This document shows positions 1-64,000 of a stretch of 64,000 nucleotides of DNA, one piece after another. The notes under the pieces were generated by a model. The model made no database searches and had not been told where the DNA came from. It saw nothing but the letters and a program-made list of their open reading frames with translations. A program made the translations under genes and the position numbers. Source of the stretch: a virus; the IMG/VR virus record IMGVR_UViG_3300045988_130119, positions 21,023 to 85,022 of that record; one strand, written 5' to 3'. The number at the start of each line of letters is the position of its first letter. The stretch's first letter is position 1.

Positions 1-170
1 TGAAGAACTACCCTCGTACATATTTATTTCTTTTAGCTTTGGTTTTGCCATAAAGTCACTACAGAATTCACATGTACCAATATCAAGTTTGTACGTACCA
101 TCTACAGAACTTCCACACATAAACTCGTTACATTGTTCACCTGGTCTTGGACAGTTTGTATTTTCCGCAT
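1..170 (-). CDS. Cys-rich hypothetical protein (partial, continues beyond window start)
   Basis: ATG at 168-170 (minus) preceded by AAAGGAGGT SD; open frame runs to position 1; MNAENTNCPRPGEQCNEFMCG... Confidence 0.4.
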
Positions 171-232
171 TCATTTTCTTACCTCCTTTAAAATTATCTT
201 CGAAAATTATGTTTATATAATCTGTTATCTCG

Positions 233-490
233 TTAATATTCATAATCTGGTTCATCCGGGTCTGTTAAATCCATGCCAAGAATACATCCAATTTCATAAG
301 CAGCCCATGATCTTCCAGAATCACTTCCGTCTTCAAAACAATCATCAAAATTCCCACGAGAACGTTCTGCCGTCCATCCAGTTGTATAGTTCTTATAATT
401 TTTATTTACCCATTTCTTTAATTCATTTTCTACTGTTTTATCCATGTTTTTATTCTCCTTTAATATATTAACTTTCCAATAAAATTGCAT
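233..490 (-). CDS. hypothetical phage protein, paralog of 39971..40282
   Basis: ORF track; shares AAYEIGCILGM/KNY motif block with 39971..40282 product. Confidence 0.5.
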   Translation of the reverse strand: MQFYWKVNILKENKNMDKTVENELKKWVNKNYKNYTTGWTAERSRGNFDDCFEDGSDSGRSWAAYEIGCILGMDLTDPDEPDYEY

Positions 491-607
491 ACCGGATGTT
501 CTTTTTTGAATTCATCAATTCTATCACATTGCATATTCGCTTTACGCCAGTCCCCCATCCATATATAGAAGCCTAATCAATACCTTAACTGCATTACGTA
601 CCTTAAA

Positions 608-862
608 TTATCCATTGTTTTGCTCATACTCTTTGTCAATTTTCATTTCTTTCCACTTTACTTTAGACATATATTTCTCTAGCTTACATTTAGGGCAATA
701 AATAACATATGTACCATTTTTCATTTTTTCTACAAGCTTCCACTCATGCTTACAATCTTTTTGTTCATCTGTAACTTTATATGATTTGTCCAGCATTTTG
801 CTTAAAAAACATAAGGATATTATTGTACCAATTAGTAGCACTAAAAAGTTTGTATCACTCAT
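608..862 (-). CDS. small membrane-anchored zinc-ribbon protein
   Basis: N-terminal hydrophobic segment, CxxC...CPKCK; GAGGTG SD upstream. Confidence 0.4.
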   Translation of the reverse strand: MSDTNFLVLLIGTIISLCFLSKMLDKSYKVTDEQKDCKHEWKLVEKMKNGTYVIYCPKCKLEKYMSKVKWKEMKIDKEYEQNNG

Positions 863-900
863 TTGACACCTCGTTTCAATGAAATTTCTCTTCTATTTAA

Positions 901-1164
901 TTAACTATTATTTATTTCCAACACATGGAGAATGTCTTTTTCGTTATTATATGTTGTATCACAATCACTTCTAACTAAGAGTTCATTATCTAAATCATTT
1001 TGTAATCTAACTAAATCATTAATATTAGCAATTTCTATAGTTAATCGACTGATTCTCTCATTTTCATATGGATAATCAACTAGTGGATTAAACTCTTTTA
1101 AAATCGGATATTTCTGAAGTATTATTCTCCCAAAATCTGCCAAATCTTCTACTGTAAATCTCAT
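901..1164 (-). CDS. hypothetical protein
   Basis: ORF track; GAGGTGA SD; palindromic motif immediately upstream. Confidence 0.4.
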   Translation of the reverse strand: MRFTVEDLADFGRIILQKYPILKEFNPLVDYPYENERISRLTIEIANINDLVRLQNDLDNELLVRSDCDTTYNNEKDILHVLEINNS

Positions 1165-1226
1165 TTATTTTTCACCTCACGAAACGGACGTTTCATTAAC
1201 TTTTACTCTACATATAACGCTCACTT

Positions 1227-1547
1227 TTATCGTAAATTTTCGCCACCATAAACTTCTTCTGAAAACTCACAAATATCTTCTACTCTTTTTGCGCTATACC
1301 TTTCCTCTGATTCTCCATAAGCATCTTGTACTAAAATCTGATAAGTTTCTGTCTCAAAATCATACTCTACATCGTCAACACTTTTAGGAATCTCTTCTTC
1401 ATCTATTTCTGCATATCTAAATTTATCTCCGTTTTGTGCCATAAATAATAACTTTTCTTTCACTTCACCAGATGATCCATAAAATCTATAAAGTTCTATT
1501 TCTTCATCATCACTGACTGATTTTATTATAATCCATTCTGTTTTCAT
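1227..1547 (-). CDS. hypothetical acidic protein
   Basis: ORF track; GAAGGAG SD; ATGAAA-N6-TTTCAT palindrome 15 nt upstream. Confidence 0.4.
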   Translation of the reverse strand: MKTEWIIIKSVSDDEEIELYRFYGSSGEVKEKLLFMAQNGDKFRYAEIDEEEIPKSVDDVEYDFETETYQILVQDAYGESEERYSAKRVEDICEFSEEVYGGENLR

Positions 1548-1779
1548 ATTATTTCTCCTTCATGAAATCTATCTTTCATCTGTATTTTGGTGTGGATTTT
1601 CACCACACATGTATATCTCTATACAAGCAGAGGTACTATTAACGTGGCTGCCAAGGATGAAGAACCATCGTACTCATGTGTTACCATCCCATGCGCTGCT
1701 CTATCGTAAACTTAATTACATTTCTCGCTACTTGACAGATGCTTTATGTCTACATATTCCATCACAAAATACAAATCAT

Positions 1780-2385
1780 TTAAAAATTACTTGTTTTTAC
1801 TCTACAAATACGTTCACATTTGGCGTAAATTTTGCCGTTTTGTTTGTTGGAATACTTTTTTACTAACTCTTTAATTTTCTCGCTAATATCTTCCTTATTT
1901 ACGTCAATTTCATAAGCATATATACACGTTTCATCGTTACATGCTTCTTTCATAACTTTAATAAGATCTACGATTTCTGTCTCTATTTCTTTCTTATCGT
2001 GCTCTTTCTTCAACTGTTTGAGGACTTCAACAACTCGTTCAGGGTATTTTTTCGAAAATTCACCGCAGGAAATATCTTCACCATTATTATCTCTACTGAA
2101 CTTGCATTCAGAACAGGGAATATTTTCACACATTTCATACTTAAGTCTAATTGCCCCTTCTGCTGTCAGTTCGTCTAATAGTTCGCACTCTGATTCAAGA
2201 CCAATTCTCCAAACATGTTTATCGCCACAATCTACGTTAAAACCGTCTTTGTAACAAGTAAGACCATCTGTAGAAGGTTTATTAGTAACAATACCAATTT
2301 TCCCCTCTGCTCCACGACAACCATCAGTTGTTATAACAATTTTAATTTTATCTCCAACTTTATACTTCATAATCCTCTTCTCCAA
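1780..2385 (-). CDS. hypothetical Cys-rich protein
   Basis: ORF track; N-terminus YKVGDKIKI resembles N-terminus of 51342..52211 product. Confidence 0.4.
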   Translation of the reverse strand: MEKRIMKYKVGDKIKIVITTDGCRGAEGKIGIVTNKPSTDGLTCYKDGFNVDCGDKHVWRIGLESECELLDELTAEGAIRLKYEMCENIPCSECKFSRDNNGEDISCGEFSKKYPERVVEVLKQLKKEHDKKEIETEIVDLIKVMKEACNDETCIYAYEIDVNKEDISEKIKELVKKYSNKQNGKIYAKCERICRVKTSNF

Positions 2386-2414
2386 TCTTCATTTAGTTGC
2401 AACATTATAGATCA

Positions 2415-2618
2415 TCAATCATAATCATAATCTCCTAACTCAACTTCCTTATCACATAAAGGGCAATTACAATACGCCCCATCGCCCCAATAATCCGTTT
2501 TGAAGTCTACATCTGAAAACGGAATCGTCACATCACTAAAACAATGAGGACACGTAAACTCAACTTCGGCAGGTTTACTTATAATTGTGTAATCTATTGG
2601 ATTATTTTCATCAATCAT
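2415..2618 (-). CDS. zinc-ribbon protein
   Basis: CPHC...CNCPLC motifs. Confidence 0.35.
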   Translation of the reverse strand: MIDENNPIDYTIISKPAEVEFTCPHCFSDVTIPFSDVDFKTDYWGDGAYCNCPLCDKEVELGDYDYD

Positions 2619-2621
2619 TTT

Positions 2622-3077
2622 TCACCCCATCAATTCAAATCTATACTTCTGTTTCACATTTGGATATTTTTCATGATCAACCTTGCTAACAAACATCCCG
2701 TAAGGTCTACTCCAAATAGTTCCGTCCTGACATTTATAAACCACATAAAACTGTCCTGGTGATTCTGTATCTTGTGCGATATGCAAAACCCTAACTATAT
2801 GTCCTTTAAAATGTCTGTAGACTTGTCCTGCAACAACATTTCTATCATTGTCTACTGGGACTTTTTTCTTGAAATATTTCTCGCAATCTGCAAGGTCACA
2901 TTTATCATTTAGAAGAGGATGGTTTTTTCTCCAATCTTTGATTTCTTGCACTTCTGCATGTTCATGTCGAGGTTCAAGTCCTCCCCATCCGTTAAAGATT
3001 AACGAATCCATGTTTTCCAATGTATAATCATCATCTACATCTACAAAATATCCGCTGATTTTAAATATCTTCGCCAT
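2622..3077 (-). CDS. hypothetical protein
   Basis: ORF track, AGGAGGA SD. Confidence 0.4.
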   Translation of the reverse strand: MAKIFKISGYFVDVDDDYTLENMDSLIFNGWGGLEPRHEHAEVQEIKDWRKNHPLLNDKCDLADCEKYFKKKVPVDNDRNVVAGQVYRHFKGHIVRVLHIAQDTESPGQFYVVYKCQDGTIWSRPYGMFVSKVDHEKYPNVKQKYRFELMG

Positions 3078-3078
3078 A

Positions 3079-3525
3079 TTAATCCTCCTTCTCTTTTAAC
3101 AATTCAGGATTGTCAAAAATGTTACCAATAATTTCAATTTCTACCACATCCGCCCAATATCCTAAATCTTTCCTTAACTTCACAGAACTATCTTCTGACC
3201 AATCTGCATAAAATCCAACATTGGTAAAAACCCTACCATCAAAGCCAATCTGATATGTTCCGTACTTGATTGACGCATATTTGTCAAACACACGACACTT
3301 AAAAATATCATTCTCCCAAATCTTCTCGCCATTCCAATCTGTCAGTCCTGTATACTGACAAATGGTATCTTCATCAATCAAGTAGTTGTTTTGTCTGCAC
3401 GTATCAGAATTGTTGATGTCATATAGAAAATATGTACCGTACTTTTTGACTATATATCCCTCTACCCATTCGCCACCATCAACTTTCTTCGCTCTAAAAA
3501 GTATTTCTCTACTCATAACTGTCAA
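3079..3525 (-). CDS. YopX-family phage protein
   Basis: N-terminal EILFRAKKVDGGEWVEGY motif typical of YopX family. Confidence 0.55.
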   Translation of the reverse strand: MTVMSREILFRAKKVDGGEWVEGYIVKKYGTYFLYDINNSDTCRQNNYLIDEDTICQYTGLTDWNGEKIWENDIFKCRVFDKYASIKYGTYQIGFDGRVFTNVGFYADWSEDSSVKLRKDLGYWADVVEIEIIGNIFDNPELLKEKED

Positions 3526-3991
3526 CCACCTCCAACTTTTTCAGATCCTCGATAAGCCACGGTTCAGTGTCACCCCACTGTATCATTGGGAATTCTATAT
3601 TGTATCTTAAAGCCAAGTGACAATCACTGCTATGCCAAACATTATTTTTTGATTTATACGGCTCTGATTTGTATGTAAATAATTTACCATCTTTATCTCT
3701 TGAAATGTATTCAAATCCATCTTTAAGATACTCCAAAAATGCTCTATCCCTCTTGCTTATCACAGGCTTTTCGATGTACTCGGATTCAGCCCATTTTCTT
3801 CTTGCTGTATAACATTCATCTCCGTTACTAAATCTAAATGCACATTTATAGCATCTGATGCTATTACATTTTATTGGCTTTGCAGTATCCTTAGATAATG
3901 CAATATTGCTTCCATTACAAGCGATTTCTATAATTTCCTCTGCGTACTTCTCTTTATTCTTCATCTCTTCCACCTCGCTTAACAATCTCAA
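3509..3991 (-). CDS. hypothetical protein
   Basis: ORF track. Confidence 0.4.
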   Translation of the reverse strand: MRLLSEVEEMKNKEKYAEEIIEIACNGSNIALSKDTAKPIKCNSIRCYKCAFRFSNGDECYTARRKWAESEYIEKPVISKRDRAFLEYLKDGFEYISRDKDGKLFTYKSEPYKSKNNVWHSSDCHLALRYNIEFPMIQWGDTEPWLIEDLKKLEVVDSYE

Positions 3992-4007
3992 TGGCTCTAT
4001 CTAATCC

Positions 4008-4325
4008 TCAACAGAATAAATCATCACATTCTACATCCATATCATGTTTTTCAGCATAATTCTCATAATCTTCGTAAGAAGAATCTCTTTCTTCCTCAAG
4101 CTGCTTAATAATATTTTCCGTATCGAACGCTGTTGGCTGACAACAAATCATATGTATAAAATGGTCATGTTCGCTTTTATGATTTGTGTATACATTTCTA
4201 TTTTTATGACAATTATTCTTTCTACTCTCTTCTACACACTTAATAAGTTCATCTGCATAAATTGTTTTCATCTTCTGTCTCCTCCTTGTCAAGTGTTCCA
4301 TAATAAATCCAATATATCGAATCAA
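4008..4325 (-). CDS. hypothetical protein
   Basis: ORF track; AATGAA-CT-TTCATT palindrome about 60 nt upstream. Confidence 0.35.
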   Translation of the reverse strand: MIRYIGFIMEHLTRRRQKMKTIYADELIKCVEESRKNNCHKNRNVYTNHKSEHDHFIHMICCQPTAFDTENIIKQLEEERDSSYEDYENYAEKHDMDVECDDLFC

Positions 4326-4400
4326 GACTTACAAACATATCATTTCCTTCAAATCTAATATATTTAGGTTTCTCCTCTCCAAAATGAACTTTCATTAATC

Positions 4401-4697
4401 TCACTCCAAATCACTTTTTAACATATCTGCCTTAATCAGTTCATAGACTATATCCAGTGCCGTTCGCATATCTGAGTATCTGCAATTTGGTCTTGTATGT
4501 ATTCGTGGATCATCATCATTCCAATCCATTACATCAAAATATGAATTACTGACAAATAACATCTTGCTTCCTCTAGCAATGCAGAGATAATAACATTCTG
4601 ATTCTTTTGGAATACCTTTACATCTTTTAAATCCGAACTTCTTGAACTCACTGGCTTTTACTTTTGGTACTAGCATATTATTCTCCTTCAAATACAA
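4401..4697 (-). CDS. hypothetical protein
   Basis: ORF track. Confidence 0.35.
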   Translation of the reverse strand: MYLKENNMLVPKVKASEFKKFGFKRCKGIPKESECYYLCIARGSKMLFVSNSYFDVMDWNDDDPRIHTRPNCRYSDMRTALDIVYELIKADMLKSDLE

Positions 4698-4908
4698 TCA
4701 CATTTTCTCTAATTGCTTCTCTGATATTTTCATGTAGCTCGTCCAAATCCCATCCATCGGCATATGTAAATAAATTATCTTCCCCATCTTCTGTAAATGG
4801 TAATCCTTGTGCAACCCAAAATTTCAAATCACTATCAAAGCCAGTATCTTTAAAAATCTCACAATTATATAATTCCTCTAATTGCTTTTTAGAATATTTA
4901 TTCTTCAT
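4678..4908 (-). CDS. hypothetical protein
   Basis: ORF track. Confidence 0.35.
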   Translation of the reverse strand: MKNKYSKKQLEELYNCEIFKDTGFDSDLKFWVAQGLPFTEDGEDNLFTYADGWDLDELHENIREAIRENVIVFEGE

Positions 4909-4940
4909 ATTATTTTGTTTCTCCTTATGAAATTCGGATT

Positions 4941-5378
4941 TTATCTACCTCCAAAATACAACCACCATTTCTTAACTTTCAGATTAATCTTGTTTTCTTT
5001 GAGAAGTCTGATTCTATTATTGTTAGCTTCATATACAGAAATTTGTTCCTCTACCAATTTGTCTGATTTCAATTCTGGATACATGGAAACTAATGTAATA
5101 GGACTTTCTGATTTTATTTTTTCATATGTATCAGATTCATAGTTCATATAATTGGAAACTAATGTGTCGATTTGTTTCTCTATTTTATTATTCTCTTCTT
5201 GATACATTAAAATTTTTTCGTCTATAATTCGTCCATTGATTACAGAAGTTCCTAAAAATATACCAATGACAAGCAATACGACGATACATACTTCGGAAAA
5301 TTCAACAACTTCTTGTTTGTCAGTGATACAAGCTACAATCAATGCGATGATTGAAATTATAATAAACAATGCAATCAT
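4941..5378 (-). CDS. membrane protein (N-terminal TM helices, coiled-coil tail)
   Basis: Two hydrophobic segments in first 55 aa. Confidence 0.4.
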   Translation of the reverse strand: MIALFIIISIIALIVACITDKQEVVEFSEVCIVVLLVIGIFLGTSVINGRIIDEKILMYQEENNKIEKQIDTLVSNYMNYESDTYEKIKSESPITLVSMYPELKSDKLVEEQISVYEANNNRIRLLKENKINLKVKKWWLYFGGR

Positions 5379-5538
5379 TTATTTTATTCTCCTATTGTTA
5401 TATTGATTTTGCGCATTCTTCTACTTCTCTTCTAATATATTTAGTCGAAAAATCATACTTAACATTTCTTCCATCTTCAAAATCAAAGACAAGAAATTGT
5501 TTTTCTTTATATACTCTCATTTAATCACCATACTTTTA

Positions 5539-6102
5539 TCATTGTAAAATTTCGTCAACAACACCATATTTCTCCGCTTCATCAGAATGAATATAAAATT
5601 TCTCTTTCTTTTCACGGATCTCTTTGATATCATCTTTTGTAAAATTAGTTCTATCAATTACAAATTCTTCATTCTTTTCATTTAACCAATCCATCTCTTC
5701 TTTGTCTTCTACTAAATCTTGATATTTTTCATTTGTCAAACAACTCATCTGATGATACATAAACGTAGAATGTTTATAGCAATATCTCTTATGCCCTGCT
5801 AAGAAAATCTTGAAAGCTGCACTCATGGCATAACCAATACAATATGTATAAATTGGTGTCTTGCTGGTTGTGATAATGTCAATCAATCCCCACATGTCAT
5901 AAACTTTTCCACCATACGAATTGATATAAATTTTAATTGGTTCACGTTTATAGTCTTTTTCTTTCTTGTCTTTCTCATCATCTTCTGCAAGCTGATGTAA
6001 GATGTTCCATGTAAGTTGTCCGATTGATTCATTATCTACGTCATCTGATAGAAAATATAATCTCTTTCCCGTGTTTGCGTAAGTATTATCTTTAGTTCCC
6101 AT
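5539..6102 (-). CDS. ClpP-family serine protease
   Basis: YINSYGG...CIGYAMSAA...MYHQ: ClpP-like Ser/His arrangement. Confidence 0.6.
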   Translation of the reverse strand: MGTKDNTYANTGKRLYFLSDDVDNESIGQLTWNILHQLAEDDEKDKKEKDYKREPIKIYINSYGGKVYDMWGLIDIITTSKTPIYTYCIGYAMSAAFKIFLAGHKRYCYKHSTFMYHQMSCLTNEKYQDLVEDKEEMDWLNEKNEEFVIDRTNFTKDDIKEIREKKEKFYIHSDEAEKYGVVDEILQ

Positions 6103-6123
6103 TGGTCTATACTCCTTTATTCT

Positions 6124-6366
6124 TTATTCCCATAACCTAATTTCTCGCTCAATGCACAGTCTTTCCAATATAGCAGCTTTTTCATCAAGATACTTTTCAT
6201 ATCTTTCTTGCTCTGCAATGTCTACGGAATCGTAACCTCGTTCATACATTTTTTCCGCTTCACTTCCAAGACAATCATCAACTGCATCATAATATGCATC
6301 TTCCAAGTCTTTATCAGACAATTCATCTGCCAATTTGGTCAACTGTATTCTTTCTCTTCTTTTCAT
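6124..6366 (-). CDS. hypothetical acidic protein
   Basis: ORF track; AATGAAA-N6-TTTCATT palindrome 18 nt upstream. Confidence 0.35.
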   Translation of the reverse strand: MKRRERIQLTKLADELSDKDLEDAYYDAVDDCLGSEAEKMYERGYDSVDIAEQERYEKYLDEKAAILERLCIEREIRLWE

Positions 6367-6412
6367 ATCTCTTACTTTCTTTTAATGAAAACGAACTTTC
6401 ATTCAGTTCTTA

Positions 6413-6670
6413 CTATTTCTTCACAAAGCCAATTGTCTCAAAAAGATTACTCAATTCTTTATAATGCTCTTCTTTGCATTCACTACATAAATTTCCTTTG
6501 TAATAATAAGGTGTCCCATTTATAACAATACGTTCAAAGATACGTCCGATTTCCTTACAACATCCATCATAATACTCTTTGACTTCACCTAAGTATTCTC
6601 CACATCTATCACAATAGAACTTATGAATTTTTCTTTTTTCTTCTATAATCTTTTCTTCTACCTTTTCCAT
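6413..6670 (-). CDS. zinc-ribbon protein
   Basis: CDRCG...CSEC motifs. Confidence 0.35.
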   Translation of the reverse strand: MEKVEEKIIEEKRKIHKFYCDRCGEYLGEVKEYYDGCCKEIGRIFERIVINGTPYYYKGNLCSECKEEHYKELSNLFETIGFVKK

Positions 6671-6866
6671 AATTGTCTCCCTCTGTAAGGATAATGAATT
6701 TTATCCATAACTTTTGATACCAATGTAAATTCTCTCCATACAAATCTTTTATAAGTCTATATGAATTCTTCATGTAATACACGATCTCTTCTGCCTGTTT
6801 GCTTCTTTTACTATCCATTGATTCGATTGATTCTAAAACACTCCCATTTTTAAATTTAATTTCCAT
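6621..6866 (-). CDS. hypothetical protein (overlaps 6413..6670, boundaries uncertain)
   Basis: ORF track. Confidence 0.3.
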   Translation of the reverse strand: MEIKFKNGSVLESIESMDSKRSKQAEEIVYYMKNSYRLIKDLYGENLHWYQKLWIKFIILTEGDNYGKGRRKDYRRKKKNS

Positions 6867-7704
6867 AGCAATCTCTGCTTTCTGTCATAGCATAAGAGTT
6901 CATTACATTTTTCAGCAATGTAACTCTTGTAAGCAATCCCACACCACCAGGAACAGGAGTTACATAGCAACATCCGAAAAAATAGTCATCAATATCTTCT
7001 TTGTCAATGTCTCCACACAGCTTGCCATTTTCTTCCATGTTGATTCCAACATCTACAATAATAGCGTCAAAATCAAAGTCAAAAGAATTAAATTCTTTGG
7101 GCTTTCCAATAGCAGAGATAACAATGTCTGACATCTTCATAAATTGCTCCATGTGATATTTTTCCGTTTTACTATTACAACTAATTACTGTCGCACCTTT
7201 TTCAATAAGCATATTTGCTAGAGGCTTTCCTACTATCTCACTTCTTCCTAATACAGTTACTAACTTACCTCTTAAATCAATATCATTAGCTTCGAGCCAA
7301 TCAATGATTCCCTGTGGAGTACATGGATTATGAAGCGAATCTTTTCTGAAACCATCTACATCTTTTTCTGGACTAATAAACTGTTGCAATGTTTTTACAT
7401 TGTATTTGTCTGGAATAGGAAGCTGAACAATAATTCCATCAACTTCCTTTGAATTGTCAAGTTCTTTAATGATTTTGCACAAGTCTGATTCGTCAAGATT
7501 TTCATAATCTGTAATATGTACATGATTGAACTTGATACCAACATACTCACAATCTTTTCTTTTGCCATTTACATAAGAGTTGCTTGCTTTGTTGTCCCCA
7601 ATCTGAATTACTGTAAGGCAAGGTTTTCTTTCTAAAGTTTTACACTGTTCTTTTAGTGATTCCTTTAGATTTGCTGCGTACTCTTTGCATGAAATTTTAA
7701 TCAT
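6856..7704 (-). CDS. folD: bifunctional methylenetetrahydrofolate dehydrogenase/cyclohydrolase
   Basis: Full-length colinear match to FolD pattern: QIGDNKASNSYV...IVQLPIP...PCTPQGI...VLGRSEIVGKPLANML...GINMEENGKLCGDID...TPVPGGVGLLT. Confidence 0.85.
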   Translation of the reverse strand: MIKISCKEYAANLKESLKEQCKTLERKPCLTVIQIGDNKASNSYVNGKRKDCEYVGIKFNHVHITDYENLDESDLCKIIKELDNSKEVDGIIVQLPIPDKYNVKTLQQFISPEKDVDGFRKDSLHNPCTPQGIIDWLEANDIDLRGKLVTVLGRSEIVGKPLANMLIEKGATVISCNSKTEKYHMEQFMKMSDIVISAIGKPKEFNSFDFDFDAIIVDVGINMEENGKLCGDIDKEDIDDYFFGCCYVTPVPGGVGLLTRVTLLKNVMNSYAMTESRDCYGN

Positions 7705-7769
7705 ATGTTTCTCCTATCTTCATTTTTTATGAAATCCTTCGCTTAATTCTATATCCATTTATTCTCCTT

Positions 7770-8120
7770 TTATCTCATCTTACTTGCAATCTGTCTAATT
7801 GTAACGATGGCATTTGATATCATATCATCAATTATTAATGGGTCTTCTGTTTTACTGTGCAAATCTTCATTCCAATACCACTGCTTCATTTCACCTACAC
7901 ATTTTTCGACAAATTCATCAATCGTCTGCTTTCGTAATTTATCAGTACGAAGATTTAATTCTACAATTGGAATAGTGATTAATTCTTGTCCTTCATCTGT
8001 ACAAAGATAAGTTGGGCTTCTCAGCCATGTTTTTGCCATTTTTACCACCTCCGTTGAAATCGACCTTTCATCCGAAAATAACGTCCAAAAAAGCCCCATT
8101 TTAAGGGAAATTTTGGACAT
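7770..8120 (-). CDS. hypothetical protein
   Basis: ORF track. Confidence 0.35.
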   Translation of the reverse strand: MSKISLKMGLFWTLFSDERSISTEVVKMAKTWLRSPTYLCTDEGQELITIPIVELNLRTDKLRKQTIDEFVEKCVGEMKQWYWNEDLHSKTEDPLIIDDMISNAIVTIRQIASKMR

Positions 8121-8126
8121 GATTTT

Positions 8127-8651
8127 TTATCTAATACGCAGAGACTCTCCTTGTGGCTCTAAATGACACCATTCACAGTTTATAGACCCATCTTGACCTT
8201 CAAGACCATTTTCTTTTAAGTACTCTCTTAATTTATCTCCATCAACTGCATCTGGCTGCTTAATTCTATATTCTTTAGGAAGATTTTCTACATCTACATC
8301 GATTGTAAGTTTTCTTTTTCCTCCATTTTTCTGAATATTAAATGAAAATAAATCAGTTGTAAATTTTTTCTTTCCAGTTAATCTCATGCAATTTTCCAAA
8401 TTTTGTTTAAGCCATTTGATCCTATTTTCATATGTTCTTTTACGAGAATACAATCGATTGTTTTCTTTCTGAATACCTTCAATATCTGCTTCTAAGGATT
8501 TAATAATTTTCGCATAACCATCTGCTTTCTCTTCAATTTCATACTCAACTCCTTCGAGAGTATCCAAAATTGTTTGTTCGTCAACTTCTTCATCTTCTAA
8601 CGTGTCTAATAATTGAAGAAATTCATCTGTAAGATCGTAAATATTTGCCAT
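8127..8651 (-). CDS. hypothetical coiled-coil protein
   Basis: ORF track. Confidence 0.4.
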   Translation of the reverse strand: MANIYDLTDEFLQLLDTLEDEEVDEQTILDTLEGVEYEIEEKADGYAKIIKSLEADIEGIQKENNRLYSRKRTYENRIKWLKQNLENCMRLTGKKKFTTDLFSFNIQKNGGKRKLTIDVDVENLPKEYRIKQPDAVDGDKLREYLKENGLEGQDGSINCEWCHLEPQGESLRIR

Positions 8652-8657
8652 ATAAAT

Positions 8658-11003
8658 TTATTCTCCTTTTGTTTTTAATCTATAAGCGTTTTTAAGTAAC
8701 ATATCTTTTAAAAATGTTTGTTTTGTTTTCACTTCTTTTGTGCGAATTGCTTTTGAAATAGCATAATTATTTCCAACTAACACACAGTATTTTTTTGCTC
8801 TAGTAATCGCTGTATATAAAAGTTCAGAATTATTCATAATATAACTTCCAGTGTCCATTCCCACAATTGTAGATGTGAATCCAGATCCTTGCATTTTATG
8901 GACAGTACATGCATACGCAAGTTCCAAATTTTTTGACTCAGCTTTACTAAAAACAACTTCTCCTATTCCAACAAAATCTATCGTACAATATCCATTATCT
9001 TCAATTTCTTTTACTATTCCGATGTTTCCATTGAATACAGGTGTCGTATCACCATCAGAATTTGTACATTTATAATTATTTTTTGTATTTAATACCTTAT
9101 CTCCAACTCGTATTACATATTTTTTCGCTTCATCATTTTTCTTTTCTAAGAAGATTTCTATCTCATTTTCTTTATTAAATTTTGGATTATATAAATTTTG
9201 AATTTTTGTGTTAAGATTATAACAAGAAAGTTCCCCTTTTAATCTCATAGGAACGCATACTTGAACTTCCATGATGTTATTAAATTTATCCATTTCTGTT
9301 TGAAAATGTCTAATTATACAATCAGCCATTGATTCTTTAGAATTAAAAATATCCAATTCCATATCTTTAAGTTCTCCAAGAATTGTATTTCCTTCAAATT
9401 TATTTCCAAAAATTTGTTCTTGATTTGCAACTTTTATCGACGTTGGTATAATACCACTCATCAATGCCTGTCTATGTGGTTTCGTTAATTTTACAACAGG
9501 TAGTACATCACTATCCAAAATGTCAGCAAACACTTGACAATTTCCTATAGGAGTTAACTGTTGAACATCTCCCATAATAATTACTTTTGCACCAATTGGA
9601 ATTGCTTCTAATAATGACAGAAATAATGCTCCATTTATCATTGTTGCTTCGTCTATCAATACGATATCAACAGCTAACTTGTTTTCTTTATTATATGTAA
9701 ATTCACCATTTTGATATCCTAAAGCCCTGTGTATGGTACTTGCTGGTAATCCAGTTGCTTCGGTAATTCTAACGCTCGCTTTACCAGATAATGCGCATGC
9801 TAAAATACTATAATTGTCATATAATGAGCAAATTCCGTTAGCAGTGCTGGTTTTTCCGGCTCCGGCTAAACCAGTCAATGTCATAACATTGTTTTCTAAG
9901 CTTAATTTGATTGCAGCTCTTTGTTCATCTGTAAAATCAAATCCCTGATTTTCCTCTACATTTTTTATTATTTTTTCCCAATTAGAGATATTAAATGATT
10001 TAGGTATATAATCCTTATGAAGATCTTCGATATTTTCAGAATTATTTTCTACTATTTTTATATTTCCAATCTGCAATCTCAAAAGTTCTTCCATAATTCT
10101 ATTCTCTAAATTATAGAATTTTCTCAAAGCTATTTTAGATCCGTCATCGATTACAACAACATCCTCATTATCAATCATCTGTTTTGCTGTAATATTTATT
10201 ACTTCTTCTGGTACAAATCCTAAAGCATCGTATAAAGCTTTCATCAATTCTTGATAAAACAAATAGCTCTTACCGGCTTCTCCTTGTTCATTCAAATGAT
10301 GTAATAAAAATCCTTTTATACGTTTTGGATCATATTGTCCTATTCCGACTTTACATGCAACCTCATCGGCTTTTTTAAATCCTACTCCATCCACTCTAAC
10401 CAAATCATATGGATTATTTCTAACAACATCTATTACTGTATCAGGAGAATGATAAAAATCTACAAGCTTTTTTATAAATGTATGTGTTAATCCCAATTGT
10501 CCAAGTTCCATATAAATAGAGCTATAATCTTTAGATTCTTCATATTCATCTATTAATCGCAACGCCACTTGATTGCCTATACCTTTGATTTTCATAAGTG
10601 ATTTAATATCTCTATTCTCTAAAAGTTGAATAACATCATCATATTGATCAAATAATTTATCGACAATATTTTCATTCAAGACATTTTTTAAGAATTCTTT
10701 TTGCTTATCCTTGCTTGAAATATCAATACATTTACTAATATATAGAAGTTCATATGTATCTCCATATTGTTCATGTGTCTCTGCTAATTTACAGAAAATT
10801 TTATATGTTGTCCCAAATTCTAAGCTACAGCAAGTTCCTTTTAATTTTATCGTATAAACATTATCAATTTTATTTTCTAACCATTTTGTTACAGTTACAC
10901 TAAAGATAGCAAATTCACCGGAATCAACTTTTTTACAATACTTTGGATAGTAAATTCTATCCAAAGCACATTCAAATTTTAAAACTCTTTCTTCCATCAA
11001 CAC
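8658..11003 (-). CDS. RecD-like SF1 DNA helicase with HhH region
   Basis: Walker A GLAGAGKTS, Walker B VLIDEATM, SF1 C-terminal motifs (TVHKMQGSGF, YTAITRAKK); HhH IKGIGNQVALRLID. Confidence 0.7.
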   Translation of the reverse strand: MLMEERVLKFECALDRIYYPKYCKKVDSGEFAIFSVTVTKWLENKIDNVYTIKLKGTCCSLEFGTTYKIFCKLAETHEQYGDTYELLYISKCIDISSKDKQKEFLKNVLNENIVDKLFDQYDDVIQLLENRDIKSLMKIKGIGNQVALRLIDEYEESKDYSSIYMELGQLGLTHTFIKKLVDFYHSPDTVIDVVRNNPYDLVRVDGVGFKKADEVACKVGIGQYDPKRIKGFLLHHLNEQGEAGKSYLFYQELMKALYDALGFVPEEVINITAKQMIDNEDVVVIDDGSKIALRKFYNLENRIMEELLRLQIGNIKIVENNSENIEDLHKDYIPKSFNISNWEKIIKNVEENQGFDFTDEQRAAIKLSLENNVMTLTGLAGAGKTSTANGICSLYDNYSILACALSGKASVRITEATGLPASTIHRALGYQNGEFTYNKENKLAVDIVLIDEATMINGALFLSLLEAIPIGAKVIIMGDVQQLTPIGNCQVFADILDSDVLPVVKLTKPHRQALMSGIIPTSIKVANQEQIFGNKFEGNTILGELKDMELDIFNSKESMADCIIRHFQTEMDKFNNIMEVQVCVPMRLKGELSCYNLNTKIQNLYNPKFNKENEIEIFLEKKNDEAKKYVIRVGDKVLNTKNNYKCTNSDGDTTPVFNGNIGIVKEIEDNGYCTIDFVGIGEVVFSKAESKNLELAYACTVHKMQGSGFTSTIVGMDTGSYIMNNSELLYTAITRAKKYCVLVGNNYAISKAIRTKEVKTKQTFLKDMLLKNAYRLKTKGE

Positions 11004-13438
11004 ACCTCACTATCTGTTATTAATGAATTTCCTTTTCCAAATTTTCTATACACTATATCATACTGAGTTATAACATCATATTCTTTATCTATGTCAGCAG
11101 CTATGATGTTTTTCCCTTCGTCATCTTTTCCAATTATCTTTTTTCCAAATTCTTTTTCTGAATTTATAACATCGATGATATCTCCATCTTGAAGAGGTAA
11201 TATTTTAAAAATTTCTTTTTTTACTTTTCTATATTGAATTTTTCCTGTTCCAATATCATAAAGTATTAAATTTGGAGCAATTACATTTCTAGTATTTAAT
11301 ACAAAATATCTATTAGAATATTCTCTATTTACATATCTAACTGTATTAAACTTTTCTACTTGCATTTTCATAATGTCATATTCATCTATATGTTCATTAG
11401 GAATAATATTAAAAATCTCCAATAAAGTTTTTTTAAAATTCAAATTGTTATATGACTTTCCAGTTTTTGATAATTCTGAATTTGATATTACAATTCTTTT
11501 AATATTTTCATCTGAAATTTTTTTCTCAAGTGTTTTTACGGTCATTTTGTCTTTTCCGTATAGAATTAAAAAATAATCTCTAAATATTAATAATTTTTTT
11601 GTTTTTCCGTAACTTGAGCAACAATCTGCAATTAAATATTGCTCTAAAATTTTTTTCGTTATTTTATTTTCTGTACAATATTCAAGAAAATCATAAAATG
11701 TATCACTCTTACACATACAATCAAATAAAATATCAGGCGTATTGTCTATTTTTTCTTCGTCTTTTGTAAGAAACATTTCGATTCTTTTATTTGCTTCTTT
11801 TATGTAATATTCTTTATCCAATACATACGGAATAGATTTTTCATGTATATCTTCATTATCTATAAACAGGTGTTTTGGTGTATTCGCAAACTGTTCATAA
11901 GATTTGTTTCCCTTTTCTATCTTTAATTTGTAAATTGATCCATTTGAATCATTTTTACTTGCAAAAACTCTATGAACTTTTCCTTTTAATAATTCTCCGT
12001 CAATTGATGATATCTTTCCATCTTTAGCTGCAATTCCATTTCCATACCAAATTTCTTTGTATTTCGCAGATAATTTAATAACCTTCTGGAATTTTATATA
12101 TTCATTACATTCGTTAATGGTTTTTTCAACAGGTATACCAAATGCTAAATAATTTCTAACAGCATCGTTTAAAATAGATAAATCATTGTCTATTGGTTTG
12201 TTAAATTTTACCATTGCACCTTTGCACTCTAATTTTCCATTCTTCATTACTGCTATGTAATTATTCACATCTTTTTGAATTAATTTTGTATATTCATCAA
12301 TTTCAAATTCCATTTTCAATCTCTTACCTACAGCATTTGTAATTTCTATGACTTTATTTTTCATATCTTCATTTTCGCAAAGAACGAAAATACCATCTGT
12401 ATTAGTCTGCAATAATCTACAATATGGTTCTAATTTATCTATTAGATCCAGAATGAACATTTGTCCAAATATACAAGTTAAATTTGCCATAAGTGGATCG
12501 TATGATGGATTATTTCTATCCTTTCCTGCTCCATATACACCGTTTATCATTGGCTTTAAAGCTTTGTTTTTTGAATTTCCTTCAGCTTTAAGTTTTAATC
12601 TAAAATTTCTCATCTGTTTAAAGTCGTCTGGATTTTTAAATTTTCTACTCAATAATCCATATTCAATATCTGTTGTTGGATACATTGACGCTACATCTGC
12701 ATGAAGAATAATTCCTTCAAATATAGCTTGTTTATCGTCTGCTCCATGACATCCACCCCATGCAAAAACATGTGGAATACCGGCTACCACACAACATAAC
12801 TGATTATTATGTTGTACATATTCTGAACGTAAATGTTCTTTATATCTCCAATTTTTAGGATTGAGGTACCATTCAGGAATAAATTTATATTTATCTGATA
12901 ATTGGATTGTTTCTGGAAGACGAATGTCAAATTCATCATCGAGAGTATGCTGATTTACAGCATTGAGAATTTTAGGAGAAACTGCTAATTGTACTTTTGT
13001 TTTTGTAAAATAAGACATATCAAGACCATATAATTCAATAATGTCTAACTGACCTTCAAAATCATCCCAACATTGGTCTAAAACACGAAGCACCTCAATT
13101 ACGTCATGTCTGTTATAGTATAGCGTTTGTTTAATCTCTTCTTCTGTAAGAGATCTATCTATATTAAAATCTACTTCTGTTTCACGAATGTCGTCGCCCA
13201 TGAATGCTTCTAATTGTTTAAGAGATTTATCTTTAAGAATAGTATCGTAATCATTTAAAGGATATTTCTTTGCATTTTTCACAACTTGGAAAGGTTTTTT
13301 GCCTTCTTTGATTAATTTATCATTAACATATCCTACGTTCATTCCATCAAGTATTCCTTTGAAAATTCCAGTATCATATTGTCTACCGTTGTAAGAAATG
13401 AAAATATCATCTTTATGTTCATTATAAAAATCTGTCAA
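10997..13438 (-). CDS. family-B DNA polymerase (true N-terminus probably upstream of annotated start)
   Basis: Exo II YNGRQYD, motif A ADVASMYPT, motif B KPMINGVYG, motif C NTDGIF; Exo I DFE lies in the same frame upstream of first canonical start. Confidence 0.75.
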   Translation of the reverse strand: MTDFYNEHKDDIFISYNGRQYDTGIFKGILDGMNVGYVNDKLIKEGKKPFQVVKNAKKYPLNDYDTILKDKSLKQLEAFMGDDIRETEVDFNIDRSLTEEEIKQTLYYNRHDVIEVLRVLDQCWDDFEGQLDIIELYGLDMSYFTKTKVQLAVSPKILNAVNQHTLDDEFDIRLPETIQLSDKYKFIPEWYLNPKNWRYKEHLRSEYVQHNNQLCCVVAGIPHVFAWGGCHGADDKQAIFEGIILHADVASMYPTTDIEYGLLSRKFKNPDDFKQMRNFRLKLKAEGNSKNKALKPMINGVYGAGKDRNNPSYDPLMANLTCIFGQMFILDLIDKLEPYCRLLQTNTDGIFVLCENEDMKNKVIEITNAVGKRLKMEFEIDEYTKLIQKDVNNYIAVMKNGKLECKGAMVKFNKPIDNDLSILNDAVRNYLAFGIPVEKTINECNEYIKFQKVIKLSAKYKEIWYGNGIAAKDGKISSIDGELLKGKVHRVFASKNDSNGSIYKLKIEKGNKSYEQFANTPKHLFIDNEDIHEKSIPYVLDKEYYIKEANKRIEMFLTKDEEKIDNTPDILFDCMCKSDTFYDFLEYCTENKITKKILEQYLIADCCSSYGKTKKLLIFRDYFLILYGKDKMTVKTLEKKISDENIKRIVISNSELSKTGKSYNNLNFKKTLLEIFNIIPNEHIDEYDIMKMQVEKFNTVRYVNREYSNRYFVLNTRNVIAPNLILYDIGTGKIQYRKVKKEIFKILPLQDGDIIDVINSEKEFGKKIIGKDDEGKNIIAADIDKEYDVITQYDIVYRKFGKGNSLITDSEVC

Positions 13439-13580
13439 TTTTTGTTTATCATTTACGATTACTATTTCTTTTGTTCTATCTTCGTAATTTATAAATGTAA
13501 CACAAAACCAATTTATTTTAGAATATACTTCGAAATCATATCCGAAAATTTTACTTTTATCTATTATTTAGACCACCGCC

Positions 13581-15341
13581 TTATCCAAAGAATCCTTGTA
13601 CTTTATCGCTTTTATAAAACATCCAATCGTCAATTAACACTTGAGCAGCTTTTCCAGATTTATAATCAATAGAAAATCTCCCAATTACATCAAATTCAAA
13701 ATTTTCTCCTATAGAAATTATTTCTTTATATAATGAAGCTAATGAACTTCCTTTTGTTTGTTTTACAAATTTTATATTGTGATATACGAACTCGATTTTG
13801 TTCTGTTTAGATCCAAGAAGATATAAATTGTATTTATTACATGGAATATTTCTTATTAAAAAGATAGGTTCGCTCACTGAGTTTCCCCATACGAAATCAT
13901 ATTTAGCAACATTTTTAATAATCTGATCATGAATTTGATTTGAATCATACACGTTATATACGTGATATGTAGGTTCATCAATTTTTTTCATTGTTGAAAG
14001 TAAAGAAAATAATTTATTCGTGTTTTCATATCTTATTTCGCATCCAAACGCACCAGAATGTCCCTCAACCTTATCGAATAAATTTGTATCTTTACACCAC
14101 TGATTAAAGTCTAATATTTCACATTTATCACTACCTCTACCGCTTCCTTTACATACATTCCCTTTTCGTCTCATTAATAAACACGGTCTTTGATATTGAT
14201 CAGCAAGTCTATTTGCAATTAATCCAGTAGAATTACTATCAACGTCATCTCTTGCGTTACATACAAGAATTGGAAATTTATCCAAACCATATTTTTTTAC
14301 TTCTTCCGATAAAACGGCTGCACTTTCTTCGGTTAATTTTTTTTGTTTTCTGTTAGAAGACTGACATGCTTTGAGAACATATTCTTGAATGGTCATGTTT
14401 ACCATTCCTTTCCCTCTAACTTTTCTATCGAGCATTTTATCTGAATTACACAATGCTTCGAACATATAACATTTATCTTCATATTCTCCAAGACGAATCA
14501 TCGAATTAATCAACGGACATACATAAAATCCAATGCCATTGATAGTAATTTTGTTATTCAAAGAATACATTTGTGCATTTACTAAAACACTAATCAATTT
14601 ATTTTTATTGATTCTATTTCTTATTTGTTCCAACCCTTTTAAAATGTAATACCTTGTTTGTAAATTAGTTACATCCGCTCTATCTCCTATCATTCCCAAT
14701 GCAACCAAATCCAAGTAATCATCTGCATAATTCACTTTATAATAATCATCTAAAATTTTCGTAAATTTATATGTAATTCCAACACCTGTCATTGCTTTAT
14801 CGGTTATTTGATCAGAATATTGATTATTAACAACAATTGCCGGATTATTTGGAATTACCCCTTCTTTATCTCTAATATTATGATGATCTAGAATAATCAC
14901 ATCTTTTCCAAGTTTAATTAGTTTTTCACATTCTTTCGAATCACCAGATCCTGCGTCCGGAATAATCACTAATTTGGAATCATCTTCACACATGCTTTCT
15001 ATAAATTCTGATAAACCATGTGCTTTTCCTTTATGAATAAGGCATCTTATTTCAATGTTAGGATTAATTCTTTTTATATATTGATACATAAGCGATGCGG
15101 ATGTATTACCATCCACATCACAATCGACTAATAAATCAATAATATCTTCGTTTGATATGTGTTTTATCAGTATATTTTTTGCTTCATTAATATTATCGAA
15201 AAGAAGTTCACTCTCCGTATTTTTTAATGTTGGATTCAGAAAGGAGTCTGTGTCGTCAATTCCTTTTAATTTTAAAATATCTTCTAACTCATTTCCAAAT
15301 CTCACATGACCAAGTACATCATATTTAAAACTCAAATTCAT
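13581..15341 (-). CDS. DHH-family phosphoesterase, RecJ-like exonuclease
   Basis: DCDVDG, IPDAGSGD, ILDHHN (DHH), EGHSGAFG (DHHA1 GGH) motifs. Confidence 0.7.
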   Translation of the reverse strand: MNLSFKYDVLGHVRFGNELEDILKLKGIDDTDSFLNPTLKNTESELLFDNINEAKNILIKHISNEDIIDLLVDCDVDGNTSASLMYQYIKRINPNIEIRCLIHKGKAHGLSEFIESMCEDDSKLVIIPDAGSGDSKECEKLIKLGKDVIILDHHNIRDKEGVIPNNPAIVVNNQYSDQITDKAMTGVGITYKFTKILDDYYKVNYADDYLDLVALGMIGDRADVTNLQTRYYILKGLEQIRNRINKNKLISVLVNAQMYSLNNKITINGIGFYVCPLINSMIRLGEYEDKCYMFEALCNSDKMLDRKVRGKGMVNMTIQEYVLKACQSSNRKQKKLTEESAAVLSEEVKKYGLDKFPILVCNARDDVDSNSTGLIANRLADQYQRPCLLMRRKGNVCKGSGRGSDKCEILDFNQWCKDTNLFDKVEGHSGAFGCEIRYENTNKLFSLLSTMKKIDEPTYHVYNVYDSNQIHDQIIKNVAKYDFVWGNSVSEPIFLIRNIPCNKYNLYLLGSKQNKIEFVYHNIKFVKQTKGSSLASLYKEIISIGENFEFDVIGRFSIDYKSGKAAQVLIDDWMFYKSDKVQGFFG

Positions 15342-15350
15342 ACTCCTTTC

Positions 15351-16430
15351 TTATTGATTTGTTCCAACATATATTTTATTCTCCATCAGTTCCAGTAAAA
15401 TTTCTTTTCCTCTATCGGTTGGACTGTCTTTATAATTGAGCAAATTATTTGTATCCCACAATACAGTTACTACAGTAAATGGACTCAATTTATCAATAAT
15501 CTTATTTTTAATATGTTTCGCCCATTTTTTACATTCATCAGAATCAAGATTTTCATATTGCTTGTCTAATGCAACCACAACTTCACGTACACCAAGCATT
15601 AAAATCATTCCTTTTTGATAATCGGTTAAATTGCTACCACACAATGCAACTGTAAAATTATCTTCTCCAAACATTGTATCTGTTTGAAATACTGACTTCT
15701 CCGCTTCTACAAGCATTATTTTCCGCTTTTTTTGTATAGCATTTATATTATGATTTAGCCCAAATAAATTCATTCCAAGTGAATGGTTGTAAAAATGCTT
15801 ACCAATTCTAAATGGAGAATATTTTCCAAATAATTCTATATCCATTTCTAACAATGATCTTGCTCGAACACCAATCAATTGATTGTTTATATCAAAATGA
15901 GGAATTATAATTTTTTGCTGCCATGTTGAATAAAGAATCTTATATTTTTTCATTGTTTCAATAGATATTCCTTCATTTATCCAATCTTCGGTATAAAATT
16001 CTTGAAAAATATTGAGAACTTTTTTATCGTATGGAATCAGTTGTTTTTCTTTTATATTTTTCTTTTTGTTTTTCTTATAGTTTCTTATAAATTCCCAGTC
16101 TGATATTTGTTCTTGCTTACCAAATCCATATTCGCAATTATCAATATTTAACTTTATGCATATCCAATTAATTGCTTTTTGAAATTCGTCCTGTTCGAAA
16201 TCTTTATATCCCATTACTACACCAATGATATCTAATTGACCACATTCTGTATAACAATGGAACGACTTAGAATCTTTGTAGTAATATAATTTTGCTTTTG
16301 TTCCATGATGACATATTGTGTCTGTTATCCAAACAACATCATCTTCATAGTAGAAAGTTGCTCCCATTTCTATAATCAACTTTCTAATATCATCTTCTTT
16401 TAGTTTTTCTTTTAATTCCTGGGCGGTCAT
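15351..16430 (-). CDS. DnaG-type DNA primase
   Basis: CHC2 zinc finger CHHG...HCYTECG; Toprim-like LVEAEKSVFQTD. Confidence 0.65.
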   Translation of the reverse strand: MTAQELKEKLKEDDIRKLIIEMGATFYYEDDVVWITDTICHHGTKAKLYYYKDSKSFHCYTECGQLDIIGVVMGYKDFEQDEFQKAINWICIKLNIDNCEYGFGKQEQISDWEFIRNYKKNKKKNIKEKQLIPYDKKVLNIFQEFYTEDWINEGISIETMKKYKILYSTWQQKIIIPHFDINNQLIGVRARSLLEMDIELFGKYSPFRIGKHFYNHSLGMNLFGLNHNINAIQKKRKIMLVEAEKSVFQTDTMFGEDNFTVALCGSNLTDYQKGMILMLGVREVVVALDKQYENLDSDECKKWAKHIKNKIIDKLSPFTVVTVLWDTNNLLNYKDSPTDRGKEILLELMENKIYVGTNQ

Positions 16431-16441
16431 TATATACCTCC

Positions 16442-18070
16442 CTACTTGGATACTTTCGATAATTCTGTTGCTAAATCATAACCAGAAACATCTATATCAG
16501 TTTCTATAATTCCAACATCTCCAACATCGTCCAATTTGAAATCAATAAGAGTTTGCTCAATGTCCGGAATTAATTCATAATTATAATCTGTAACGAAGCA
16601 ATCAACCTCTCGCATCGTTCCCATATTCAATTTAGTCCAAATAATAATAGATTTCCATTTACCACCACGATTCTTAAAAACGTAATATGACATATTTGGA
16701 ATTAATCTTCCAAAACTTCCATCACTTTCAAGAATTGGTTTCAACTTTTTCAAATCTTTATGAGTAACCGGCAACGCTAAAATACCACCATCTGCTTTTT
16801 CAATAATTGCTTTAGATCCCTTTAATGCCCCGGCATCTTTATTATTGTCTTCTTTATAATTGTCATTTAACTGAGTTGCAGAACCTAAATAAATTCCAAA
16901 TTTATTACATACTGATTTAAGAGCTGCGCTAAACAAGAAAAGAATCTGATCAGTTCTTAAGCGTGTGTGTGTTTTGTTATAATAATATTCGTATAATGAA
17001 GGGGAATCATTAATATAGTCAAAGAAACATGCTACTATGTTATGATTTAAGATATATTTTTCAATTGTTTCAGATATGAGATCGATGGTGAAATCTGGCA
17101 TATACTCAACATAGTATTCATATGTCTCAATATATTTTGCAGACTCTTCAAGAATTTTTTCTTCTTCTTTTGTGATATCATCCCAAGTTTCAATGCGATC
17201 TTGTTCAATTCCACTCACATGAGCTAAGATAATATCTTGAATTTCTTCTTTTTCAAGCTCAGTAGAAATAAATAAAACTGACTCACTTTCACCTGTTGGT
17301 ATCCATTTATTTTTATTCCAATCATATATTCTATCTGACACCATATTACATCCATCTGCTAAAGAGCTTCTAGATTTTCCTCCTCCTGATACAGAGCTTC
17401 TAAGGATGTATTTTTTTGGGCGCATTCCTCTATATACAGTTGTTAAATATCCAGATTGAAATGGATACCCATATACATTTTGTTGTTCTTTGTGTTCTCG
17501 CAATCTATCAGATATTCCTTCTCCCACCTTGAAAGAATAATTATCACCAAAAGTATTTTTCCACATAGATTTGAAATCAACAAATTTATTATTTATTTCA
17601 TTCAATACATCAACACTTGTTAGTTGATTAAATCTTTCTATTTTATCATCATCATTTTCATCATAAATAAAGTTAATATCTAATTTTAAAAATTCTTCAG
17701 CATTTCTAACTATTGAATATTTGCGAACATCATCATAATATTTGCCTATATTCATCATCTTATCCGATGACATTTCTATAGCTGACTCAATATATTCCCA
17801 TCCATTATTATTCTTCCACAATGATACAGCGACATCTAATTGAGATATTTCATTTTCAATGTCAATTGGAGTTATTTTTTCTACATTTCCTTTTTTTGCA
17901 ATATTAACAATTGCACCCCATATCATTCGATGAAAATTCTCAGGATAATCGTTTTCATTAGTTGAATATTTCTCGTTTAAAGCAAATCTTGGATTTAAAC
18001 AATAACATCCAAATAATAAGAAAATAGCCTTTTTATCTACTTGTTGATAAAAATTAATTTGAATCACCAC
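16442..18070 (-). CDS. DnaB-like replicative helicase
   Basis: DnaB-like N-terminal helical region; P-loop-like SSVSGGGKSRSS; position between primase and ATPase. Confidence 0.5.
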   Translation of the reverse strand: MVIQINFYQQVDKKAIFLLFGCYCLNPRFALNEKYSTNENDYPENFHRMIWGAIVNIAKKGNVEKITPIDIENEISQLDVAVSLWKNNNGWEYIESAIEMSSDKMMNIGKYYDDVRKYSIVRNAEEFLKLDINFIYDENDDDKIERFNQLTSVDVLNEINNKFVDFKSMWKNTFGDNYSFKVGEGISDRLREHKEQQNVYGYPFQSGYLTTVYRGMRPKKYILRSSVSGGGKSRSSLADGCNMVSDRIYDWNKNKWIPTGESESVLFISTELEKEEIQDIILAHVSGIEQDRIETWDDITKEEEKILEESAKYIETYEYYVEYMPDFTIDLISETIEKYILNHNIVACFFDYINDSPSLYEYYYNKTHTRLRTDQILFLFSAALKSVCNKFGIYLGSATQLNDNYKEDNNKDAGALKGSKAIIEKADGGILALPVTHKDLKKLKPILESDGSFGRLIPNMSYYVFKNRGGKWKSIIIWTKLNMGTMREVDCFVTDYNYELIPDIEQTLIDFKLDDVGDVGIIETDIDVSGYDLATELSKVSK

Positions 18071-18551
18071 CCTCTAACAAATCTCCCAAATCTATCAAAG
18101 ATGCTGATTTTGTTTTCGCTCTCATAGATGAACGATTTACTAATTTTGTTTTCTTTTTAACATCTGATAATTTGTTTACCTGTTCTTTCAACTTTTCTTG
18201 TTGTGAATAATATTCTTTGGCTTCGTCATAATAATGTTTTATCAATACAACTCCGTACTTTTCGATTAGTGATTTATTTAAAATTTCTTTACAATACCAA
18301 AGAGTATATGTCATTGCTGCATATGAAAAACCATAATCATTTTTATACTCTTTAATTTGTTTTAACATAAATCCAGTCGGTCTATCCAAAACATAATTTT
18401 CACATATGAAATCAATCAATTGTTTATATTCAGAAGATTCTCGTTCTATATTCTCAAAACATTCTTTACAATATGTTTTTGATGAATGCATATATTTTTC
18501 TTCTGGTTTTAATTTTTTTCCACAACCTTTACATGTCGATAATCTTGCCAT
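18054..18551 (-). CDS. zinc-ribbon/coiled-coil protein
   Basis: CKGCG...CKEC. Confidence 0.35.
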   Translation of the reverse strand: MARLSTCKGCGKKLKPEEKYMHSSKTYCKECFENIERESSEYKQLIDFICENYVLDRPTGFMLKQIKEYKNDYGFSYAAMTYTLWYCKEILNKSLIEKYGVVLIKHYYDEAKEYYSQQEKLKEQVNKLSDVKKKTKLVNRSSMRAKTKSASLIDLGDLLEGGDSN

Positions 18552-18607
18552 ATGTACCTACTTTTCAGAAATAGGAGGGAAAATTCCCTCCGTTTTTTAT
18601 CAGTTAT

Positions 18608-19672
18608 TTATGCCTTAATATCATATTTCTGAATCAATTCTTCCAGTTCCATCACAATTACTTTTGTAAGATCAAGCTGTGTGTCTCTAAGAGTATCAAA
18701 CATCTTTACATTACCATTATCATCAAGACCAAGGTTTTTCTGAAGAACTGCGGTTGCTTCATCCAAGTGACCATTTGATGCTAACAGTCCACCAAGTTCA
18801 ACACCTTTTGCTTTAATTGACTCAAAGTCTTCCACAGGGGTAGTTTTATCAATAGTCTTTTCTTTTGTCGTAAACGTTCCACCAAGATCTTCAACTGCTT
18901 TTGTCCAAGCGTCTTTCAAATCTTTTACATTGATTTTATCCGGCAATCCAAATGTATCTTTTAAATCTGGATATTTATCTGTCTTTTTGAATGTGATATA
19001 TCTTTCACCTTTTTCTTCATACATATATCCCACTAAGAAAGCAGCTTCTCTACAATAAGAAAATGTATTCTTATTTAATTTTAAAGAGTCGCTTTCCTTC
19101 TTTGTGTCAAAATCTTTACTGTGTGAAGACTGTGCAATAAAATGAACTGTATAACCAAGACTCTGAAGCAATCCAATATTTCTCAAAGCACTTTTAAATC
19201 TAAGAGATCCTTCTCCATATGCACCTACATCTTTTAAGATTTCAGCATCTCTATTCTCAAGTACATATCTTTCACAAAATTCCTCATATTTGTCTAGAGT
19301 ATCGATTACAACACATGAGAATTTTTGTTTTAAAGCAGGGTTTCTCAACTGTCCTAAAATAGATTTAAAATCAGACATTGTATTGATTTTAATAGCCATA
19401 ATGCCTGGAATGTTCTGATATCTATCTTCAAATTCTAAGAATAAAGGTTCTTTATCCGGAACTAACTCTTTTAAAAATTTCATCAATGTTGTTGTTTTAC
19501 CAACACCAGTATCACCCATGAGAACAGTTGTGTACTGAGTAAGATCCACAGAAACTTTATTTGGTGTTAAATCTAATAAATTAATGTTCATATAAAATAT
19601 ATTCTCCTTTGATTTTCTTCTATTTATATTTACTATAATTTTCTGCCCAAGATTTCTCCTGGGCATATACAT
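18608..19672 (-). CDS. AAA_24-like ATPase (Sak4/RecA-like phage ATPase)
   Basis: Walker A VLMGDTGVGKTTT, Walker B CVVIDTLD. Confidence 0.5.
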   Translation of the reverse strand: MYMPRRNLGQKIIVNINRRKSKENIFYMNINLLDLTPNKVSVDLTQYTTVLMGDTGVGKTTTLMKFLKELVPDKEPLFLEFEDRYQNIPGIMAIKINTMSDFKSILGQLRNPALKQKFSCVVIDTLDKYEEFCERYVLENRDAEILKDVGAYGEGSLRFKSALRNIGLLQSLGYTVHFIAQSSHSKDFDTKKESDSLKLNKNTFSYCREAAFLVGYMYEEKGERYITFKKTDKYPDLKDTFGLPDKINVKDLKDAWTKAVEDLGGTFTTKEKTIDKTTPVEDFESIKAKGVELGGLLASNGHLDEATAVLQKNLGLDDNGNVKMFDTLRDTQLDLTKVIVMELEELIQKYDIKA

Positions 19673-19678
19673 TTTTAA

Positions 19679-20632
19679 TTACTGTGCAAATGGATTGTAT
19701 GTAGTCTGTGGAGCAGGTGTAGGTGCTTTTTGGAATCCTTCTGCTGTCTGAGTATTTGTAGATACACCAGATTTAATTTCTGCTAATTTTGCTTTTCTTT
19801 TTGCTTTCAGTGCATTTACAACATCGTCTGTAAGTTCATGTTCATAAATAGTAGAAACCGCAACTCCAGATCTAATTTCATTTTTACGAATTGTTGTTTT
19901 TACTTTTTTAACAATGTCTGTACCAAAAGCAGCTTTTTCTCTTACTTCCTGAATATCAACTGTATTAATAAGAACTCCTGCCATTTTTGTAAAACATCCA
20001 TCGTAATAACCGGCTCCTCTAAATGCTTCTGCCATTGACTTATCAACAATCATTTTGATTGGGATAATTGAATCAGCTTCGTATTTCGCATCTTTTCCAA
20101 ATCCATCAGCTCTCTGTCCAATTGCATTCATTCTAACAACTAAATTTCCAGTAGGAACATCTTTTACAATCTCATCTGTGATTGTATCTACAATTCCTTC
20201 TACTTCAAATTTAGCTTCAAGAACTGTGCTTTCATAATCTTTAGGATCAATTTTATTAATAAATCTAGCTGAGATTCTATTTGTAGATACTACATTTCCA
20301 TCACTTCCTTTAAAGTCGTTATCTCTAAAACTACCATCTGTAATAGAAACAATATCTGGATTTTCACCTTCTGAGCAATGCTCAATATCTTTTAAATTAT
20401 TCATTGCATCTACACATTCTTTATAGAAGTAACTTTCTTCTGATGTGAAATTTTTATTTTCGTCTTTTTTAAACTTATAAGCAAAGAAATTAATTTCATG
20501 CTCACTTGAATCAGCAGTTCTCAGAATAAGACTTCCTCCGATTGCATCATCTCCACTTTTTGTTTTGAATTCTTCAATATTGTTTTTTACAAGTTTTCCC
20601 GTAACAGTTACTAAGTTTTTGAGTTCTTTCAT
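19679..20632 (-). CDS. hypothetical protein, possibly ssDNA-binding/annealing partner of the ATPase
   Basis: ORF track; context only. Confidence 0.3.
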   Translation of the reverse strand: MKELKNLVTVTGKLVKNNIEEFKTKSGDDAIGGSLILRTADSSEHEINFFAYKFKKDENKNFTSEESYFYKECVDAMNNLKDIEHCSEGENPDIVSITDGSFRDNDFKGSDGNVVSTNRISARFINKIDPKDYESTVLEAKFEVEGIVDTITDEIVKDVPTGNLVVRMNAIGQRADGFGKDAKYEADSIIPIKMIVDKSMAEAFRGAGYYDGCFTKMAGVLINTVDIQEVREKAAFGTDIVKKVKTTIRKNEIRSGVAVSTIYEHELTDDVVNALKAKRKAKLAEIKSGVSTNTQTAEGFQKAPTPAPQTTYNPFAQ

Positions 20633-20844
20633 TAATTGTCCTCCTAAAATTAAAAATTTATTGTAAATATTGTTAATAAAACAATCTATCTAAACGCCCA
20701 AACGGACGGAACACAAAAATAAATTTATGTGAAAATCTATATGAAACAGCGATTTCATGGTGCAAGAAACCAAAGGTACGCTGTGTAACCTCTAAATGTT
20801 TATTCTCTATTCAATTTTGATTTAATTTGAAATTGTGGATTGAA

Positions 20845-21156
20845 TTAATCCTTGATTTGTTGAGAACAAGTTCTCATTTTATAAGCAAAATGTCTTTCTA
20901 TAAAATTATCGCAATCATAACTAAATATAGCACAAGACAAATGGTGATCGTCATATAACAATTCTTCTATTTTACGATTCGCTTGAATGCTATTCCCAGT
21001 CATTTGTTTTGAATTGAAACGTATTGCTTTTCCGTCATATTCTTCAAATGCATTACAATATGTATCCCAATCTTCTACTTCTATAATTCTTGATTGATGA
21101 TCATAAATTCTATTGTCATTATCGACAAGTAGGTTCGTTTCGATTACTTCTACCAT
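20845..21156 (-). CDS. hypothetical protein, paralog of 24363..24638
   Basis: Shared ETNL.D...DHQSR...DW..YC.A...YDG..I.F.SK...IEEL.YD.HHL blocks. Confidence 0.4.
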   Translation of the reverse strand: MVEVIETNLLVDNDNRIYDHQSRIIEVEDWDTYCNAFEEYDGKAIRFNSKQMTGNSIQANRKIEELLYDDHHLSCAIFSYDCDNFIERHFAYKMRTCSQQIKD

Positions 21157-21165
21157 TTTTACCTC

Positions 21166-21390
21166 TCAAACTTTAGCTCTTTCATTCTTATCAGTTGGTG
21201 CTTTGTCCGATTTAAAGTTGAAGAACTTCTTTTTATACTTATATTCTCTTTTGTAATCATGAAATTCTGCACGTAATTCATTATACGCATCTTCAAGTTT
21301 CTTCTTTTGATCTTCGGTTTCTACAATCTCATTCTGTACATAATAGGTAATTGAGTTATCTGAACTTCGTAATCTTTTCTTTATTGTCAC
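21166..21390 (-). CDS. hypothetical lysine-rich protein
   Basis: ORF track. Confidence 0.3.
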   Translation of the reverse strand: MTIKKRLRSSDNSITYYVQNEIVETEDQKKKLEDAYNELRAEFHDYKREYKYKKKFFNFKSDKAPTDKNERAKV

Positions 21391-21393
21391 AAT

Positions 21394-21570
21394 TTGTGCA
21401 ATATCTGCTAAAAAGAACTCTTCATTTTTTCTAATAGAGGAATGTCTATATCATATTCTCCAATTATCTCATCAGAAATTACTTTATCTGTTTCTTTCAG
21501 GTAAGTTCCACAAAACAAACTAGTCGCATATTCCCCAGCAACTTTTCTTTGACGAAATATACTCTTTACT
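21394..21570 (-). CDS. small hypothetical protein (58 aa, below ORF-track cutoff)
   Basis: Manual translation MAEKVKSIFRQRKVAGEY...; fills coding gap. Confidence 0.3.
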
Positions 21571-21589
21571 TTTTCTGCCATTCTTACAC

Positions 21590-22009
21590 CTACTTCTTCT
21601 CTGTAATTGTAACTGGAACAATAGATTCTGGAATATAATTAACTTCATATTTATAATTGTTAACTTTTGCTCCACCAAGATCTTCGATTACATACATCGT
21701 ATCTCTATTCAAACCAATGATGTGTCTTTTATATGTTCCATCTTCCATTTCAACTACGAGAGTAACTTGACTTTTTGAAGAATCCTCTCTGCTAAATGCT
21801 CCAATCATTTCGAATTCTACTTTATCAGTTCTTGTATTAATTACTGCAAATCTTCTTAATACATTGAAGTTTTCAGCTTCTTGCTTCATATTGTGAGTGA
21901 CTTTTTCTGATTCTGTGCCACACCCTGTCATACAAAAACATATTGACAACCCAAGAGCAATCGCTGCAATTTTCTTTTTCAAAAATCTCACCACCTTGTC
22001 ATTCTCCAA
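21590..22009 (-). CDS. lipoprotein
   Basis: Signal peptide with lipobox LSICFCMTGC. Confidence 0.5.
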   Translation of the reverse strand: MENDKVVRFLKKKIAAIALGLSICFCMTGCGTESEKVTHNMKQEAENFNVLRRFAVINTRTDKVEFEMIGAFSREDSSKSQVTLVVEMEDGTYKRHIIGLNRDTMYVIEDLGGAKVNNYKYEVNYIPESIVPVTITEKK

Positions 22010-22307
22010 TCAGAATCCACAATCTTCTCTTCTTACTTGCTTTTAGATTATCTATAAAATCAAGCTTATCCAAACTTATCATAAGATTTGGTTTGTTGCG
22101 CCGGATCTCACTGATTGATGGATAAATACCTAATTCTACAAGAATCTTTGGAAGAAATCTCTCTTCTGTATAATAAGTTTTCTCCTCTTCTAATCTTGCC
22201 CAATCATCTTCGTTTGAAGCAAACATATTTTTCGGATCTACCATTGGAGTTCCTATTACTATATTCTCTATATAAGCCATATTCTCGCCCCAGACTTTAA
22301 TATTCAA
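21999..22307 (-). CDS. hypothetical protein
   Basis: ORF track. Confidence 0.35.
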   Translation of the reverse strand: MNIKVWGENMAYIENIVIGTPMVDPKNMFASNEDDWARLEEEKTYYTEERFLPKILVELGIYPSISEIRRNKPNLMISLDKLDFIDNLKASKKRRLWILIGE

Positions 22308-22698
22308 TATTTAATAAAAATTCTTCTAAAGTAACAGAATCCTCATTATATTCCGATCCATCTTCTTTTTTAAACCACTCTTTACCATCAACATGAACAT
22401 TAATCATAACTTTTACATTCTGTAAATTTGCATTTAGAATATTTTTATAGGTGACAGTTAAAAGATCTACACCTTTTTCGTCAAATGTAATTTCGTCACA
22501 ACGTACATTTAATAAATTATCATCTATAAAATCTACATATGGAGAGCAATTATCATAGTCTAAAATATCTTCTAATTTTCCTTCCAATTCTTCACCATAT
22601 TCTTCAAGCTCATCTTCGTCATTAATATCAACGATTTCAATTTCTATTAATAACTCTGCTTCTGTGTTATTTTTTAATTCAATACCTTTAAATTTCAT
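22297..22698 (-). CDS. hypothetical acidic protein
   Basis: ORF track. Confidence 0.35.
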   Translation of the reverse strand: MKFKGIELKNNTEAELLIEIEIVDINDEDELEEYGEELEGKLEDILDYDNCSPYVDFIDDNLLNVRCDEITFDEKGVDLLTVTYKNILNANLQNVKVMINVHVDGKEWFKKEDGSEYNEDSVTLEEFLLNIEY

Positions 22699-22735
22699 GC
22701 GTTACCTCTTTAATTTTTTATTATGAAATCTATGT

Positions 22736-22990
22736 TTACTCTACAATCATCCAATCTTCTGCAAGCATATCTGCCTGACTTGCAAGCCATCCCATCTGTA
22801 CTCCTGATGTTCCGACAAATGCAATAGCCATGTTTCCGATAGCATCATGTTCGCAGTTTACAATTTCTCCATCTGCTGTCTTGTAAGAAATACCAGTAGC
22901 AAGCTGAATGTACTGCTTCTTACCATTCCAACCTTTACGAGCTACCTTCTTACCTTCTTTTAATACTTCAATAGCTTTACCAAAATTCAT
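22736..22990 (-). CDS. DUF2829-family protein (Tad2-like candidate anti-Thoeris sponge)
   Basis: MNFGKAIEVLKEGKKVARKGWNGK...GWLASQADMLAEDWMIVE matches DUF2829 N- and C-terminal signatures. Confidence 0.5.
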   Translation of the reverse strand: MNFGKAIEVLKEGKKVARKGWNGKKQYIQLATGISYKTADGEIVNCEHDAIGNMAIAFVGTSGVQMGWLASQADMLAEDWMIVE

Positions 22991-23003
22991 ATTTTATCTC
23001 CCT

Positions 23004-23333
23004 TTATTTGTTTTTTGAATTGGCTGTTGTTTTAATCTTCTGAACAGATTTCATAAGCTGAAGATTGTCGTTAAGAATTAATGCCATTGCCTGATCTTCT
23101 GAGAATCCTATTTCCACATATGCATCATACATATTTCTTTTATTCTCTGCGACTACTTTGTAATAGTCATCATATTTTACAAAGTCCTTCATGGCTTTAA
23201 CTAATTCATCGAATGCCATATATACAGTTGGTTTATATTTTTTAATATACCCTTTAATAATATCGTCAAGTGAAGTGTCTTCTGATTCTCCTGAAAGCAT
23301 TTCTTCAAGCATCATTTTTGTCATTGCGTCCAT
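23004..23333 (-). CDS. hypothetical protein
   Basis: ORF track. Confidence 0.35.
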   Translation of the reverse strand: MDAMTKMMLEEMLSGESEDTSLDDIIKGYIKKYKPTVYMAFDELVKAMKDFVKYDDYYKVVAENKRNMYDAYVEIGFSEDQAMALILNDNLQLMKSVQKIKTTANSKNK

Positions 23334-23448
23334 ATTGTTTATTCTCCTTATTTTTTATCTTTGTTATTCTTCTTTTACATTGCAGTTTCTAATATTCAGT
23401 TTTGTAAATACACTGTATAACCTGTTGGCACTTTCTCACCCAAAGCTT

Positions 23449-23739
23449 CTATTTATATGGCAATGTTTCTAACCACTGATTGATGCTTTCTATATCCATT
23501 TCTTCTGTTGTAGTTGCGTTTGGGTAATAAAATGTAATACTATCTCTCCCTAATCCCTCGTCAAGTAACTGCTTTAACACAGACAGTGTATTCTCTACGC
23601 CAAGGTGATAGGCTCGTTTCTGATCTTCATTATTAAATGATTTGTCTATACTTTCATTAGCTGAATCAATAACTGCTTTAACTTCATTTGGAATATTACA
23701 TCCCCAAAATTGTACATCGTCTTCAAATTCTGCAAACAT
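23449..23739 (-). CDS. hypothetical protein
   Basis: ORF track; palindromic motif about 80 nt upstream. Confidence 0.35.
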   Translation of the reverse strand: MFAEFEDDVQFWGCNIPNEVKAVIDSANESIDKSFNNEDQKRAYHLGVENTLSVLKQLLDEGLGRDSITFYYPNATTTEEMDIESINQWLETLPYK

Positions 23740-23841
23740 AAATTTTCTCCTACCTAATTATTCTCTATTTGATTTTGATTTAATTGGAAGTTCTGAACCG
23801 ATTTGGTTCTAATTAAGATGTTTAATGAAACTTTGTTTTCA

Positions 23842-24096
23842 TTAATACAAATTATTACTTAATTCCCACAAGATCTCTTTTGTTCTGTCAATTTCTTCTT
23901 CTAAACCAGCAATTTTATCTAACTCAACATACGCATCATCTACCGAATCTTTTATCTGATTTAGAACATTGTATACAACTTCTGTATATACATATGGTTT
24001 CCAGTAGTCATATCTTGTATCATTTGAGATGTCTCTGACTGTTTCTGTATTTCTTTTAATCTTTTCTCTATAGTTTGTGTTTATCATCATACCCAT
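23842..24096 (-). CDS. hypothetical protein
   Basis: ORF track. Confidence 0.35.
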   Translation of the reverse strand: MGMMINTNYREKIKRNTETVRDISNDTRYDYWKPYVYTEVVYNVLNQIKDSVDDAYVELDKIAGLEEEIDRTKEILWELSNNLY

Positions 24097-24102
24097 CTCC
24101 TT

Positions 24103-24363
24103 TTATTTAATATAAATTTCATGACAATCTACACAATAACTTAATGTTAAAGGGTCTATTTCTTCATAACCACTTGTTTTTCCATGCGAATAGAACACTG
24201 TTGTTGGGTCAAATATTACATGAATTTCTTTATCACACATATCCAAGCCTTTTACGTAGTATCCTTGAACCCATTCACCAGTAAATGTTCTTGCCTTACA
24301 TAAATGCGTATCCATTTTTGTCCTATCTCCTATCATCCAAGTCCGAATGAACTTTATTTCCAT
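24103..24363 (-). CDS. zinc-finger protein
   Basis: C...C...CVDCH. Confidence 0.35.
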   Translation of the reverse strand: MEIKFIRTWMIGDRTKMDTHLCKARTFTGEWVQGYYVKGLDMCDKEIHVIFDPTTVFYSHGKTSGYEEIDPLTLSYCVDCHEIYIK

Positions 24364-24638
24364 TAACTAATTTTGTATGCAAGTCTCGTATCCGTAAAAT
24401 ACTTAGTGACTATTCTGCAACGCAAATGATGCTCATCATACTCCAATTCTTCAATCTTAACATTTGATCGAATCGTTGCACCAGGATTCTTTGATGGAAA
24501 TGTTATTCTTGTGCCATCATAATTCTTATATGCTTCGCAATAACTTTCCCAATCATCTGCAAGAACCACTCTTGATTGATGATCTGTAATATCTTTATTC
24601 TCATCAATAGCAAGATTTGTTTCGGTAATTTCTATCAT
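24363..24638 (-). CDS. hypothetical protein, paralog of 20845..21156
   Basis: see 20845..21156. Confidence 0.4.
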   Translation of the reverse strand: MIEITETNLAIDENKDITDHQSRVVLADDWESYCEAYKNYDGTRITFPSKNPGATIRSNVKIEELEYDEHHLRCRIVTKYFTDTRLAYKIS

Positions 24639-24659
24639 TAACTTATCCTCATATCGAAA

Positions 24660-24896
24660 TTAATCTAAAATAGCTTTTGCAATCGTAAGTGCAACGTTCA
24701 TAATTACTTTTGCAGCAATCGGAGCAAACACTAAACATTTGATAATTGTCCATCCAATCATGCTGCCTGTAAGTGTCCCTGCATCATACGCAGCACATGC
24801 AACAACAATCGGTTTAATAAATAGTAACCAACCACCAACGTAAATGCCAAGTATAATGCCAATGATTATAGTAATCCAAAATAACATATCTTTCAT
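24660..24896 (-). CDS. small membrane protein (2-3 TM)
   Basis: hydrophobic throughout. Confidence 0.35.
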   Translation of the reverse strand: MKDMLFWITIIIGIILGIYVGGWLLFIKPIVVACAAYDAGTLTGSMIGWTIIKCLVFAPIAAKVIMNVALTIAKAILD

Positions 24897-25189
24897 TTAC
24901 TTATTTCCTTTCCGCTATACAAACCAATTTGTTTCATCTTCTTTAGGAATAATTTCATCTCATAACCTGTAAGCCCAACACATGTATTCCCAATTCCTTT
25001 TTTATCCATTAAGTTTGGGTCATAAGATTGCAAAATATGTCTTCCAGAAGTTTTTCTACCAATAAATACAGTTTGAGTATATTTGTATTTGTTATCTTTT
25101 CGTCTGTACTCAACACCACTTCTATTTTCTTCAACTTTTTCAAATCCAATATCAGCTAATTTTTCATCTACTGTTTTAAAAAATTTCAT
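24893..25189 (-). CDS. hypothetical protein
   Basis: ORF track. Confidence 0.35.
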   Translation of the reverse strand: MKFFKTVDEKLADIGFEKVEENRSGVEYRRKDNKYKYTQTVFIGRKTSGRHILQSYDPNLMDKKGIGNTCVGLTGYEMKLFLKKMKQIGLYSGKEISK

Positions 25190-25198
25190 AAATACCTC

Positions 25199-25966
25199 CT
25201 ACACAATTCTTAAAATCTGTTCATACAGACAAGAATCCTTTTCATTAATGTTTCTGTTTATATGCATATGTCCAAAAATATGTTCGTCATATTCTACAGT
25301 TCTTTTTATTTCTTCCAAATAGTCTGTAAGAATATCTGCACCATAAGAAGTATTTATTACTTCCAATTCAGAAGTTGAAGGACTATGAGTAATAATAAAA
25401 TCTACTTCATTATTATTCTCTTTCAGTTTTTTAATCCCATATTGCATCTCTTCAATAGTTGGAAGTTCTTCTTCCCACCATGTAAGTCCCTTAATTCTGT
25501 ACATGAATTTTCCATTCATTTCTAACTCATGTTCTTTTATTCGTAAATCTGGATCTTTGTAATCAATGATTCCATCACTAATATCGTGCGAACTTGCTCC
25601 ACCAAAAGCAAAGAATTTTTTATTTTCAATAGTAAACACTTCTCCACGCATTAAATGTAATACATTCTCACGAATCTCATGTACTTTCCCACCATGCCAT
25701 TCTTTAACTGGATAAGTATCAATTCTTTCAAAATTATCATGATTCCCATCGACAAATACAGTTGTAAATGGCTTGTCCTGTAACCAATTTAGCCAATATT
25801 TTTCTTCTTTACTTTCCTCGCCTCTGTTCCAGACAAGACCAAAATCTCCACAAATAATCACAACATTTTTATCTTTATTGCCGGAAAAATCCTTTTGTTC
25901 AAAAAAGATATCAGTGCCAAATCTTGTTGGACACCCATGTATATCTCCTGTGACATATACGCTCAT
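25199..25966 (-). CDS. calcineurin-like metallophosphoesterase (PPP-type phosphatase)
   Basis: GDIHG, ICGDFG, DGNHDN, GHMH motifs in canonical order. Confidence 0.7.
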   Translation of the reverse strand: MSVYVTGDIHGCPTRFGTDIFFEQKDFSGNKDKNVVIICGDFGLVWNRGEESKEEKYWLNWLQDKPFTTVFVDGNHDNFERIDTYPVKEWHGGKVHEIRENVLHLMRGEVFTIENKKFFAFGGASSHDISDGIIDYKDPDLRIKEHELEMNGKFMYRIKGLTWWEEELPTIEEMQYGIKKLKENNNEVDFIITHSPSTSELEVINTSYGADILTDYLEEIKRTVEYDEHIFGHMHINRNINEKDSCLYEQILRIV

Positions 25967-26007
25967 GTTATTCTCCTTTCATAATTCTATGTAAATCTTT
26001 TTATAAA

Positions 26008-26262
26008 TCACTTATTCCACTTAACAGCTTTCTTCTCTCTGGCTTTCTTTGCTTTTTCTTCCTTTTCTGTTTCGATACGATTATCTAATTTTGCAAATAC
26101 AGAAGTCATATTGGCATAATGCAACTTATTTGATTTATTTTTTTCGTCACGTTTTTTACATTCATCTCTATATTCTTTAGTTCCTTCTGTATAAGGATTT
26201 TTCTTGTAAGAATATGTCTTTCCTGCTTCTCTTCTTTTCTGCATTTTTTCTTCTCTCTTCAT
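26008..26262 (-). CDS. lysine/arginine-rich hypothetical protein
   Basis: ORF track. Confidence 0.3.
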   Translation of the reverse strand: MKREEKMQKRREAGKTYSYKKNPYTEGTKEYRDECKKRDEKNKSNKLHYANMTSVFAKLDNRIETEKEEKAKKAREKKAVKWNK

Positions 26263-26352
26263 GTGCTCATTCTCCTTATAATTACATTTATTACACTTTA
26301 CTACTGAATTTATAAGCCCTCATTTGAAAGTGTGAAAGTCAGCCCAGGCTGA

Positions 26353-26422
26353 TAAGTTATACGCGAATCGAACGTGTTTCTTCCTATTTATATAGGATAT
26401 TCTACCAATGAACTAATAACTT
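26353..26422 (-). tRNA. tRNA-like gene with non-canonical anticodon arm (6-bp stem TCCTAT/ATAGGA, 4-nt loop)
   Basis: Perfect 7-bp acceptor AAGTTAT/ATAACTT, D-arm GTTC-ATTGGTA-GAAT, T-arm ACACG-TTCGATT-CGCGT; no 5-bp/7-nt anticodon arm. Confidence 0.45.
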
Positions 26423-26472
26423 ACTAACACGTTTTGTGAAAGAAAGAAGGTGCAATTATTTTCTGCGTCAAG

Positions 26473-26556
26473 TTGACTGTACAGGACTCGAACCTGTGCC
26501 TCTCCATATGTGCGCTTTTCATATGTACGCTCTCCCAATTGTTGAGCTAACAGTCA
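26473..26556 (-). tRNA. tRNA-like gene, 84 nt, anticodon position occupied by CATATG stem with 9-nt loop AAAAGCGCA
   Basis: Perfect acceptor TGACTGT/ACAGTCA, U8A9, D-arm GCTC-AACAATTGGGA-GAGC, T-arm ACAGG-TTCGAGT-CCTGT; exhaustive search finds no canonical anticodon arm. Confidence 0.45.
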
Positions 26557-26700
26557 AACCAGTATGATAAAGAATTCTCTGTTGTTGAATTGTGTACTTT
26601 AATTCAGCAAATGCAAGCGTTGGAGCTTATGTTTATTTTTCTTTTACAACTTCTTGCATAAATCTCTATTTTTGCTCAAGAAATAGTTCTTTCAGAGAAA

Positions 26701-26757
26701 GGATGGATGGTGGATTCGAACCACCTTTATAAGATTCATTATCTTGAAGGTGCATCC
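26701..26757 (-). tRNA. tRNA 3'-half fragment (T-arm plus acceptor strand), 5' half degenerate
   Basis: GGTGG-TTCGAAT-CCACC followed by ATCCATC; only about 33 nt of poorly pairing sequence upstream. Confidence 0.3.
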
Positions 26758-26851
26758 TCTTAATAACTTCACTTACAACCACAGCGTTCCTATTCATACT
26801 AGAATTTGTCATGCACAACAAAATTCGTTCCGTTGCTGTCATCCACCAAAA

Positions 26852-26936
26852 CACGGACTCTCGGAGTTGAACCGAGTTTAAACCTTGTTATGGCTTACGA
26901 TTTAATCGTAGCTCTTACCAGTTGAGCTAAGTCCGT
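26852..26936 (-). tRNA. tRNA-like gene, 85 nt, extra 13-nt hairpin (ACGAT-TAA-ATCGT) inserted between D-arm and anticodon arm; putative anticodon AAC
   Basis: Perfect acceptor ACGGACT/AGTCCGT, D-arm GCTC-AACTGGTAA-GAGC, anticodon-like arm AAGCC-ATAACAA-GGTTT, T-arm CTCGG-TTCAACT-CCGAG. Confidence 0.45.
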
Positions 26937-27088
26937 AAATATCTATACAAACTACTTTCACTCGTATGAGTATATTAGTTATGGTAATATATTCTCTCAC
27001 CGACAGCTACCTCTGTTTTTCATCTGTATAGAAAAGCTACTAATGATATTAAGCATCCATAACATCTTAACTGACCACTTTCACTGAA

Positions 27089-27159
27089 CTAGGGATAGGA
27101 GAATCGGACTCCTATTCTGAGAATCAAAATCTCATGTGTTACCATTACACTAATCCCCA
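27089..27159 (-). tRNA. tRNA-Gln (anticodon TTG)
   Basis: Canonical cloverleaf: acceptor TGGGGAT/ATCCCTA, D-arm GTGT-AATGGTA-ACAC, anticodon arm TGAGA-TTTTGAT-TCTCA, T-arm AGGAG-TCCGATT-CTCCT; 71 nt, no encoded CCA. Confidence 0.75.
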
Positions 27160-27437
27160 TTGGATTTCCACAATGACCTTTCATAACATTGTGGCAATTT
27201 GAGCGATTTCCATTTCTGTTTCATAAGAATTTTTCAGCATTTCATTCTTTACTTACTTTTTTCACTCAAAAACATATATCTTTTCAGTTTATGAGCTATC
27301 TTATAACGGTACTATGTCTAGGTCTACTCCAGAATCTTGTACTTCGATTCCTTTTATTTTACGTTCATTTAAGGCTTTTGTTCCAATTCTAATTATTGCT
27401 CACCATACAGGCTGAACGACAGGTTTTTACTTATAAG

Positions 27438-27508
27438 CTAGGCTGTCCAGATTCGAACTGGATCTGCAAGAGTCAAATTCTTGTTTGCTACCATTACAAC
27501 ACAGCCCA
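27438..27508 (-). tRNA. tRNA with TTG anticodon (Gln-like, second copy)
   Basis: Acceptor TGGGCTG/CAGCCTA, D-arm TTGT-AATGGTA-GCAA, anticodon arm CAAGA-ATTTGAC-TCTTG, T-arm TCCAG-TTCGAAT-CTGGA; 71 nt. Confidence 0.7.
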
Positions 27509-27892
27509 TTATTGCAACTTTTATTAGGCAAGTTGCCAACCTTATATAATTAATTCACCATTTGCCAGCTTCGCAGACAACTTACAGCCAAGTACAATCA
27601 TACTGAAAACTGTTAATCGAAGATTTTGTAAAACTTTATATCTTTACTATTTACTATTTAAACTTTACACAAAACATAAACTTTGAACTTTGAGCTTTAC
27701 TACTTGAGATTTAAGCTTTACTCTTTACAGTCATAATTTGCATTATAATAAGTAGAAAGACTTACTTTTTATGTTTTATTTATACTCAAGTTTCTTTATT
27801 GTTTTGATTCAGACTATACTTGCAAAAGTCTGAATGATTGTAGTTTTAAGTTTTCAGCAAACAGTGAAATAATTTTCTATTTATATATTCTC
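27509..27892. repeat. repeat-rich non-coding region (iteron-like direct repeats and inverted repeats)
   Basis: TTTACTATTTACTATTTA, repeated CTTTAC/CTTTGA units, IRs GCAACTT...AAGTTGC and TCAGACT...AGTCTGA. Confidence 0.4.
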
Positions 27893-28537
27893 CTAATACT
27901 CTACAGAAATTTCTGTAATTGCATTGCTAACACTCAACGCAGCATCTACTTCTGTTTTGAAATTTGAGATATATTCTTCTAACCCATCAATCTTCTTCTT
28001 AATATCAAGTGGATCAACCAGGTCATAAGAATTAGCTGTAATGAAATCTTTCTTGGCTTTATCGAAATCAGCAGTATTTTGTTTTCCCTCTTTTGAACCA
28101 TACATATCTATCACAAACTTATCTGCTCTTTCACTCAAGCTTTCGCCATTTTCTGTTGAAATAATTCTATTAGCGTCTGCGTACTGACATCTCATTTCTT
28201 GAAGAAGCATTTCCTCAAATTCAATACCATGATTCTTCATCTCAATAGCTTCTGCTACAGTATATTCTCTGTCTGCAATTGCAACGATTGTCTTGGCATT
28301 GGAAAGAACAACTGCTCTCTTGATTGCATTTCTTCTTTTAATAAGGTCTGAAGCCTTGTCATAGCTTCCAATCATTAGCTTTTTAGCATCTTCAACCGGA
28401 ATACCATTAATTTTTTCATTTGAATGTTTATTTGCCACACAGAACTGAGCATCGTCAATTGCTCTTTCAATTCTGGAATCAATAATCTTTAACTCTGCTA
28501 ATGCTTTGTGAACACTCATTTTTTCAACTGTACTCAT
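27893..28537 (-). CDS. hypothetical protein
   Basis: ORF track. Confidence 0.4.
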   Translation of the reverse strand: MSTVEKMSVHKALAELKIIDSRIERAIDDAQFCVANKHSNEKINGIPVEDAKKLMIGSYDKASDLIKRRNAIKRAVVLSNAKTIVAIADREYTVAEAIEMKNHGIEFEEMLLQEMRCQYADANRIISTENGESLSERADKFVIDMYGSKEGKQNTADFDKAKKDFITANSYDLVDPLDIKKKIDGLEEYISNFKTEVDAALSVSNAITEISVEY

Positions 28538-28612
28538 AATTTTCTCTCCTTTAATCTTTGAATTTTTAAACTTTATATTTATATATTCTCCACTACATAG
28601 TGGGTAAAATCA

Positions 28613-29035
28613 TTAATTTACTAACTCTGAAATCGTCTGTAATGTTGACACTACACTTGTTAGAAACTCATTTACCGATTTAATGTAAAATTTAACTCTT
28701 CCATCGTCAATATTGATTAATGAAATCTGAGTTTCATCCACTGTTTCTACGCATCCATTCTCATCTAAAATGGTGTATTTAGGGCTTGAAGCGTCTTTAT
28801 CTAACACAATTCCGATTGTACCGTCATTGTATTGAATAACTGTACCCATATCAATTTTAGGCTCAAATAGCTCCCAATCCTTTGCTATAATGTCTTTGCC
28901 TAGCACCAATTGTAAATTGCCGTTATTATCTACAAGACCATCATCTTCCATTCTGAAATAACAACTATCTTCCCAACATGTTCTTCTTATACGTTTCCCA
29001 TTTAGAAGATGTCTTGTAATTTCTGAAAAATCCAT
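28613..29035 (-). CDS. protein with DUF2829-like N-terminal domain plus C-terminal extension
   Basis: MDFSEITRHLLNGKRIRRTCWE...AKDWELF resembles DUF2829 signature. Confidence 0.35.
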   Translation of the reverse strand: MDFSEITRHLLNGKRIRRTCWEDSCYFRMEDDGLVDNNGNLQLVLGKDIIAKDWELFEPKIDMGTVIQYNDGTIGIVLDKDASSPKYTILDENGCVETVDETQISLINIDDGRVKFYIKSVNEFLTSVVSTLQTISELVN

Positions 29036-29057
29036 TTTCTATGTTCCTTTCTTTTGT

Positions 29058-29252
29058 CTACCACCAATTAGTATCTTGCTGTAATTTCTGTAAAAATTCT
29101 TCTTGATAATCTTCTTCATCATATTCGTTATTCTCTCTATCTGGCATTTTACTTTCGATAAACATTGCTATGGCTGTTATTACAACAGACATCCCAGACA
29201 GTGTGAGTAATGCAAGAAGTATCTCGTAACCATCCATACTTTTATTCTCCAT
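29058..29252 (-). CDS. small membrane protein
   Basis: single TM helix. Confidence 0.3.
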   Translation of the reverse strand: MENKSMDGYEILLALLTLSGMSVVITAIAMFIESKMPDRENNEYDEEDYQEEFLQKLQQDTNWW

Positions 29253-29511
29253 CTACTATTTGTTGTATTCGTAAATACTTGTTGTTATTGCTAACCATCT
29301 CATTATATTTTTCTTGTTCCATTATGTAGATTCCTGAATTTCTTATTTTTTCTTCCATATTATTCGTTCTAAATAAATTGACTTTTATTTTTCTAATAAT
29401 TTCTAATTCTTCTCTGTATGTGTCCACTAAAATGTTCTTGTCAGACTCTTCTAATTTATTATTCTCTTGAACTTTTTTCACTGTGTCTTCCAATAATTTT
29501 TCTGTCAACAT
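29242..29511 (-). CDS. hypothetical protein
   Basis: ORF track. Confidence 0.3.
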   Translation of the reverse strand: MLTEKLLEDTVKKVQENNKLEESDKNILVDTYREELEIIRKIKVNLFRTNNMEEKIRNSGIYIMEQEKYNEMVSNNNKYLRIQQIVDGE

Positions 29512-29702
29512 CCTAGTTCACCTCTATATTCGGAATTTAACCATTGAATACAGTCCTCAAGAGCATCGTCATAATAATCAAACTTGTTGCCACTTGGAGA
29601 TTTCCAACGTCTTTCATCGCCATAATAAATTGCTCTTTGTTTTATAAGTAATGGAGCTAATTCTTCAAGCGACATTAACCTAATTGCATCTATTACTCTC
29701 AT
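29505..29702 (-). CDS. hypothetical protein
   Basis: ORF track. Confidence 0.3.
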   Translation of the reverse strand: MRVIDAIRLMSLEELAPLLIKQRAIYYGDERRWKSPSGNKFDYYDDALEDCIQWLNSEYRGELGC

Positions 29703-29744
29703 CTATATTATTCTCCTTGCATAGTTTTTGATTGCAAATCCTTG

Positions 29745-30056
29745 TCAAAAACAATATCTCTTTAAATCTATACCATATAGTTCGATCAAACCTTTTATCA
29801 ATTTATACGCTTCTATTTTCTTAATATCGGTTATCGTCTCAACACATTCATAATCCGAAGAACCATGATACGAAGTATCCATATATTTATTTAGCACTTC
29901 TGTATTCTCTTTTTCTTCTAATTCCCAATACCCTTCAAAACAAGAAGATTTTGAAAAATATTTATATACATTAAACATTTTTGTTAAAGCTCTAAAAATT
30001 TCTATCTCAGAAATATCAACTTTAATATTTTGTGTCAAACTTCCTTTTACTTCCAT
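29745..30056 (-). CDS. hypothetical protein
   Basis: ORF track. Confidence 0.35.
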   Translation of the reverse strand: MEVKGSLTQNIKVDISEIEIFRALTKMFNVYKYFSKSSCFEGYWELEEKENTEVLNKYMDTSYHGSSDYECVETITDIKKIEAYKLIKGLIELYGIDLKRYCF

Positions 30057-30214
30057 TTTTTCTCCTTATGGTCTATAAACTATGATCATTGTTTTCGTCA
30101 ACATATCATCAATTTTTACAATTACATTATCATTCTTGTTAAATTCAGACTTTTCTTCTGGATATCTCCTAATGCAATATCTTTCACCTTTATCTAGTCA
30201 TGAAGTATATCAAC

Positions 30215-30586
30215 TTATCTTTCAGCGAATTTTATTTCTTCGCCACAAACATTACATTTTAGATAGCCAAACTCAACAATTGAATAAGGCTCAAATATGT
30301 ATTTGAAGCTACAATTAGGACATTCCTTCTTGTGTTCTTCTCGAAATTCATTAATCACTTCTTGCTCATTGTAAGTAATCGGAAAACCTCTATTACAATC
30401 ACCTTGTAATCTATCAATCTTTTCTTGTAACTTTTTTAGTTCTTCATCTTTGTAATGTTCGTCCTTTAATCTATTATTCTCTTCTCGAAGTTGGTCAATT
30501 TGTTTATCTTTTACTCTAAGACCATCTATTGCAGACTGAAGATTCTCAATATATTTATCTGTCATATATTCTTCAAACCACCCCAT
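30215..30586 (-). CDS. coiled-coil plus zinc-ribbon protein
   Basis: CPNC...CNVCGE. Confidence 0.35.
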   Translation of the reverse strand: MGWFEEYMTDKYIENLQSAIDGLRVKDKQIDQLREENNRLKDEHYKDEELKKLQEKIDRLQGDCNRGFPITYNEQEVINEFREEHKKECPNCSFKYIFEPYSIVEFGYLKCNVCGEEIKFAER

Positions 30587-30606
30587 GATAATTGCTCCTT
30601 TCTAAT

Positions 30607-31221
30607 CTAATGATAGTCATAATATCTGTATATCGACTTCATATTATCTTTATTCTCTCTACTTCCATCGTAGAAAACATAATTTGCAATGATTTTCGCA
30701 CCAGTAGATTCTATATATTTCTTCACAGCGTTTAAAGTTTTTCCTGAGTAATACGAATCATCTACAAATACAAACTCCATTCCTTTATATATTCTCTCAA
30801 CATCATGAGGAAGTTCTTTGCCATGTCTCAAGCCACCTGGTAGTAATAACAAGCGGATGTCATCATGTGAGCATAATTTGAAATACACAGAACCAATTTC
30901 GCCAGACATTACAAAGTTATGACAGTTAGTTTCTTCAATAATGCAGTTAATAAAAGACTTTAAAAATTCTTTATCTGATTTAATCGCAGCATCTAATTCA
31001 TTGAAATACGCTTCACCACCAACATGAGTCTCCAAACATTTTTGTACTTTTTCTATCATCTGTGTCTTCAAATTAACCACACAATCACATCCTTTCTTAT
31101 TATTTTTAGAAATACTCTGCATAGCTGTGACACTATGCAAAGTTAAAATGTTATAAAAATAAACTATGTACAGATTATTTATCTGTAGATTCAGCAATTT
31201 TAGCACCTGCAAAACCTGCAA
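30607..31221 (-). CDS. phosphoribosyltransferase-domain protein (true start probably Met at about 31122)
   Basis: PRPP-binding loop VFVDDSYYSGKTL; N-terminal 33 codons overlap flotillin gene. Confidence 0.55.
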   Translation of the reverse strand: MQVLQVLKLLNLQINNLYIVYFYNILTLHSVTAMQSISKNNKKGCDCVVNLKTQMIEKVQKCLETHVGGEAYFNELDAAIKSDKEFLKSFINCIIEETNCHNFVMSGEIGSVYFKLCSHDDIRLLLLPGGLRHGKELPHDVERIYKGMEFVFVDDSYYSGKTLNAVKKYIESTGAKIIANYVFYDGSRENKDNMKSIYRYYDYH

Positions 31222-32755
31222 GAATAGAATTTAAGTCGATTCCAGTTGACTCTTTCATACCATCTGTAACCTGATTAAGAGTGTTCATGATATCTTTCAT
31301 CAATTTTGAAGAGTTTCCATCTCCATACATTGTGATTTTGTCAACTTTAGCAAGTGGTTCTGCAATATTTTTAGCGATTTCTGGCATAGCTTTGAAATAC
31401 ATATCAAGAACTGCTGCTTCACCCATCTGTTTCATTGCTTCTGCTTTCTTCTGAATACCTTCTGCTTCTGCGAGAGCTTTTGCTTTAATGGCATCAGCTT
31501 CGGCTTGTCCTTTACTACGGATACCATCTGCTTCTTGTTCCATTGCATATTTGTTAGCTTCTGCTGTTGCTTTCATAGCTTCAGCTTCTTTCTCACGTTC
31601 AAATTTCTCTGCTTCGGCATTTTTCTGTCTCTCAAAAAGACTTGCCTCTGATTTTCTCTGTGTTTCATACAGCCTTGCATCTGCTTCCTGCTGTTTTGCA
31701 TATTTTTCTGCTTCAGCCTGTTTCTTTACAGTAGCTTCAAGAGTTTTTTCTGTGAGTGCAATCTCTTTCTCCTTAATCTCTACAGCTTTTTCCTGTTTAG
31801 CAAGATTAGCATCTGCCGTAGCAATCTCCACAGATTTTCTTTCATTTTCTTCCTGAATACTATAAGCTGCATCAGCAGATGCTTTCTTTGTATCTGCATC
31901 CTTCTGAAGTTCTGCTTTTTTGATTTCAAGTTCATTTTCTTTCTGTGCAATAAGAGTGTCTGCTGCAATCTGAGCTTCTCTTGACTCTCTATCTGCATTA
32001 GCTTGTACAATTGCTTTTTTCTTCTGTGCTTCAGCTTGAGCATTTGCAATTTCCAATTCGGAAGTTACCTCTGCATCATTAGCTTCTTTTTTAGCCATAG
32101 CACGAGCCTTGGCAATTTCTTTTTCACTATCAGCTCTTGAAATAGCTGCATTTTTCTGAATTTTAACAATGTTGTCAACACCAAGATTTTCAATTACTCC
32201 ATTTTCATCAACAAAATTCTGTACATTGAAGCTCACAATGTCGAGTCCCATTGCAGCAAGATCTGGTTCGGCATTTTCTTTTACGAGTTCTGCAAACTTC
32301 TGACGATCGGAAACCATTTCTTCCAAGTTCATTTTGCCAACAATCTCACGCATATTACCCTCAAGAACTTCTCTTGCAACCTGTCCAATGTAGTCAGTTG
32401 GTTTATTAAGAAAGTTCTCTGCTGCAAGTTTAAGTCTATCTGTGTCACTACTAACCTTTACATTTACTGCTGCATCAACGTTAATGTTGATGTAATCTGC
32501 TGTTGGAACTGCACTTGATGTTTTTACATCAATTGGAATTAACTGAAGATTTAGCTCGTCTTTCTTTTCAAAGAATGGAATCTTAAGCCCAGCTTTTCCA
32601 ATAAGAACTTTTGGATCTTTTCTTAAACCAGAAATGATGTAGGCTTTATCTGGTGATGCTTTTACATATCCAGAACCAACAATTCCAATTCCACCTGCTC
32701 CAACAACTACTACAGGAACTAAAACACCAAGTCCACTAATAATTTCATTTACCAT
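31175..32755 (-). CDS. SPFH/band-7 flotillin-like protein (YqiK/FloA-type)
   Basis: N-terminal TM plus SPFH domain (YIISGLRKDPKVLIGKAGLKIPFFEK...), long AEA/KK-rich coiled coil. Confidence 0.7.
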   Translation of the reverse strand: MVNEIISGLGVLVPVVVVGAGGIGIVGSGYVKASPDKAYIISGLRKDPKVLIGKAGLKIPFFEKKDELNLQLIPIDVKTSSAVPTADYININVDAAVNVKVSSDTDRLKLAAENFLNKPTDYIGQVAREVLEGNMREIVGKMNLEEMVSDRQKFAELVKENAEPDLAAMGLDIVSFNVQNFVDENGVIENLGVDNIVKIQKNAAISRADSEKEIAKARAMAKKEANDAEVTSELEIANAQAEAQKKKAIVQANADRESREAQIAADTLIAQKENELEIKKAELQKDADTKKASADAAYSIQEENERKSVEIATADANLAKQEKAVEIKEKEIALTEKTLEATVKKQAEAEKYAKQQEADARLYETQRKSEASLFERQKNAEAEKFEREKEAEAMKATAEANKYAMEQEADGIRSKGQAEADAIKAKALAEAEGIQKKAEAMKQMGEAAVLDMYFKAMPEIAKNIAEPLAKVDKITMYGDGNSSKLMKDIMNTLNQVTDGMKESTGIDLNSILAGFAGAKIAESTDK

Positions 32756-32841
32756 AACATATCTTCTCCTTTTTTCTATTTGTTTTAGAACATTTATAAT
32801 AAAACAGTGAAAAAATAAACTGTTTCATATCTAGTTATTCT

Positions 32842-33141
32842 CTACATGTAATCTCTAATATTACTTACCTTTGTTTTAATCTCGTCAAGTTTCATATCAT
32901 TTTTCATACTATGTAGGTCTTTCCAAATCACATATCCTGAATCATTTTCACCACAATAATAATATTTCTCTTCATTAATTATTCTCCAATATATCCTATT
33001 GGTTTTGTAGTAAATTCCATCTTTTGCAAATTCTTCTTTTGTGTACGAAGCAATTATTTTATCATTGATAGGAAAACTAATCTCTACAAAATCTATTCCA
33101 TCAGCATTAATGCTGTCCATATACTCTAACAATTCTTTCAT
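32842..33141 (-). CDS. hypothetical protein
   Basis: ORF track. Confidence 0.35.
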   Translation of the reverse strand: MKELLEYMDSINADGIDFVEISFPINDKIIASYTKEEFAKDGIYYKTNRIYWRIINEEKYYYCGENDSGYVIWKDLHSMKNDMKLDEIKTKVSNIRDYM

Positions 33142-33145
33142 TTAC

Positions 33146-33463
33146 TCATTCTCCATCATACTTTTCTGGTAAAGGCATCCATGCAACTACTTTATTTCTT
33201 ACAGCCATTCTTCGTCCACCTGTGCCATAGGAATACCATGTTTCTTCATCTGTATTCCATTTAAAATCTCTTGTTCTTACACATTCCGCAATGAAATAAG
33301 CTCCATTTTTTGTTTGAACAAGAACTTTTTCAGATAACCATTTTCTTGAACGCTGCGAACAATATATCTCTTTCATATCAGGATATTTTTCTTTTAATGA
33401 GATCCAATCATTTTTATCCATAATTATCACTCCTTTGAAATCGCACTTTGTATAATTACTCAT
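33146..33463 (-). CDS. hypothetical protein
   Basis: ORF track. Confidence 0.35.
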   Translation of the reverse strand: MSNYTKCDFKGVIIMDKNDWISLKEKYPDMKEIYCSQRSRKWLSEKVLVQTKNGAYFIAECVRTRDFKWNTDEETWYSYGTGGRRMAVRNKVVAWMPLPEKYDGE

Positions 33464-33471
33464 TCATTTAC

Positions 33472-33822
33472 TTATTCTCCATCTGAAATTTGATCGCATT
33501 CACAACACTCTAACCTGATTTCAGAAAGTTTTAGATAAACAATTGAATCGGATGTTTCATATTCTCTGTCATCTTCATCTTCTGCAATATCCAAAATTTC
33601 TCTGAACCCAATTAAGATATCTTTGTCTGGCAATTCAATTACTTCTTCAATGAATACCATCTTGTAGTGTGTATCTCTATAAATTGATTCATCTACAAAC
33701 TTATTCTCCATTTCATATGGTGTATATTCATAAGGCTTTCTGTATTCCAAAATCCTATATACCCTATCAGAAAAATCATGCAGCCAAGTCTCTAAGTCTG
33801 TATTACATCTCATGTATCTCAC
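33472..33822 (-). CDS. hypothetical acidic protein
   Basis: ORF track. Confidence 0.35.
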   Translation of the reverse strand: MRYMRCNTDLETWLHDFSDRVYRILEYRKPYEYTPYEMENKFVDESIYRDTHYKMVFIEEVIELPDKDILIGFREILDIAEDEDDREYETSDSIVYLKLSEIRLECCECDQISDGE

Positions 33823-34721
33823 CTCGCTTTATCACATTCATGAAAGTCCAAAAGTATTTTGTATTTATATTCTCCGAATCGTTTCTTCCAACGTTCCTTA
33901 GATTTTTCTGTGTTCCAATTAAAAGGCATCATGTGATAGTTGATAAGAAAACAAGCATCAATGATGTCATAATGATAAAACCCATCAAAACTTGTCAAAA
34001 TAAGATAGCTTCCAATCGAATTATGGTCAAAGTAATGAGCGATACCAAATTCATCAAAAGTTTGACAATACAGTTTACCAACATCATGAAGCAACGCTCC
34101 CAATTGAAAACTCATTGGATATTCTTTGTCAGCGAACAACTTGTATGTACAATCACTATGGTCAAGTAAACTCATAGTATGATGTGGATTCTTTTGGTCA
34201 AAATTTTTCATCTTTAAAGTTATATCTAAAATTGTTATCTCGCCATCTCTAAGAAAGTCACATATTTTAATAGAATCCCAGCCTTCTTCATAAAATGGAA
34301 TCTGAAACTTTCTAAGCTGTTTGTTCAATACTTCTTCAGGCACAGAATGTTGTCTGTTTAAGTTAGCAAGCTTGCATTGATCAAATGGTTTTGGAATTAG
34401 ATAAACAATCTTATAGCAGTCAATACCTTTGACATTTTCAATAATTGCTCGTCTCGACCTCATAGTAATATTTGTCGCATCAGCAATTACATTAGTATTA
34501 TTCTCCAATGTCTCACGGATTCTTTCGTGAAATACTTTGAATACTTCTTCATTATTTTCCTGATTACCATAATCACCAATCAATTCTTCACGAATACTAT
34601 CTGATGATACAATAACTGTGTTTGGATTTTCTTCTGCAATTTCTTTTGCAACACTTGATTTACCACTTCCAGACAAGCCAACCATAACCCATAATGTCGG
34701 TTTATTCATTATGCAAACCAT
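33819..34721 (-). CDS. P-loop kinase (polynucleotide-kinase-like) fused to HD phosphohydrolase domain
   Basis: Walker A GLSGSGKSS then D/R kinase pattern as in T4 Pnk N-domain; C-terminal H...LLHDVGK HD motif. Confidence 0.55.
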   Translation of the reverse strand: MVCIMNKPTLWVMVGLSGSGKSSVAKEIAEENPNTVIVSSDSIREELIGDYGNQENNEEVFKVFHERIRETLENNTNVIADATNITMRSRRAIIENVKGIDCYKIVYLIPKPFDQCKLANLNRQHSVPEEVLNKQLRKFQIPFYEEGWDSIKICDFLRDGEITILDITLKMKNFDQKNPHHTMSLLDHSDCTYKLFADKEYPMSFQLGALLHDVGKLYCQTFDEFGIAHYFDHNSIGSYLILTSFDGFYHYDIIDACFLINYHMMPFNWNTEKSKERWKKRFGEYKYKILLDFHECDKAR

Positions 34722-35236
34722 CCTTTCGTGAAATCATATCCTTCCTTATCATGAAAATACATTGGCTCTCTGCTTTCATCCATATATCTTTTTTCATTGT
34801 AAGGATCTAATTTATGATACTCTACATGGTCATATGAAATTTTAATGTCATAATCGTCCTCAGTGGACTCAACTAAATAATCTTTTCCACCGAAGATTAT
34901 GTTATTAACTCCTTCTGGTACGTATTTCATATAACGCACTTGTTGATGATTTTCCCAATCAATAAAGTCTTCTTTTAATTCGTCAATAGAAAAACTTTTC
35001 TCATATTCATCAAAAATTTCAATGTATGTATCATGAATCTTTAAGAAATTAAGCATATCTTCTACAGATTTGTAAGCATTTCCATGCCATTCAAATAATG
35101 GTTTCCATCCAAAACTTTGCTTTCCTATATGCACTTCATAGCCAAAATACGGAGAATCTGTAAGCTCATATTCGTTAGGAAAGTATTTTTCCACTAATTC
35201 TTTATTCTTTATCATCATGTAATAATTTGTTCCCAC
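34709..35236 (-). CDS. hypothetical protein
   Basis: ORF track. Confidence 0.35.
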   Translation of the reverse strand: MGTNYYMMIKNKELVEKYFPNEYELTDSPYFGYEVHIGKQSFGWKPLFEWHGNAYKSVEDMLNFLKIHDTYIEIFDEYEKSFSIDELKEDFIDWENHQQVRYMKYVPEGVNNIIFGGKDYLVESTEDDYDIKISYDHVEYHKLDPYNEKRYMDESREPMYFHDKEGYDFTKGWFA

Positions 35237-35270
35237 ATTATCACCACCTTTATAAACTTATTCTCTAGTA

Positions 35271-35621
35271 TTAGTTGTTTGTAAATATCATTCCAGTTGT
35301 ATTTGTTTTTATATCTACTTGTATTTTTTTATCACCGTAATAATCTATTTCTTTGGTTTGTTTAATAACTGCATTTCGTGGATTTAGTATATTTAACACA
35401 ACCGTCTTTCTTTCTCCTAATTTATCACGAACATTTGCTTTTATTTTTATATCAAGAAGGTCTGTTATAACACAATCTTCTAAGTTTAATTCGATTTCGT
35501 CACTTGATTCACTCTCACTAAATTCATTCTCACTATTTACATTTTTCTTCGAAAAGTCTTTAATAAATTCACAAATTTCTTTTTTATTTCCATCAAATGA
35601 TATTTTCATCTCTACCACCAC
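35271..35621 (-). CDS. hypothetical protein
   Basis: ORF track. Confidence 0.3.
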   Translation of the reverse strand: MVVEMKISFDGNKKEICEFIKDFSKKNVNSENEFSESESSDEIELNLEDCVITDLLDIKIKANVRDKLGERKTVVLNILNPRNAVIKQTKEIDYYGDKKIQVDIKTNTTGMIFTNN

Positions 35622-35959
35622 AAATCCATATAATACTTGGCAAATAATTGTATTCCCTCATTAATTACTGCTTGTATTCTCTTTTCTTCATCGAAACAAC
35701 CATATTCAGAATTATTAGTCCACCAATCAAATTCATTGACTACATACTCAAACGCTTGAATCATCTTATCTAATGCTTCATCCCACTTTTCAGGTGTATC
35801 CATTTCGCCTCTGCCAGGATAACCATTGTTAAGCTTCTTAAATTTTTTCAATCTTGGAATGATATACTTGGCAAACGTAATATCTAAATTCCATGTTTCT
35901 TTTGGATTTACATACAATCCTTGCTTTTTTAACCATTTTTTTCTCTGTCGATTATTCAT
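35612..35959 (-). CDS. hypothetical protein
   Basis: ORF track. Confidence 0.35.
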   Translation of the reverse strand: MNNRQRKKWLKKQGLYVNPKETWNLDITFAKYIIPRLKKFKKLNNGYPGRGEMDTPEKWDEALDKMIQAFEYVVNEFDWWTNNSEYGCFDEEKRIQAVINEGIQLFAKYYMDLWW

Positions 35960-35989
35960 TAATTATCACCTCAACTTACATATTCTCTC

Positions 35990-36517
35990 CTTACACCAGT
36001 GCAGCTTTGAACTTTTTCAATGCCATACTTACAGCAGATGCTTTCATATTCATAATTTCTGCAACCTCATTATTTGTATATCCACGATATTTGAGAGCAA
36101 CAATATTCTTAACTTGGTCTTTCAGCTTGTCATATTCTTTCTGAAACTTAGCCTTGAATATGTATTCTCTCTCTCAATATTCTCAGAAGAAACCATTAAT
36201 AGAGTTTCACTAATAGGGCTATCATAATTTTCATCGAATGCTTCCATAGAATATACTGTGTCATGTCTAAGATGCTTTGCTGCATTAATCTTTCTCAAAT
36301 AATTACTCACTTCATTTCCCATACATCTGTATGCAAACGTTGAAAATTTTGTTTTATCTGAGTCATAATTTAATGCAGCTTTGCACAAACCAATAGAAAG
36401 CAATCCACTGAACTCTTCTATATCCAACTTGTGATCTTTTGCGTATTTGTATGTAAGATTATAATTTTCTTCTACCAGACTCTTTTGTTTTTCATTAAGC
36501 ATTTCTATACCTCTCAA
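35990..36517 (-). pseudogene. sigma-70-family factor split by frameshift in a (GA)4 tract: region 2 in 36122..36517, region 4 HTH in another frame 35990..36160
   Basis: Region 2 KFSTFAYRCMGNEVSNYLRK; downstream +2 frame encodes ALKYRGYTNNEVAEIMNMKASAVSMALKKFKAAL (region 4); frames meet at GAGAGAGAG. Confidence 0.6.
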
Positions 36518-36563
36518 TCATTATTTGTATATTTACTTATTCTCCAAAAGAATCTGAACAAAA

Positions 36564-36758
36564 TTATAAAACTACAAATACAACATCTTTCATTGTTGAT
36601 GGGATTGTAAAAACATTCTTCCTCTGTTTTATTTCGTATACTTCTTTTCCATCTTCATTAGTTACTACTTTTGCGGTAAAGATTTTACCATCCTTAATTT
36701 TTACAGAATCATTGTTCTGATCCTTAAAAATAACATCTTTAATAAATCTAATTGTCAT
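36564..36758 (-). CDS. hypothetical protein
   Basis: ORF track. Confidence 0.3.
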   Translation of the reverse strand: MTIRFIKDVIFKDQNNDSVKIKDGKIFTAKVVTNEDGKEVYEIKQRKNVFTIPSTMKDVVFVVL

Positions 36759-36798
36759 AATTTTTTTATTTGTCTCCTTTAAAGTATGTTAAATATCT

Positions 36799-37017
36799 CT
36801 ATTCAGAACTTAAAATAAGTAAAGTTCCACTACCCATCGCACCATTACTTCTTGTAGATAATGTCGGAGCAAAATCTTTTACCTCAATACCATTGTAAAC
36901 ATCGAAATATTTTGGCAGATAACCATTTATCTCATAAAATTTTTTATATTTATCATCGACCCATTTACTTCTTGTAATTTTAAAATCATCAATTTGAATA
37001 GGATTTTCTTCATTCAT
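36799..37017 (-). CDS. hypothetical protein
   Basis: ORF track. Confidence 0.3.
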   Translation of the reverse strand: MNEENPIQIDDFKITRSKWVDDKYKKFYEINGYLPKYFDVYNGIEVKDFAPTLSTRSNGAMGSGTLLILSSE

Positions 37018-37154
37018 AATTTATTCCTCCATATTTTCCACAACTTTTAAACCTATTCTTTCCGATCGTAAACATGGTGAATAATCTTCATAAATTCTCA
37101 CATCACGGTTCTTGTGAAAATCTTCGATAATAACTTTTCTGTCACAAGCAGAAT

Positions 37155-38765
37155 TTAATCTGCCTGTGAATTTGTAAAATTTCCAGAATTAATTCCTTTG
37201 TACAATCTATCCAATGCTACTTCAAAAGCCCCAATACCTGAGAAAAAACTACTTAATCTCAAATCATCAAAAAGATATGGCATAGCCTTATACAGCTCAA
37301 CAAATATGTAATATAAAACATCAACGACAATTGAGTTACCGGCTTGTTTATATAATTGTGAATTTGAAATACCTATATTATGTGCTGCATTGAAATTTTC
37401 ATCTGAAAATCCCATAAGTCTAAAGCATTCTTTTGGAGTAAGCTTTCTAACTCGTAAATTATTTGTTACTGGTAAAATAGCTGTTTTAAAACCTTCAGGT
37501 CTTGTTATTAATGTTGGCGAGCATCCTGATTTGTTTACTCTTTTATTAAATGCGTCAATTGTATCTCCATATTCTGCATCAGAATCATCAAAGGTATCTA
37601 ACGCTTGTCTAAAAAATCTTTCTTTAGGCTTGTTTTCAATAGATTCAATTCTGCACACACCTGTTTCTTTGGCAGTTAAAGTTGGACAAATATTACCACC
37701 ATCTTGTACTCTTCCACGTCTAGTTTTAGAATCTGGATATGATAAATCTGCAACACCACCAATTTCACATTCTATGTAACCTTTTTTAGTTGCTTGACGA
37801 ATGGCAATCTTATTACCTTCACCTTTATTAGTCGTGAGAGTTGGTGCTAAACCATTCTCATCAAACACATTTCCATTCATACCTTTACCAGATGGATTTA
37901 CATTACCTAATTGTACAATCTTAGGCGTATTACCATGACCAGAAGTATGTGTTGGCGAAATTCCATCTGTCGATACAACAACTCCATCCTGAGATGAATT
38001 TAATCTGCCAATCTGCTTTATCATATTACCGTTTGTTTGCTTTAAACCATTTTTATTATTTAGATTAGTAAGAAAATTCCGGACTTTATTTTCTGAAATA
38101 TAAAATTTTTCATCAACAACATCTTCCAATATATCTTTCAATCTGATGCCATTGTCGAATGGTTCTGGGAATTTAAATTTACCGTTGTCTAAATCTTTCT
38201 TGATAAAAATCAGATACACACGTTCTCTATTCTGTGGAATACCATAATTCTTTGCATTAAGTACCTTCCAATACACGTTATATCCATATTCTTCTAATTC
38301 ATCAGTGAACAATTTAAATGTTGTGTCTTTAAACTGTCTACCTACAATATTTTTTACATTCTCATAAATTCCAAAATTCGGTTTGTTTGCTCTGATGACT
38401 CGCAAATATTCAACAAGCAATGATGATCTTGTCTTTTCAATATTTTCACTGCTGCAATTTGGACACTTAGCACGTTCAGACCAATGTACTGTCAATGGAT
38501 TATATTCATGTCCACATTCTTTGCAAGTCCAAACAGAACCTTTTTGTTTACCTGCTACAGAAAAATCCTGACATGGGCTACCTCCACAAATCATATTAAA
38601 TGGTTTAAGCTTTGTTTCATCAACCTTTGTAATATCACCAAGATTCAATGATTCATCTACACCATGAATTGCACAGTATGATTTTGTTGCATACTTATCA
38701 AACTCACAGAAGTTTACCGGTTCCCAATCTTTTTTAAATGAATTTATTCTTTTATCAGTATTCAT
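37155..38765 (-). CDS. C5 cytosine DNA methyltransferase with permuted motif order (motif I at C-terminus) and internal zinc ribbon
   Basis: Motif IV GGSPCQDFS, VI YENVKN, VIII QNRERV, IX/X TPKECFRLMGF...YKQAGNSIVV, then C-terminal FFSGIGAFEVAL (motif I); CKECG...CPNC insert. Confidence 0.7.
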   Translation of the reverse strand: MNTDKRINSFKKDWEPVNFCEFDKYATKSYCAIHGVDESLNLGDITKVDETKLKPFNMICGGSPCQDFSVAGKQKGSVWTCKECGHEYNPLTVHWSERAKCPNCSSENIEKTRSSLLVEYLRVIRANKPNFGIYENVKNIVGRQFKDTTFKLFTDELEEYGYNVYWKVLNAKNYGIPQNRERVYLIFIKKDLDNGKFKFPEPFDNGIRLKDILEDVVDEKFYISENKVRNFLTNLNNKNGLKQTNGNMIKQIGRLNSSQDGVVVSTDGISPTHTSGHGNTPKIVQLGNVNPSGKGMNGNVFDENGLAPTLTTNKGEGNKIAIRQATKKGYIECEIGGVADLSYPDSKTRRGRVQDGGNICPTLTAKETGVCRIESIENKPKERFFRQALDTFDDSDAEYGDTIDAFNKRVNKSGCSPTLITRPEGFKTAILPVTNNLRVRKLTPKECFRLMGFSDENFNAAHNIGISNSQLYKQAGNSIVVDVLYYIFVELYKAMPYLFDDLRLSSFFSGIGAFEVALDRLYKGINSGNFTNSQAD

Positions 38766-38909
38766 AAAAAATCCCTTGTTTATAGGGGATTGCGCAATCT
38801 CTTTATTCTAGAACTTACCTGTTTTTACCTTTCTTAATATTAAAATTCTTTGCTTTTCTAGGTATTTGCAACTACCTTGTGAAAGCATAAATTCTTCACT
38901 ATATTTTCA

Positions 38910-39836
38910 CTATTTCTTCAATCCACTTAATATCCATTCTACAGTTGGTTCATTCCAACCATTGCCCATCATAGAATATCTTTTTGTATCACTCATTTTT
39001 CTTCCATTAAATGCTATGTCTGTATATCCATCCGGCAATCCTTGTAATCTTTCATATTCAACAGGTGTCAATTTTCGTGGTCTGCCATGATCCATGACAG
39101 ATTTAATATGATATCCACCATTCACACAGGTCAAAGTGCAACACTTAAACTCAGGATTATAAATACGTCTATTCATCTCCATCGTATTAACCTTTAACTC
39201 TGCACAAACACGTTTGTTCATGTCGATGATTTCAAAATCTTTTTTATAGAAATATTTCTCATTCACATTATTCTCCATTACATCTTTCAAAACTAATGGA
39301 GATTCTTCCGGTAATTCATCCAATGGTATATTTGTCCAATAATATCTTTCTCTCGACTGTGCGCCAAAAATTGCAGAGTTAATAAGCAAAGGATCAACTC
39401 CAATACACCTAGTCATTGTATTTAAATCCTCTTCTCTACTCGGTATTACATTTTCAAACATGAAATATTTTGGCTGAATTGCCTTAAGACATTCGATGGC
39501 TTTAAAGAAAATACCTGATTTGCCATCTAACCCATTGTTGACTTGTTTATCTTCTATTCTGACTTTGCTCAAACTTTGGCAACAAGTTCCTGCTAATAAC
39601 AAGTCATATCCTTTGAATTGTTCAAAATCCGCTTCATATAAATCTCCATGATGTACCACAAACGGAAAATGGTACTGAGAAACTGCAATTGCTTCAGGCA
39701 GAATCTCATATGTATGATACTCTTTCACCGGAATATCCAATTGTTGTAATGCATATAATCCAGTTTCTACACCACCACAGAGACTTAACACTCTAAGTCC
39801 ATCAGTGGAAGTTTTTCTTTTATTTGTATTGCTCAA
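38910..39836 (-). CDS. C5 cytosine DNA methyltransferase (canonical order)
   Basis: Motif I LSLCGGVETG, IV GTCCQSLS, VI FENV, VIII QSRERYYW, X MMGNGWN. Confidence 0.8.
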   Translation of the reverse strand: MSNTNKRKTSTDGLRVLSLCGGVETGLYALQQLDIPVKEYHTYEILPEAIAVSQYHFPFVVHHGDLYEADFEQFKGYDLLLAGTCCQSLSKVRIEDKQVNNGLDGKSGIFFKAIECLKAIQPKYFMFENVIPSREEDLNTMTRCIGVDPLLINSAIFGAQSRERYYWTNIPLDELPEESPLVLKDVMENNVNEKYFYKKDFEIIDMNKRVCAELKVNTMEMNRRIYNPEFKCCTLTCVNGGYHIKSVMDHGRPRKLTPVEYERLQGLPDGYTDIAFNGRKMSDTKRYSMMGNGWNEPTVEWILSGLKK

Positions 39837-39970
39837 ATTGCCTTAATTTCAAGGCTTGTACAAGCATGTTATCTAGAATTACTCTTATTTCCTTTCATAT
39901 GTAGTTAATTATCTTCTTCTTTCACGCAGCATTCATGACTACCGAATGAAAGAAAAACTTCATTTAAGTT

Positions 39971-40282
39971 TTAGAAGTCATAGTCCTGCTCTTCAGGTTC
40001 TTTTAATTTCATACCAAGAATACAACCAATTTCATATGCAGCGTTTGATATACCACAATCATATCCATCACAAAATACATCAGATTCATTCCCAGAAGAT
40101 CTCATTTCTGTATACCCACACGCCTTTGGACTATAATTATTCTTTACCCATTCAATCAATTTATTTTCAATTTCTTTATCCATTTGTTTATTCTCTCCTT
40201 CTCTATCTAACCGCCACAAACATAATCTATTTTCTACATTTAACACTGCCGCCGGCATCAATATCTCCTGATACATTTCCAC
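39971..40282 (-). CDS. hypothetical protein, paralog of 233..490
   Basis: shared AAYEIGCILGM block. Confidence 0.45.
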   Translation of the reverse strand: MEMYQEILMPAAVLNVENRLCLWRLDREGENKQMDKEIENKLIEWVKNNYSPKACGYTEMRSSGNESDVFCDGYDCGISNAAYEIGCILGMKLKEPEEQDYDF

Positions 40283-40556
40283 AAGTTACTGAACCACCTG
40301 CATCAATGTCACCAATGACATTGCCACTTACTTCACAGTTCCCACCACAATCAATAATTCCTGCATTGCCACAAACTGTTACTGAACCACCACAGTCGAT
40401 TTTATTTACATCTCCTTCAATAAATACTTTAATCTTAATATCACTACTACATTCCTGAATAGTATTACCATCTACAATTACTTTTCCGTTACTGATGACT
40501 ACATTGCTATTTTCTGAACAAGTAATAGCTTTACCATTAATCGTAATTCTGTTCAT
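40227..40556 (-). CDS. repeat protein with tandem G-N-V-x-G-D-I-D-A-G-G-S-V-x-C units (beta-helix/bactofilin-like)
   Basis: Protein-level tandem repeats; underlying ~39-bp DNA direct repeats. Confidence 0.35.
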   Translation of the reverse strand: MNRITINGKAITCSENSNVVISNGKVIVDGNTIQECSSDIKIKVFIEGDVNKIDCGGSVTVCGNAGIIDCGGNCEVSGNVIGDIDAGGSVTCGNVSGDIDAGGSVKCRK

Positions 40557-40579
40557 ACTCTTATTCCTTTCTATATTCT

Positions 40580-40924
40580 CTACTTAATCTTGATATTTGC
40601 CAATCTCTTATGACTCAATACTTTCAGCGTATCTTCAATACCTTCATAATAAGCACATTCCATATCTGGATTATCATAATTTCTTTCCTTGTCAAATACC
40701 TCTCGTAAGTACTTCTTTTCTTCTTTCTTATCTATGGATAATCGCTTGATTTTATCAATGCAATCGTTACAGATATCCAATCTATTAAATAATTTGTTCC
40801 AAATTTGACAACCATTTACATATCCTGTAAATCGGATATCTGTTTTTAATGTATTTCCACAAATATCACATACTCGATACTTTATTTTTGACATCAAATC
40901 AACTCCTCTTTGTAAATCCGACAC
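40580..40924 (-). CDS. zinc-finger protein
   Basis: CDICG...CNDC. Confidence 0.35.
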   Translation of the reverse strand: MSDLQRGVDLMSKIKYRVCDICGNTLKTDIRFTGYVNGCQIWNKLFNRLDICNDCIDKIKRLSIDKKEEKKYLREVFDKERNYDNPDMECAYYEGIEDTLKVLSHKRLANIKIK

Positions 40925-41184
40925 CTGTTATTATCTTTAATATTGGCTTTTCCCTTTGTAATATCAATAATACTTACACATTTAATATGCACACCATTTT
41001 TATCGTAAACTAATTCTACTCCCTGACGTATATTGATAGGCAAGATTTCACGTTCATCATTCAGTATCTTAGGTGCATTTTTTGCATTCTTGTAAGCATT
41101 TTCGATTACATCTTTTTGAAATATAACACCATTCAAGTTAGGTTTATCTAATAAAGTTTGTATTGTAAATATCGCTTTCAACAC
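40894..41184 (-). CDS. hypothetical protein
   Basis: ORF track. Confidence 0.3.
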   Translation of the reverse strand: MLKAIFTIQTLLDKPNLNGVIFQKDVIENAYKNAKNAPKILNDEREILPINIRQGVELVYDKNGVHIKCVSIIDITKGKANIKDNNRCRIYKEELI

Positions 41185-41202
41185 TCGTCACCTTCTCTAT
41201 AA

Positions 41203-41397
41203 TTACCTCACCACTGCTAAATTCCCACATTTCGAACATACTAAAAGTTTTCCAATAATCCCTACACCATCTTGTGTAAAAATCTTATTTTCTAGTCTTT
41301 CTGTACCATCTTGTTTCCCCACTTTATAAGCTGCTGATTTCATAATTGCCCTACATATAGGACATAATTTTGTCGCTTCTGTCATAACTACCTCCAC
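41203..41397 (-). CDS. zinc-ribbon protein
   Basis: CPIC...CSKCG. Confidence 0.35.
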   Translation of the reverse strand: MEVVMTEATKLCPICRAIMKSAAYKVGKQDGTERLENKIFTQDGVGIIGKLLVCSKCGNLAVVR

Positions 41398-41810
41398 CTA
41401 TCATATCCAAGAAATTTCAACTCGTCTTCTTCAAGATACAATATATAACAATTGTCCACATAACTTTTGGCACAAAACCATTCATAAGGAGATATTCCTT
41501 CATTCATAATTGCTTTCAATTTATCCAGTTTATCCAAATGATTAATTGCTTCATTTCTCATCATTTCTTTTTGAAGTTCGTAATGATGGCTGTACCGATA
41601 TTTTCTATATAACTCCCATTCGGTTATATAATCTCTTACTACTTTCAAAACATTCTCGTAAATGTTGTCTCTAATTAGCATATTGTCTTTAAGTTCTAAT
41701 GGATATACAATATACAAATCTTTATTGTTCCCAACATAAGAATTGAATACATCATACGCTATATCGTTATTAAATCCATTTCTGTTTAACAACTTTTCTT
41801 CAAACGTCAA
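41388..41810 (-). CDS. hypothetical protein
   Basis: ORF track. Confidence 0.35.
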   Translation of the reverse strand: MTFEEKLLNRNGFNNDIAYDVFNSYVGNNKDLYIVYPLELKDNMLIRDNIYENVLKVVRDYITEWELYRKYRYSHHYELQKEMMRNEAINHLDKLDKLKAIMNEGISPYEWFCAKSYVDNCYILYLEEDELKFLGYDRWR

Positions 41811-41816
41811 CTCGCT

Positions 41817-42371
41817 TCACTCCTTTGTGGTCATATCCAAAAATAACAATTCATCTCTCTTCAATGTAATATCATAATCTTTCCATCTCTCCAAAAGCTC
41901 TCTTGTGTCAAATCCATGTGGAACTACAATTGCATAACCATGTGGAGTTGTATATACTTGTATATCTGATAATGGAATACGTGAAAACATAATTACACCA
42001 TGAACGAAATCATTCATTAATAGCTCATCATCAACATCAAAATCGAATAACCATTTACTCTCATCACGGTTCTCTACTTGCTGCGCAACTGAAGCTAATG
42101 TACGATTCAGCTTTGTCATACTTGGTTTATCTCTAAGCAATCTAATAATAAGTTCTTCCCTTATCTTTTCTTCATTCCTAGAATTTACAGACCGATACAA
42201 TCTTGTCTGTTCGCCTGGAACTCCATCTGCTGCAAATCTATGAAATTCTTTGATTACTCTATCTTCATTTTCTTTGTATTCTAAGATAGTCTTTGCACGT
42301 CCTTTGAAATTAGGAACATCTTTGTTGTCTTTGTTTCTTGAACAAATTAGGTATACATATAGATCAGACAT
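41817..42371 (-). CDS. hypothetical protein
   Basis: ORF track. Confidence 0.35.
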   Translation of the reverse strand: MSDLYVYLICSRNKDNKDVPNFKGRAKTILEYKENEDRVIKEFHRFAADGVPGEQTRLYRSVNSRNEEKIREELIIRLLRDKPSMTKLNRTLASVAQQVENRDESKWLFDFDVDDELLMNDFVHGVIMFSRIPLSDIQVYTTPHGYAIVVPHGFDTRELLERWKDYDITLKRDELLFLDMTTKE

Positions 42372-42790
42372 TATTTTTCACCATCCTTTGTATTGATATA
42401 ACATGCAACATCTTTGAATTCGTTACCATTTATTACTTCACTAATATCATTAATGATACTTTTTACTGTTGAATAATTACCACTAAAAGAAGTACCAGTC
42501 GTTTTTACTTCATATTTATATACATTTGATAATTCTACTGGATAATCTTGGTACAGGACTGTACCCTTTGGAACTGTTATATTAGAATATGCATCACAGT
42601 AATCTTCTTTAAGAACCTTTAACCATTTTTGACAACCTTTATTGTATGATTTAACCTTGGATTCACTAAAAGACACTCTAAAATATTCATCTTCATCATA
42701 GATTATTCTTTTAAATTTATTTACAATAAGCAGCACACCATCCACAATTCTGTAAACATCTTGATACTCTGTATTTGCCAATACTTCCAT
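42371..42790 (-). CDS. hypothetical protein
   Basis: ORF track. Confidence 0.35.
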   Translation of the reverse strand: MEVLANTEYQDVYRIVDGVLLIVNKFKRIIYDEDEYFRVSFSESKVKSYNKGCQKWLKVLKEDYCDAYSNITVPKGTVLYQDYPVELSNVYKYEVKTTGTSFSGNYSTVKSIINDISEVINGNEFKDVACYINTKDGEK

Positions 42791-42821
42791 TTATTCTTCA
42801 CCATCTTTCCATGCATAATAC

Positions 42822-43190
42822 TTATTCTCCATCTTCTAAAATCTCAATATCAATACACAACATATCATGCAGATTCTTAATCTGTTCTTCAGTCGGTTTC
42901 TTCCATGGCATCATATCTGTAACATTAAAAACCATCGCTCCGCCACATAATTTAATTCTTGCAATTGTTTTTGGTGAGCTTGCTACAATCTCTGGCATCG
43001 GAATGTCGCAACTTGTTTTCGGTAATTGTGATTTCTGTGAATACTCAAATGCTCTCAATTCATCTTTTCCAAGCCAACGTTGCCATGCTCCACAATCATC
43101 ACAATATAATCCTGTATTATTTCCTTTTACTTCTGTATGTAATGATGTACTTCCACACTTTCTACAGCAATTTTGATACATAATCTTCAC
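42822..43190 (-). CDS. Cys-rich zinc-finger protein
   Basis: CCRKCG...CDDCG. Confidence 0.35.
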   Translation of the reverse strand: MKIMYQNCCRKCGSTSLHTEVKGNNTGLYCDDCGAWQRWLGKDELRAFEYSQKSQLPKTSCDIPMPEIVASSPKTIARIKLCGGAMVFNVTDMMPWKKPTEEQIKNLHDMLCIDIEILEDGE

Positions 43191-43202
43191 CTCATTTCGT
43201 AA

Positions 43203-43586
43203 TTAATCATAATCATAAGCAATATAATATCCATCGTCCGACAATTTTTTAAACCATTCAAATCTGCTTCTCATATCAATATCATCTACTTCTGTCCCAT
43301 TTAAAATTATTTCACAATATTTTGACATGTCTGATGGATTAATCAAATCAAGTTTATAATTCTTTGAATCAATCCGATCTTCGTTTGGTAGTCTCGGAAA
43401 TGAAATACCAACAGTGTTTTCAAACAAATCACGTACAAGACTTACACTATAATAACTATGTGATGTTGCATCTGAATCAATAAAATCAATCGAGAACTCA
43501 TCATAATAACAAAATCCAAATGCTAAGTATGATTCTCCTGCATCCAATATTTTATAATCCTTAAACCACCTAAAACCCAACCCCAT
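43203..43586 (-). CDS. hypothetical protein
   Basis: ORF track. Confidence 0.35.
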   Translation of the reverse strand: MGLGFRWFKDYKILDAGESYLAFGFCYYDEFSIDFIDSDATSHSYYSVSLVRDLFENTVGISFPRLPNEDRIDSKNYKLDLINPSDMSKYCEIILNGTEVDDIDMRSRFEWFKKLSDDGYYIAYDYD

Positions 43587-43611
43587 TAATATTTACCTCC
43601 TAAGAAATCAT

Positions 43612-43761
43612 TTCAGGATAGAAATCGTATAAATAGTCTCCAAAGTCTCCTCCCAGTGTCAGAACCAACTATCTTCTGCCAATGATTCATCCATGCTTTA
43701 CCCTCTTTTGTTTGTATGAATTTTTCGTATTTTTCTTTAAGTTCTTTTTCTTTTGTAATCA
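43612..43761 (-). pseudogene. small gene, frameshifted paralog of 43841..44017
   Basis: N-part MITKEKELKEKYEKFIQTKEGKAW aligns to paralog; conserved LGGDFGDYLYDFYPEM tail encoded in +1 frame. Confidence 0.35.
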
Positions 43762-43840
43762 TTATTTACTTTTTATCCTCCAAATGAAACAAAACTTTCA
43801 TTTACTATTCTGTATAACAAAAGAAAACGCTTCTTTTGAT

Positions 43841-44017
43841 CACTGTATTTAATCAACTACTGCAACATTTCTGGATAGAAATCATATAGATAATCACCAA
43901 AATCACCACCTAAATCATAAAACTCTAACCATTCTTTACCCTCATCAGTTTTAATAAATTTCATATATTCATCCTTAATATCTTCTTCTGTTTTATGTTT
44001 TGTTCCTTTTTGAATAA
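43841..44017 (-). CDS. small hypothetical protein (58 aa), tandem paralog
   Basis: Manual translation MIKIIQKGTKHKTEEDIKDEYMKFIKTDEGKEWLEFYDLGGDFGDYLYDFYPEMLQ. Confidence 0.35.
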
Positions 44018-44230
44018 TTTTAATCATAACTTATCTCCTATATACCCAATTCGACACGATTTACCTACTTCTGATGATTCATCAAATGTTATTGAAATAT
44101 CTTCATCCATCATTGGCAAAGTGCAATCAATTAAGAACTGTATTTTTCTCACACAGTCTTGACACACATCTTTTCTTTCAGACGACATTAGTTTGTTTCT
44201 TTACCGCAAATATCACAATATTCTTTAATC
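44014..44230 (-). pseudogene. small 4-Cys zinc-ribbon gene split by frameshift
   Basis: MIKEYCDICGKETN* then shifted frame ...CQDCVRKIQFLID...; CxxC pairs in different frames; GGGAGGTGA SD upstream. Confidence 0.3.
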
Positions 44231-44814
44231 ATCTTATATTTCACCTCCCATTGGAAAACGGAATTCCTACCGGCAACATTATTTAATTAATCACATTCTT
44301 CTGCTTCAAAATTATATATATCTATCTCGGATACACCGTCATTGTGTTGCAATGGTCTTAAAGCATTTCGAAGTTTCGAATCAGCAATATCATAAGCTTC
44401 TTCCACATCATCATGAGTAACCTCAATCCAGCCATCAAACCTTATTCTATATTTCATTTTTACTCTCCATCCTTCCTATAATTTCAAGCCCTAAATCATT
44501 GATTTTTAGACTTTTTTCTTTAAACAGTTACCTCATAACAAGTGCTAAAGTGCATGAACATTCATTGTATCGAGTACTGAATAGCTGAAAACATGCACCC
44601 CAAAATAAAGCATCCATTGCTTTATAAAGGCTATAATTCCTCTGCACAACTATGATGATGAACCTTCCGTGTCTAATCGCATTGCATCAAACTCCCACTC
44701 GTTTTATGTCAATATCATCATATTTAATATTAAATTTATTATCTTTAACGATTCTTTTGGCTGTTATTTTATCAGACATTTTATTAAAATATTTTCTCAT
44801 TTTTTCTGTGCTAA

Positions 44815-45045
44815 TCATTTTCTATCCTCTACTGGAATAATCATGTCTATATTCTTTAAAATTTGCATGATATTCCAAGATTCTCCATTAAATTCCTTGT
44901 CTACACCAACGAATCTTTCTACCAAATCTCTAATTGGAACTGTTTTATTTTCATTAAGCATTCTTTTTTCATAATACATATCACTTTCAGTGTTTTCGTA
45001 TAATCCAGTTGACATCAGATAATCAATAATTTCTTTATTTGTCAT
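44815..45045 (-). CDS. hypothetical protein
   Basis: ORF track. Confidence 0.3.
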   Translation of the reverse strand: MTNKEIIDYLMSTGLYENTESDMYYEKRMLNENKTVPIRDLVERFVGVDKEFNGESWNIMQILKNIDMIIPVEDRK

Positions 45046-45190
45046 AGGAACACCTCTTTTAACTCAATATAATCATCTATAATATCGAGAATTTTATCCA
45101 GATTCTTTTGTGCGATTTCACTTTCAATATGAACGTCTAAATATCTAGTAATAACACTCTCATCATTTTCTTGACCATATATCATTACAT

Positions 45191-45490
45191 TTATTCCCCA
45201 CTTGAAATATTGTTTTCATACGGTATTCCAACATCCGCATCAGTAAAAAGAACAGCAAATTCATCACAATGTTCCGCACTTCTTTTTATTATATATCCTT
45301 TATTTGTGAGGATTTTAATTGTTCCATCAGAAAGTCCACTATACCATTTTCCTACGAATGATTGATTAATTTCTCCATATTTAATATGATTTTTGATTTC
45401 ACTAATAATCATTTTCGCAGTATTTTTGTCAGAATATTTTTTATCAAAAATTTTCTTCATTTTCTTTGCATTAATCATTTTGCTATTCAT
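45191..45490 (-). CDS. hypothetical protein
   Basis: ORF track. Confidence 0.35.
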   Translation of the reverse strand: MNSKMINAKKMKKIFDKKYSDKNTAKMIISEIKNHIKYGEINQSFVGKWYSGLSDGTIKILTNKGYIIKRSAEHCDEFAVLFTDADVGIPYENNISSGE

Positions 45491-45755
45491 CCTCCAATCC
45501 GATTAAATCCACAAACATATTTAAGCCACCAATCATTGCATTTATTTCATCACAACTACCATTCATACAAATATTACTTGCTACGTTTGACACTGCAATC
45601 CCACAATTGAAATAGAAGTTATTGTCGTGATCGCAAGCTTTTAATCTTAATTCCAAGTCTTCTATTGAAGTATCTTCGTCTCTTTTCTTACTATATGTAA
45701 TAATTCTATCTGCTTCTCGAACCATGTCTTCGTAAGACCACATAGGGCTTCCCAT
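45483..45755 (-). CDS. hypothetical protein
   Basis: ORF track. Confidence 0.35.
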   Translation of the reverse strand: MGSPMWSYEDMVREADRIITYSKKRDEDTSIEDLELRLKACDHDNNFYFNCGIAVSNVASNICMNGSCDEINAMIGGLNMFVDLIGLEDE

Positions 45756-45766
45756 AGTTTTTCACC

Positions 45767-46078
45767 TCAAATCTCTGGTAGTTCATTAATCAGTTCTAAT
45801 ATATAGTTATGAATTTCAGTAAAATGCGCTCTTAAAACATCATTTGCTTCATCTATTAATGCATAATAGTCATCGATATTTGTTCTTAAACCAATGATTC
45901 TTGGCCGAAATATTAAAAATGGATTTATGTCAATGATATATTCTCCGTCTATTTTTCTGATGTTTGCATATAATCTAATACCATCTCCAAATTCAAATAT
46001 TCTTTGCACAATATCAACCAAACCATCTGGTCTATTTGTCATAATGATCCATCCTGAATATTCTTCTCTTTTTACCAT
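45767..46078 (-). CDS. hypothetical protein
   Basis: ORF track. Confidence 0.35.
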   Translation of the reverse strand: MVKREEYSGWIIMTNRPDGLVDIVQRIFEFGDGIRLYANIRKIDGEYIIDINPFLIFRPRIIGLRTNIDDYYALIDEANDVLRAHFTEIHNYILELINELPEI

Positions 46079-46104
46079 TCGTTACCTCCATGAAAGTAAT
46101 ATTT

Positions 46105-46497
46105 CTACTTAATAACAACTAAAACACCCCAAGTTAATATAATCTGAATAATATGGAATAATTGATCTTGAACCAGATTGATATCTTTTTTGTTTGCTTT
46201 CAAGTCATCAACGATACTGTGAATTGTCCAGTTCAGAGCAAAAAATAAGAAATAATCAACTGGAATATTATGATTGCATACATAATTAAATACCGTAGGT
46301 ATTAACATAATCATAAATGTCCAGCTAAAAGCATGTTCGCACAAAGCCATAATATAATCATGTGAATACAACTCCTCTGGTGCATTTTTCTCCCATCAAG
46401 ATTTTTGCTTTGCGGATGCCAACCATCCTTGTAAATAATAGTCATCTACAAGATGTAGAAATAGCATTCCTAATAATAAAAATAACTTGAGTTTCAT
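46105..46497 (-). pseudogene. membrane protein gene with in-frame TGA at 46396-46398 (the ORF track shows only the downstream 46105..46371 part)
   Basis: ATG at 46495-46497 with GGAGGT SD 5 nt upstream; MKLKLFLLLGMLFLHLVDDYYLQGWLASAKQKS*WEKN... continuous with listed ORF. Confidence 0.45.
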
Positions 46498-46505
46498 ATA
46501 ACCTC

Positions 46506-47039
46506 CTACATATCGCCGCCACAAAGACATACAAAGCAACTATAGTCAATATATTTCCACTTAACTACATTCCCATATTCTTCGTGAAAACATTCGTCTT
46601 GATTCGATGAATTAAACCATTCACCCGTACTTAGATTCATACAAGCAACCATTAATGTATCATAATCTGTTTCTACCAGAACATTATCTGAGAACTTACC
46701 ATCCTCAACTTCATAATCTATAAATACTTCCGGCAAATCATCTGGATTGCTTTTCAAATTATGCCATTTATATCGTTCTTCTTTTTCTAACGCAGAAATT
46801 GCTTGCTCAATCGCATAATCTTCAGGATCTGGATAAACATACTGTTTTCCATAAGCCCAATACGGTGCGCCAATCAATCCTGCATAATCTTGCAAAGGAC
46901 TTTGAATACCTTTAAGAAGACTAATTATCTCTTTGATCTCCACTTTACTACTCCTTCTTTTTACATCCACATTCAGGAAAGAATCCTTTAATATCTCTAA
47001 TATAATCCCAATATGAAGCCACGCCATGCTCCAAATCAT
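46506..47039 (-). CDS. hypothetical protein
   Basis: ORF track. Confidence 0.35.
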   Translation of the reverse strand: MIWSMAWLHIGIILEILKDSFLNVDVKRRSSKVEIKEIISLLKGIQSPLQDYAGLIGAPYWAYGKQYVYPDPEDYAIEQAISALEKEERYKWHNLKSNPDDLPEVFIDYEVEDGKFSDNVLVETDYDTLMVACMNLSTGEWFNSSNQDECFHEEYGNVVKWKYIDYSCFVCLCGGDM

Positions 47040-47313
47040 TAATCCAATTGATTAATTCATGCAGTACATTAAAAAATTCTTCCTCTGTCTTAGGTCTATA
47101 TGCATATCCTATATCGTAATCGTCATAATCACATATGGTTACATCAATTTCATATTTATTAATATAACTTGCAAAAGGTTCTTTATATGCCTGTAGTAAT
47201 ATCCAAGGTTGTCCACAAAACACACTTTTATCATCAAAATGCAATAAACCTGTTACTGTTAGGTATTCGTGATAGTATTTCTTACTATTGTTAAAATGTC
47301 TTTCTATGTTCAT
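46948..47313 (-). CDS. hypothetical protein
   Basis: ORF track. Confidence 0.35.
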   Translation of the reverse strand: MNIERHFNNSKKYYHEYLTVTGLLHFDDKSVFCGQPWILLQAYKEPFASYINKYEIDVTICDYDDYDIGYAYRPKTEEEFFNVLHELINWINDLEHGVASYWDYIRDIKGFFPECGCKKKE

Positions 47314-47427
47314 TTATTATTCCTTATGATATAAGCTAACTAATTTCTAAATCTCTTCCATGCGCTCGTCATCAGATAAATCTACAGTTCTTTATTGCAG
47401 CTCTCTTTTGAATTCTTAATGCTGTTA

Positions 47428-47661
47428 TCATAGTTTTTCTTCATCAAACAACTTAATTAGCCATTTAGAAAATGGATACGTTGAAAGCAACATAACAATC
47501 GCTAAGATAAAGAACCATTCATGTATCACTGGAATCAGCGCAACAGATATAATAATAGGAATAAAATATACTGATAATGTTACTTTGGCCACATTGCTCG
47601 TTTTTTTAGCTGCATTCTTAAATGATTCTGATTTTATAATCTTATTTAATCCCTCAAACAT
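47428..47661 (-). CDS. small membrane protein
   Basis: two hydrophobic segments. Confidence 0.3.
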   Translation of the reverse strand: MFEGLNKIIKSESFKNAAKKTSNVAKVTLSVYFIPIIISVALIPVIHEWFFILAIVMLLSTYPFSKWLIKLFDEEKL

Positions 47662-47668
47662 AATTCTC

Positions 47669-48273
47669 CTATCTCAAAAACATAATGTCCTTAATCTCTT
47701 CCCATGTTCTCGGACAATAATTGATCCAATCCATCATTGCACCAACATTATAAGCATAAGGAAGATTCTTAAACTTCTTCACTTCTTTATTCTCTATATT
47801 CAATTGTCTTACTTTATATCTGAGCTTTTCCAGGGATTCCTGATAGATGACATCATCGAAGTTGCCATGTGTGTGACCATAGAGAAGAACTGTATCTTTA
47901 TAACAACCATTCCATGAAAAGATAGGATAATGCGAAAGCACAAGTTTTTGATTGATACCATTGTAATTATCAGTATGTTCAAAATAATCAACAACTGAAT
48001 CAAATAACTGTTTTACTCTATAATCTTTCAATCCTGACTCGTCATGATTTCCAACCAATAAAATTTTTTAGATTTGAGTCTTGAAATAACAGAACACAAA
48101 TATTCATTATCTTTGTTAGTTCCACATCTACCAATATCACCTAGAATGAATGTTGTATCATTATTATTAACAACAGAATTCCAGTTCTTCACAAGAATCT
48201 CATCATGCTCCAATGTACGATGTTCAAAAGAGTTTGTGCAGCCAATATGTAAATCTGCAATATATCTATACAT
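47669..48273 (-). pseudogene. metallophosphoesterase split by frameshift in A6T4 tract (ORFs 48028..48273 + 47669..48058)
   Basis: N-part DLHIG...ILGDIG, C-part GNHDE...GHTHG; one extra base in AAAAAATTTT would yield ...KKILLVGNHDE... Confidence 0.6.
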
Positions 48274-48568
48274 CTTTATTTTCTCCTAAGATTTTACTTC
48301 GAAATGTATTCCAACCATCGTCATAACCGTCACAGTATTCGTCAAAACAATATTTATTATGTTCTTCTTCAGGAACTTCTTTTAACGGACACCAATCTGG
48401 TTTACCCTGACAATAACCGCCATCGCACTGAATATCTCTGAATAAATCTTTATCATTTTCGTCAGACACAACTAAACAATGAGCGGCAATACCCTCATAA
48501 TGCTCGAAACAAAACATGCAGTCTAAACATGTTTCTGGCGTGTCCATAACTAATACTGATTTGCTCAT
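48266..48568 (-). CDS. Cys-rich hypothetical protein
   Basis: ORF track. Confidence 0.35.
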   Translation of the reverse strand: MSKSVLVMDTPETCLDCMFCFEHYEGIAAHCLVVSDENDKDLFRDIQCDGGYCQGKPDWCPLKEVPEEEHNKYCFDEYCDGYDDGWNTFRSKILGENKDV

Positions 48569-48840
48569 ATTTCACCGTCCTCTCTAAATACTTCATCACA
48601 ATAGTTGGTTAATATACATTCATTTGCAACCTGCATTGCAATTCTTGACACCATTTTCAGGGACTCTCTGATTATTGTTCCATTCGGAGTTCTATGATTA
48701 TATCCGTAACCAGAATAAAAATCACGTCCCATCATTTCGTCATTTCCTTTTCGCAAGTTGTATTCCTGTGCATACTTAATTTCATCTTTTGCAAGATATA
48801 GGCTTTCTATCATATAGTCTATTTTGTTTAACTGATCCAT
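48565..48840 (-). CDS. hypothetical protein
   Basis: ORF track. Confidence 0.35.
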   Translation of the reverse strand: MDQLNKIDYMIESLYLAKDEIKYAQEYNLRKGNDEMMGRDFYSGYGYNHRTPNGTIIRESLKMVSRIAMQVANECILTNYCDEVFREDGEI

Positions 48841-49328
48841 AGTTTCACCTCGCCTATAAATTTATTAGTGCGATTACATCCTGCACTGATATATTCTTTT
48901 CTTTTGCTTTTCTGATAATACGTTCATGATTTGGGGAGAAGTCTTCTTGATGGTAGCAACCATCTACACAACCTTCATATTCATCATAATATTTACAAAA
49001 AAGCATTTATAAAATTCATTTCTCATATCATCACCTCAATATATCTTTAATGAAACACGTATTTTAATTAAACCCATGTTTCTTCCTTGTCTTTGATTAT
49101 AAAATATTTTTTACTTGTTTTTCAAAAAGTTTCTCGCCAAAGAACTTAAAAAGTTCCAGATGTTCTGTTTGTTTTACAACTGTTTTGCTCACGCGATACA
49201 CAAACTGTTGTCTCTTTTATTAGTCGTCTGATGGTGTAATGAATATGAAGTTAATGTTAATCGTATTCATCCACGCTCATGCGAGGTATTCTATGGGCAT
49301 GGTGCTCTACTAAGCTCTTATAGTGATT

Positions 49329-49919
49329 TTATAAAACTTCATTTAGCAACTCCAGTGTATCAAGATTTGCCTTGATTTTTGAGATTTTCTCTTTTAACGC
49401 GCTGTAATCATAGATTTCACTAATCTCTTGTTTGTCATATGCAATTTTGGTTTTCAGGTCAGCTATAGCTTCACATATTAGTTTTTCACTCAGATATACA
49501 TCATGACTGCCTATGAAAAGCTGTGCTTTATTGCCAGCAAACTTATCACGCGCTGCATAAAATTTGCTGGTTAAGTCTGAGTCTGGCATGAGATGAGAAT
49601 TTGTATAAATTCCCAAGTCGTTCCAAAGTGTAAATTTCACTTCGTTTGTTTTCTCATATCTGTGTACCCAAATGGATGCCATTCCTTTGTTTGAGACATT
49701 ATGAATAACACCATCTTTGACATATATATCTTTTTTGTCTAAGATACGTACCGTATCACGATAAGTTTCATTCCATTTGGAAACAGGCACATTTACACCT
49801 TTGTTATAAGTCATTGTGATATATATATGTTCATTCATTACGTGGTTGAACGCGTACTTTGGTGTCATGCCAAGGTATGTGTTGAATGTATTTAATACTT
49901 TGTATAGATTTTCGCTCAT
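49329..49919 (-). CDS. hypothetical protein
   Basis: ORF track. Confidence 0.4.
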   Translation of the reverse strand: MSENLYKVLNTFNTYLGMTPKYAFNHVMNEHIYITMTYNKGVNVPVSKWNETYRDTVRILDKKDIYVKDGVIHNVSNKGMASIWVHRYEKTNEVKFTLWNDLGIYTNSHLMPDSDLTSKFYAARDKFAGNKAQLFIGSHDVYLSEKLICEAIADLKTKIAYDKQEISEIYDYSALKEKISKIKANLDTLELLNEVL

Positions 49920-50107
49920 GTTGTAGCTCCTTTTTCATTTCATCCTTGCCGTTTTTTTTCACTAACCTTATATATGTTTATTTCATCTCACCTAGTTTTC
50001 TACCACACTCAGGGCAATATTTTATAGGGATATAAATTGTACCAACGCCTTCTCCATCGAAATAGCTTGGACAAGTTAATATTAGCGTAGGTCTAGCTGT
50101 TTGATAA

Positions 50108-50390
50108 TCATGCCTTATATTTTGCAACTGCATCTTCCCAGTTAGCTATGGTACAAACCTTGTCTATTCCCTCTTCAATACGTTCTATTTGCTTAGAAGA
50201 AACACAAGGAGTATTTTTAAAAGCTCTACCTATTGCTAATTTAACATCATGTAAGGTTTTCTTTTTTTTTGAGTTTTAAATTATGCCTCCTCAATAAATC
50301 CATCCGGCATTTTTTTTCACAAACATTACCGTAATTAACAAACCATTCTACCCATAATGCTTCTGCAAATATTTCTTGTGGTAATCTCAT
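50108..50390 (-). pseudogene. small gene split by frameshift in A9 homopolymer
   Basis: MRLPQEIFAEALWVEWFVNYGNVCEKKCRMDLLRRHNLKLKKK then frame switches to TLHDVKLAIGRAFKNTPCVSSKQIERIEEGIDKVCTIANWEDAVAKYKA. Confidence 0.4.
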
Positions 50391-50444
50391 TCTGCATCTC
50401 TCAATTCACTTTTGAAAACAATCGTTTTATTTACTTTAATTTAA

Positions 50445-50660
50445 TTAAGTCTGATTCTTCGACATATCCGGTATCTGAAAAACGGCAATACATTCATCAT
50501 CAGTAACCGTCATATCCGAAAATATCAACTTTTCTAAACTACATTTTGTTGTATAATTTTCTTTTACACCTATACAAATTCTGTCATATTCCAGCTTACA
50601 CTCATCAAAAGTTTTTCCTTTAATCACAACACTACGATTCAAAATTTTAATTTCTGTCAT
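50445..50660 (-). CDS. hypothetical protein
   Basis: ORF track. Confidence 0.3.
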   Translation of the reverse strand: MTEIKILNRSVVIKGKTFDECKLEYDRICIGVKENYTTKCSLEKLIFSDMTVTDDECIAVFQIPDMSKNQT

Positions 50661-50688
50661 GCGATTACATCTTTCTCTATGTTTCTTT

Positions 50689-50895
50689 CTAACTCATTCT
50701 TGTACTTTTCTTTTGCTTCTTTAATTGTTTTTGTAGTTCTGCTATCCCTTCGATGTTAAATGGAGAACACATAATGAATGCATTTTCCATCACATTTATT
50801 GCATTTGCAGTATCGCTACCAAATCCAAATAAAACAGAGTCTTTATATTCTTGAATAGCTGTTTTTACAACTTTTTCTTTATATAAATTTCTCAT
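50689..50895 (-). CDS. hypothetical protein
   Basis: ORF track; GGAGGC SD; palindromic motif 15 nt upstream. Confidence 0.35.
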   Translation of the reverse strand: MRNLYKEKVVKTAIQEYKDSVLFGFGSDTANAINVMENAFIMCSPFNIEGIAELQKQLKKQKKSTRMS

Positions 50896-50962
50896 TACTT
50901 AAGCCTCCAAATGAAACACGGCTTTCATTTTTTAATTTTCTATTCTAATGTCATTTTCATAC

Positions 50963-51289
50963 TTAATACTCCAATTCATATTCTTCTTCATGTACTAAAC
51001 CTTCTAATTTTTCACCAACGAAACACAAGATATATTCTTTTACAATGTCTGGATATTTTATATTTTCTTCATAGAAAATAATATCTAAAATCTTTCTATC
51101 CCATGTAATGTAAAAATATGCAGAAACATAATCTCCGTTTTTTATATAGAATTTGTCCAACCACTTGTCATAATATATGTAACACACGTTATCTGTTATA
51201 TCGCACAAGCCTTTTAACAGTTCACACTCATAGTATTTTGTATATCTTGTATTCGGCAAATATTTACTATGTACTAACCTCATTTGCAT
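50963..51289 (-). CDS. hypothetical protein
   Basis: ORF track. Confidence 0.35.
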   Translation of the reverse strand: MQMRLVHSKYLPNTRYTKYYECELLKGLCDITDNVCYIYYDKWLDKFYIKNGDYVSAYFYITWDRKILDIIFYEENIKYPDIVKEYILCFVGEKLEGLVHEEEYELEY

Positions 51290-51341
51290 TCCTTTCTTAA
51301 ATAAGTGTACAGAGCCGTATAGCTCCGCACACTTTTCAAAT

Positions 51342-52211
51342 TTACATTCTCACATTCATATCTTTTACAATATTTTTTACTGTATCTTCTGAAATTTCAC
51401 AATCTGAAAAAGCTGATCTCAAAGCATCAGCATAAATCTTCGCTGCTTCTTTAGTCTCTTTAAGTTTTTCTTCAGCTTTTCTCTGCTTTTCTTCCGCAAG
51501 TCTCTCTGCCCTTCTCTGTTTCTGAGCAATCTTTTTCTGTCTTTTTCTTTCTCTAACAATCGCTTCTTCGTCATCAAGCTCTTTTAATTTCTGCTGAATC
51601 TCGTATACTTTCATAGCTTTTTTGAGTTTTTTCATATTATCTTTGAAATGAGTAAAGATTTCTGCCTCATATTCGATTCCCTTTGGAGTAAGGTCTTCAC
51701 TCTCATATTTTACATATGCAAGAATAATTGCCTTCTCAAGACTAAACGTATCATCATTGTGACACTTCATTGTGAATGTAGTGCCTATACCCAAACAATC
51801 ATTTATAGTTACCTTAACGATTTTTCCTGGAACAATAATCTCAATAGATTCAATGGCTGAATCTCTCTGATAGTTTTTTAACTGTCCTTCTAATCTTTGT
51901 CTCTGTGTCATCTGTTTTTTCATTTTTTTCTTACTCTCTTTCTGTGTTTTTAGTGTTTTTAATGACGGCGAAAAATCTGCGTCCTCAAGCATATCATCCG
52001 TAAAATACCAGAAATATCCATCTCTGTTTTTTAACCAATAACCTTTTTCCAATACAGAGTCAATTTCATAAACACCACCGCAAAACTCTTTCATTCGTTT
52101 TGTAAAATAACCTGTTTTTGTGCTTATATGACCAAATTTATCAACACCAAACTCTTTTACCATATCATCCCATTGTCTGACACGAACTTTATCTCCTATT
52201 TTATATTTCAT
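51342..52211 (-). CDS. hypothetical protein with KR-rich coiled-coil C-terminus
   Basis: ORF track. Confidence 0.4.
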   Translation of the reverse strand: MKYKIGDKVRVRQWDDMVKEFGVDKFGHISTKTGYFTKRMKEFCGGVYEIDSVLEKGYWLKNRDGYFWYFTDDMLEDADFSPSLKTLKTQKESKKKMKKQMTQRQRLEGQLKNYQRDSAIESIEIIVPGKIVKVTINDCLGIGTTFTMKCHNDDTFSLEKAIILAYVKYESEDLTPKGIEYEAEIFTHFKDNMKKLKKAMKVYEIQQKLKELDDEEAIVRERKRQKKIAQKQRRAERLAEEKQRKAEEKLKETKEAAKIYADALRSAFSDCEISEDTVKNIVKDMNVRM

Positions 52212-52255
52212 TCTATTCCCTTTCTTGACTTTCTACTTTATAAATCTTATAATAA

Positions 52256-52283
52256 ATGACAAAGGTATTAACCTTTGTAGATT
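52256..52283 (-). terminator. Rho-independent terminator (minus strand)
   Basis: 8-bp stem ACAAAGGT/ACCTTTGT, 4-nt loop, followed on minus strand by ATTTATTATAAGATTT. Confidence 0.45.
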
Positions 52284-52411
52284 CTTTATTTATAGCCAAC
52301 ACACTTGTATGCCCTTAACCTCTGTGTTGACTCAATTCTTACCAATATATAGTATTTTATTCTTGTTAAAGCGACTATATATTGATTCATTTTTCAAATA
52401 AAACATTCCTT

Positions 52412-53242
52412 TCAATTAGCTATTTTATTAATAGTAAAATTTTTATATATTTTTTGTACCCAATCATAAAAATCTGATTGAGACATCGTTGATTTAGCTT
52501 GATTACACCATCTGCAACATGGAACAACATTCTCTAAACTATATCCTTTAGTAGAATCTATTCTGTCAATTCCGTTATATTGGAAATTATAACCATTAAT
52601 ATTTTTTATAGATCCATGATTTATTCCACAATAAAAACATGGTTGTTTTATAATTTCTTCAAAGAAATCATTTTCTATTTCCCATTTATATCCTCTTCTT
52701 TTTGCACTAGACTTATATCTTCCCTTAATTAATGATATTGCCGTTTTTTCTTTATCTTCATTTGTACTTTGTTTTGGTCTAAAATAACGTTTCATTTTAC
52801 ATCCACAAGATCTTATCAAACCATTTTCCAATTTATAACCAACAACATGTGTTTTGTTGCCACATTCACACAAACATAACCATTTAATCTGACCATTATT
52901 TGTTCTTGTCCCATCATCTTTTATGACTGTAAGCATTCCAAATTTTTCATCAGAATAGTCTTTGTTGGTTTTCTTTATTTTTTTAGGTGCTTTTATAAAT
53001 TCACTTATTTTTGAATTTATTAGTCTATATGTAAATACCCATTCTGTTTTTTCTTTATATTCAATTAGAACTTCTGGTGAAACTCCGTTTGTTCTATAAT
53101 CAACAATGTGAAAATTTCCTTGGATGTTATCAAAAACAAAATTAACAGTATGTCCAACGCTTTCTTTCCAAGATACATTTTTATTTGGTAATTTTGGTAA
53201 ATTATCTAAATAAACTTTCCTCATTATTAGTTTTAGGAGCAT
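52412..53242 (-). CDS. HNH endonuclease
   Basis: C-terminal HNH GIDRIDSTKGYSLENVVPCCRWCNQAK; zinc CxxC...CxC upstream. Confidence 0.6.
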   Translation of the reverse strand: MLLKLIMRKVYLDNLPKLPNKNVSWKESVGHTVNFVFDNIQGNFHIVDYRTNGVSPEVLIEYKEKTEWVFTYRLINSKISEFIKAPKKIKKTNKDYSDEKFGMLTVIKDDGTRTNNGQIKWLCLCECGNKTHVVGYKLENGLIRSCGCKMKRYFRPKQSTNEDKEKTAISLIKGRYKSSAKRRGYKWEIENDFFEEIIKQPCFYCGINHGSIKNINGYNFQYNGIDRIDSTKGYSLENVVPCCRWCNQAKSTMSQSDFYDWVQKIYKNFTINKIAN

Positions 53243-53362
53243 TGCAATTTTTATCCATGGAACTCAACCTCCTTTTCTTTTATATACACTCTGAAATTTT
53301 CCAGAAAAAACCTAAATTTCAAAAGGAGACGATTAGATTTGAAGCTAACCGCCTCCAACATA

Positions 53363-53749
53363 TTAATCTAATTCAGCGAGCATTTTATCCAAATCTTCGT
53401 CTGACATATTCTCCAATACTGCATCCTGTCGTTTTGCTTTAATCTCTAAAAGTCGCTGTTTCATCTCTGCATTTTTTCTAGCATTTTCTCTTGTTTTCTT
53501 CTCTTCAAGCTTGATATTTACAATATATTTTACAATTTCAATCTTATTAGAAAGCTCTTCGTTCTCTTTAGATTTTGTTTCAAGAAGACTTTCTTCTTCT
53601 GATTTTTTAGCTTCTGCATTTAATGTTTTAAATACTGAATCAAGATTTGTAAGAGATAAATCCCAAAGATCCTCTACTGAAATCATTCCTCTAAATGGGA
53701 ATCTCATTTTATTACGAGTTGCTGTTTCAAATAATTTTCCTGCTTCCAT
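53363..53749 (-). CDS. coiled-coil hypothetical protein
   Basis: ORF track. Confidence 0.35.
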   Translation of the reverse strand: MEAGKLFETATRNKMRFPFRGMISVEDLWDLSLTNLDSVFKTLNAEAKKSEEESLLETKSKENEELSNKIEIVKYIVNIKLEEKKTRENARKNAEMKQRLLEIKAKRQDAVLENMSDEDLDKMLAELD

Positions 53750-53769
53750 AATAATATTCTCCTTTACAT

Positions 53770-55812
53770 TTAAAATTTAATTTTTAAAACTCTTTCTACG
53801 CTACCAATTACTTTTACGATTACTTCAGCTCTTTTATCTGTTGCAAAACCAACTCCTGAAAGTTGGTCATCTGAATCCTCTACTCTCATTTTAGAACTAA
53901 GTGCTTCCATGACTTTTCTGTGCTCATACAAATCTTGTACTAAAAACTCATTAAACATTCCAGATGGATTTTCATCATTAATACAATTTTTGAGCATAAA
54001 GAACACATGTCTATGTCCAGTTTTATTTTTAACATTCTCCCAATAATTAGGGCTGTAACAGATTACACTTACTGGAACAAAGTCGTTTGTTTTTACATTC
54101 CAAACTTCTTTTGATGAAACATTTGATGTGAGTAATTCTTTGATAGTGAATTTTCCATCTTCATAAGTTACTTCTGCTACATTTACATCTTCTCCCTTTC
54201 TCATTGAATGTGGATAATCAAATGAATAAATCTGTCCGTCAAATTCAATCTCTGCTCTGAAACCATTTTTAACTGAACCACTAAACTGACGCACAAAAAA
54301 CAGATACTTTCCATTTTTCATTGTATTTCTATCTACCCATGCAATATTTTCTACAGCTATATTTCTGCCAGGATGAATAATATCTACATCAAGTTCGCCA
54401 TTTGTATTTCTGTCAACTTTATGTCTATAATAAATTTCAGTACATGGAGTTTTACAATGTGCATCCAAATCACAATCATCTTCCCCACTTTCATTCCACT
54501 GTAAACTAAATCTCAAATCTCCTGTTACATTACCACCAGCAGCTTTAACTCTATCTCTCATGCTTGAATCTGTAAGATTTCCAGAATAAGTCCAACTAAA
54601 ATTATTTCCCCATTTAAACATAGATTTAGAATCAATATTTTGTGGAGCAATAAGAGAAACTAAATTACTCAAATGTTTATTCTCTAAGTACAATTCAACC
54701 TCATTTGCTGTAGGTAAAATATCATTGATAAAACTATTAATAGTCACTTCTTCAACTTTTGAAAATTTCTTTGCGTTTCCACCTCTTACATTATTCGCAA
54801 GTTCTCCAAAAATATCGTTTGCTCCACTAATCCTCTTTGCTGAATCTTTATTGCTGAATAAGATATCATTGACTGTAATATCGTCAAGTGTCGCATATCT
54901 TCTTGGTAAAGAATCCATATAACCTAATTCAACAATCTGCTTTTGAGCCTTTTCTAACATTGCCTTTGTGTAAATCGGTTTACTTCTCTTGTAATTAGTA
55001 GGGGCTACAATCTGTTCGTATTTTTTAACTGCTGTGTCAAGATCCATTCCCTCACTTACATTAACAAGAAGAACTCCAATAGAATGATTTCTAATTCTAC
55101 CAATAACCATTCCTACAGCTACAGATTTTTCCCATGCATACAATTCTTTTTCTACATCCGATGCCAATTTTTCATATTCTTTCTTGTACTTCTTAAACTC
55201 TGTAAGTGCTGCCTTCCATTCTTCACCTTTGTAAAGAGTATTAGAATTAATAAGTTCAAGAATTGTATTAAGTGCTTCCATAGTAATTTCATCAAGTGAA
55301 CGTTTAAATACATTTTTTGTATCTCTAAATTGTCCTTTCAATTCTTCATTTGATTTACTAGATGTATTTACGAATTTTTTAGGAAGTTCCAAGAAGAAAT
55401 GATCCCAACGATGAGATTTTCCATCAATTTCTTCAAAGTTATGGTCTGTACCAATCTTAGAAAAACTTGTCGTATAAATATCTACAACAGTGTGAGATTT
55501 CACAAATGCATCAAGTGCATCACATACCGGCTGATAAGTAGTATCTCCAAGATTAAGTTCCCAAATTGTATGAATCTGATTATCTTTAATTACAACAGCG
55601 TTTCCAATGTTTTTAATAAACTGTCTACAGCAGCTACAATCGTGTTCTCTACGCTCTCTGAAAATTTCATTCGTACCGGCAGGAAAACTATCAAGATATG
55701 TATTCCATAATTCATCTTTATCTACGTTTACCTCAAATAAATGTGTTGTTTCTTTCTGCATTTCATCAAAATACTTCTGTAATTCCAGTTTAAATTTAAC
55801 AAAATTATTCAT
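53770..55812 (-). CDS. large hypothetical protein (680 aa)
   Basis: ORF track; no recognisable motif. Confidence 0.4.
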   Translation of the reverse strand: MNNFVKFKLELQKYFDEMQKETTHLFEVNVDKDELWNTYLDSFPAGTNEIFRERREHDCSCCRQFIKNIGNAVVIKDNQIHTIWELNLGDTTYQPVCDALDAFVKSHTVVDIYTTSFSKIGTDHNFEEIDGKSHRWDHFFLELPKKFVNTSSKSNEELKGQFRDTKNVFKRSLDEITMEALNTILELINSNTLYKGEEWKAALTEFKKYKKEYEKLASDVEKELYAWEKSVAVGMVIGRIRNHSIGVLLVNVSEGMDLDTAVKKYEQIVAPTNYKRSKPIYTKAMLEKAQKQIVELGYMDSLPRRYATLDDITVNDILFSNKDSAKRISGANDIFGELANNVRGGNAKKFSKVEEVTINSFINDILPTANEVELYLENKHLSNLVSLIAPQNIDSKSMFKWGNNFSWTYSGNLTDSSMRDRVKAAGGNVTGDLRFSLQWNESGEDDCDLDAHCKTPCTEIYYRHKVDRNTNGELDVDIIHPGRNIAVENIAWVDRNTMKNGKYLFFVRQFSGSVKNGFRAEIEFDGQIYSFDYPHSMRKGEDVNVAEVTYEDGKFTIKELLTSNVSSKEVWNVKTNDFVPVSVICYSPNYWENVKNKTGHRHVFFMLKNCINDENPSGMFNEFLVQDLYEHRKVMEALSSKMRVEDSDDQLSGVGFATDKRAEVIVKVIGSVERVLKIKF

Positions 55813-55849
55813 AAATTATTCTCCTTTGCATCTTTACTATTTTTCATTC

Positions 55850-56140
55850 TTAATCACAAAGTCCTAGCATTTTCATTGCTCTTTCCATTACAAGTTTTTC
55901 AAGTTTTTCTTCCACTCGTTCTTTAACTTTGTCAACAGTCTCATCAATAATACATTCAACAATATCATCAGGATTAATTAGATATTCATGATAATCATGC
56001 ATATCATCTCTGACTTGTTCTACAATTACATCAACAATACGTTTTTTCGTATCTTCAACATTCTCTTTGCCAAGAAATTGTAACAATGGATTGTCTATAT
56101 TTGCTTCTTCGATTTTACTCTCAATTGACATGTCTCTCAT
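55850..56140 (-). CDS. hypothetical acidic protein
   Basis: ORF track. Confidence 0.3.
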   Translation of the reverse strand: MRDMSIESKIEEANIDNPLLQFLGKENVEDTKKRIVDVIVEQVRDDMHDYHEYLINPDDIVECIIDETVDKVKERVEEKLEKLVMERAMKMLGLCD

Positions 56141-56152
56141 TTTTTATTCTCC

Positions 56153-56713
56153 TTTTATTCTTGTGTAAAAATCACAATATGTTGAATCAAAATAATCGTC
56201 TACTCTATCCAAATACCACGGCTGATTTAGAATATCATTTTTCTTATCGTATTCTTTCCAGTTCCAACTACCCATTCTTGAATGAATATATAAGACATTC
56301 TCCACACCGGCATATTTGTTCCAAATATCATACTGCTTTTGAATCTTTTTCTTTTGTTTCTTAATCTCAAATTTTAAAATCCTACGTTTCCATCCATGAA
56401 TTCTATCCCACCGAATTCCAATATATTTTGGATATTTACCATCTTTGTCTTTAATAAGATAATAGTCTTTTAGAATGCCTGTCCATAAACTAGATTCATG
56501 ATATTCTGGGTTTGCTTTCCAAAATGGAATGGCTTCACATAATTCTTTTGCTACATCAATAATTGATTCATCTTATATTGTTTTTATTTCTTCTTTAGAC
56601 AAGGGTTTCTCATTTATCATTAATCTATATCCACGAACACGTGGAATTTCAATTCCATTGTCTTTTGCGATTTCGTCCAATTCTTCTATATTCATGTATG
56701 CTCCAAGATCCAT
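56153..56713 (-). pseudogene. 187-codon gene with single in-frame TAA at 56573-56575 (absent from ORF track)
   Basis: ATG 56711-56713; 46 sense codons, TAA, then 140 further open codons in same frame with no internal start; fills gap between flanking genes. Confidence 0.45.
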
Positions 56714-56756
56714 TTAATAACCTCCATAAAATTTCGAATTCATTAACTCATATTTT

Positions 56757-57335
56757 CTACTTTTCTTCATATATAATTCCCATCAATACAAGAGCCATTT
56801 TCATACAGACTTTTTCTTCTCTGAGAATTCTTTTAATTTCGTCTTCGTCTGCCAACACTACTTCTATCTCTTCTGTAGTTTCATTTTTATCTGTACTTAC
56901 TGTTCCATACACTTTTCCACAAATGATAGAACAGCTTTCATCTGTCATTCCAGCGGAAGAATAGAACGCTCTACTAGAAAATTCTGTCTTCATTGGCACA
57001 AAATCCAAACCAGTTTCTTCTTTCATTTCCCTGATTGCTGTTTCATAAATATCTTCTCCTTCATCTATAAGCCCAGCGGGAAATTCATAGAGATAATCTC
57101 CAATTGCATATCTGTACTGCTTAATAAGGATTATTCTTTCATCGTCTGTAATTCCAATCATGGCAACTGCGTCTGGTTTCTCTTTATGATTGATTGCCTT
57201 CAAGTCTCCAACTTCTTTCGCCCTAGAAGCTACCAGATATTGTAATGGTTCTCCATTTTTATTCTCTGTATGTAATTTGTAGAGATTTAAAAATCTTTCA
57301 TCAGTCATTTTTACTGCTGTATTAATCTTACTCAT
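56757..57335 (-). CDS. NUDIX hydrolase (ADP-ribose pyrophosphatase-like)
   Basis: Nudix box GLIDEGEDIYETAIREMKEETGL. Confidence 0.75.
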   Translation of the reverse strand: MSKINTAVKMTDERFLNLYKLHTENKNGEPLQYLVASRAKEVGDLKAINHKEKPDAVAMIGITDDERIILIKQYRYAIGDYLYEFPAGLIDEGEDIYETAIREMKEETGLDFVPMKTEFSSRAFYSSAGMTDESCSIICGKVYGTVSTDKNETTEEIEVVLADEDEIKRILREEKVCMKMALVLMGIIYEEK

Positions 57336-57425
57336 TTTATCATCCTTTTATATACCATATATAGTGTTTTATATTTTATATGATACTATATATTGATTTA
57401 TTTTCTTAATGAAAGCACTCTTTCA

Positions 57426-57797
57426 TTAGTTCCACCAATCTCTTAACTTTGTGACATTGTTTCTATTCTTCATTCTTATAACAAAGAACCACCATCTGTA
57501 TTTTATGTAATCATAAAACGTTAAAAAAACAATATAACTATTGTTCTTATTCACTTCCCATTCGTTGCAGGAAATATTCCCTCCGTTCTCAACCAAGATT
57601 TTCAAATATTTATTGGTAATTCCATAGTCAACTATAACTAAGCTGTTACCATTCACCTTTTCCTTAAATTCTTTATACTTTATGTATGAAAAATTATTCG
57701 TGGCAAATTTCTTATGGTCTAAATAGTCAAGAAAGACTACAACAAATTGCATTCCTACAATGAAACAAAAGCAAAAACATATAAGCATCTTAATCAC
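57426..57797 (-). CDS. small membrane protein
   Basis: N-terminal TM. Confidence 0.3.
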   Translation of the reverse strand: MIKMLICFCFCFIVGMQFVVVFLDYLDHKKFATNNFSYIKYKEFKEKVNGNSLVIVDYGITNKYLKILVENGGNISCNEWEVNKNNSYIVFLTFYDYIKYRWWFFVIRMKNRNNVTKLRDWWN

Positions 57798-58084
57798 CTC
57801 TCTAACAACCTTTTTAATTCTTTAATTAATTCTTCGTTCTTCATCTTGTCGGATTTCTCCAATGCTTCGTTTCTATAATACGTAGCATCATTCGCAATCA
57901 CTTCTGATTTAAAACAATCTTCCATCGGAACCTCGATTCCATGTACGAAGCCACATAGAGTACCATTCTTTGTTATTTTTATATACTCCAATTTTCTTTT
58001 AAATACTGAATACCATCCAGAACCTTTACTGTATTCACTTGTCCAGACTGTATCTCCTGGACAGAATCTACTATCTATTCTCAT
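57794..58084 (-). CDS. hypothetical protein
   Basis: ORF track. Confidence 0.3.
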   Translation of the reverse strand: MRIDSRFCPGDTVWTSEYSKGSGWYSVFKRKLEYIKITKNGTLCGFVHGIEVPMEDCFKSEVIANDATYYRNEALEKSDKMKNEELIKELKRLLER

Positions 58085-58093
58085 AATTTTCTC

Positions 58094-59671
58094 CTACGCC
58101 TGTAATTTCTTCTGCGTTTTTGTAAAGAGATATAAGCTATGTAACATAGCATCAAATCTTTCTTTTTGACTCATATCTTTTGGAAGCGTTTTATGACTGA
58201 TTGCATATCTTTGTAGCCATGCGTCCATGCTGATGTCATGTTTATATGTATAAGCAATCAATGCTATAATTGCGTTTTCATTGTCAGATGAAATAACCTC
58301 GGAATCTTTATCAATTATTTTTGATTTCACATATGTATTAATGTCATCAAAATAATCGTCAATATCATCTTCCGTTATTTCTGGATTTACATACTTTCTA
58401 ACAAAATCTAATGTTTCCATTTCAGAATCATCAAAAGTTTCTTCAACTTTCTTTTCAAACTCTTCTGTCTGAATTTCATCAACTTTTGATTCTTCTACTT
58501 CATTATTCTCTGCTGAATCTACAACAGAATCATTAGAAAAATATTCGTTCATAAGTGTTTCAAGAATATGAAGTTTGTTTGAAACAACGTATTTATCTTT
58601 TGTAGATTTTGACTCATCTAACGCTTTGTATGTACAATGATCAGTTTCTTCTCCATATATTTTCATAGGAGTTGCAAGTTCACAGTCTTTTTCTCTTAGC
58701 TTATCAATAAAAGTATCAAGAAATTCAGAGAATTTTTCGTCTGGAAGATTGAAATTATTTGTGAAATAATCAAACATCTTAATCCAAATAAATGTGTTTT
58801 TTGAAGTAAACAACACTTCATTTTCCTTTGTAACGATATTCGCAAGTCTATCTAAGATGGCTTTCATACCATTAAAATCATTTTCCGTTGCTTTTTCTTC
58901 AAGATACAAACCCTGTTTTTTATTATCTTTTGTCCAATCTTCAAAATAATTAAGAATCATAAGTGTCTCGATAACAATTTTGTTTACAGCACCTTTAATT
59001 TTTTCATTCTGGCTAATTTTTGTACAATTATCTTTGAAGAACTTATGTGCAGAAATTTCTTTAATTGTCTTTGCGATTGTATCAAGGTATGTAATGGTCT
59101 TTTCAGACCCATTCATGTTTGATTGTTTGTTATATCTGCGAATATGATATCCAACCTCTTCATTTGTACAATCAAGCTGCTTCACAATTGAAAATGAATA
59201 GCTTTCAAAATTACTCTGAAGCTCTGGTGGCAAATCTTTAAATGCTTTTCCACGAAGATCGAATTCAATTTCATCATAGATTCTTCTTCCGTTTTCCATA
59301 ACGAATGATCCGTCTACATCTTTTCTTGCTCTCAAAAAAGTAACGATTGGAAATTCAATGTTATTTCCAAGTCTAAAAGCTCCAAGCATATACTTCATCG
59401 GATATGTTAATCTCTGTATTCCATCAATCAACCAATTTTCAATAATCTTCTTACAACTCTCTTCATCAACATCAATCTGTTCACAAATTTTTATTGGATC
59501 AATATCTTCTCCTTTGATAATTGTGGCGATTTCTCCATCTCTATAATCAGTATTCCATCTACCAGGATTTCTCTGTAATGGATGGTCTGTTCTAAGTTCT
59601 CCACGCTCAAAATCTTCGATTAAAGTTTTTAACATACGGTCATCTTTCTTTGTTCTTTCAATTTTTGGCAT
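58094..59671 (-). CDS. DUF262 (ParB-like nuclease domain) protein with acidic C-terminal region
   Basis: N-terminal DUF262 signature ending in IDGIQRLT (DGQQR motif variant). Confidence 0.55.
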   Translation of the reverse strand: MPKIERTKKDDRMLKTLIEDFERGELRTDHPLQRNPGRWNTDYRDGEIATIIKGEDIDPIKICEQIDVDEESCKKIIENWLIDGIQRLTYPMKYMLGAFRLGNNIEFPIVTFLRARKDVDGSFVMENGRRIYDEIEFDLRGKAFKDLPPELQSNFESYSFSIVKQLDCTNEEVGYHIRRYNKQSNMNGSEKTITYLDTIAKTIKEISAHKFFKDNCTKISQNEKIKGAVNKIVIETLMILNYFEDWTKDNKKQGLYLEEKATENDFNGMKAILDRLANIVTKENEVLFTSKNTFIWIKMFDYFTNNFNLPDEKFSEFLDTFIDKLREKDCELATPMKIYGEETDHCTYKALDESKSTKDKYVVSNKLHILETLMNEYFSNDSVVDSAENNEVEESKVDEIQTEEFEKKVEETFDDSEMETLDFVRKYVNPEITEDDIDDYFDDINTYVKSKIIDKDSEVISSDNENAIIALIAYTYKHDISMDAWLQRYAISHKTLPKDMSQKERFDAMLHSLYLFTKTQKKLQA

Positions 59672-60404
59672 TACATTTTCCTCCTAATAAAATATGTACA
59701 TTTTTAAGTGTTCCAAATTCTCTGATTGCATCATTATATTGTTCTGTCGTGACACCCTTACATTTGATAATCATATCTTTCGAGTATCCGTCAAGTATGT
59801 ATTCAGCTACTATTCTTGCGTCTCTTGATATATTCTCCAGAAACTCATTGATAGTATTACTATATTCTTCCTTTGGCTCTTCATTTTCCATTACAATATC
59901 TTCAACATTATATTCTGACTCAAAATATTCCCATATTTCTTTTTCATTTCCTTCTTTTTCTGCTGTAGAATACATAGAAATATCAAATAGTGGACGCATA
60001 ATAATTTTTCCATTTTTATCTCTTTTGTAATCTTTTGTTTCTTCGTCTATTTCTGGTTCTAAAACACATCTACAAGATTTGGTTATATCCCTTCTATATG
60101 TCCAAAACTTCCTCCAGATATTTCCCCATAAAAATGTTTTGAATGACGCTTTGCTTTCAGGACTATATGTATAAATACTTTGAATGAAAACGTCTTCGCC
60201 AATTGCCATCAAATCTTCGTTAAAATACTTTGACATTTTTTTCTTTTTAATCAACTGATTCACAATGCTCTTTAACTCTTTCATATTATTTGAAAGGTAT
60301 TGATTAGCAATTTTTTCTGCTTGTTCTTTCGTCATTACCATTGAGTTATATTGATTTTCTGTAAAATACATTTTTATCACCACCTTATTCTTCTTCATCT
60401 TCAA
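59658..60404 (-). CDS. sigma-70-family factor-like protein (regions 2 and 4)
   Basis: FKTFLWGNIWRKF (region 2-like) and ISRDARIVAEYILDGYSKDMIIKCKGVTTEQYNDAIRE (region-4-like HTH). Confidence 0.45.
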   Translation of the reverse strand: MKMKKNKVVIKMYFTENQYNSMVMTKEQAEKIANQYLSNNMKELKSIVNQLIKKKKMSKYFNEDLMAIGEDVFIQSIYTYSPESKASFKTFLWGNIWRKFWTYRRDITKSCRCVLEPEIDEETKDYKRDKNGKIIMRPLFDISMYSTAEKEGNEKEIWEYFESEYNVEDIVMENEEPKEEYSNTINEFLENISRDARIVAEYILDGYSKDMIIKCKGVTTEQYNDAIREFGTLKNVHILLGGKCNAKN

Positions 60405-60981
60405 CTATTCTGAATGTATATTTCCTATCGAATAAACCATCTATAGCTTTTTGTGTATTAACTCTCGATACACAGGATGAGTCAATCTGCTTCAGAACAT
60501 TTCCTATAATTAGAAGCTCGTCCTTCATTCCTCTGCGTTTTGTTCTATCTTCACGTAATTTCTTATACAATAACCACCCATGATACATATCTTTTGGGGC
60601 TTCTAACTCAATTTTATGGAGAATGTTTAAGATATCGTTGTCGACAAGATGAATCTTTTCCTTCAATAATTCATATCTATCTTTTGCTTCTCTAAATACA
60701 TCCTCGCAACTTCCAAATTTTTCAATCCATCTAGTTACATCTCCCAAAAATTCATGTGTTTCATTCTTGGTGATTATTATTTCTTCTTTTTTGATTTTGA
60801 TATCAGGTATAGCAACAACCTTAAAATTCATTTTCTTCAGCGTTTTTGGAAGATTGTCTACAATATTCCTCGCTTTTGAATACTCAAACTCTCCTCGATC
60901 ACGCTCATTGCATGTTTCTGGCTTTCCATTCTTTGACAATTTGATATAAACTTTCTTTTTATTACAGATTGCATAGTCCAT
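60385..60981 (-). CDS. hypothetical protein
   Basis: ORF track. Confidence 0.35.
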   Translation of the reverse strand: MDYAICNKKKVYIKLSKNGKPETCNERDRGEFEYSKARNIVDNLPKTLKKMNFKVVAIPDIKIKKEEIIITKNETHEFLGDVTRWIEKFGSCEDVFREAKDRYELLKEKIHLVDNDILNILHKIELEAPKDMYHGWLLYKKLREDRTKRRGMKDELLIIGNVLKQIDSSCVSRVNTQKAIDGLFDRKYTFRIVEDEEE

Positions 60982-61194
60982 TTCTAACCACTCCTCTCTT
61001 AATTTCTTATTCTCTCAACAGTTTTTGTAAAAATGGGTAAACTTAATAGAACTAGACACGCACACGATAAATTGAAAAATGGTATAAAAATAAAACCATA
61101 CTTCAAAAATTGATGCCTAATTACACAAATTCTAAGTATTTTCATTTTCAATATTAAATTGTTGATAAATACCGGAAAAATTTGCAGAAATGCA

Positions 61195-61225
61195 TTGACT
61201 AATATTGCTTATTATGTATTATAAT
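61195..61225 (+). promoter_or_regulatory. sigma-A-type promoter on plus strand
   Basis: TTGACT (61195-61200) and TATAAT (61220-61225), 19-nt spacer. Confidence 0.4.
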
Positions 61226-61229
61226 ATAA

Positions 61230-61338
61230 ATAGGTATAGAGAATTGCCGTTCTCTTATACCAATCAATAGCATAACGCTATGTATGGAGAAGGTTGTACA
61301 GGGATTCGGGAAGTCTGCTGCAACCTTCTTTTCTTTTT
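61230..61338 (+). ncRNA. candidate small RNA (promoter to intrinsic terminator, about 110 nt)
   Basis: Downstream of the promoter; 9-bp stem AGAAGGTTG/CAACCTTCT followed by TTTCTTTTT at 61288-61338; no credible plus-strand ORF. Confidence 0.35.
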
Positions 61339-61427
61339 CCTTGTATATGATTATAAAACCGAACATATGTTTGTGTCAATATATTTTCGAACATTTGTTC
61401 TGTTTTCTGTTCGAATGATTATAAAAA

Positions 61428-61706
61428 TCATTCTCTTTTTGGAAATGCAATATTTCTTAAAATATTTCTTTCGCTAGTAATTTCACCATATAACGAGAAC
61501 ATTCCAAACATTTCCATATCATCATATGAAATTTCTCTCGCCAGATCAATTAAGGCTTTCCCCTCCGATTTCTTTTTCGGAACTGTCTTGTTGTGAATGA
61601 ATGTGTCCCTATCCATATAAAGAAAAATAACTTTATCTCCTGGAGCATCATCTATCATTTTCTTTGCAGTTTCCTTGTCCATAGCAATTCCTATTAAGTT
61701 TTTCAT
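61428..61706 (-). CDS. hypothetical protein translationally coupled downstream of MazF-like gene (candidate cognate antitoxin)
   Basis: ATGA overlap with upstream gene. Confidence 0.35.
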   Translation of the reverse strand: MKNLIGIAMDKETAKKMIDDAPGDKVIFLYMDRDTFIHNKTVPKKKSEGKALIDLAREISYDDMEMFGMFSLYGEITSERNILRNIAFPKRE

Positions 61707-62107
61707 GCTAAAACCTCCTCCCAGTTAATAGATTCACCATAGAACATTGTGTTAAAACAAATTTTATTTACCATATTACGTTCTTCTTCGTTCTCTATTG
61801 TTCCGAGTTTTCGAAGAACTTCATGTTTTTTATCTAATGTACATGGTTGTTCACCCAATACCATTGAATATAAAGATAATCCATTTTCACTTTTTGCTTC
61901 TATGCAGCCATGAACCGGCATTGACTTTCTTTTTATAACATGAGTTAAAGGCATCGCAATAATAGTCGGGGCTGTTGTTGTGCCTAACTCATTTCCAACA
62001 ATCACATATGGACGTTTCTTTCTTTGAATGTGTCCAGATTGTTCTTTTAGCACAATCTCCGCTTCTACTATATCATATCTGTGTAAAGACTCTTTGACTC
62101 TATCCAT
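61703..62107 (-). CDS. MazF/PemK/Kid-family mRNA-interferase-like toxin
   Basis: RPYVIVGNELGTTTAPTIIAMPLTH...LYSMVLGEQPCTLDK pattern. Confidence 0.6.
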   Translation of the reverse strand: MDRVKESLHRYDIVEAEIVLKEQSGHIQRKKRPYVIVGNELGTTTAPTIIAMPLTHVIKRKSMPVHGCIEAKSENGLSLYSMVLGEQPCTLDKKHEVLRKLGTIENEEERNMVNKICFNTMFYGESINWEEVLA

Positions 62108-62214
62108 ATGTAAACCTCCTTTCTAATTATGTATTGCTTACCTTTTATGTACTTATTGTAACTCTAAAATAACAATATGTCAATACGTAATTACATAAAT
62201 GTTATCAGAAAATG

Positions 62215-62250
62215 ACGTTTTATTTCTCTTTATGTTATGTTATAATAACA
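62215..62250 (+). promoter_or_regulatory. promoter/operator region of HTH regulator with near-perfect palindrome ATGTTATAATAACAT over the -10
   Basis: TATAAT at 62241-62246; palindrome centred on it; further ATGT-containing repeats and GTAATTAC palindrome in the divergent region 62110-62215. Confidence 0.4.
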
Positions 62251-62288
62251 TTACTTTCTTACATAGAAAATAAATGGAGGTATATCTA

Positions 62289-62636
62289 ATGAAATTATGT
62301 ATAAAGAAAGTATTCGACAATAACCATTATACTCAGCAAGAAATTGCAAATAAAATCGGTTCAGCAAGACAATATGTTGGAGCATTATGTAATGGCACAG
62401 CAAAAGAAATAAAGATTGAACAAATTATAAAACTTTGTGAAATTTTTGAATGTACACCAAATGATCTCTTTGAATTTACGGAAGAGGAAATCAAAAAATT
62501 CAACTTAAATCTTCCAGATGAGTCTACTACGCAAAGCATTATACACTATCTTCTTGAAAGTGGGATACTCGATGAGCATATTGATTCACGTATTCAAAAC
62601 ACTTTAGTAGAACATAAAGAAGACGATACCGAATAA
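62289..62636 (+). CDS. XRE-family HTH transcriptional regulator (cI/Cro-like; ORF-track start 62274 is probably inside the SD)
   Basis: HTH YTQQEIANKIGSARQYVGALCNG; GGAGG at 62277-62281, ATG at 62289. Confidence 0.7.
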   Translation: MKLCIKKVFDNNHYTQQEIANKIGSARQYVGALCNGTAKEIKIEQIIKLCEIFECTPNDLFEFTEEEIKKFNLNLPDESTTQSIIHYLLESGILDEHIDSRIQNTLVEHKEDDTE

Positions 62637-62670
62637 GTATCGTCTTCTTTATCTCATGACTGCAAAAAAA

Positions 62671-63687
62671 TTAAGATACTCTCATCTCATTAGCCATATT
62701 AATTGCCATTTGATACTTGTCTACATCGTTAGTTAGCATTCGTATAATTTCTCCAAAGTCATCTGATTTCAGTGAAATCACAGGCATGTTTTTGATTATT
62801 TCGTCACCTTTACCAGATAGAACATTATGGATAAATTCACCATGATCTTCCATTAATTGTCTGTTTTTCTCTTCTGTCAAACCAATATAATCCATTGTTG
62901 TCTGCAAATCAGAATGGCTAAATAGTTTTTGTAAAGAAAGCAAGCAATCTGGATCAAAAGGATGGGTTTTATGAATCCAATATCCAAAGGATTTTCTAAG
63001 ACTATGTGTACTAATTCTATATTTTATATTAGAATCTTTTGCTGCCTTTTTTAGTTTTTTCCTGTATCCATCTTCCTGCCATTTCACAACATCATCATAA
63101 GCAACTGAGTAATTATAGAATTCAAGCAATGTTTTATATTTATTTTGTTCTATAAAATCATTTCTTATTTTATTCTTTCTTTTATCCGAAAAATCTTTCC
63201 CATAAAATAAACATATCTCGTCAATATCATTAACGTTTATCATTTTGCTTAATTCTTCAAAATCATTTTCCATTTTAAGTACATTTTCTTTCCATTTAAT
63301 TTTTGCATCAAAAGTAAAAATATAATTATCTAAATGCTCTACTGGTTTAATATACGTATGTGAAATATAATTATCTACTGCCTCAAAAACCATGTTGCTT
63401 ACAGGGAGATTTGTTATCTTTTCTGTTTTCTGTTCTTCAATTGTATTAATCTCTTGTTTCCTTTCTCCATTTTCAAAATATAAGTCAGACCATTTCATCA
63501 TGACGATATCTCCAATACGTCTTCCTAGAAGTAATTCTAACAAAGTAATGAGATAGCCATCCCAATCATTTCTTCTTTCAAACCACTCTACTACATTCTT
63601 AATGTCTTCCATATTCCAAAATGGATATACTTCTGTTTTTCCTTTTTTCTTTGTTGCGTAATTTTTTGTTTGCGTCATATTTTTCAA
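62671..63687 (-). CDS. int: tyrosine recombinase / phage integrase
   Basis: R...HSLRKSFG...H...Y catalytic signature (RISTHSLRKSFGYWIHKTH, LFSHSDLQTTMDYIGL). Confidence 0.8.
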   Translation of the reverse strand: MKNMTQTKNYATKKKGKTEVYPFWNMEDIKNVVEWFERRNDWDGYLITLLELLLGRRIGDIVMMKWSDLYFENGERKQEINTIEEQKTEKITNLPVSNMVFEAVDNYISHTYIKPVEHLDNYIFTFDAKIKWKENVLKMENDFEELSKMINVNDIDEICLFYGKDFSDKRKNKIRNDFIEQNKYKTLLEFYNYSVAYDDVVKWQEDGYRKKLKKAAKDSNIKYRISTHSLRKSFGYWIHKTHPFDPDCLLSLQKLFSHSDLQTTMDYIGLTEEKNRQLMEDHGEFIHNVLSGKGDEIIKNMPVISLKSDDFGEIIRMLTNDVDKYQMAINMANEMRVS

Positions 63688-63959
63688 CCTGTCTTTCTTA
63701 TTGTATTATTCTCTATGTAAAATTCACTTCTTGCAATACTTGCAACATCAAATGCTTCCGTTACATCATCGCACCATCTTACTTCTAAATTTTTCTCTAC
63801 AGCTCCACATGATAAGCAATACAAATCTTTTATGTGCCACTTTTCACGTTGCCTTCCAAATCTCTGTATCCCATTTCCTAATTGATTTAACTCTATACAT
63901 TTCAAACATATAAACTGGCTACTCTTCTTTGGATTTCCATTTTTATATCTCATTCTCAA
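63684..63959 (-). CDS. zinc-finger protein upstream of int (possible excisionase/regulator)
   Basis: CLKC...CLSCG; 4-nt overlap with int start. Confidence 0.35.
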   Translation of the reverse strand: MRMRYKNGNPKKSSQFICLKCIELNQLGNGIQRFGRQREKWHIKDLYCLSCGAVEKNLEVRWCDDVTEAFDVASIARSEFYIENNTIRKTG

Positions 63960-64000
63960 AATTTATCACCTCCTTTTTCTTGTACAAAAAAAGGAACTAG

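Follow-up and report, generated by a model that had tools for sequence, protein, structure and literature searches.

Probable AUA initiation of a phage family B DNA polymerase gene behind an extended Shine-Dalgarno sequence

The infC and pcnB genes of E. coli start at AUU, and initiation at these codons is discriminated by IF3. Near-cognate starts in E. coli give 1-2% of the level obtained from AUG (bioRxiv 10.1101/063800). In S. aureus the infC, ccpN and citZ genes start at AUA, all with extended Shine-Dalgarno (SD) sequences and at about 10-30% of the AUG level; the AUA start of ccpN is also found in B. subtilis, and S. aureus cvfC1 starts at AUU (PMC13009471). Literature searches turned up no specific report of an ATA/AUA start in a phage gene. 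The gene considered here encodes the family B DNA polymerase of a gut phage, in a 64,000-nucleotide stretch of viral DNA (IMG/VR record IMGVR_UViG_3300045988_130119, positions 21,023 to 85,022; hereafter the window), and its start would add one case to a kind already known in the Bacillota. The gene resembles the Bacillota examples in its near-cognate AUA behind a strong, extended, start-proximal SD at an appropriate spacing, in the conservation of both the odd codon and the SD among relatives, and in the reduced initiation that would be expected. It differs from them in being a phage replication gene and not a host regulator, in that initiation is deduced from sequence, in the in-frame TAA that abuts the AUA, and in sharing its initiation module with a mobile endonuclease gene. 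From the E. coli AUU genes, which it resembles in a third-position near-cognate start that may keep or tune expression low, it differs in the use of AUA, in that no autoregulatory logic is evident, and in a host that is probably a member of the Bacillota, with other SD usage. The host lineage is taken from a single NCBI protein name, that of a relative's protein recorded from a Faecalibacillus intestinalis assembly, because a scan of GTDB genomes found no relative.

The polymerase gene lies on the minus strand, and its reading frame opens directly 3' of an in-frame TAA (Table 1). From 13567 the codons run ATA ATA GAT AAA AGT AAA ATT TTC GGA TAT GAT TTC GAA, the last three encoding the DFE of the Exo I motif. 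The first ATG, GTG or TTG in this frame is the TTG used by the gene caller, at codon 44, so that 43 codons without a canonical start stand ahead of it. Of the 93 window ORFs that reach 80 codons, none has a longer run of this kind, and the runner-up has 24 codons. The polymerase is also the sole ORF in the window in which a strong SD precedes an ATA, ATT or ATC and a canonical start is absent within 5 codons. The original prediction that the frame of the TTG-called ORF is open from the TAA onwards, with no ATG, GTG or TTG before Exo I, is thus borne out by the sequence, with two corrections of detail: the Exo II motif YNGRQYD is at residue 16 of the TTG-called ORF and not at residue 15, and the DFE, rightly recognized as Exo I, has its aspartate 54 residues from that of Exo II, not about 60.

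Table 1. Features at the junction of the DHH and polymerase genes (window coordinates; SD scores in kcal/mol)
Feature	Position	Strand	Remarks
DHH/RecJ-like exonuclease gene, co-transcribed with the polymerase gene	13581..15341	-	stop TAA 13583-13581
Extended SD GGCGGTGGTC	13571..13580	-	8/10 positions match the consensus GGAGGTGATC
In-frame TAA closing the frame, adjoining ATA	13568..13570	-	kept in all class-B loci
Full family B DNA polymerase ORF (proposed)	10997..13567	-	856 codons plus TGA stop; start ATA 13567
First ATA, proposed initiation codon (AUA, fMet-tRNA)	13565..13567	-	5 nt behind GGTGG
Second ATA, less likely near-cognate start	13562..13564	-	SD score -16.3; 8-nt spacer
ATT, unlikely near-cognate start	13547..13549	-	no SD (-1.5)
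Exo I, D11-F-E13 (GAT TTC GAA)	13529..13537	-	D11, E13 at least 90% conserved in 82 homologues
TTG, first canonical start and gene-caller start	13436..13438	-	no SD (-2.2)
Exo II, N60-GRQ-Y64-D65	13373..13390	-	N60, Y64 at least 90% conserved, D65 invariant in 82 homologues

By profile, motif and model comparison the polymerase is a member of a divergent family B subfamily (PHROG 1252). No match to the Pfam families DNA_pol_B or DNA_pol_B_exo1 was found at E <= 0.01 (the Pfam PF00136 record for a relative, P0121, is only 'faint'), and phmmer against the PDB gave marginal Pol epsilon matches only; the assignment was therefore made through PHROG profiles, an alignment-profile search and a modelled structure. 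The PHROG 1252 DNA polymerase profile matches residues 4-605 at 1e-123; an alignment profile found PDB entry 1s5j at 2e-10, along with many PolB, Pol alpha and Pol II chains; and the AlphaFold model of the full polymerase (pLDDT 92.6) was matched by Foldseek to the archaeal family B polymerases 9N, KOD and Tgo (E ~1e-14, probability 1.00, ~720 columns). When 82 diverse homologues are aligned, each of D11, E13, N60, Y64, D65, Y151 and D155 proves to be invariant or conserved in at least 90% of them, and the full ORF carries the DEDDy 3'-5' exonuclease motifs with the proofreading site intact. Exo III is formed by Y151 and D155 (Yx3D), polymerase motif A by D291-VASMYPT (DxxSLYPS), motif B by K338..N342..G346 (Kx3NSxYG) and motif C by N389-T390-D391, counted as a match with NTD instead of DTD. 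D11 and E13 lie in the first beta-strand of the model (residues 7-15), where pLDDT is above 90. The small PHROG 1252 polymerases of Bacillus phage BMBtp15, Paenibacillus phages LincolnB and Wanderer, and Enterococcus phages are ~40% identical over residues 6-604 and have Exo I-III and Pol A-C in common with the window protein, with Exo I 4-13 residues from the N-terminus; they differ in their ATG starts, and the window protein adds ~250 C-terminal residues (605-856). The polymerase of Staphylococcus phage PI-Sepi-HH2 (MT880871), a cultivable phage, apparently shares an ATA start, independently. When the DHH-polymerase region was compared with GenBank phages by megablast, no match was obtained.

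Substitution patterns show that the Exo I region is translated. For the 43 codons that precede the TTG, pN/pS is 0.08-0.17 (about 0.09) with pS at 0.5-0.7, indicating strong purifying selection, and among 23 junction haplotypes period-3 conservation begins exactly at the ATA at 13567, with variation confined to third positions from that codon on and unpatterned upstream of it. Three sequence features expected of a gene with an SD-directed AUA start are seen here: no ATG, GTG or TTG between the upstream in-frame stop and the conserved coding sequence; an SD that is strong or extended and normally spaced from the near-cognate codon; and codon and SD kept in relatives, or an ATG at the same codon. 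What had been noticed as an SD-like element proves to be a genuine extended SD, correctly spaced and among the strongest in the window. Its duplex with the 16S 3' end, at -17.6 kcal/mol, lies in the top 0.4% of all positions and among the three strongest at the 93 gene starts of the window, a value reached by 2 of the 93. GGTGR is conserved in every junction type, and the 5-nt spacer from GGTGR to the first ATA is the modal spacing for SDs of this type in the window. Folding of the junction RNA revealed no significant structure (z = 0.45). The sequence GGTGRNNTAAATA occurs elsewhere in the window at chance level only, and an exact second copy at 45518-45530 meets a stop after 5 codons.

Comparison with relatives points to the same codon. 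The first ATA is invariant in 21 of the 23 junction haplotypes, and the remaining two have ATG in its place: L026 reads ATG ATA GAC AAA AGT (MIDKSKIFGYDFEV), and L177, whose protein is P0121 (57% identical, same gene order), reads AGGTAGGTGAAAGT ATG CTA GAT AAG AGT (MLDKSKIWGYDFEV). A further relative, P0265, begins MIDKNKIWGYDFE, its start being the equivalent of the first ATA codon, and outgroup N-termini that start at this codon read MLDKSK.. and MIDKSK... In close relatives the SD is followed after 4-6 nt by ATA, and gene callers use an ATG or GTG inside the SD; because this architecture is the same, the whole clade probably starts at the first ATA. In relatives called from ATG, ACG or GTG the called start is nearly devoid of an SD (-3.1 to -5.5 kcal/mol), whereas the first ATA scores -13.4 to -16.6, and the called ATG is itself not conserved, being ATG, ACG, CG or GAA in different relatives. 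In L017 (TGA GTT CAA ATA ATC) the GTG is out of frame, and SD and ATA are still kept. A scan of metagenome DNA with a loose pattern gave 7 relevant stretches among at least 120.

The polymerase is most probably translated from the AUA at 13567-13565, directed by the extended SD, a reading that upholds the earlier proposal of non-canonical AUA or AUU initiation and narrows it to the first ATA. The long, start-proximal SD GGCGGUGGUC (13580-13571) would base-pair with the 16S rRNA 3' end, placing the 30S P site on the near-cognate AUA, which fMet-tRNA would read with a third-position mismatch. The product would be an 856-residue family B polymerase, (f)M-I-D-K-S-K-I-F-G-Y-D-F-E..., with its DEDDy proofreading site intact, and a lower, possibly IF3-sensitive, initiation rate would be the likely consequence. 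Counting against this choice of codon, AUA performs poorly as a start in E. coli reporters.

The DHH gene upstream (Pfam DHH 4.6e-14; PHROG 2484 RecJ-like 1.5e-132) ends ...GGA TAA in a different frame from the polymerase, exactly 13 nt before the first ATA as had been reported, and scans of the interval found no terminator and no convincing promoter. Ribosomes ending the DHH gene, or a GTG-GTC-TAA mini-ORF, might restart at the ATA with no need for a 30S subunit to load independently; reinitiation over short distances is an established process in E. coli (PMC2268962), and in the relative L013 the stop TAA of an endonuclease gene abuts the ATA. Such termination-reinitiation is nonetheless unlikely, for coupling alone would need only a far weaker SD, and the SD-ATA geometry is constant while the upstream partner varies (DHH at 13 nt, endonuclease at 0 nt). 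Coupling to the DHH gene, as suggested originally, may add to expression; as a requirement it fails, because in close relatives the frame relation to DHH varies or an endonuclease gene intervenes and the upstream partner differs. Since reinitiation would still use the ATA, it would be a refinement of the AUA start and not a replacement for it.

Initiation at the second ATA (13564) or at the ATT (13549) instead of the first ATA is rather improbable. The SD score of the second ATA is also good, and the two ATA codons are not rigorously separable; an 8-nt spacer, however, is rare in the window (2 of 22 GGTGR-type SDs), and the second ATA is not conserved, being ATC in L017 and CTA in L177. A start at the ATT would give M-F-G-Y-D-F-E, with the 4-residue lead of the commonest N-terminus in the family, M[LI]FYDFEV, but the ATT is without an SD and 23 nt from GGTGG, and the codons for D3, K4 and K6 that precede it vary mostly synonymously (GAT/GAC, AAA/AAG). 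The closest outgroups, moreover, start at the position of the first ATA.

Initiation at the in-frame GTG at 13576, followed by readthrough or recoding of the TAA at 13570-13568, is very unlikely, although several observations speak for it. In all class-B and endonuclease junctions the TAA is preceded, at a distance of 2-3 codons, by an in-frame GTG or ATG, the arrangement GTG-NNN-TAA-ATA (ATG-GTG-ATT-TAA-ATA in L025) recurring at these junctions; L017 has CAA where others have TAA; and unusual tRNAs are encoded in the window. Yet the GTG belongs to the SD and lacks an SD of its own (-3.6 kcal/mol), and outgroup proteins start at the first ATA position. The codon at 13570-13568 is non-coding, because GAT, TCA, CAA, AAC or AGT stands at the same position in other relatives. 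Only L017, which has two compensating indels, argues directly against GTG initiation with readthrough, its GTG being out of frame and a TGA preceding the ATA. Nothing suggests recoding in the window at large, because TAA, TAG and TGA all end ORFs there and are followed by an SD and ATG; in-frame stops in other conserved genes together with a cognate suppressor tRNA, as expected of recoding, were not found, and none of the tRNA genes in the window has a UUA anticodon. Two tRNA-Gln(UUG) genes are present in the window, together with an odd tRNA-like gene whose loop, UAUAAA, has 6 nt. This last gene was considered as a suppressor or AUA-reading initiator and rejected, given its 1-72 pair and lack of a GGG/CCC anticodon stem.

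A product starting at the TTG or further downstream, without Exo I and proofreading-deficient, would match the gene-caller annotation, and some family members have lost DxE, such as P0238 and P0247 (beginning MLFYKFN.. and MLFYKTL..). It too has very little probability: the TTG is without an SD, the conserved codons ahead of it keep D11 and E13 intact, and residues 7-58 are confidently modelled as the first strands of the exonuclease fold, so that truncation would be expected to break the domain and not just drop a motif. Homologues starting at the equivalent of the TTG and without Exo I, which had been named as grounds for abandoning the prediction, were not seen, starts lying 4-13 residues before DxE.

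Exactly the same junction is seen in L175, which shows no difference over 5.4 kb, and in L174, which comes from a different sample and is 96.6% identical. The class-B junction is present in 41 locus records, and the truncated gene calls fall into database clusters comprising 7 and 860 sequences, single members of which are present on 30 and 390 contigs. Because of the purifying selection, and because the same junction is found in independent, diverged assemblies, assembly error and enzyme truncation are both untenable accounts. An indel that destroyed an ordinary ATG, or a programmed frameshift fusing DHH to the polymerase, both raised originally, can be dismissed with near certainty: the junction is 1 nt shorter than in ATG-type relatives, but it recurs unchanged across independent samples and diverged strains, and the fusion fails because the DHH-polymerase frame offset varies by junction class or, in L013, L025 and L026, an endonuclease gene lies between the two, with no conserved frame relation and slippery site found.

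That gene, in the same three relatives, is a GIY-YIG/NUMOD endonuclease gene. The window itself has no endonuclease gene at the DHH-polymerase site. The endonuclease ORFs open directly after GGTG[GA]TTTAA with ATA TAY AAA ATW TAT GTY CAY (IYKIYVHINK.NGKLYIGQT); over the first ten codons they differ by synonymous changes only, and an in-frame canonical codon first appears at position 24 (L013), 106 (L025) or 10 (L026). A GIY-YIG and NUMOD gene between phage replication genes recalls the free-standing T4 seg/I-TevI-like genes; it differs from these in that the insertion lies directly after the SD-TAA-ATA of the host gene, so that the endonuclease would use that gene's start module, and in that a second SD-TAA-ATA copy at the endonuclease 3' end would serve the polymerase. 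A homing endonuclease gene would thus share the initiation module of the polymerase.

It is conceivable, though doubtful, that SD-(stop)-AUA is a conserved translational throttle of the replicative polymerase throughout an abundant clade of ~150-200 kb human-gut phages, ATG/GTG-annotated members included, which may be IF3-sensitive and tied to host physiology; that it is also a precise landing site for GIY-YIG genes, the endonuclease taking over the start codon and regenerating the module 3'; and that it arose independently in the Staphylococcus phage polymerase. A phage replication gene would in any event be added to the few genes that probably start at AUA in Bacillota-type systems, and the locus, being well conserved and having sister lineages with ATG, is a natural case in which to test how extended SDs rescue weak start codons. 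For annotation, gene callers cut the polymerase at a TTG, GTG or ATG 13-75 residues in, losing the Exo I catalytic residues and wrongly suggesting a proofreading-deficient enzyme, and the database clusters of such calls hold more than 860 sequences. As Exo I lies within ~10 residues of the N-terminus, any irregular start would give the same truncation artefact in this family. When other truncated family representatives were checked for hidden non-canonical starts the causes were mixed: a +1 shift in a T-run in L178 and L179, an in-frame TGA, probably genetic code 4, in L181, and a possible ATC or TTG start in L180.

In the frame of the family B DNA polymerase the earliest ATG, GTG or TTG is the TTG at 13438 (codon 44 counted from ATA 13567), which is the start both in a mechanical ORF list and in the public gene calls for identical proteins. 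A DFE motif does precede it in frame, as the original prediction held, and the Exo II motif YNGRQYD lies within the TTG-called ORF, at residue 16 and not at the 15 first given. The codons following the in-frame TAA (minus strand, as for all the genes concerned) read ATA ATA GAT AAA AGT AAA ATT TTC GGA TAT GAT TTC GAA GTA and onward (IIDKSKIFGYDFEV), and this 43-codon start-less stretch is the longest among the window's 93 ORFs of 80 or more codons (runner-up, 24); nearly all other genes there have an AGGAG- or GGTGA-type Shine-Dalgarno (SD) sequence and then ATG.

Features of the junction, the polymerase, its relatives and the tRNA region; polymerase residues listed are invariant or kept in at least 90% of an alignment of 82 diverse representatives
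Feature	Position	Strand	Remarks
DHH/RecJ-like gene	15341..13581	-	ends GGA TAA, stop 13583-13581
GGCGGTGGTC	13580-13571	-	directly after DHH stop
TAA	13570-13568	-	in polymerase frame
Exo I	D11, E13		
Exo II	N60, Y64, D65		
Exo III	Y151, D155		
Motif A	D291, S294, Y296, P297		
Motif B	K338, N342, G346		
Motif C	N389, T390, D391		
L026 polymerase start			AAGGAG-N10-ATG ATA GAC AAA AGT, giving MIDKSKIFGYDFEV
P0121/L177 polymerase start			AGGTAGGTGAAAGT ATG CTA GAT AAG AGT, giving MLDKSKIWGYDFEV; 57% identical
P0265 protein N-terminus			MIDKNKIWGYDFE
Endonuclease gene, L013	2115-3003		
Endonuclease gene, L025	about 2205-2981		
Endonuclease gene, L026	about 2298-3004		
tRNA-Gln(UUG) genes, two	in tRNA cluster 26351-27508	-	
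ARAGORN 'tRNA-???'	26351-26423	-	6-nt anticodon loop UAUAAA
Rfam tRNA match	26473-26556	-	insert of about 24 nt, anticodon region
tRNA-like sequence, uncalled	near 26860-26935	-	
Rfam RAGATH-27 RNA motif	27785-27868	-	78.5 bits, gathering score 76.1; just upstream of tRNA cluster

The polymerase has no match in Pfam. PHROG 1252 ("DNA polymerase") matches residues 4-605 (1e-123), tblastn matches 939 phage records with a top identity of about 40% (led by Bacillus phage BMBtp15, Paenibacillus phages LincolnB and Wanderer, and Staphylococcus phage PI-Sepi-HH2), and a HMMER search of the whole library returns 3247 relatives. The profile of the 82-sequence alignment matches solved family B polymerases (1s5j at 2e-10; KOD, 9N, Pol alpha, Pol II and Pol epsilon), and the AlphaFold model from that alignment (mean pLDDT 92.6), in which residues 7-15 (IFGYDFEVY) form the first beta-strand, finds archaeal family B polymerases in Foldseek at an E of about 1e-14 over about 720 columns. 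These matches and the conserved motifs identify the upstream DFE as the Exo I site of a DEDDy proofreading domain, the first strands of which would, on the model, be lacking from a TTG-started product. In all likelihood the polymerase is full-length and, by prediction, proofreading-capable; Exo I only seems lost through an artefact of gene calling, which affects hundreds of database entries. At the C-terminus, residues about 605-856 (10997-11755, minus strand; about 250 residues) are modelled with confidence as a helical bundle plus a beta-rich domain, a region that is missing from homologues of roughly 580 residues and from PHROG 1252 and is a separate protein in other phages (e.g. P0201, 262 aa, 60% identical to residues 592-845). 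At its stop (10997-11003, minus strand) the polymerase gene runs into the start region of the downstream RecD2-like helicase gene (8658..11003), and the replication module order DnaB-like, primase-like, DHH, PolB, RecD2-like is also found in L177, a 57%-identical outgroup.

Five converging lines of evidence support ATA 13567-13565 as the putative start: its SD, homology, a conservation boundary, relatives, and a module shared with an endonuclease. The non-canonical initiation originally offered as one option is thereby upheld and narrowed to a single codon. Scored as the predicted duplex energy of the 18 nt upstream of a codon with the 16S 3' end, the SD of this ATA reaches -17.6 kcal/mol, a value attained by only 2 of the 93 window gene starts and in the top 0.4% of all positions; the scores are -1.5 for ATT 13549, -2.2 for TTG 13438 and -3.6 kcal/mol for GTG 13576. 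Its GGTGR spacer is 5 nt, that of the next ATA (13564-13562) 8 nt, and the commonest spacer in canonical window genes with such an SD is 5-6 nt (11 of 22). Alignment of homologues, proposed earlier for placing the start, puts ATG at this exact codon in three relatives (L026, P0121/L177 and P0265), P0121/L177 sharing the window's gene order of DHH, polymerase and RecD2-like, and family-wide the distance from Met1 to the Exo I aspartate is 4-13 residues. Among 23 unique junction haplotypes all codon positions vary upstream of the ATA, the preceding codon being TAA, GAT, TCA, CAA, AAC or AGT, and from the ATA onward changes are essentially third-position only. In relatives called from ATG or GTG (...GGATAAGG ATG GTG ATT GAT ATA ATA..., with variants ACG GTG and GAA GTG) the called start sits within the SD and scores only -3.1 to -5.5 itself, against -13.4 to -16.6 for the ATA, and the ATG itself varies. 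What is invariant across the clade is the SD, a 4-6 nt spacer and ATA.

The same SD-TAA-ATA module appears to be used by a second gene, an unusual side observation: DHH and polymerase are separated by a GIY-YIG/NUMOD homing endonuclease gene in the locus records L013 (= L041, L133), L025 and L026, with no counterpart at this site in the window. Its ORF directly follows GGTG[GA]TTTAA and opens ATA TAY AAA ATW TAT GTY CAY ATW AAY AAR, encoding IYKIYVHINK.NGKLYIGQT, the GIY-YIG motif; the first ten codons differ only synonymously among the three. In frame, the earliest canonical codon comes at position 24 in L013, 106 in L025 and 10 in L026, and without that ATA start the L025 enzyme would lose its entire catalytic domain. 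At its 3' end the endonuclease gene carries the module once more (GGGGTGGTCTAA ATA in L013), and this copy serves the polymerase. The window junction, GGCGGTGG+TC+TAAATA, resembles a recombinant of both copies and so could be a scar of endonuclease loss.

Translational coupling to DHH termination, raised earlier as reinitiation, is a plausible contribution because the gap between the genes is 13 nt and no terminator or promoter was found there; as an alternative to the ATA start it fails, the start codon under coupling still being ATA, and the upstream partner of the polymerase varies among relatives. Initiation at GTG 13576 with readthrough of the TAA keeps a small probability because L017 (TGA GTT CAA ATA ATC), in which the GTG is out of frame and SD and ATA are retained, is one sequence; against it, GTG 13576 forms part of the SD, all three stop codons end genes normally throughout the window, and no UUA-anticodon tRNA was found among the window tRNAs. 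A frameshift fusing DHH to polymerase, likewise suggested at first, is contradicted by a frame relation that varies by junction class and by the endonuclease gene that can separate the two. Substitutions in codons 1-43 relative to same-junction relatives (pS 0.5-0.7, pN 0.06-0.12, pN/pS 0.08-0.17) indicate that the stretch ahead of TTG 13438 is translated. The junction is the same in L175, which matches the window exactly across 5.4 kb, and in L174 from another sample (96.6% identical), and this class B junction (...GGATAAGGCGGTGGTYTAA ATA ATA GAT...) is carried by 41 locus records of IMG/VR, JGI and ENA, including some contigs fetched twice; database clusters of such truncated calls are 7 and 860 sequences in size, with individual members found on 30 and 390 contigs. 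The recurring junction, low pN/pS and widespread truncated calls exclude a pseudogene or the indel error once entertained. Local RNA structure was also discarded, the junction fold being insignificant (z = 0.45).

AUA and AUU are established yet rare start codons in bacteria. Near-cognate starts in E. coli reporters yield 1-2% of AUG (bioRxiv 10.1101/063800). Retapamulin-assisted ribosome profiling in S. aureus gives AUA starts for infC, ccpN (where it is also kept in B. subtilis) and citZ and an AUU start for cvfC1, each with an extended, start-proximal SD, and reporters there reach about 10% of the AUG level, or 30% in rich medium (PMC13009471). The polymerase start predicted here from sequence shares this anatomy, and the host lineage is probably Bacillota, because an assembly of Faecalibacillus intestinalis is the recorded source of a relative's protein; on these grounds the polymerase would join the known class of AUA-start, extended-SD genes, agreeing with it in every sequence-level respect. 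The value of the finding lies in annotation and in offering a natural model for SD-rescued AUA initiation.

Irregular gene-call starts occur elsewhere in the family. In the homologue of Staphylococcus phage PI-Sepi-HH2 (MT880871, CDS QPB07653.1; L003 2440-2520) the annotated TTG start lies within a terminator-like hairpin and lacks an SD (-1.6); downstream come AAAGGAGCGTGATTACA and then ATA CTA TTT TAT GAT TTT GAA (SD -16.6), and this ATA, which aligns with BMBtp15 Met1 (MLFYDFEV), probably serves as a start that arose independently, here in a phage that can be cultivated. Other N-terminally truncated calls among distant homologues differ in cause. L178/L179, two low-coverage assemblies, have a +1 shift in a TTTT run immediately past the D-F codons of DFE; L181 has an in-frame TGA (MHKNF*VYDFEV), suggestive of genetic code 4; L180 reads AGGGGG TTG ATT AAC ATC ATT TTT TAT GAT, its start possibly being ATC or the tightly spaced TTG; and P0238 and P0247 have lost the DxE residues entirely.

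Elsewhere in the window, a minus-strand tRNA cluster (26351-27508) has several unusual members, and at 53180-53290 (minus strand) a strong SD (AAAGGAGG) and ATG 53258 open an ORF of only 18 codons (MDKNCNAPKTNNEESLFR*). Its frame differs from that of the long ORF 53263..52412, the start of which it overlaps and whose own ATGs lack an SD; candidate readings are a leader peptide with coupling, a frameshift and a sequence error.

Follow-up and report, generated by a model that had tools for sequence, protein, structure and literature searches.

The window, a 64,000-nucleotide stretch of viral DNA, encodes on its minus strand a C5-methyltransferase (MTase) whose conserved motifs stand in an unusual order and whose stop codon is followed by a further open frame. 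A preliminary description of the locus took the gene to be caught mid-way through circular permutation by duplication, with a motif I and a frameshifted remnant of motif II marking the start of a second tandem copy. The locus raises the question of whether it holds an enzyme in transition or a finished one, and of what the open frame behind the stop is for.

Results

A C5-methyltransferase that ends in motif I

The open reading frame (ORF) of the permuted enzyme matches Pfam PF00145 with an E value of 4.6e-59, and all of the C5-MTase motifs (I, IV, VI, VIII, IX and X) were located in the 536-aa protein and are invariant in its family. Their order is II-IV-(Zn ribbon)-VI-VIII-four target-recognition (TRD) modules-IX-X-I, which departs from the canonical linear order I to X. 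The features of the gene are as follows.

37155..38765, minus strand: ORF of the permuted C5-MTase, 536 aa, zero frame
38688..38714, minus strand: motif II (NFCEFDKYA), with which the conserved motifs of the 536-aa protein begin
38559..38585, minus strand: motif IV (GGSPCQDFS) with the catalytic Cys65, from phmmer and family conservation
38454..38525, minus strand: CxxC...CxxC zinc ribbon in the catalytic loop between IV and VI, with weak Pfam Zn-ribbon/HypA hits
37458..38093, minus strand: variable region of four tandem TRD-like modules, with xPTLx at residues 270, 307, 360 and 416
37323..37448, minus strand: motifs IX (RKLTPKECFRLMGF) and X (QLYKQAGNSIVV), from motif search, pLDDT 92-97
37203..37256, minus strand: motif I (LSSFFSGIGAFEVALDRL) at the C-terminus, from alignment, conservation and model

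Motif II occupies residues 18-26, IV 61-69, VI 134-139, VIII 178-183, the TRD modules about 225-436, IX 440-453, X 470-481 and I 504-521. Most motif II residues are invariant and the others reach 90% conservation or more among the family sequences; the zinc ribbon cysteines C81, C84, C101 and C104 are invariant in the family. Comparison with the PDB by phmmer agrees with the preliminary description that the protein begins at motif II, runs through IV, VI, VIII, the TRD region and IX/X, and carries motif I as its C-terminal tail. Residues 38-92, 94-197 and 268-318 of M.HhaI align to the query in that order, the M.HhaI motif I (residues 11-30) aligns at query 501-520, and the permuted plant enzyme DRM2 aligns straight over IX-X-I (query 438-526). 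No motif I was found at or upstream of the N-terminus of the 536-aa protein. The motif order read against the profile is likewise permuted, and the PF00145 score rose from 200.9 to 216.7 bits (+16) for an un-permuted construct in which residues 493-524 were placed at the N-terminus.

The motif I region consists of a predicted strand (502-507), a glycine-rich FSGIG loop and a predicted helix (513-527), and residues S506, F508, G510, G512, A513, F514 and E515 are invariant in 82 sequences. A glycine-rich loop of the FSGIG type is the AdoMet-binding motif of the C5-MTase family. The AF2 model of the 536-aa protein, which was built on an 82-sequence alignment of two clades (a 45-sequence alignment of close relatives gave a pLDDT of 44.8), has a pTM of 0.71, a core pLDDT above 90 and values of 92-97 in the IX-X-I segment. 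The model shows the two-domain MTase fold, and its top PDB match in Foldseek is M.HhaI (E 2.8e-16, TM 0.66). The C-terminal motif I would fold back to complete the AdoMet-binding Rossmann fold. A circular permutation of the 536-aa C5-MTase, with motif I moved to the C-terminus, is thus well supported by alignment and model.

The permuted order, with the C-terminal tail down to the stop, recurs in 120 of the 120 best database matches. It is shared by 80 viral loci from IMG/VR, by prophages in many Lachnospiraceae and by dozens of clusters formed at 50% identity. This architecture is kept in hundreds of proteins, at 42-96% identity, and is an old and stable design of a large family; with motif I invariant in the 82 sequences, the picture of a gene arrested mid-way does not hold. 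A megablast search of positions 36500-40000 against GenBank phages gave no match, and the internal TRD array has tblastn matches inside MTase genes of Firmicutes phages. The length of the variable region differs between close relatives (proteins of 504-619 aa). Four relatives (L085-L088) are split into a II-VIII and a IX-X-I-TRD polypeptide, and stand-alone TRD ORFs also occur among the relatives.

The frame behind the stop encodes a TRD module

The frame after the stop does stay open, as had been noted; the frame then called +2 is the -1 frame, which runs from 37176 to a TAA at 37021-37023. It is followed by a separate short ORF in the same frame.

37021..37176, minus strand: -1 frame ORF (YKFTGRLNSACDRKVIIEDFHKNRDVRIYEDYSPCLRSERIGLKVVENMEE, then the stop), a linker and one TRD module, no start codon; predicted trans-frame product 581 aa
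36799..37017, minus strand: 72-aa ORF with a GGAGG and an ATG of its own, a second TRD module of type DFxxTRSKWV...FAPTLSTRSNG

The segment CDRKVIIEDFHKNRDVRIYEDY had been aligned to the motif II segment of the protein itself, but BLASTP of the post-stop peptide against its own protein returned no alignment even at E <= 100. The peptide's matches are to TRD modules found in relatives (type IDD..Y.GY.PTLRSQRSGLKV). Neither the extension peptides nor the 72-aa ORF, taken alone, had a match in Pfam or PHROGs, and they are assigned as TRDs because their tblastn and BLASTP matches fall inside MTases; the extension modules match by tblastn the TRD region of the multispecific MTases of Bacillus phages H2 and rho11s. 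A single TAA separates the 72-aa ORF from the extension. This ORF has 82-83% DNA identity to the frameshift extensions of two relatives (L013 and L023) and is missing at the syntenic locus L001.

At 70 unique junctions, the -1 frame stays open past the stop for a median of 73 codons, compared with 5 in the +1 frame and 10.6 expected from base composition. Among the family loci it opens merely 8-13 codons ahead of the zero-frame stop and has no start codon. Differences among the extensions comprise 474 synonymous and 218 nonsynonymous changes, versus 59/672 and 37/703 in the control frames, in a test that covers extension module types other than that of the window itself. This shows that the -1 ORF extensions are under purifying selection at the protein level, although part of the signature could come from recombination with expressed copies. 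The ORF is intact across sequences diverged to 52% identity with modules exchanged, and the same extension exists in frame in relatives, being fused to the MTase in L057, L080, L093 and L126 and present in many small IX-X-I-linker-TRD proteins. A TRD module under purifying selection, with the conserved cassette described below in front of it, is hard to square with a frameshifted remnant of motif II.

Close MTase bodies bear different extension modules right after the same ~45-nt junction. Only the IDD..PTLRS and AMRGR types occur both internally and in extensions in the family proteins compared, whose internal TRD arrays yielded no counterpart for most of the extension module types. The extension is dispensable, being absent from many family members.

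A slippery heptamer and a hairpin at the junction

The junction between the zero frame and the -1 frame contains two elements.

37176..37182, minus strand: slippery heptamer A_AAT_TTT, zero frame GGA AAT TTT (G-N-F), the proposed -1 shift site
37142..37169, minus strand: 11-bp hairpin (TCACAGGCAGA / TCTGCTTGTGA) with the 6-nt loop UUAAAU, from covariation and folding energy

The spacer between heptamer and hairpin is 6 nt, and the zero-frame stop (37155-37157) sits in the hairpin loop. The hairpin of the window has a folding energy of -17.5 kcal/mol (z -5.4), and Rfam gave no match at the gathering threshold at its position. The heptamer is in frame at 64 of the 70 unique junctions and is preserved synonymously in 54 of 56 ORFs, where 25% would be expected, these being conservation counts from related loci that are not independent of one another. 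A control Asn codon three codons upstream of the heptamer varies freely (AAC 33 : AAT 23), and the base preceding AAT is A in five codon contexts, namely GGA, GAA, AGA, GTA and TTA, which encode Gly, Glu, Arg, Val and Leu, respectively. In the hairpin columns, 96.9% of the cells are paired, versus 37-50% when the partners are slid, and five pairs show compensatory change. Unrelated stems take the position of the hairpin in L046, L094, L103 and L125, and the hairpin is absent from loci without the extension. The cassette and the extension are also found on MTases of canonical order. The heptamer is missing from a few loci that do have a -1 extension (L051, which has AAC there, L063, L117 and L119), and plain frameshift mutations therefore occur and are tolerated.

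The junction accordingly combines a conserved X_XXY_YYZ heptamer in the zero frame, a covariation-supported structure within 5-9 nt downstream and an overlapping -1 ORF that lacks its own start and is under protein-level selection, the hallmarks of -1 frameshifting. In E. coli, heptamers of the H_HH.U_UU.Y type rank with the most efficient ones (PMC4066793). Other routes into the extension were considered. Ribosome hopping was rejected for want of matching take-off and landing codons, and reinitiation after the stop for want of a start codon. The hairpin is unlikely to be a terminator because the stem has no trailing U-run, and A3T4 is too short to make transcriptional slippage likely. Stop-codon reassignment, which is used by some gut phages, is irrelevant because the extension sits in another frame.

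Two neighbouring features lie upstream of the permuted gene.

38770..38791, minus strand: 6-bp hairpin AATCCC/GGGATT just 5' of the MTase ATG; its 3' arm holds the likely SD (AGGGA)
38910..39836, minus strand: canonical-order C5-MTase, 308 aa, DNMT3-like, separate from the permuted gene

The second of these had been recognised earlier at the same coordinates. A hairpin overlapping the SD had also been proposed; it is present, with 6 bp at 38770-38791 rather than 7 bp at 38766..38790. In other clades this position before the ATG is held by hairpins that differ in sequence.

Discussion

We consider it likely that the window encodes a working, permuted phage C5-MTase of the multispecific type, from which -1 frameshifting yields a further isoform that carries one additional TRD. 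The permuted order is observed and conserved, and the cassette is both conserved and covarying; that frameshifting occurs at it, and the role of the extra TRD, we infer from the sequence. The chain would start at motif II, pass through the catalytic motifs and the tandem TRD array to IX-X and end at motif I, with its last eight codons holding the cassette of slippery A_AAU_UUU, 6-nt spacer and 11-bp hairpin whose loop contains the stop. The majority of ribosomes would terminate there and release the 536-aa enzyme, and some would slip back by one base to produce the 581-aa isoform, in which a linker of ~15-20 residues would tether a further TRD behind motif I. The extra TRD may add or change a target sequence and thereby widen the protection of phage DNA against host restriction. 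This presumes that a TRD tethered outside VIII-IX recognises DNA, and we know of no precedent for a functional TRD outside that region. The TRD modules may also be made or used in other ways, given the split genes, the stand-alone TRD ORFs and the 72-aa ORF of the window. Whether frameshifting serves the whole gut Firmicutes phage and prophage lineage of these enzymes, permuted and canonical alike, giving a set fraction of molecules with exchangeable tethered TRDs after motif I or X, seems to us evenly balanced.

A rather unlikely alternative is that the permuted enzyme is real and the downstream TRDs form a silent or separately expressed store that is swapped by recombination, with the hairpin serving as a recombination junction or some other RNA or DNA signal. 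It would account for related bodies with different modules past the same ~45-nt junction, for the additional module, with its own SD and ATG, that the window has in comparison with L001, and for the stand-alone TRD ORFs and split genes of relatives. However, nearly all extensions are startless and lie specifically in the -1 frame, and a store has no need for the synonymous conservation of a heptamer that precedes the stem by six bases, nor for compensatory changes or stem replacement at a fixed distance. Moreover, silent cassettes would show no synonymous excess confined to one frame, and in-frame fusions exist.

It is very unlikely that the -1 shift arose long ago as an inactivating mutation, or as a phase-variable indel, and was carried along with the clade, leaving an extension that was formerly in frame either dead or switched by DNA slippage. 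The in-frame versions in relatives fit such a history, as do a 5-nt deletion that distinguishes L057, a C-run that separates L080 from L063 and a G-run at which L117 is shifted relative to in-frame relatives. Against this, the junction has no homopolymer or repeat tract in the window and most loci, the ORF stays intact down to 52% identity despite module exchange, the extensions are under purifying selection, and the hairpin and the heptamer are each under their own constraint.

Hardly credible is an evolutionary intermediate in which, after tandem duplication, the first copy borrows motif I of a decaying second copy and the post-stop DNA is a frameshifted pseudogene: MTase-derived sequence in another frame does follow motif I, a TRD right after motif I is the expected leftover of a second copy with II-VIII deleted, and duplication followed by truncation is an accepted route to permuted MTases (PMC5944983), but the architecture persists in hundreds of proteins, nothing in the post-stop peptide resembles motif II, the open length of the -1 ORF is about seven times the expectation, this ORF is under purifying selection, and the conserved, covarying cassette at the junction occurs with the extension on non-permuted MTases too. 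As the history of the gene, a tandem-copy origin is possible because a TRD after motif I fits such a deleted second copy; as it stands now, the locus does not have the look of an intermediate in decay.

The working, permuted enzyme with its frameshift cassette can be compared with several known systems. The Bacillus phage multispecific C5-MTases (SPR, phi3T, rho11s, SPbeta and H2) are likewise phage-encoded and have one core with several tandem TRDs between VIII and IX, whereas only the window enzyme has a C-terminal motif I, a zinc ribbon in the catalytic loop and TRDs beyond VIII-IX. SPR-type enzymes have the canonical order I-X and, to our knowledge, no frameshift-dependent extension. The II-VIII and IX-X-I-TRD polypeptides of the split relatives resemble the two subunits of M.AquI, which keep the canonical order, but the window enzyme is a single 536-aa chain. 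DRM2, alignable over IX-X-I and also permuted, is cut between motifs V and VI. In the type H enzymes (M.BssHII, M.Alw26I, M2.Eco31I, M.Esp3I and M2.BsaI), which are functional, X precedes I as it does here; the window enzyme falls outside this group in being cut between I and II (order II...X-I), with its N-terminus preceding motif II and VIII-TRD-IX contiguous.

A 2018 REBASE survey gave type H as the only natural permuted type (PMC5944983). The engineered cp35M.MpeI and cp33M.SssI are active in vivo ('++') (PMC5944983); judging from their numbering alone, we take the new N-terminus to lie between I and II. They are laboratory constructs, poorly soluble and monospecific. The natural II...X-I topology probably matches an engineered permutant already known to be active. 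With IS3/IS911 orfAB, dnaX and the tail chaperone G/GT, the cassette shares an X_XXY_YYZ heptamer, a short spacer, a downstream hairpin and a startless overlapping -1 ORF that gives two products with a common N-terminal part. It differs from them in having A_AAU_UUU rather than A_AAA_AAG or G_GGA_AAG, in residing in a DNA MTase gene and in adding a specificity module. A comprehensive review of recoding lists no DNA MTase (PMC5009743). In the open-access literature we found no DNA MTase described as having a natural II...X-I topology or a frameshift, nor one that combines a permuted order with an apparent frameshift signal.

Natural permutation of C5-MTases was thought to have a single topology; a second one, abundant in human-gut Lachnospiraceae phages, comes with this family. 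Should the frameshift prove genuine, it would be the first case of a recoding signal that we find reported in a DNA methyltransferase. A target-recognition module would then work by a flexible tether and need not sit in the canonical loop, which would bear on TRD swapping in multispecific enzymes and on the design of programmable methyltransferases. For the phages, recoding would tune the repertoire of anti-restriction specificities as a compact means of diversification against host restriction, and the conserved junction would at the same time be the place where specificity cassettes are swapped.

Motif order and family of the permuted methyltransferase

The permuted C5-methyltransferase (MTase) gene and a domain inserted in it are placed as follows.

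37155–38765, minus strand: permuted C5-MTase ORF, 536 aa (PF00145, E 4.6e-59)
38454–38525, minus strand: zinc ribbon CxxC...CxxC (residues 81–104), an insert of the catalytic loop, between motifs IV and VI

Using phmmer against PDB sequences, M.HhaI residues 38–92 (motifs II–IV), 94–197 (VI–VIII) and 268–318 (IX–X) aligned to query residues 19–76, 110–214 and 436–491, and M.HhaI motif I (residues 11–30) aligned to residues 501–520. DRM2, a permuted plant enzyme, gave an unbroken phmmer alignment to residues 438–526, spanning IX-X-I. Motif I was absent within and upstream of the N-terminus in all frames, and the Pfam score, 200.9 bits for the native protein, rose to 216.7 bits once residues 493–524 were put in front. 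Given this placement, the missing N-terminal motif I and the higher un-permuted score, the order II-IV-VI-VIII-TRD-IX-X-I is real, where TRD is the target-recognition domain; here the preliminary description, largely right in its observation, is confirmed. Four tandem xPTLx modules (residues about 225–436) make the enzyme multispecific in type. An AF2 model from an 82-sequence alignment (pTM 0.71; core pLDDT above 90, residues 440–530 at 92–97) predicts a strand at 502–507 and a helix at 513–527, and M.HhaI is the fold that it matches best (E 2.8e-16, TM 0.66). Residues S506, F508, G510, G512, A513, F514 and E515 are invariant in the 82-sequence alignment, as are all four zinc-ribbon cysteines. 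The ribbon is shared by canonical-order relatives that bear the same 3′ cassette (see below).

The gene had been described as caught mid-way through circular permutation, which is wrong: the suggested search for homologues of the same order found them widely. All 120 best matches in a 5.8-billion-protein collection carry the permutation (66–96% identity, full coverage), 113 of them with the tail ...INSGNFxNPQx[DE] before the stop, as do 80 IMG/VR viral loci, mostly on 80–200 kb contigs, and prophage regions of Dorea, Blautia, Coprococcus, Lacrimispora, Enterocloster, Faecalimonas and other Lachnospiraceae (42–63% identity). The permuted order also holds for at least 26 complete proteins and, judged by their termini, roughly 20 further fragments in the top 150 representatives of 50%-identity clusters. 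Another search, started from a Dorea prophage protein, yielded 94 permuted proteins and none of canonical order. The MTase is a member of a stable family, not an intermediate, and the comparative evidence for the permutation is strong. Three related proteins (P0101, P0108 and P0114) carry an intein with Hint domains exactly at the motif IV catalytic cysteine (GGSP-C...HN-CQDFS).

Slaska-Kiss et al. reported in 2018 that every natural permuted C5-MTase known at that time belonged to a single type, the M.BssHII group, whose N-terminus falls between VIII and the TRD (PMC5944983). The same study found the engineered permutants cp35M.MpeI and cp33M.SssI active (PMC5944983); from their numbering we judge that both have the cut between motifs I and II, a point that the text does not state. 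We found no later report of a natural II...X-I topology in the open-access literature, and the window enzyme represents such a topology.

A candidate frameshift cassette at the 3′ end

Across loci, the gene's 3′ end carries A_AAT_TTT, 6 nt and a 7–12 bp hairpin with the zero-frame stop inside its loop.

37176–37182, minus strand: heptamer A_AAT_TTT
37159–37169 and 37142–37152, minus strand: hairpin stem arms, loop UUAAAU
36799–37017, minus strand: 72-aa ORF that has a GGAGG and an ATG of its own, encoding a second TRD module

The window hairpin has a free energy of −17.5 kcal/mol (z −5.4 versus shuffles). The frame open past the stop is the −1 frame, which opens two codons before GGA AAT TTT and ends at 37021. 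The peptide it encodes (...VIIEDFHKNRDVRIYEDYSPCLRSERIGLKV...) belongs to a TRD module type, IDD..GYTPTLRSQRSGLKV, known from relatives; the proposed alignment to the protein's own motif II does not hold, as BLASTP of peptide against protein gave no match at E ≤ 100. The 72-aa ORF lies in the frame of this extension, one TAA beyond it; it is missing at the otherwise syntenic locus L001, and its DNA is 82–83% identical to the −1 extensions of two related loci (L013 and L023).

With the caveat that relatedness among loci makes such counts overstate independence, the heptamer is in frame at 64 of 70 unique junctions and is retained in 54 of 56 extension-bearing ORFs, versus 25% expected by codon usage. 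An Asn codon upstream, at a distance of three positions, is free to vary (AAC 33, AAT 23), and an A precedes AAT in each of the codon contexts GGA, GAA, AGA, GTA and TTA. Past the stop, the median open run at the 70 junctions is 73 codons in the −1 frame, 5 in the +1 frame and 10.6 by base-composition expectation; the −1 frame has no start codon and is closed up to 8–13 codons before the stop. Stem cells are paired in 96.9% of cases, versus 37–50% with the 3′ partners slid by 1–3 columns, and five stem pairs show compensatory changes. Other clades have unrelated stems at equal distance (GGAGAAG/CTTCTCC, CTGCCGA/TCGGCAG, GCCGTCAG/CTGACGGC and CCGCCAATGAAT/ATTTGTTGGCGG), and the hairpin is missing wherever the extension is missing in the loci compared. 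For one extension module type, pairwise comparison of codons gave 474 synonymous versus 218 nonsynonymous differences, against 59/672 and 37/703 for the remaining frames, a sign of selection on the extension; variable sites by codon position number 13, 8 and 32. In E. coli, H_HH.U_UU.Y heptamers rank with the most efficient −1 shift sites (PMC4066793). At the sequence level these features support the candidate frameshift, which shows every sign that such a signal would be expected to have.

Many family members have no extension, and a few −1 extensions (L051, L063, L117 and L119) have no heptamer. The L063/L080 subclade lacks A_AAT_TTT, yet a hairpin still encloses the stop in its loop. L063 has the extension in the −1 frame (GCC CCA CCC) and L080 has it in frame (an eight-C run), which hints at switching via a homopolymer tract.

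The extension module in relatives

Elsewhere the extension does form part of a protein: in-frame fusions occur in L057 (through a 5-nt deletion), L080, L093 and L126. An in-frame example used as query retrieved many small proteins shaped IX-X-I-linker-TRD, of which ten were inspected (P0121, P0122, P0124, P0126, P0130, P0151, P0159, P0163, P0196 and P0221; P0130 has 49 member sequences). The enzyme is split at their loci: a gene for [II-VIII] comes first, in some cases a free-standing TRD ORF comes next, and [IX-X-I-TRD] follows. Among the classical multispecific enzymes, those of Bacillus phages H2 and rho11s are matched by extension modules in their variable region. Canonical-order MTases at L129 and L131–L133 end in the same cassette and module types, and the cassette is therefore not tied to permutation.

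A related clade (L085–L088) has the MTase in pieces, namely [II-VIII], TRD parts whose frames are shifted, and [IX-X-I-TRD]. On its flanks lie an MT-A70 N6-MTase and a SAM synthetase gene; the broken TRD frames may reflect decay or further recoding. In L085–L086 alone, an RNA ligase and a poly(A)-polymerase/CCA-adding-type nucleotidyltransferase were also seen nearby.

Neighbourhood in the window

38910–39836, minus strand: canonical C5-MTase, 308 aa, DNMT3-like
38770–38791, minus strand: short hairpin directly before the permuted MTase ATG, the likely SD within its 3′ arm
36122–36517, minus strand: sigma-factor-like small protein (phrog_351, E 3.6e-13)
27785–27868, minus strand: RAGATH-27 RNA (78.5 bits, just over the gathering score)
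26351–27508, minus strand: tRNA cluster adjoining the RAGATH-27 RNA

Among solved structures the 308-aa MTase best matches the DNMT3B/3A catalytic domains (E 1e-20), with bacterial enzymes far behind, and its motif IV reads TCCQ in place of PCQ. Hairpins of different sequence occupy the same place upstream of the MTase start in L002 and L046 (ACCTCT/AGAGGT and GCCTTGT/ACAAGGC); this pattern suggests translational control of the MTase. The sigma-factor-like gene is the next but one downstream of the MTase and is kept in L001. The tRNA cluster includes two tRNA-Gln(TTG), one 84-nt tRNA-like match and one ARAGORN call whose anticodon has two bases.

Interpretation

The best-supported reading, from sequence comparison, is that the window gene encodes a functional permuted multispecific MTase with two isoforms produced through −1 frameshifting on its mRNA. 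The longer isoform (predicted 581 aa) would have one more TRD on a flexible tether. That a TRD could work outside the VIII–IX loop we infer from relatives with in-frame or split genes, some of which apparently have no intact TRD other than the module after motif I. Because modules have clearly been swapped at the junction, its conserved patch may have a role in recombination, perhaps alongside frameshifting. A tandem-copy origin of the permuted MTase is possible as history.

Neither the main recoding review (PMC5009743) nor the other open-access literature searched held a case of frameshifting in a DNA MTase. With this candidate recoding event and a natural topology for which we found no earlier report, the gene is more interesting than the preliminary description proposed.
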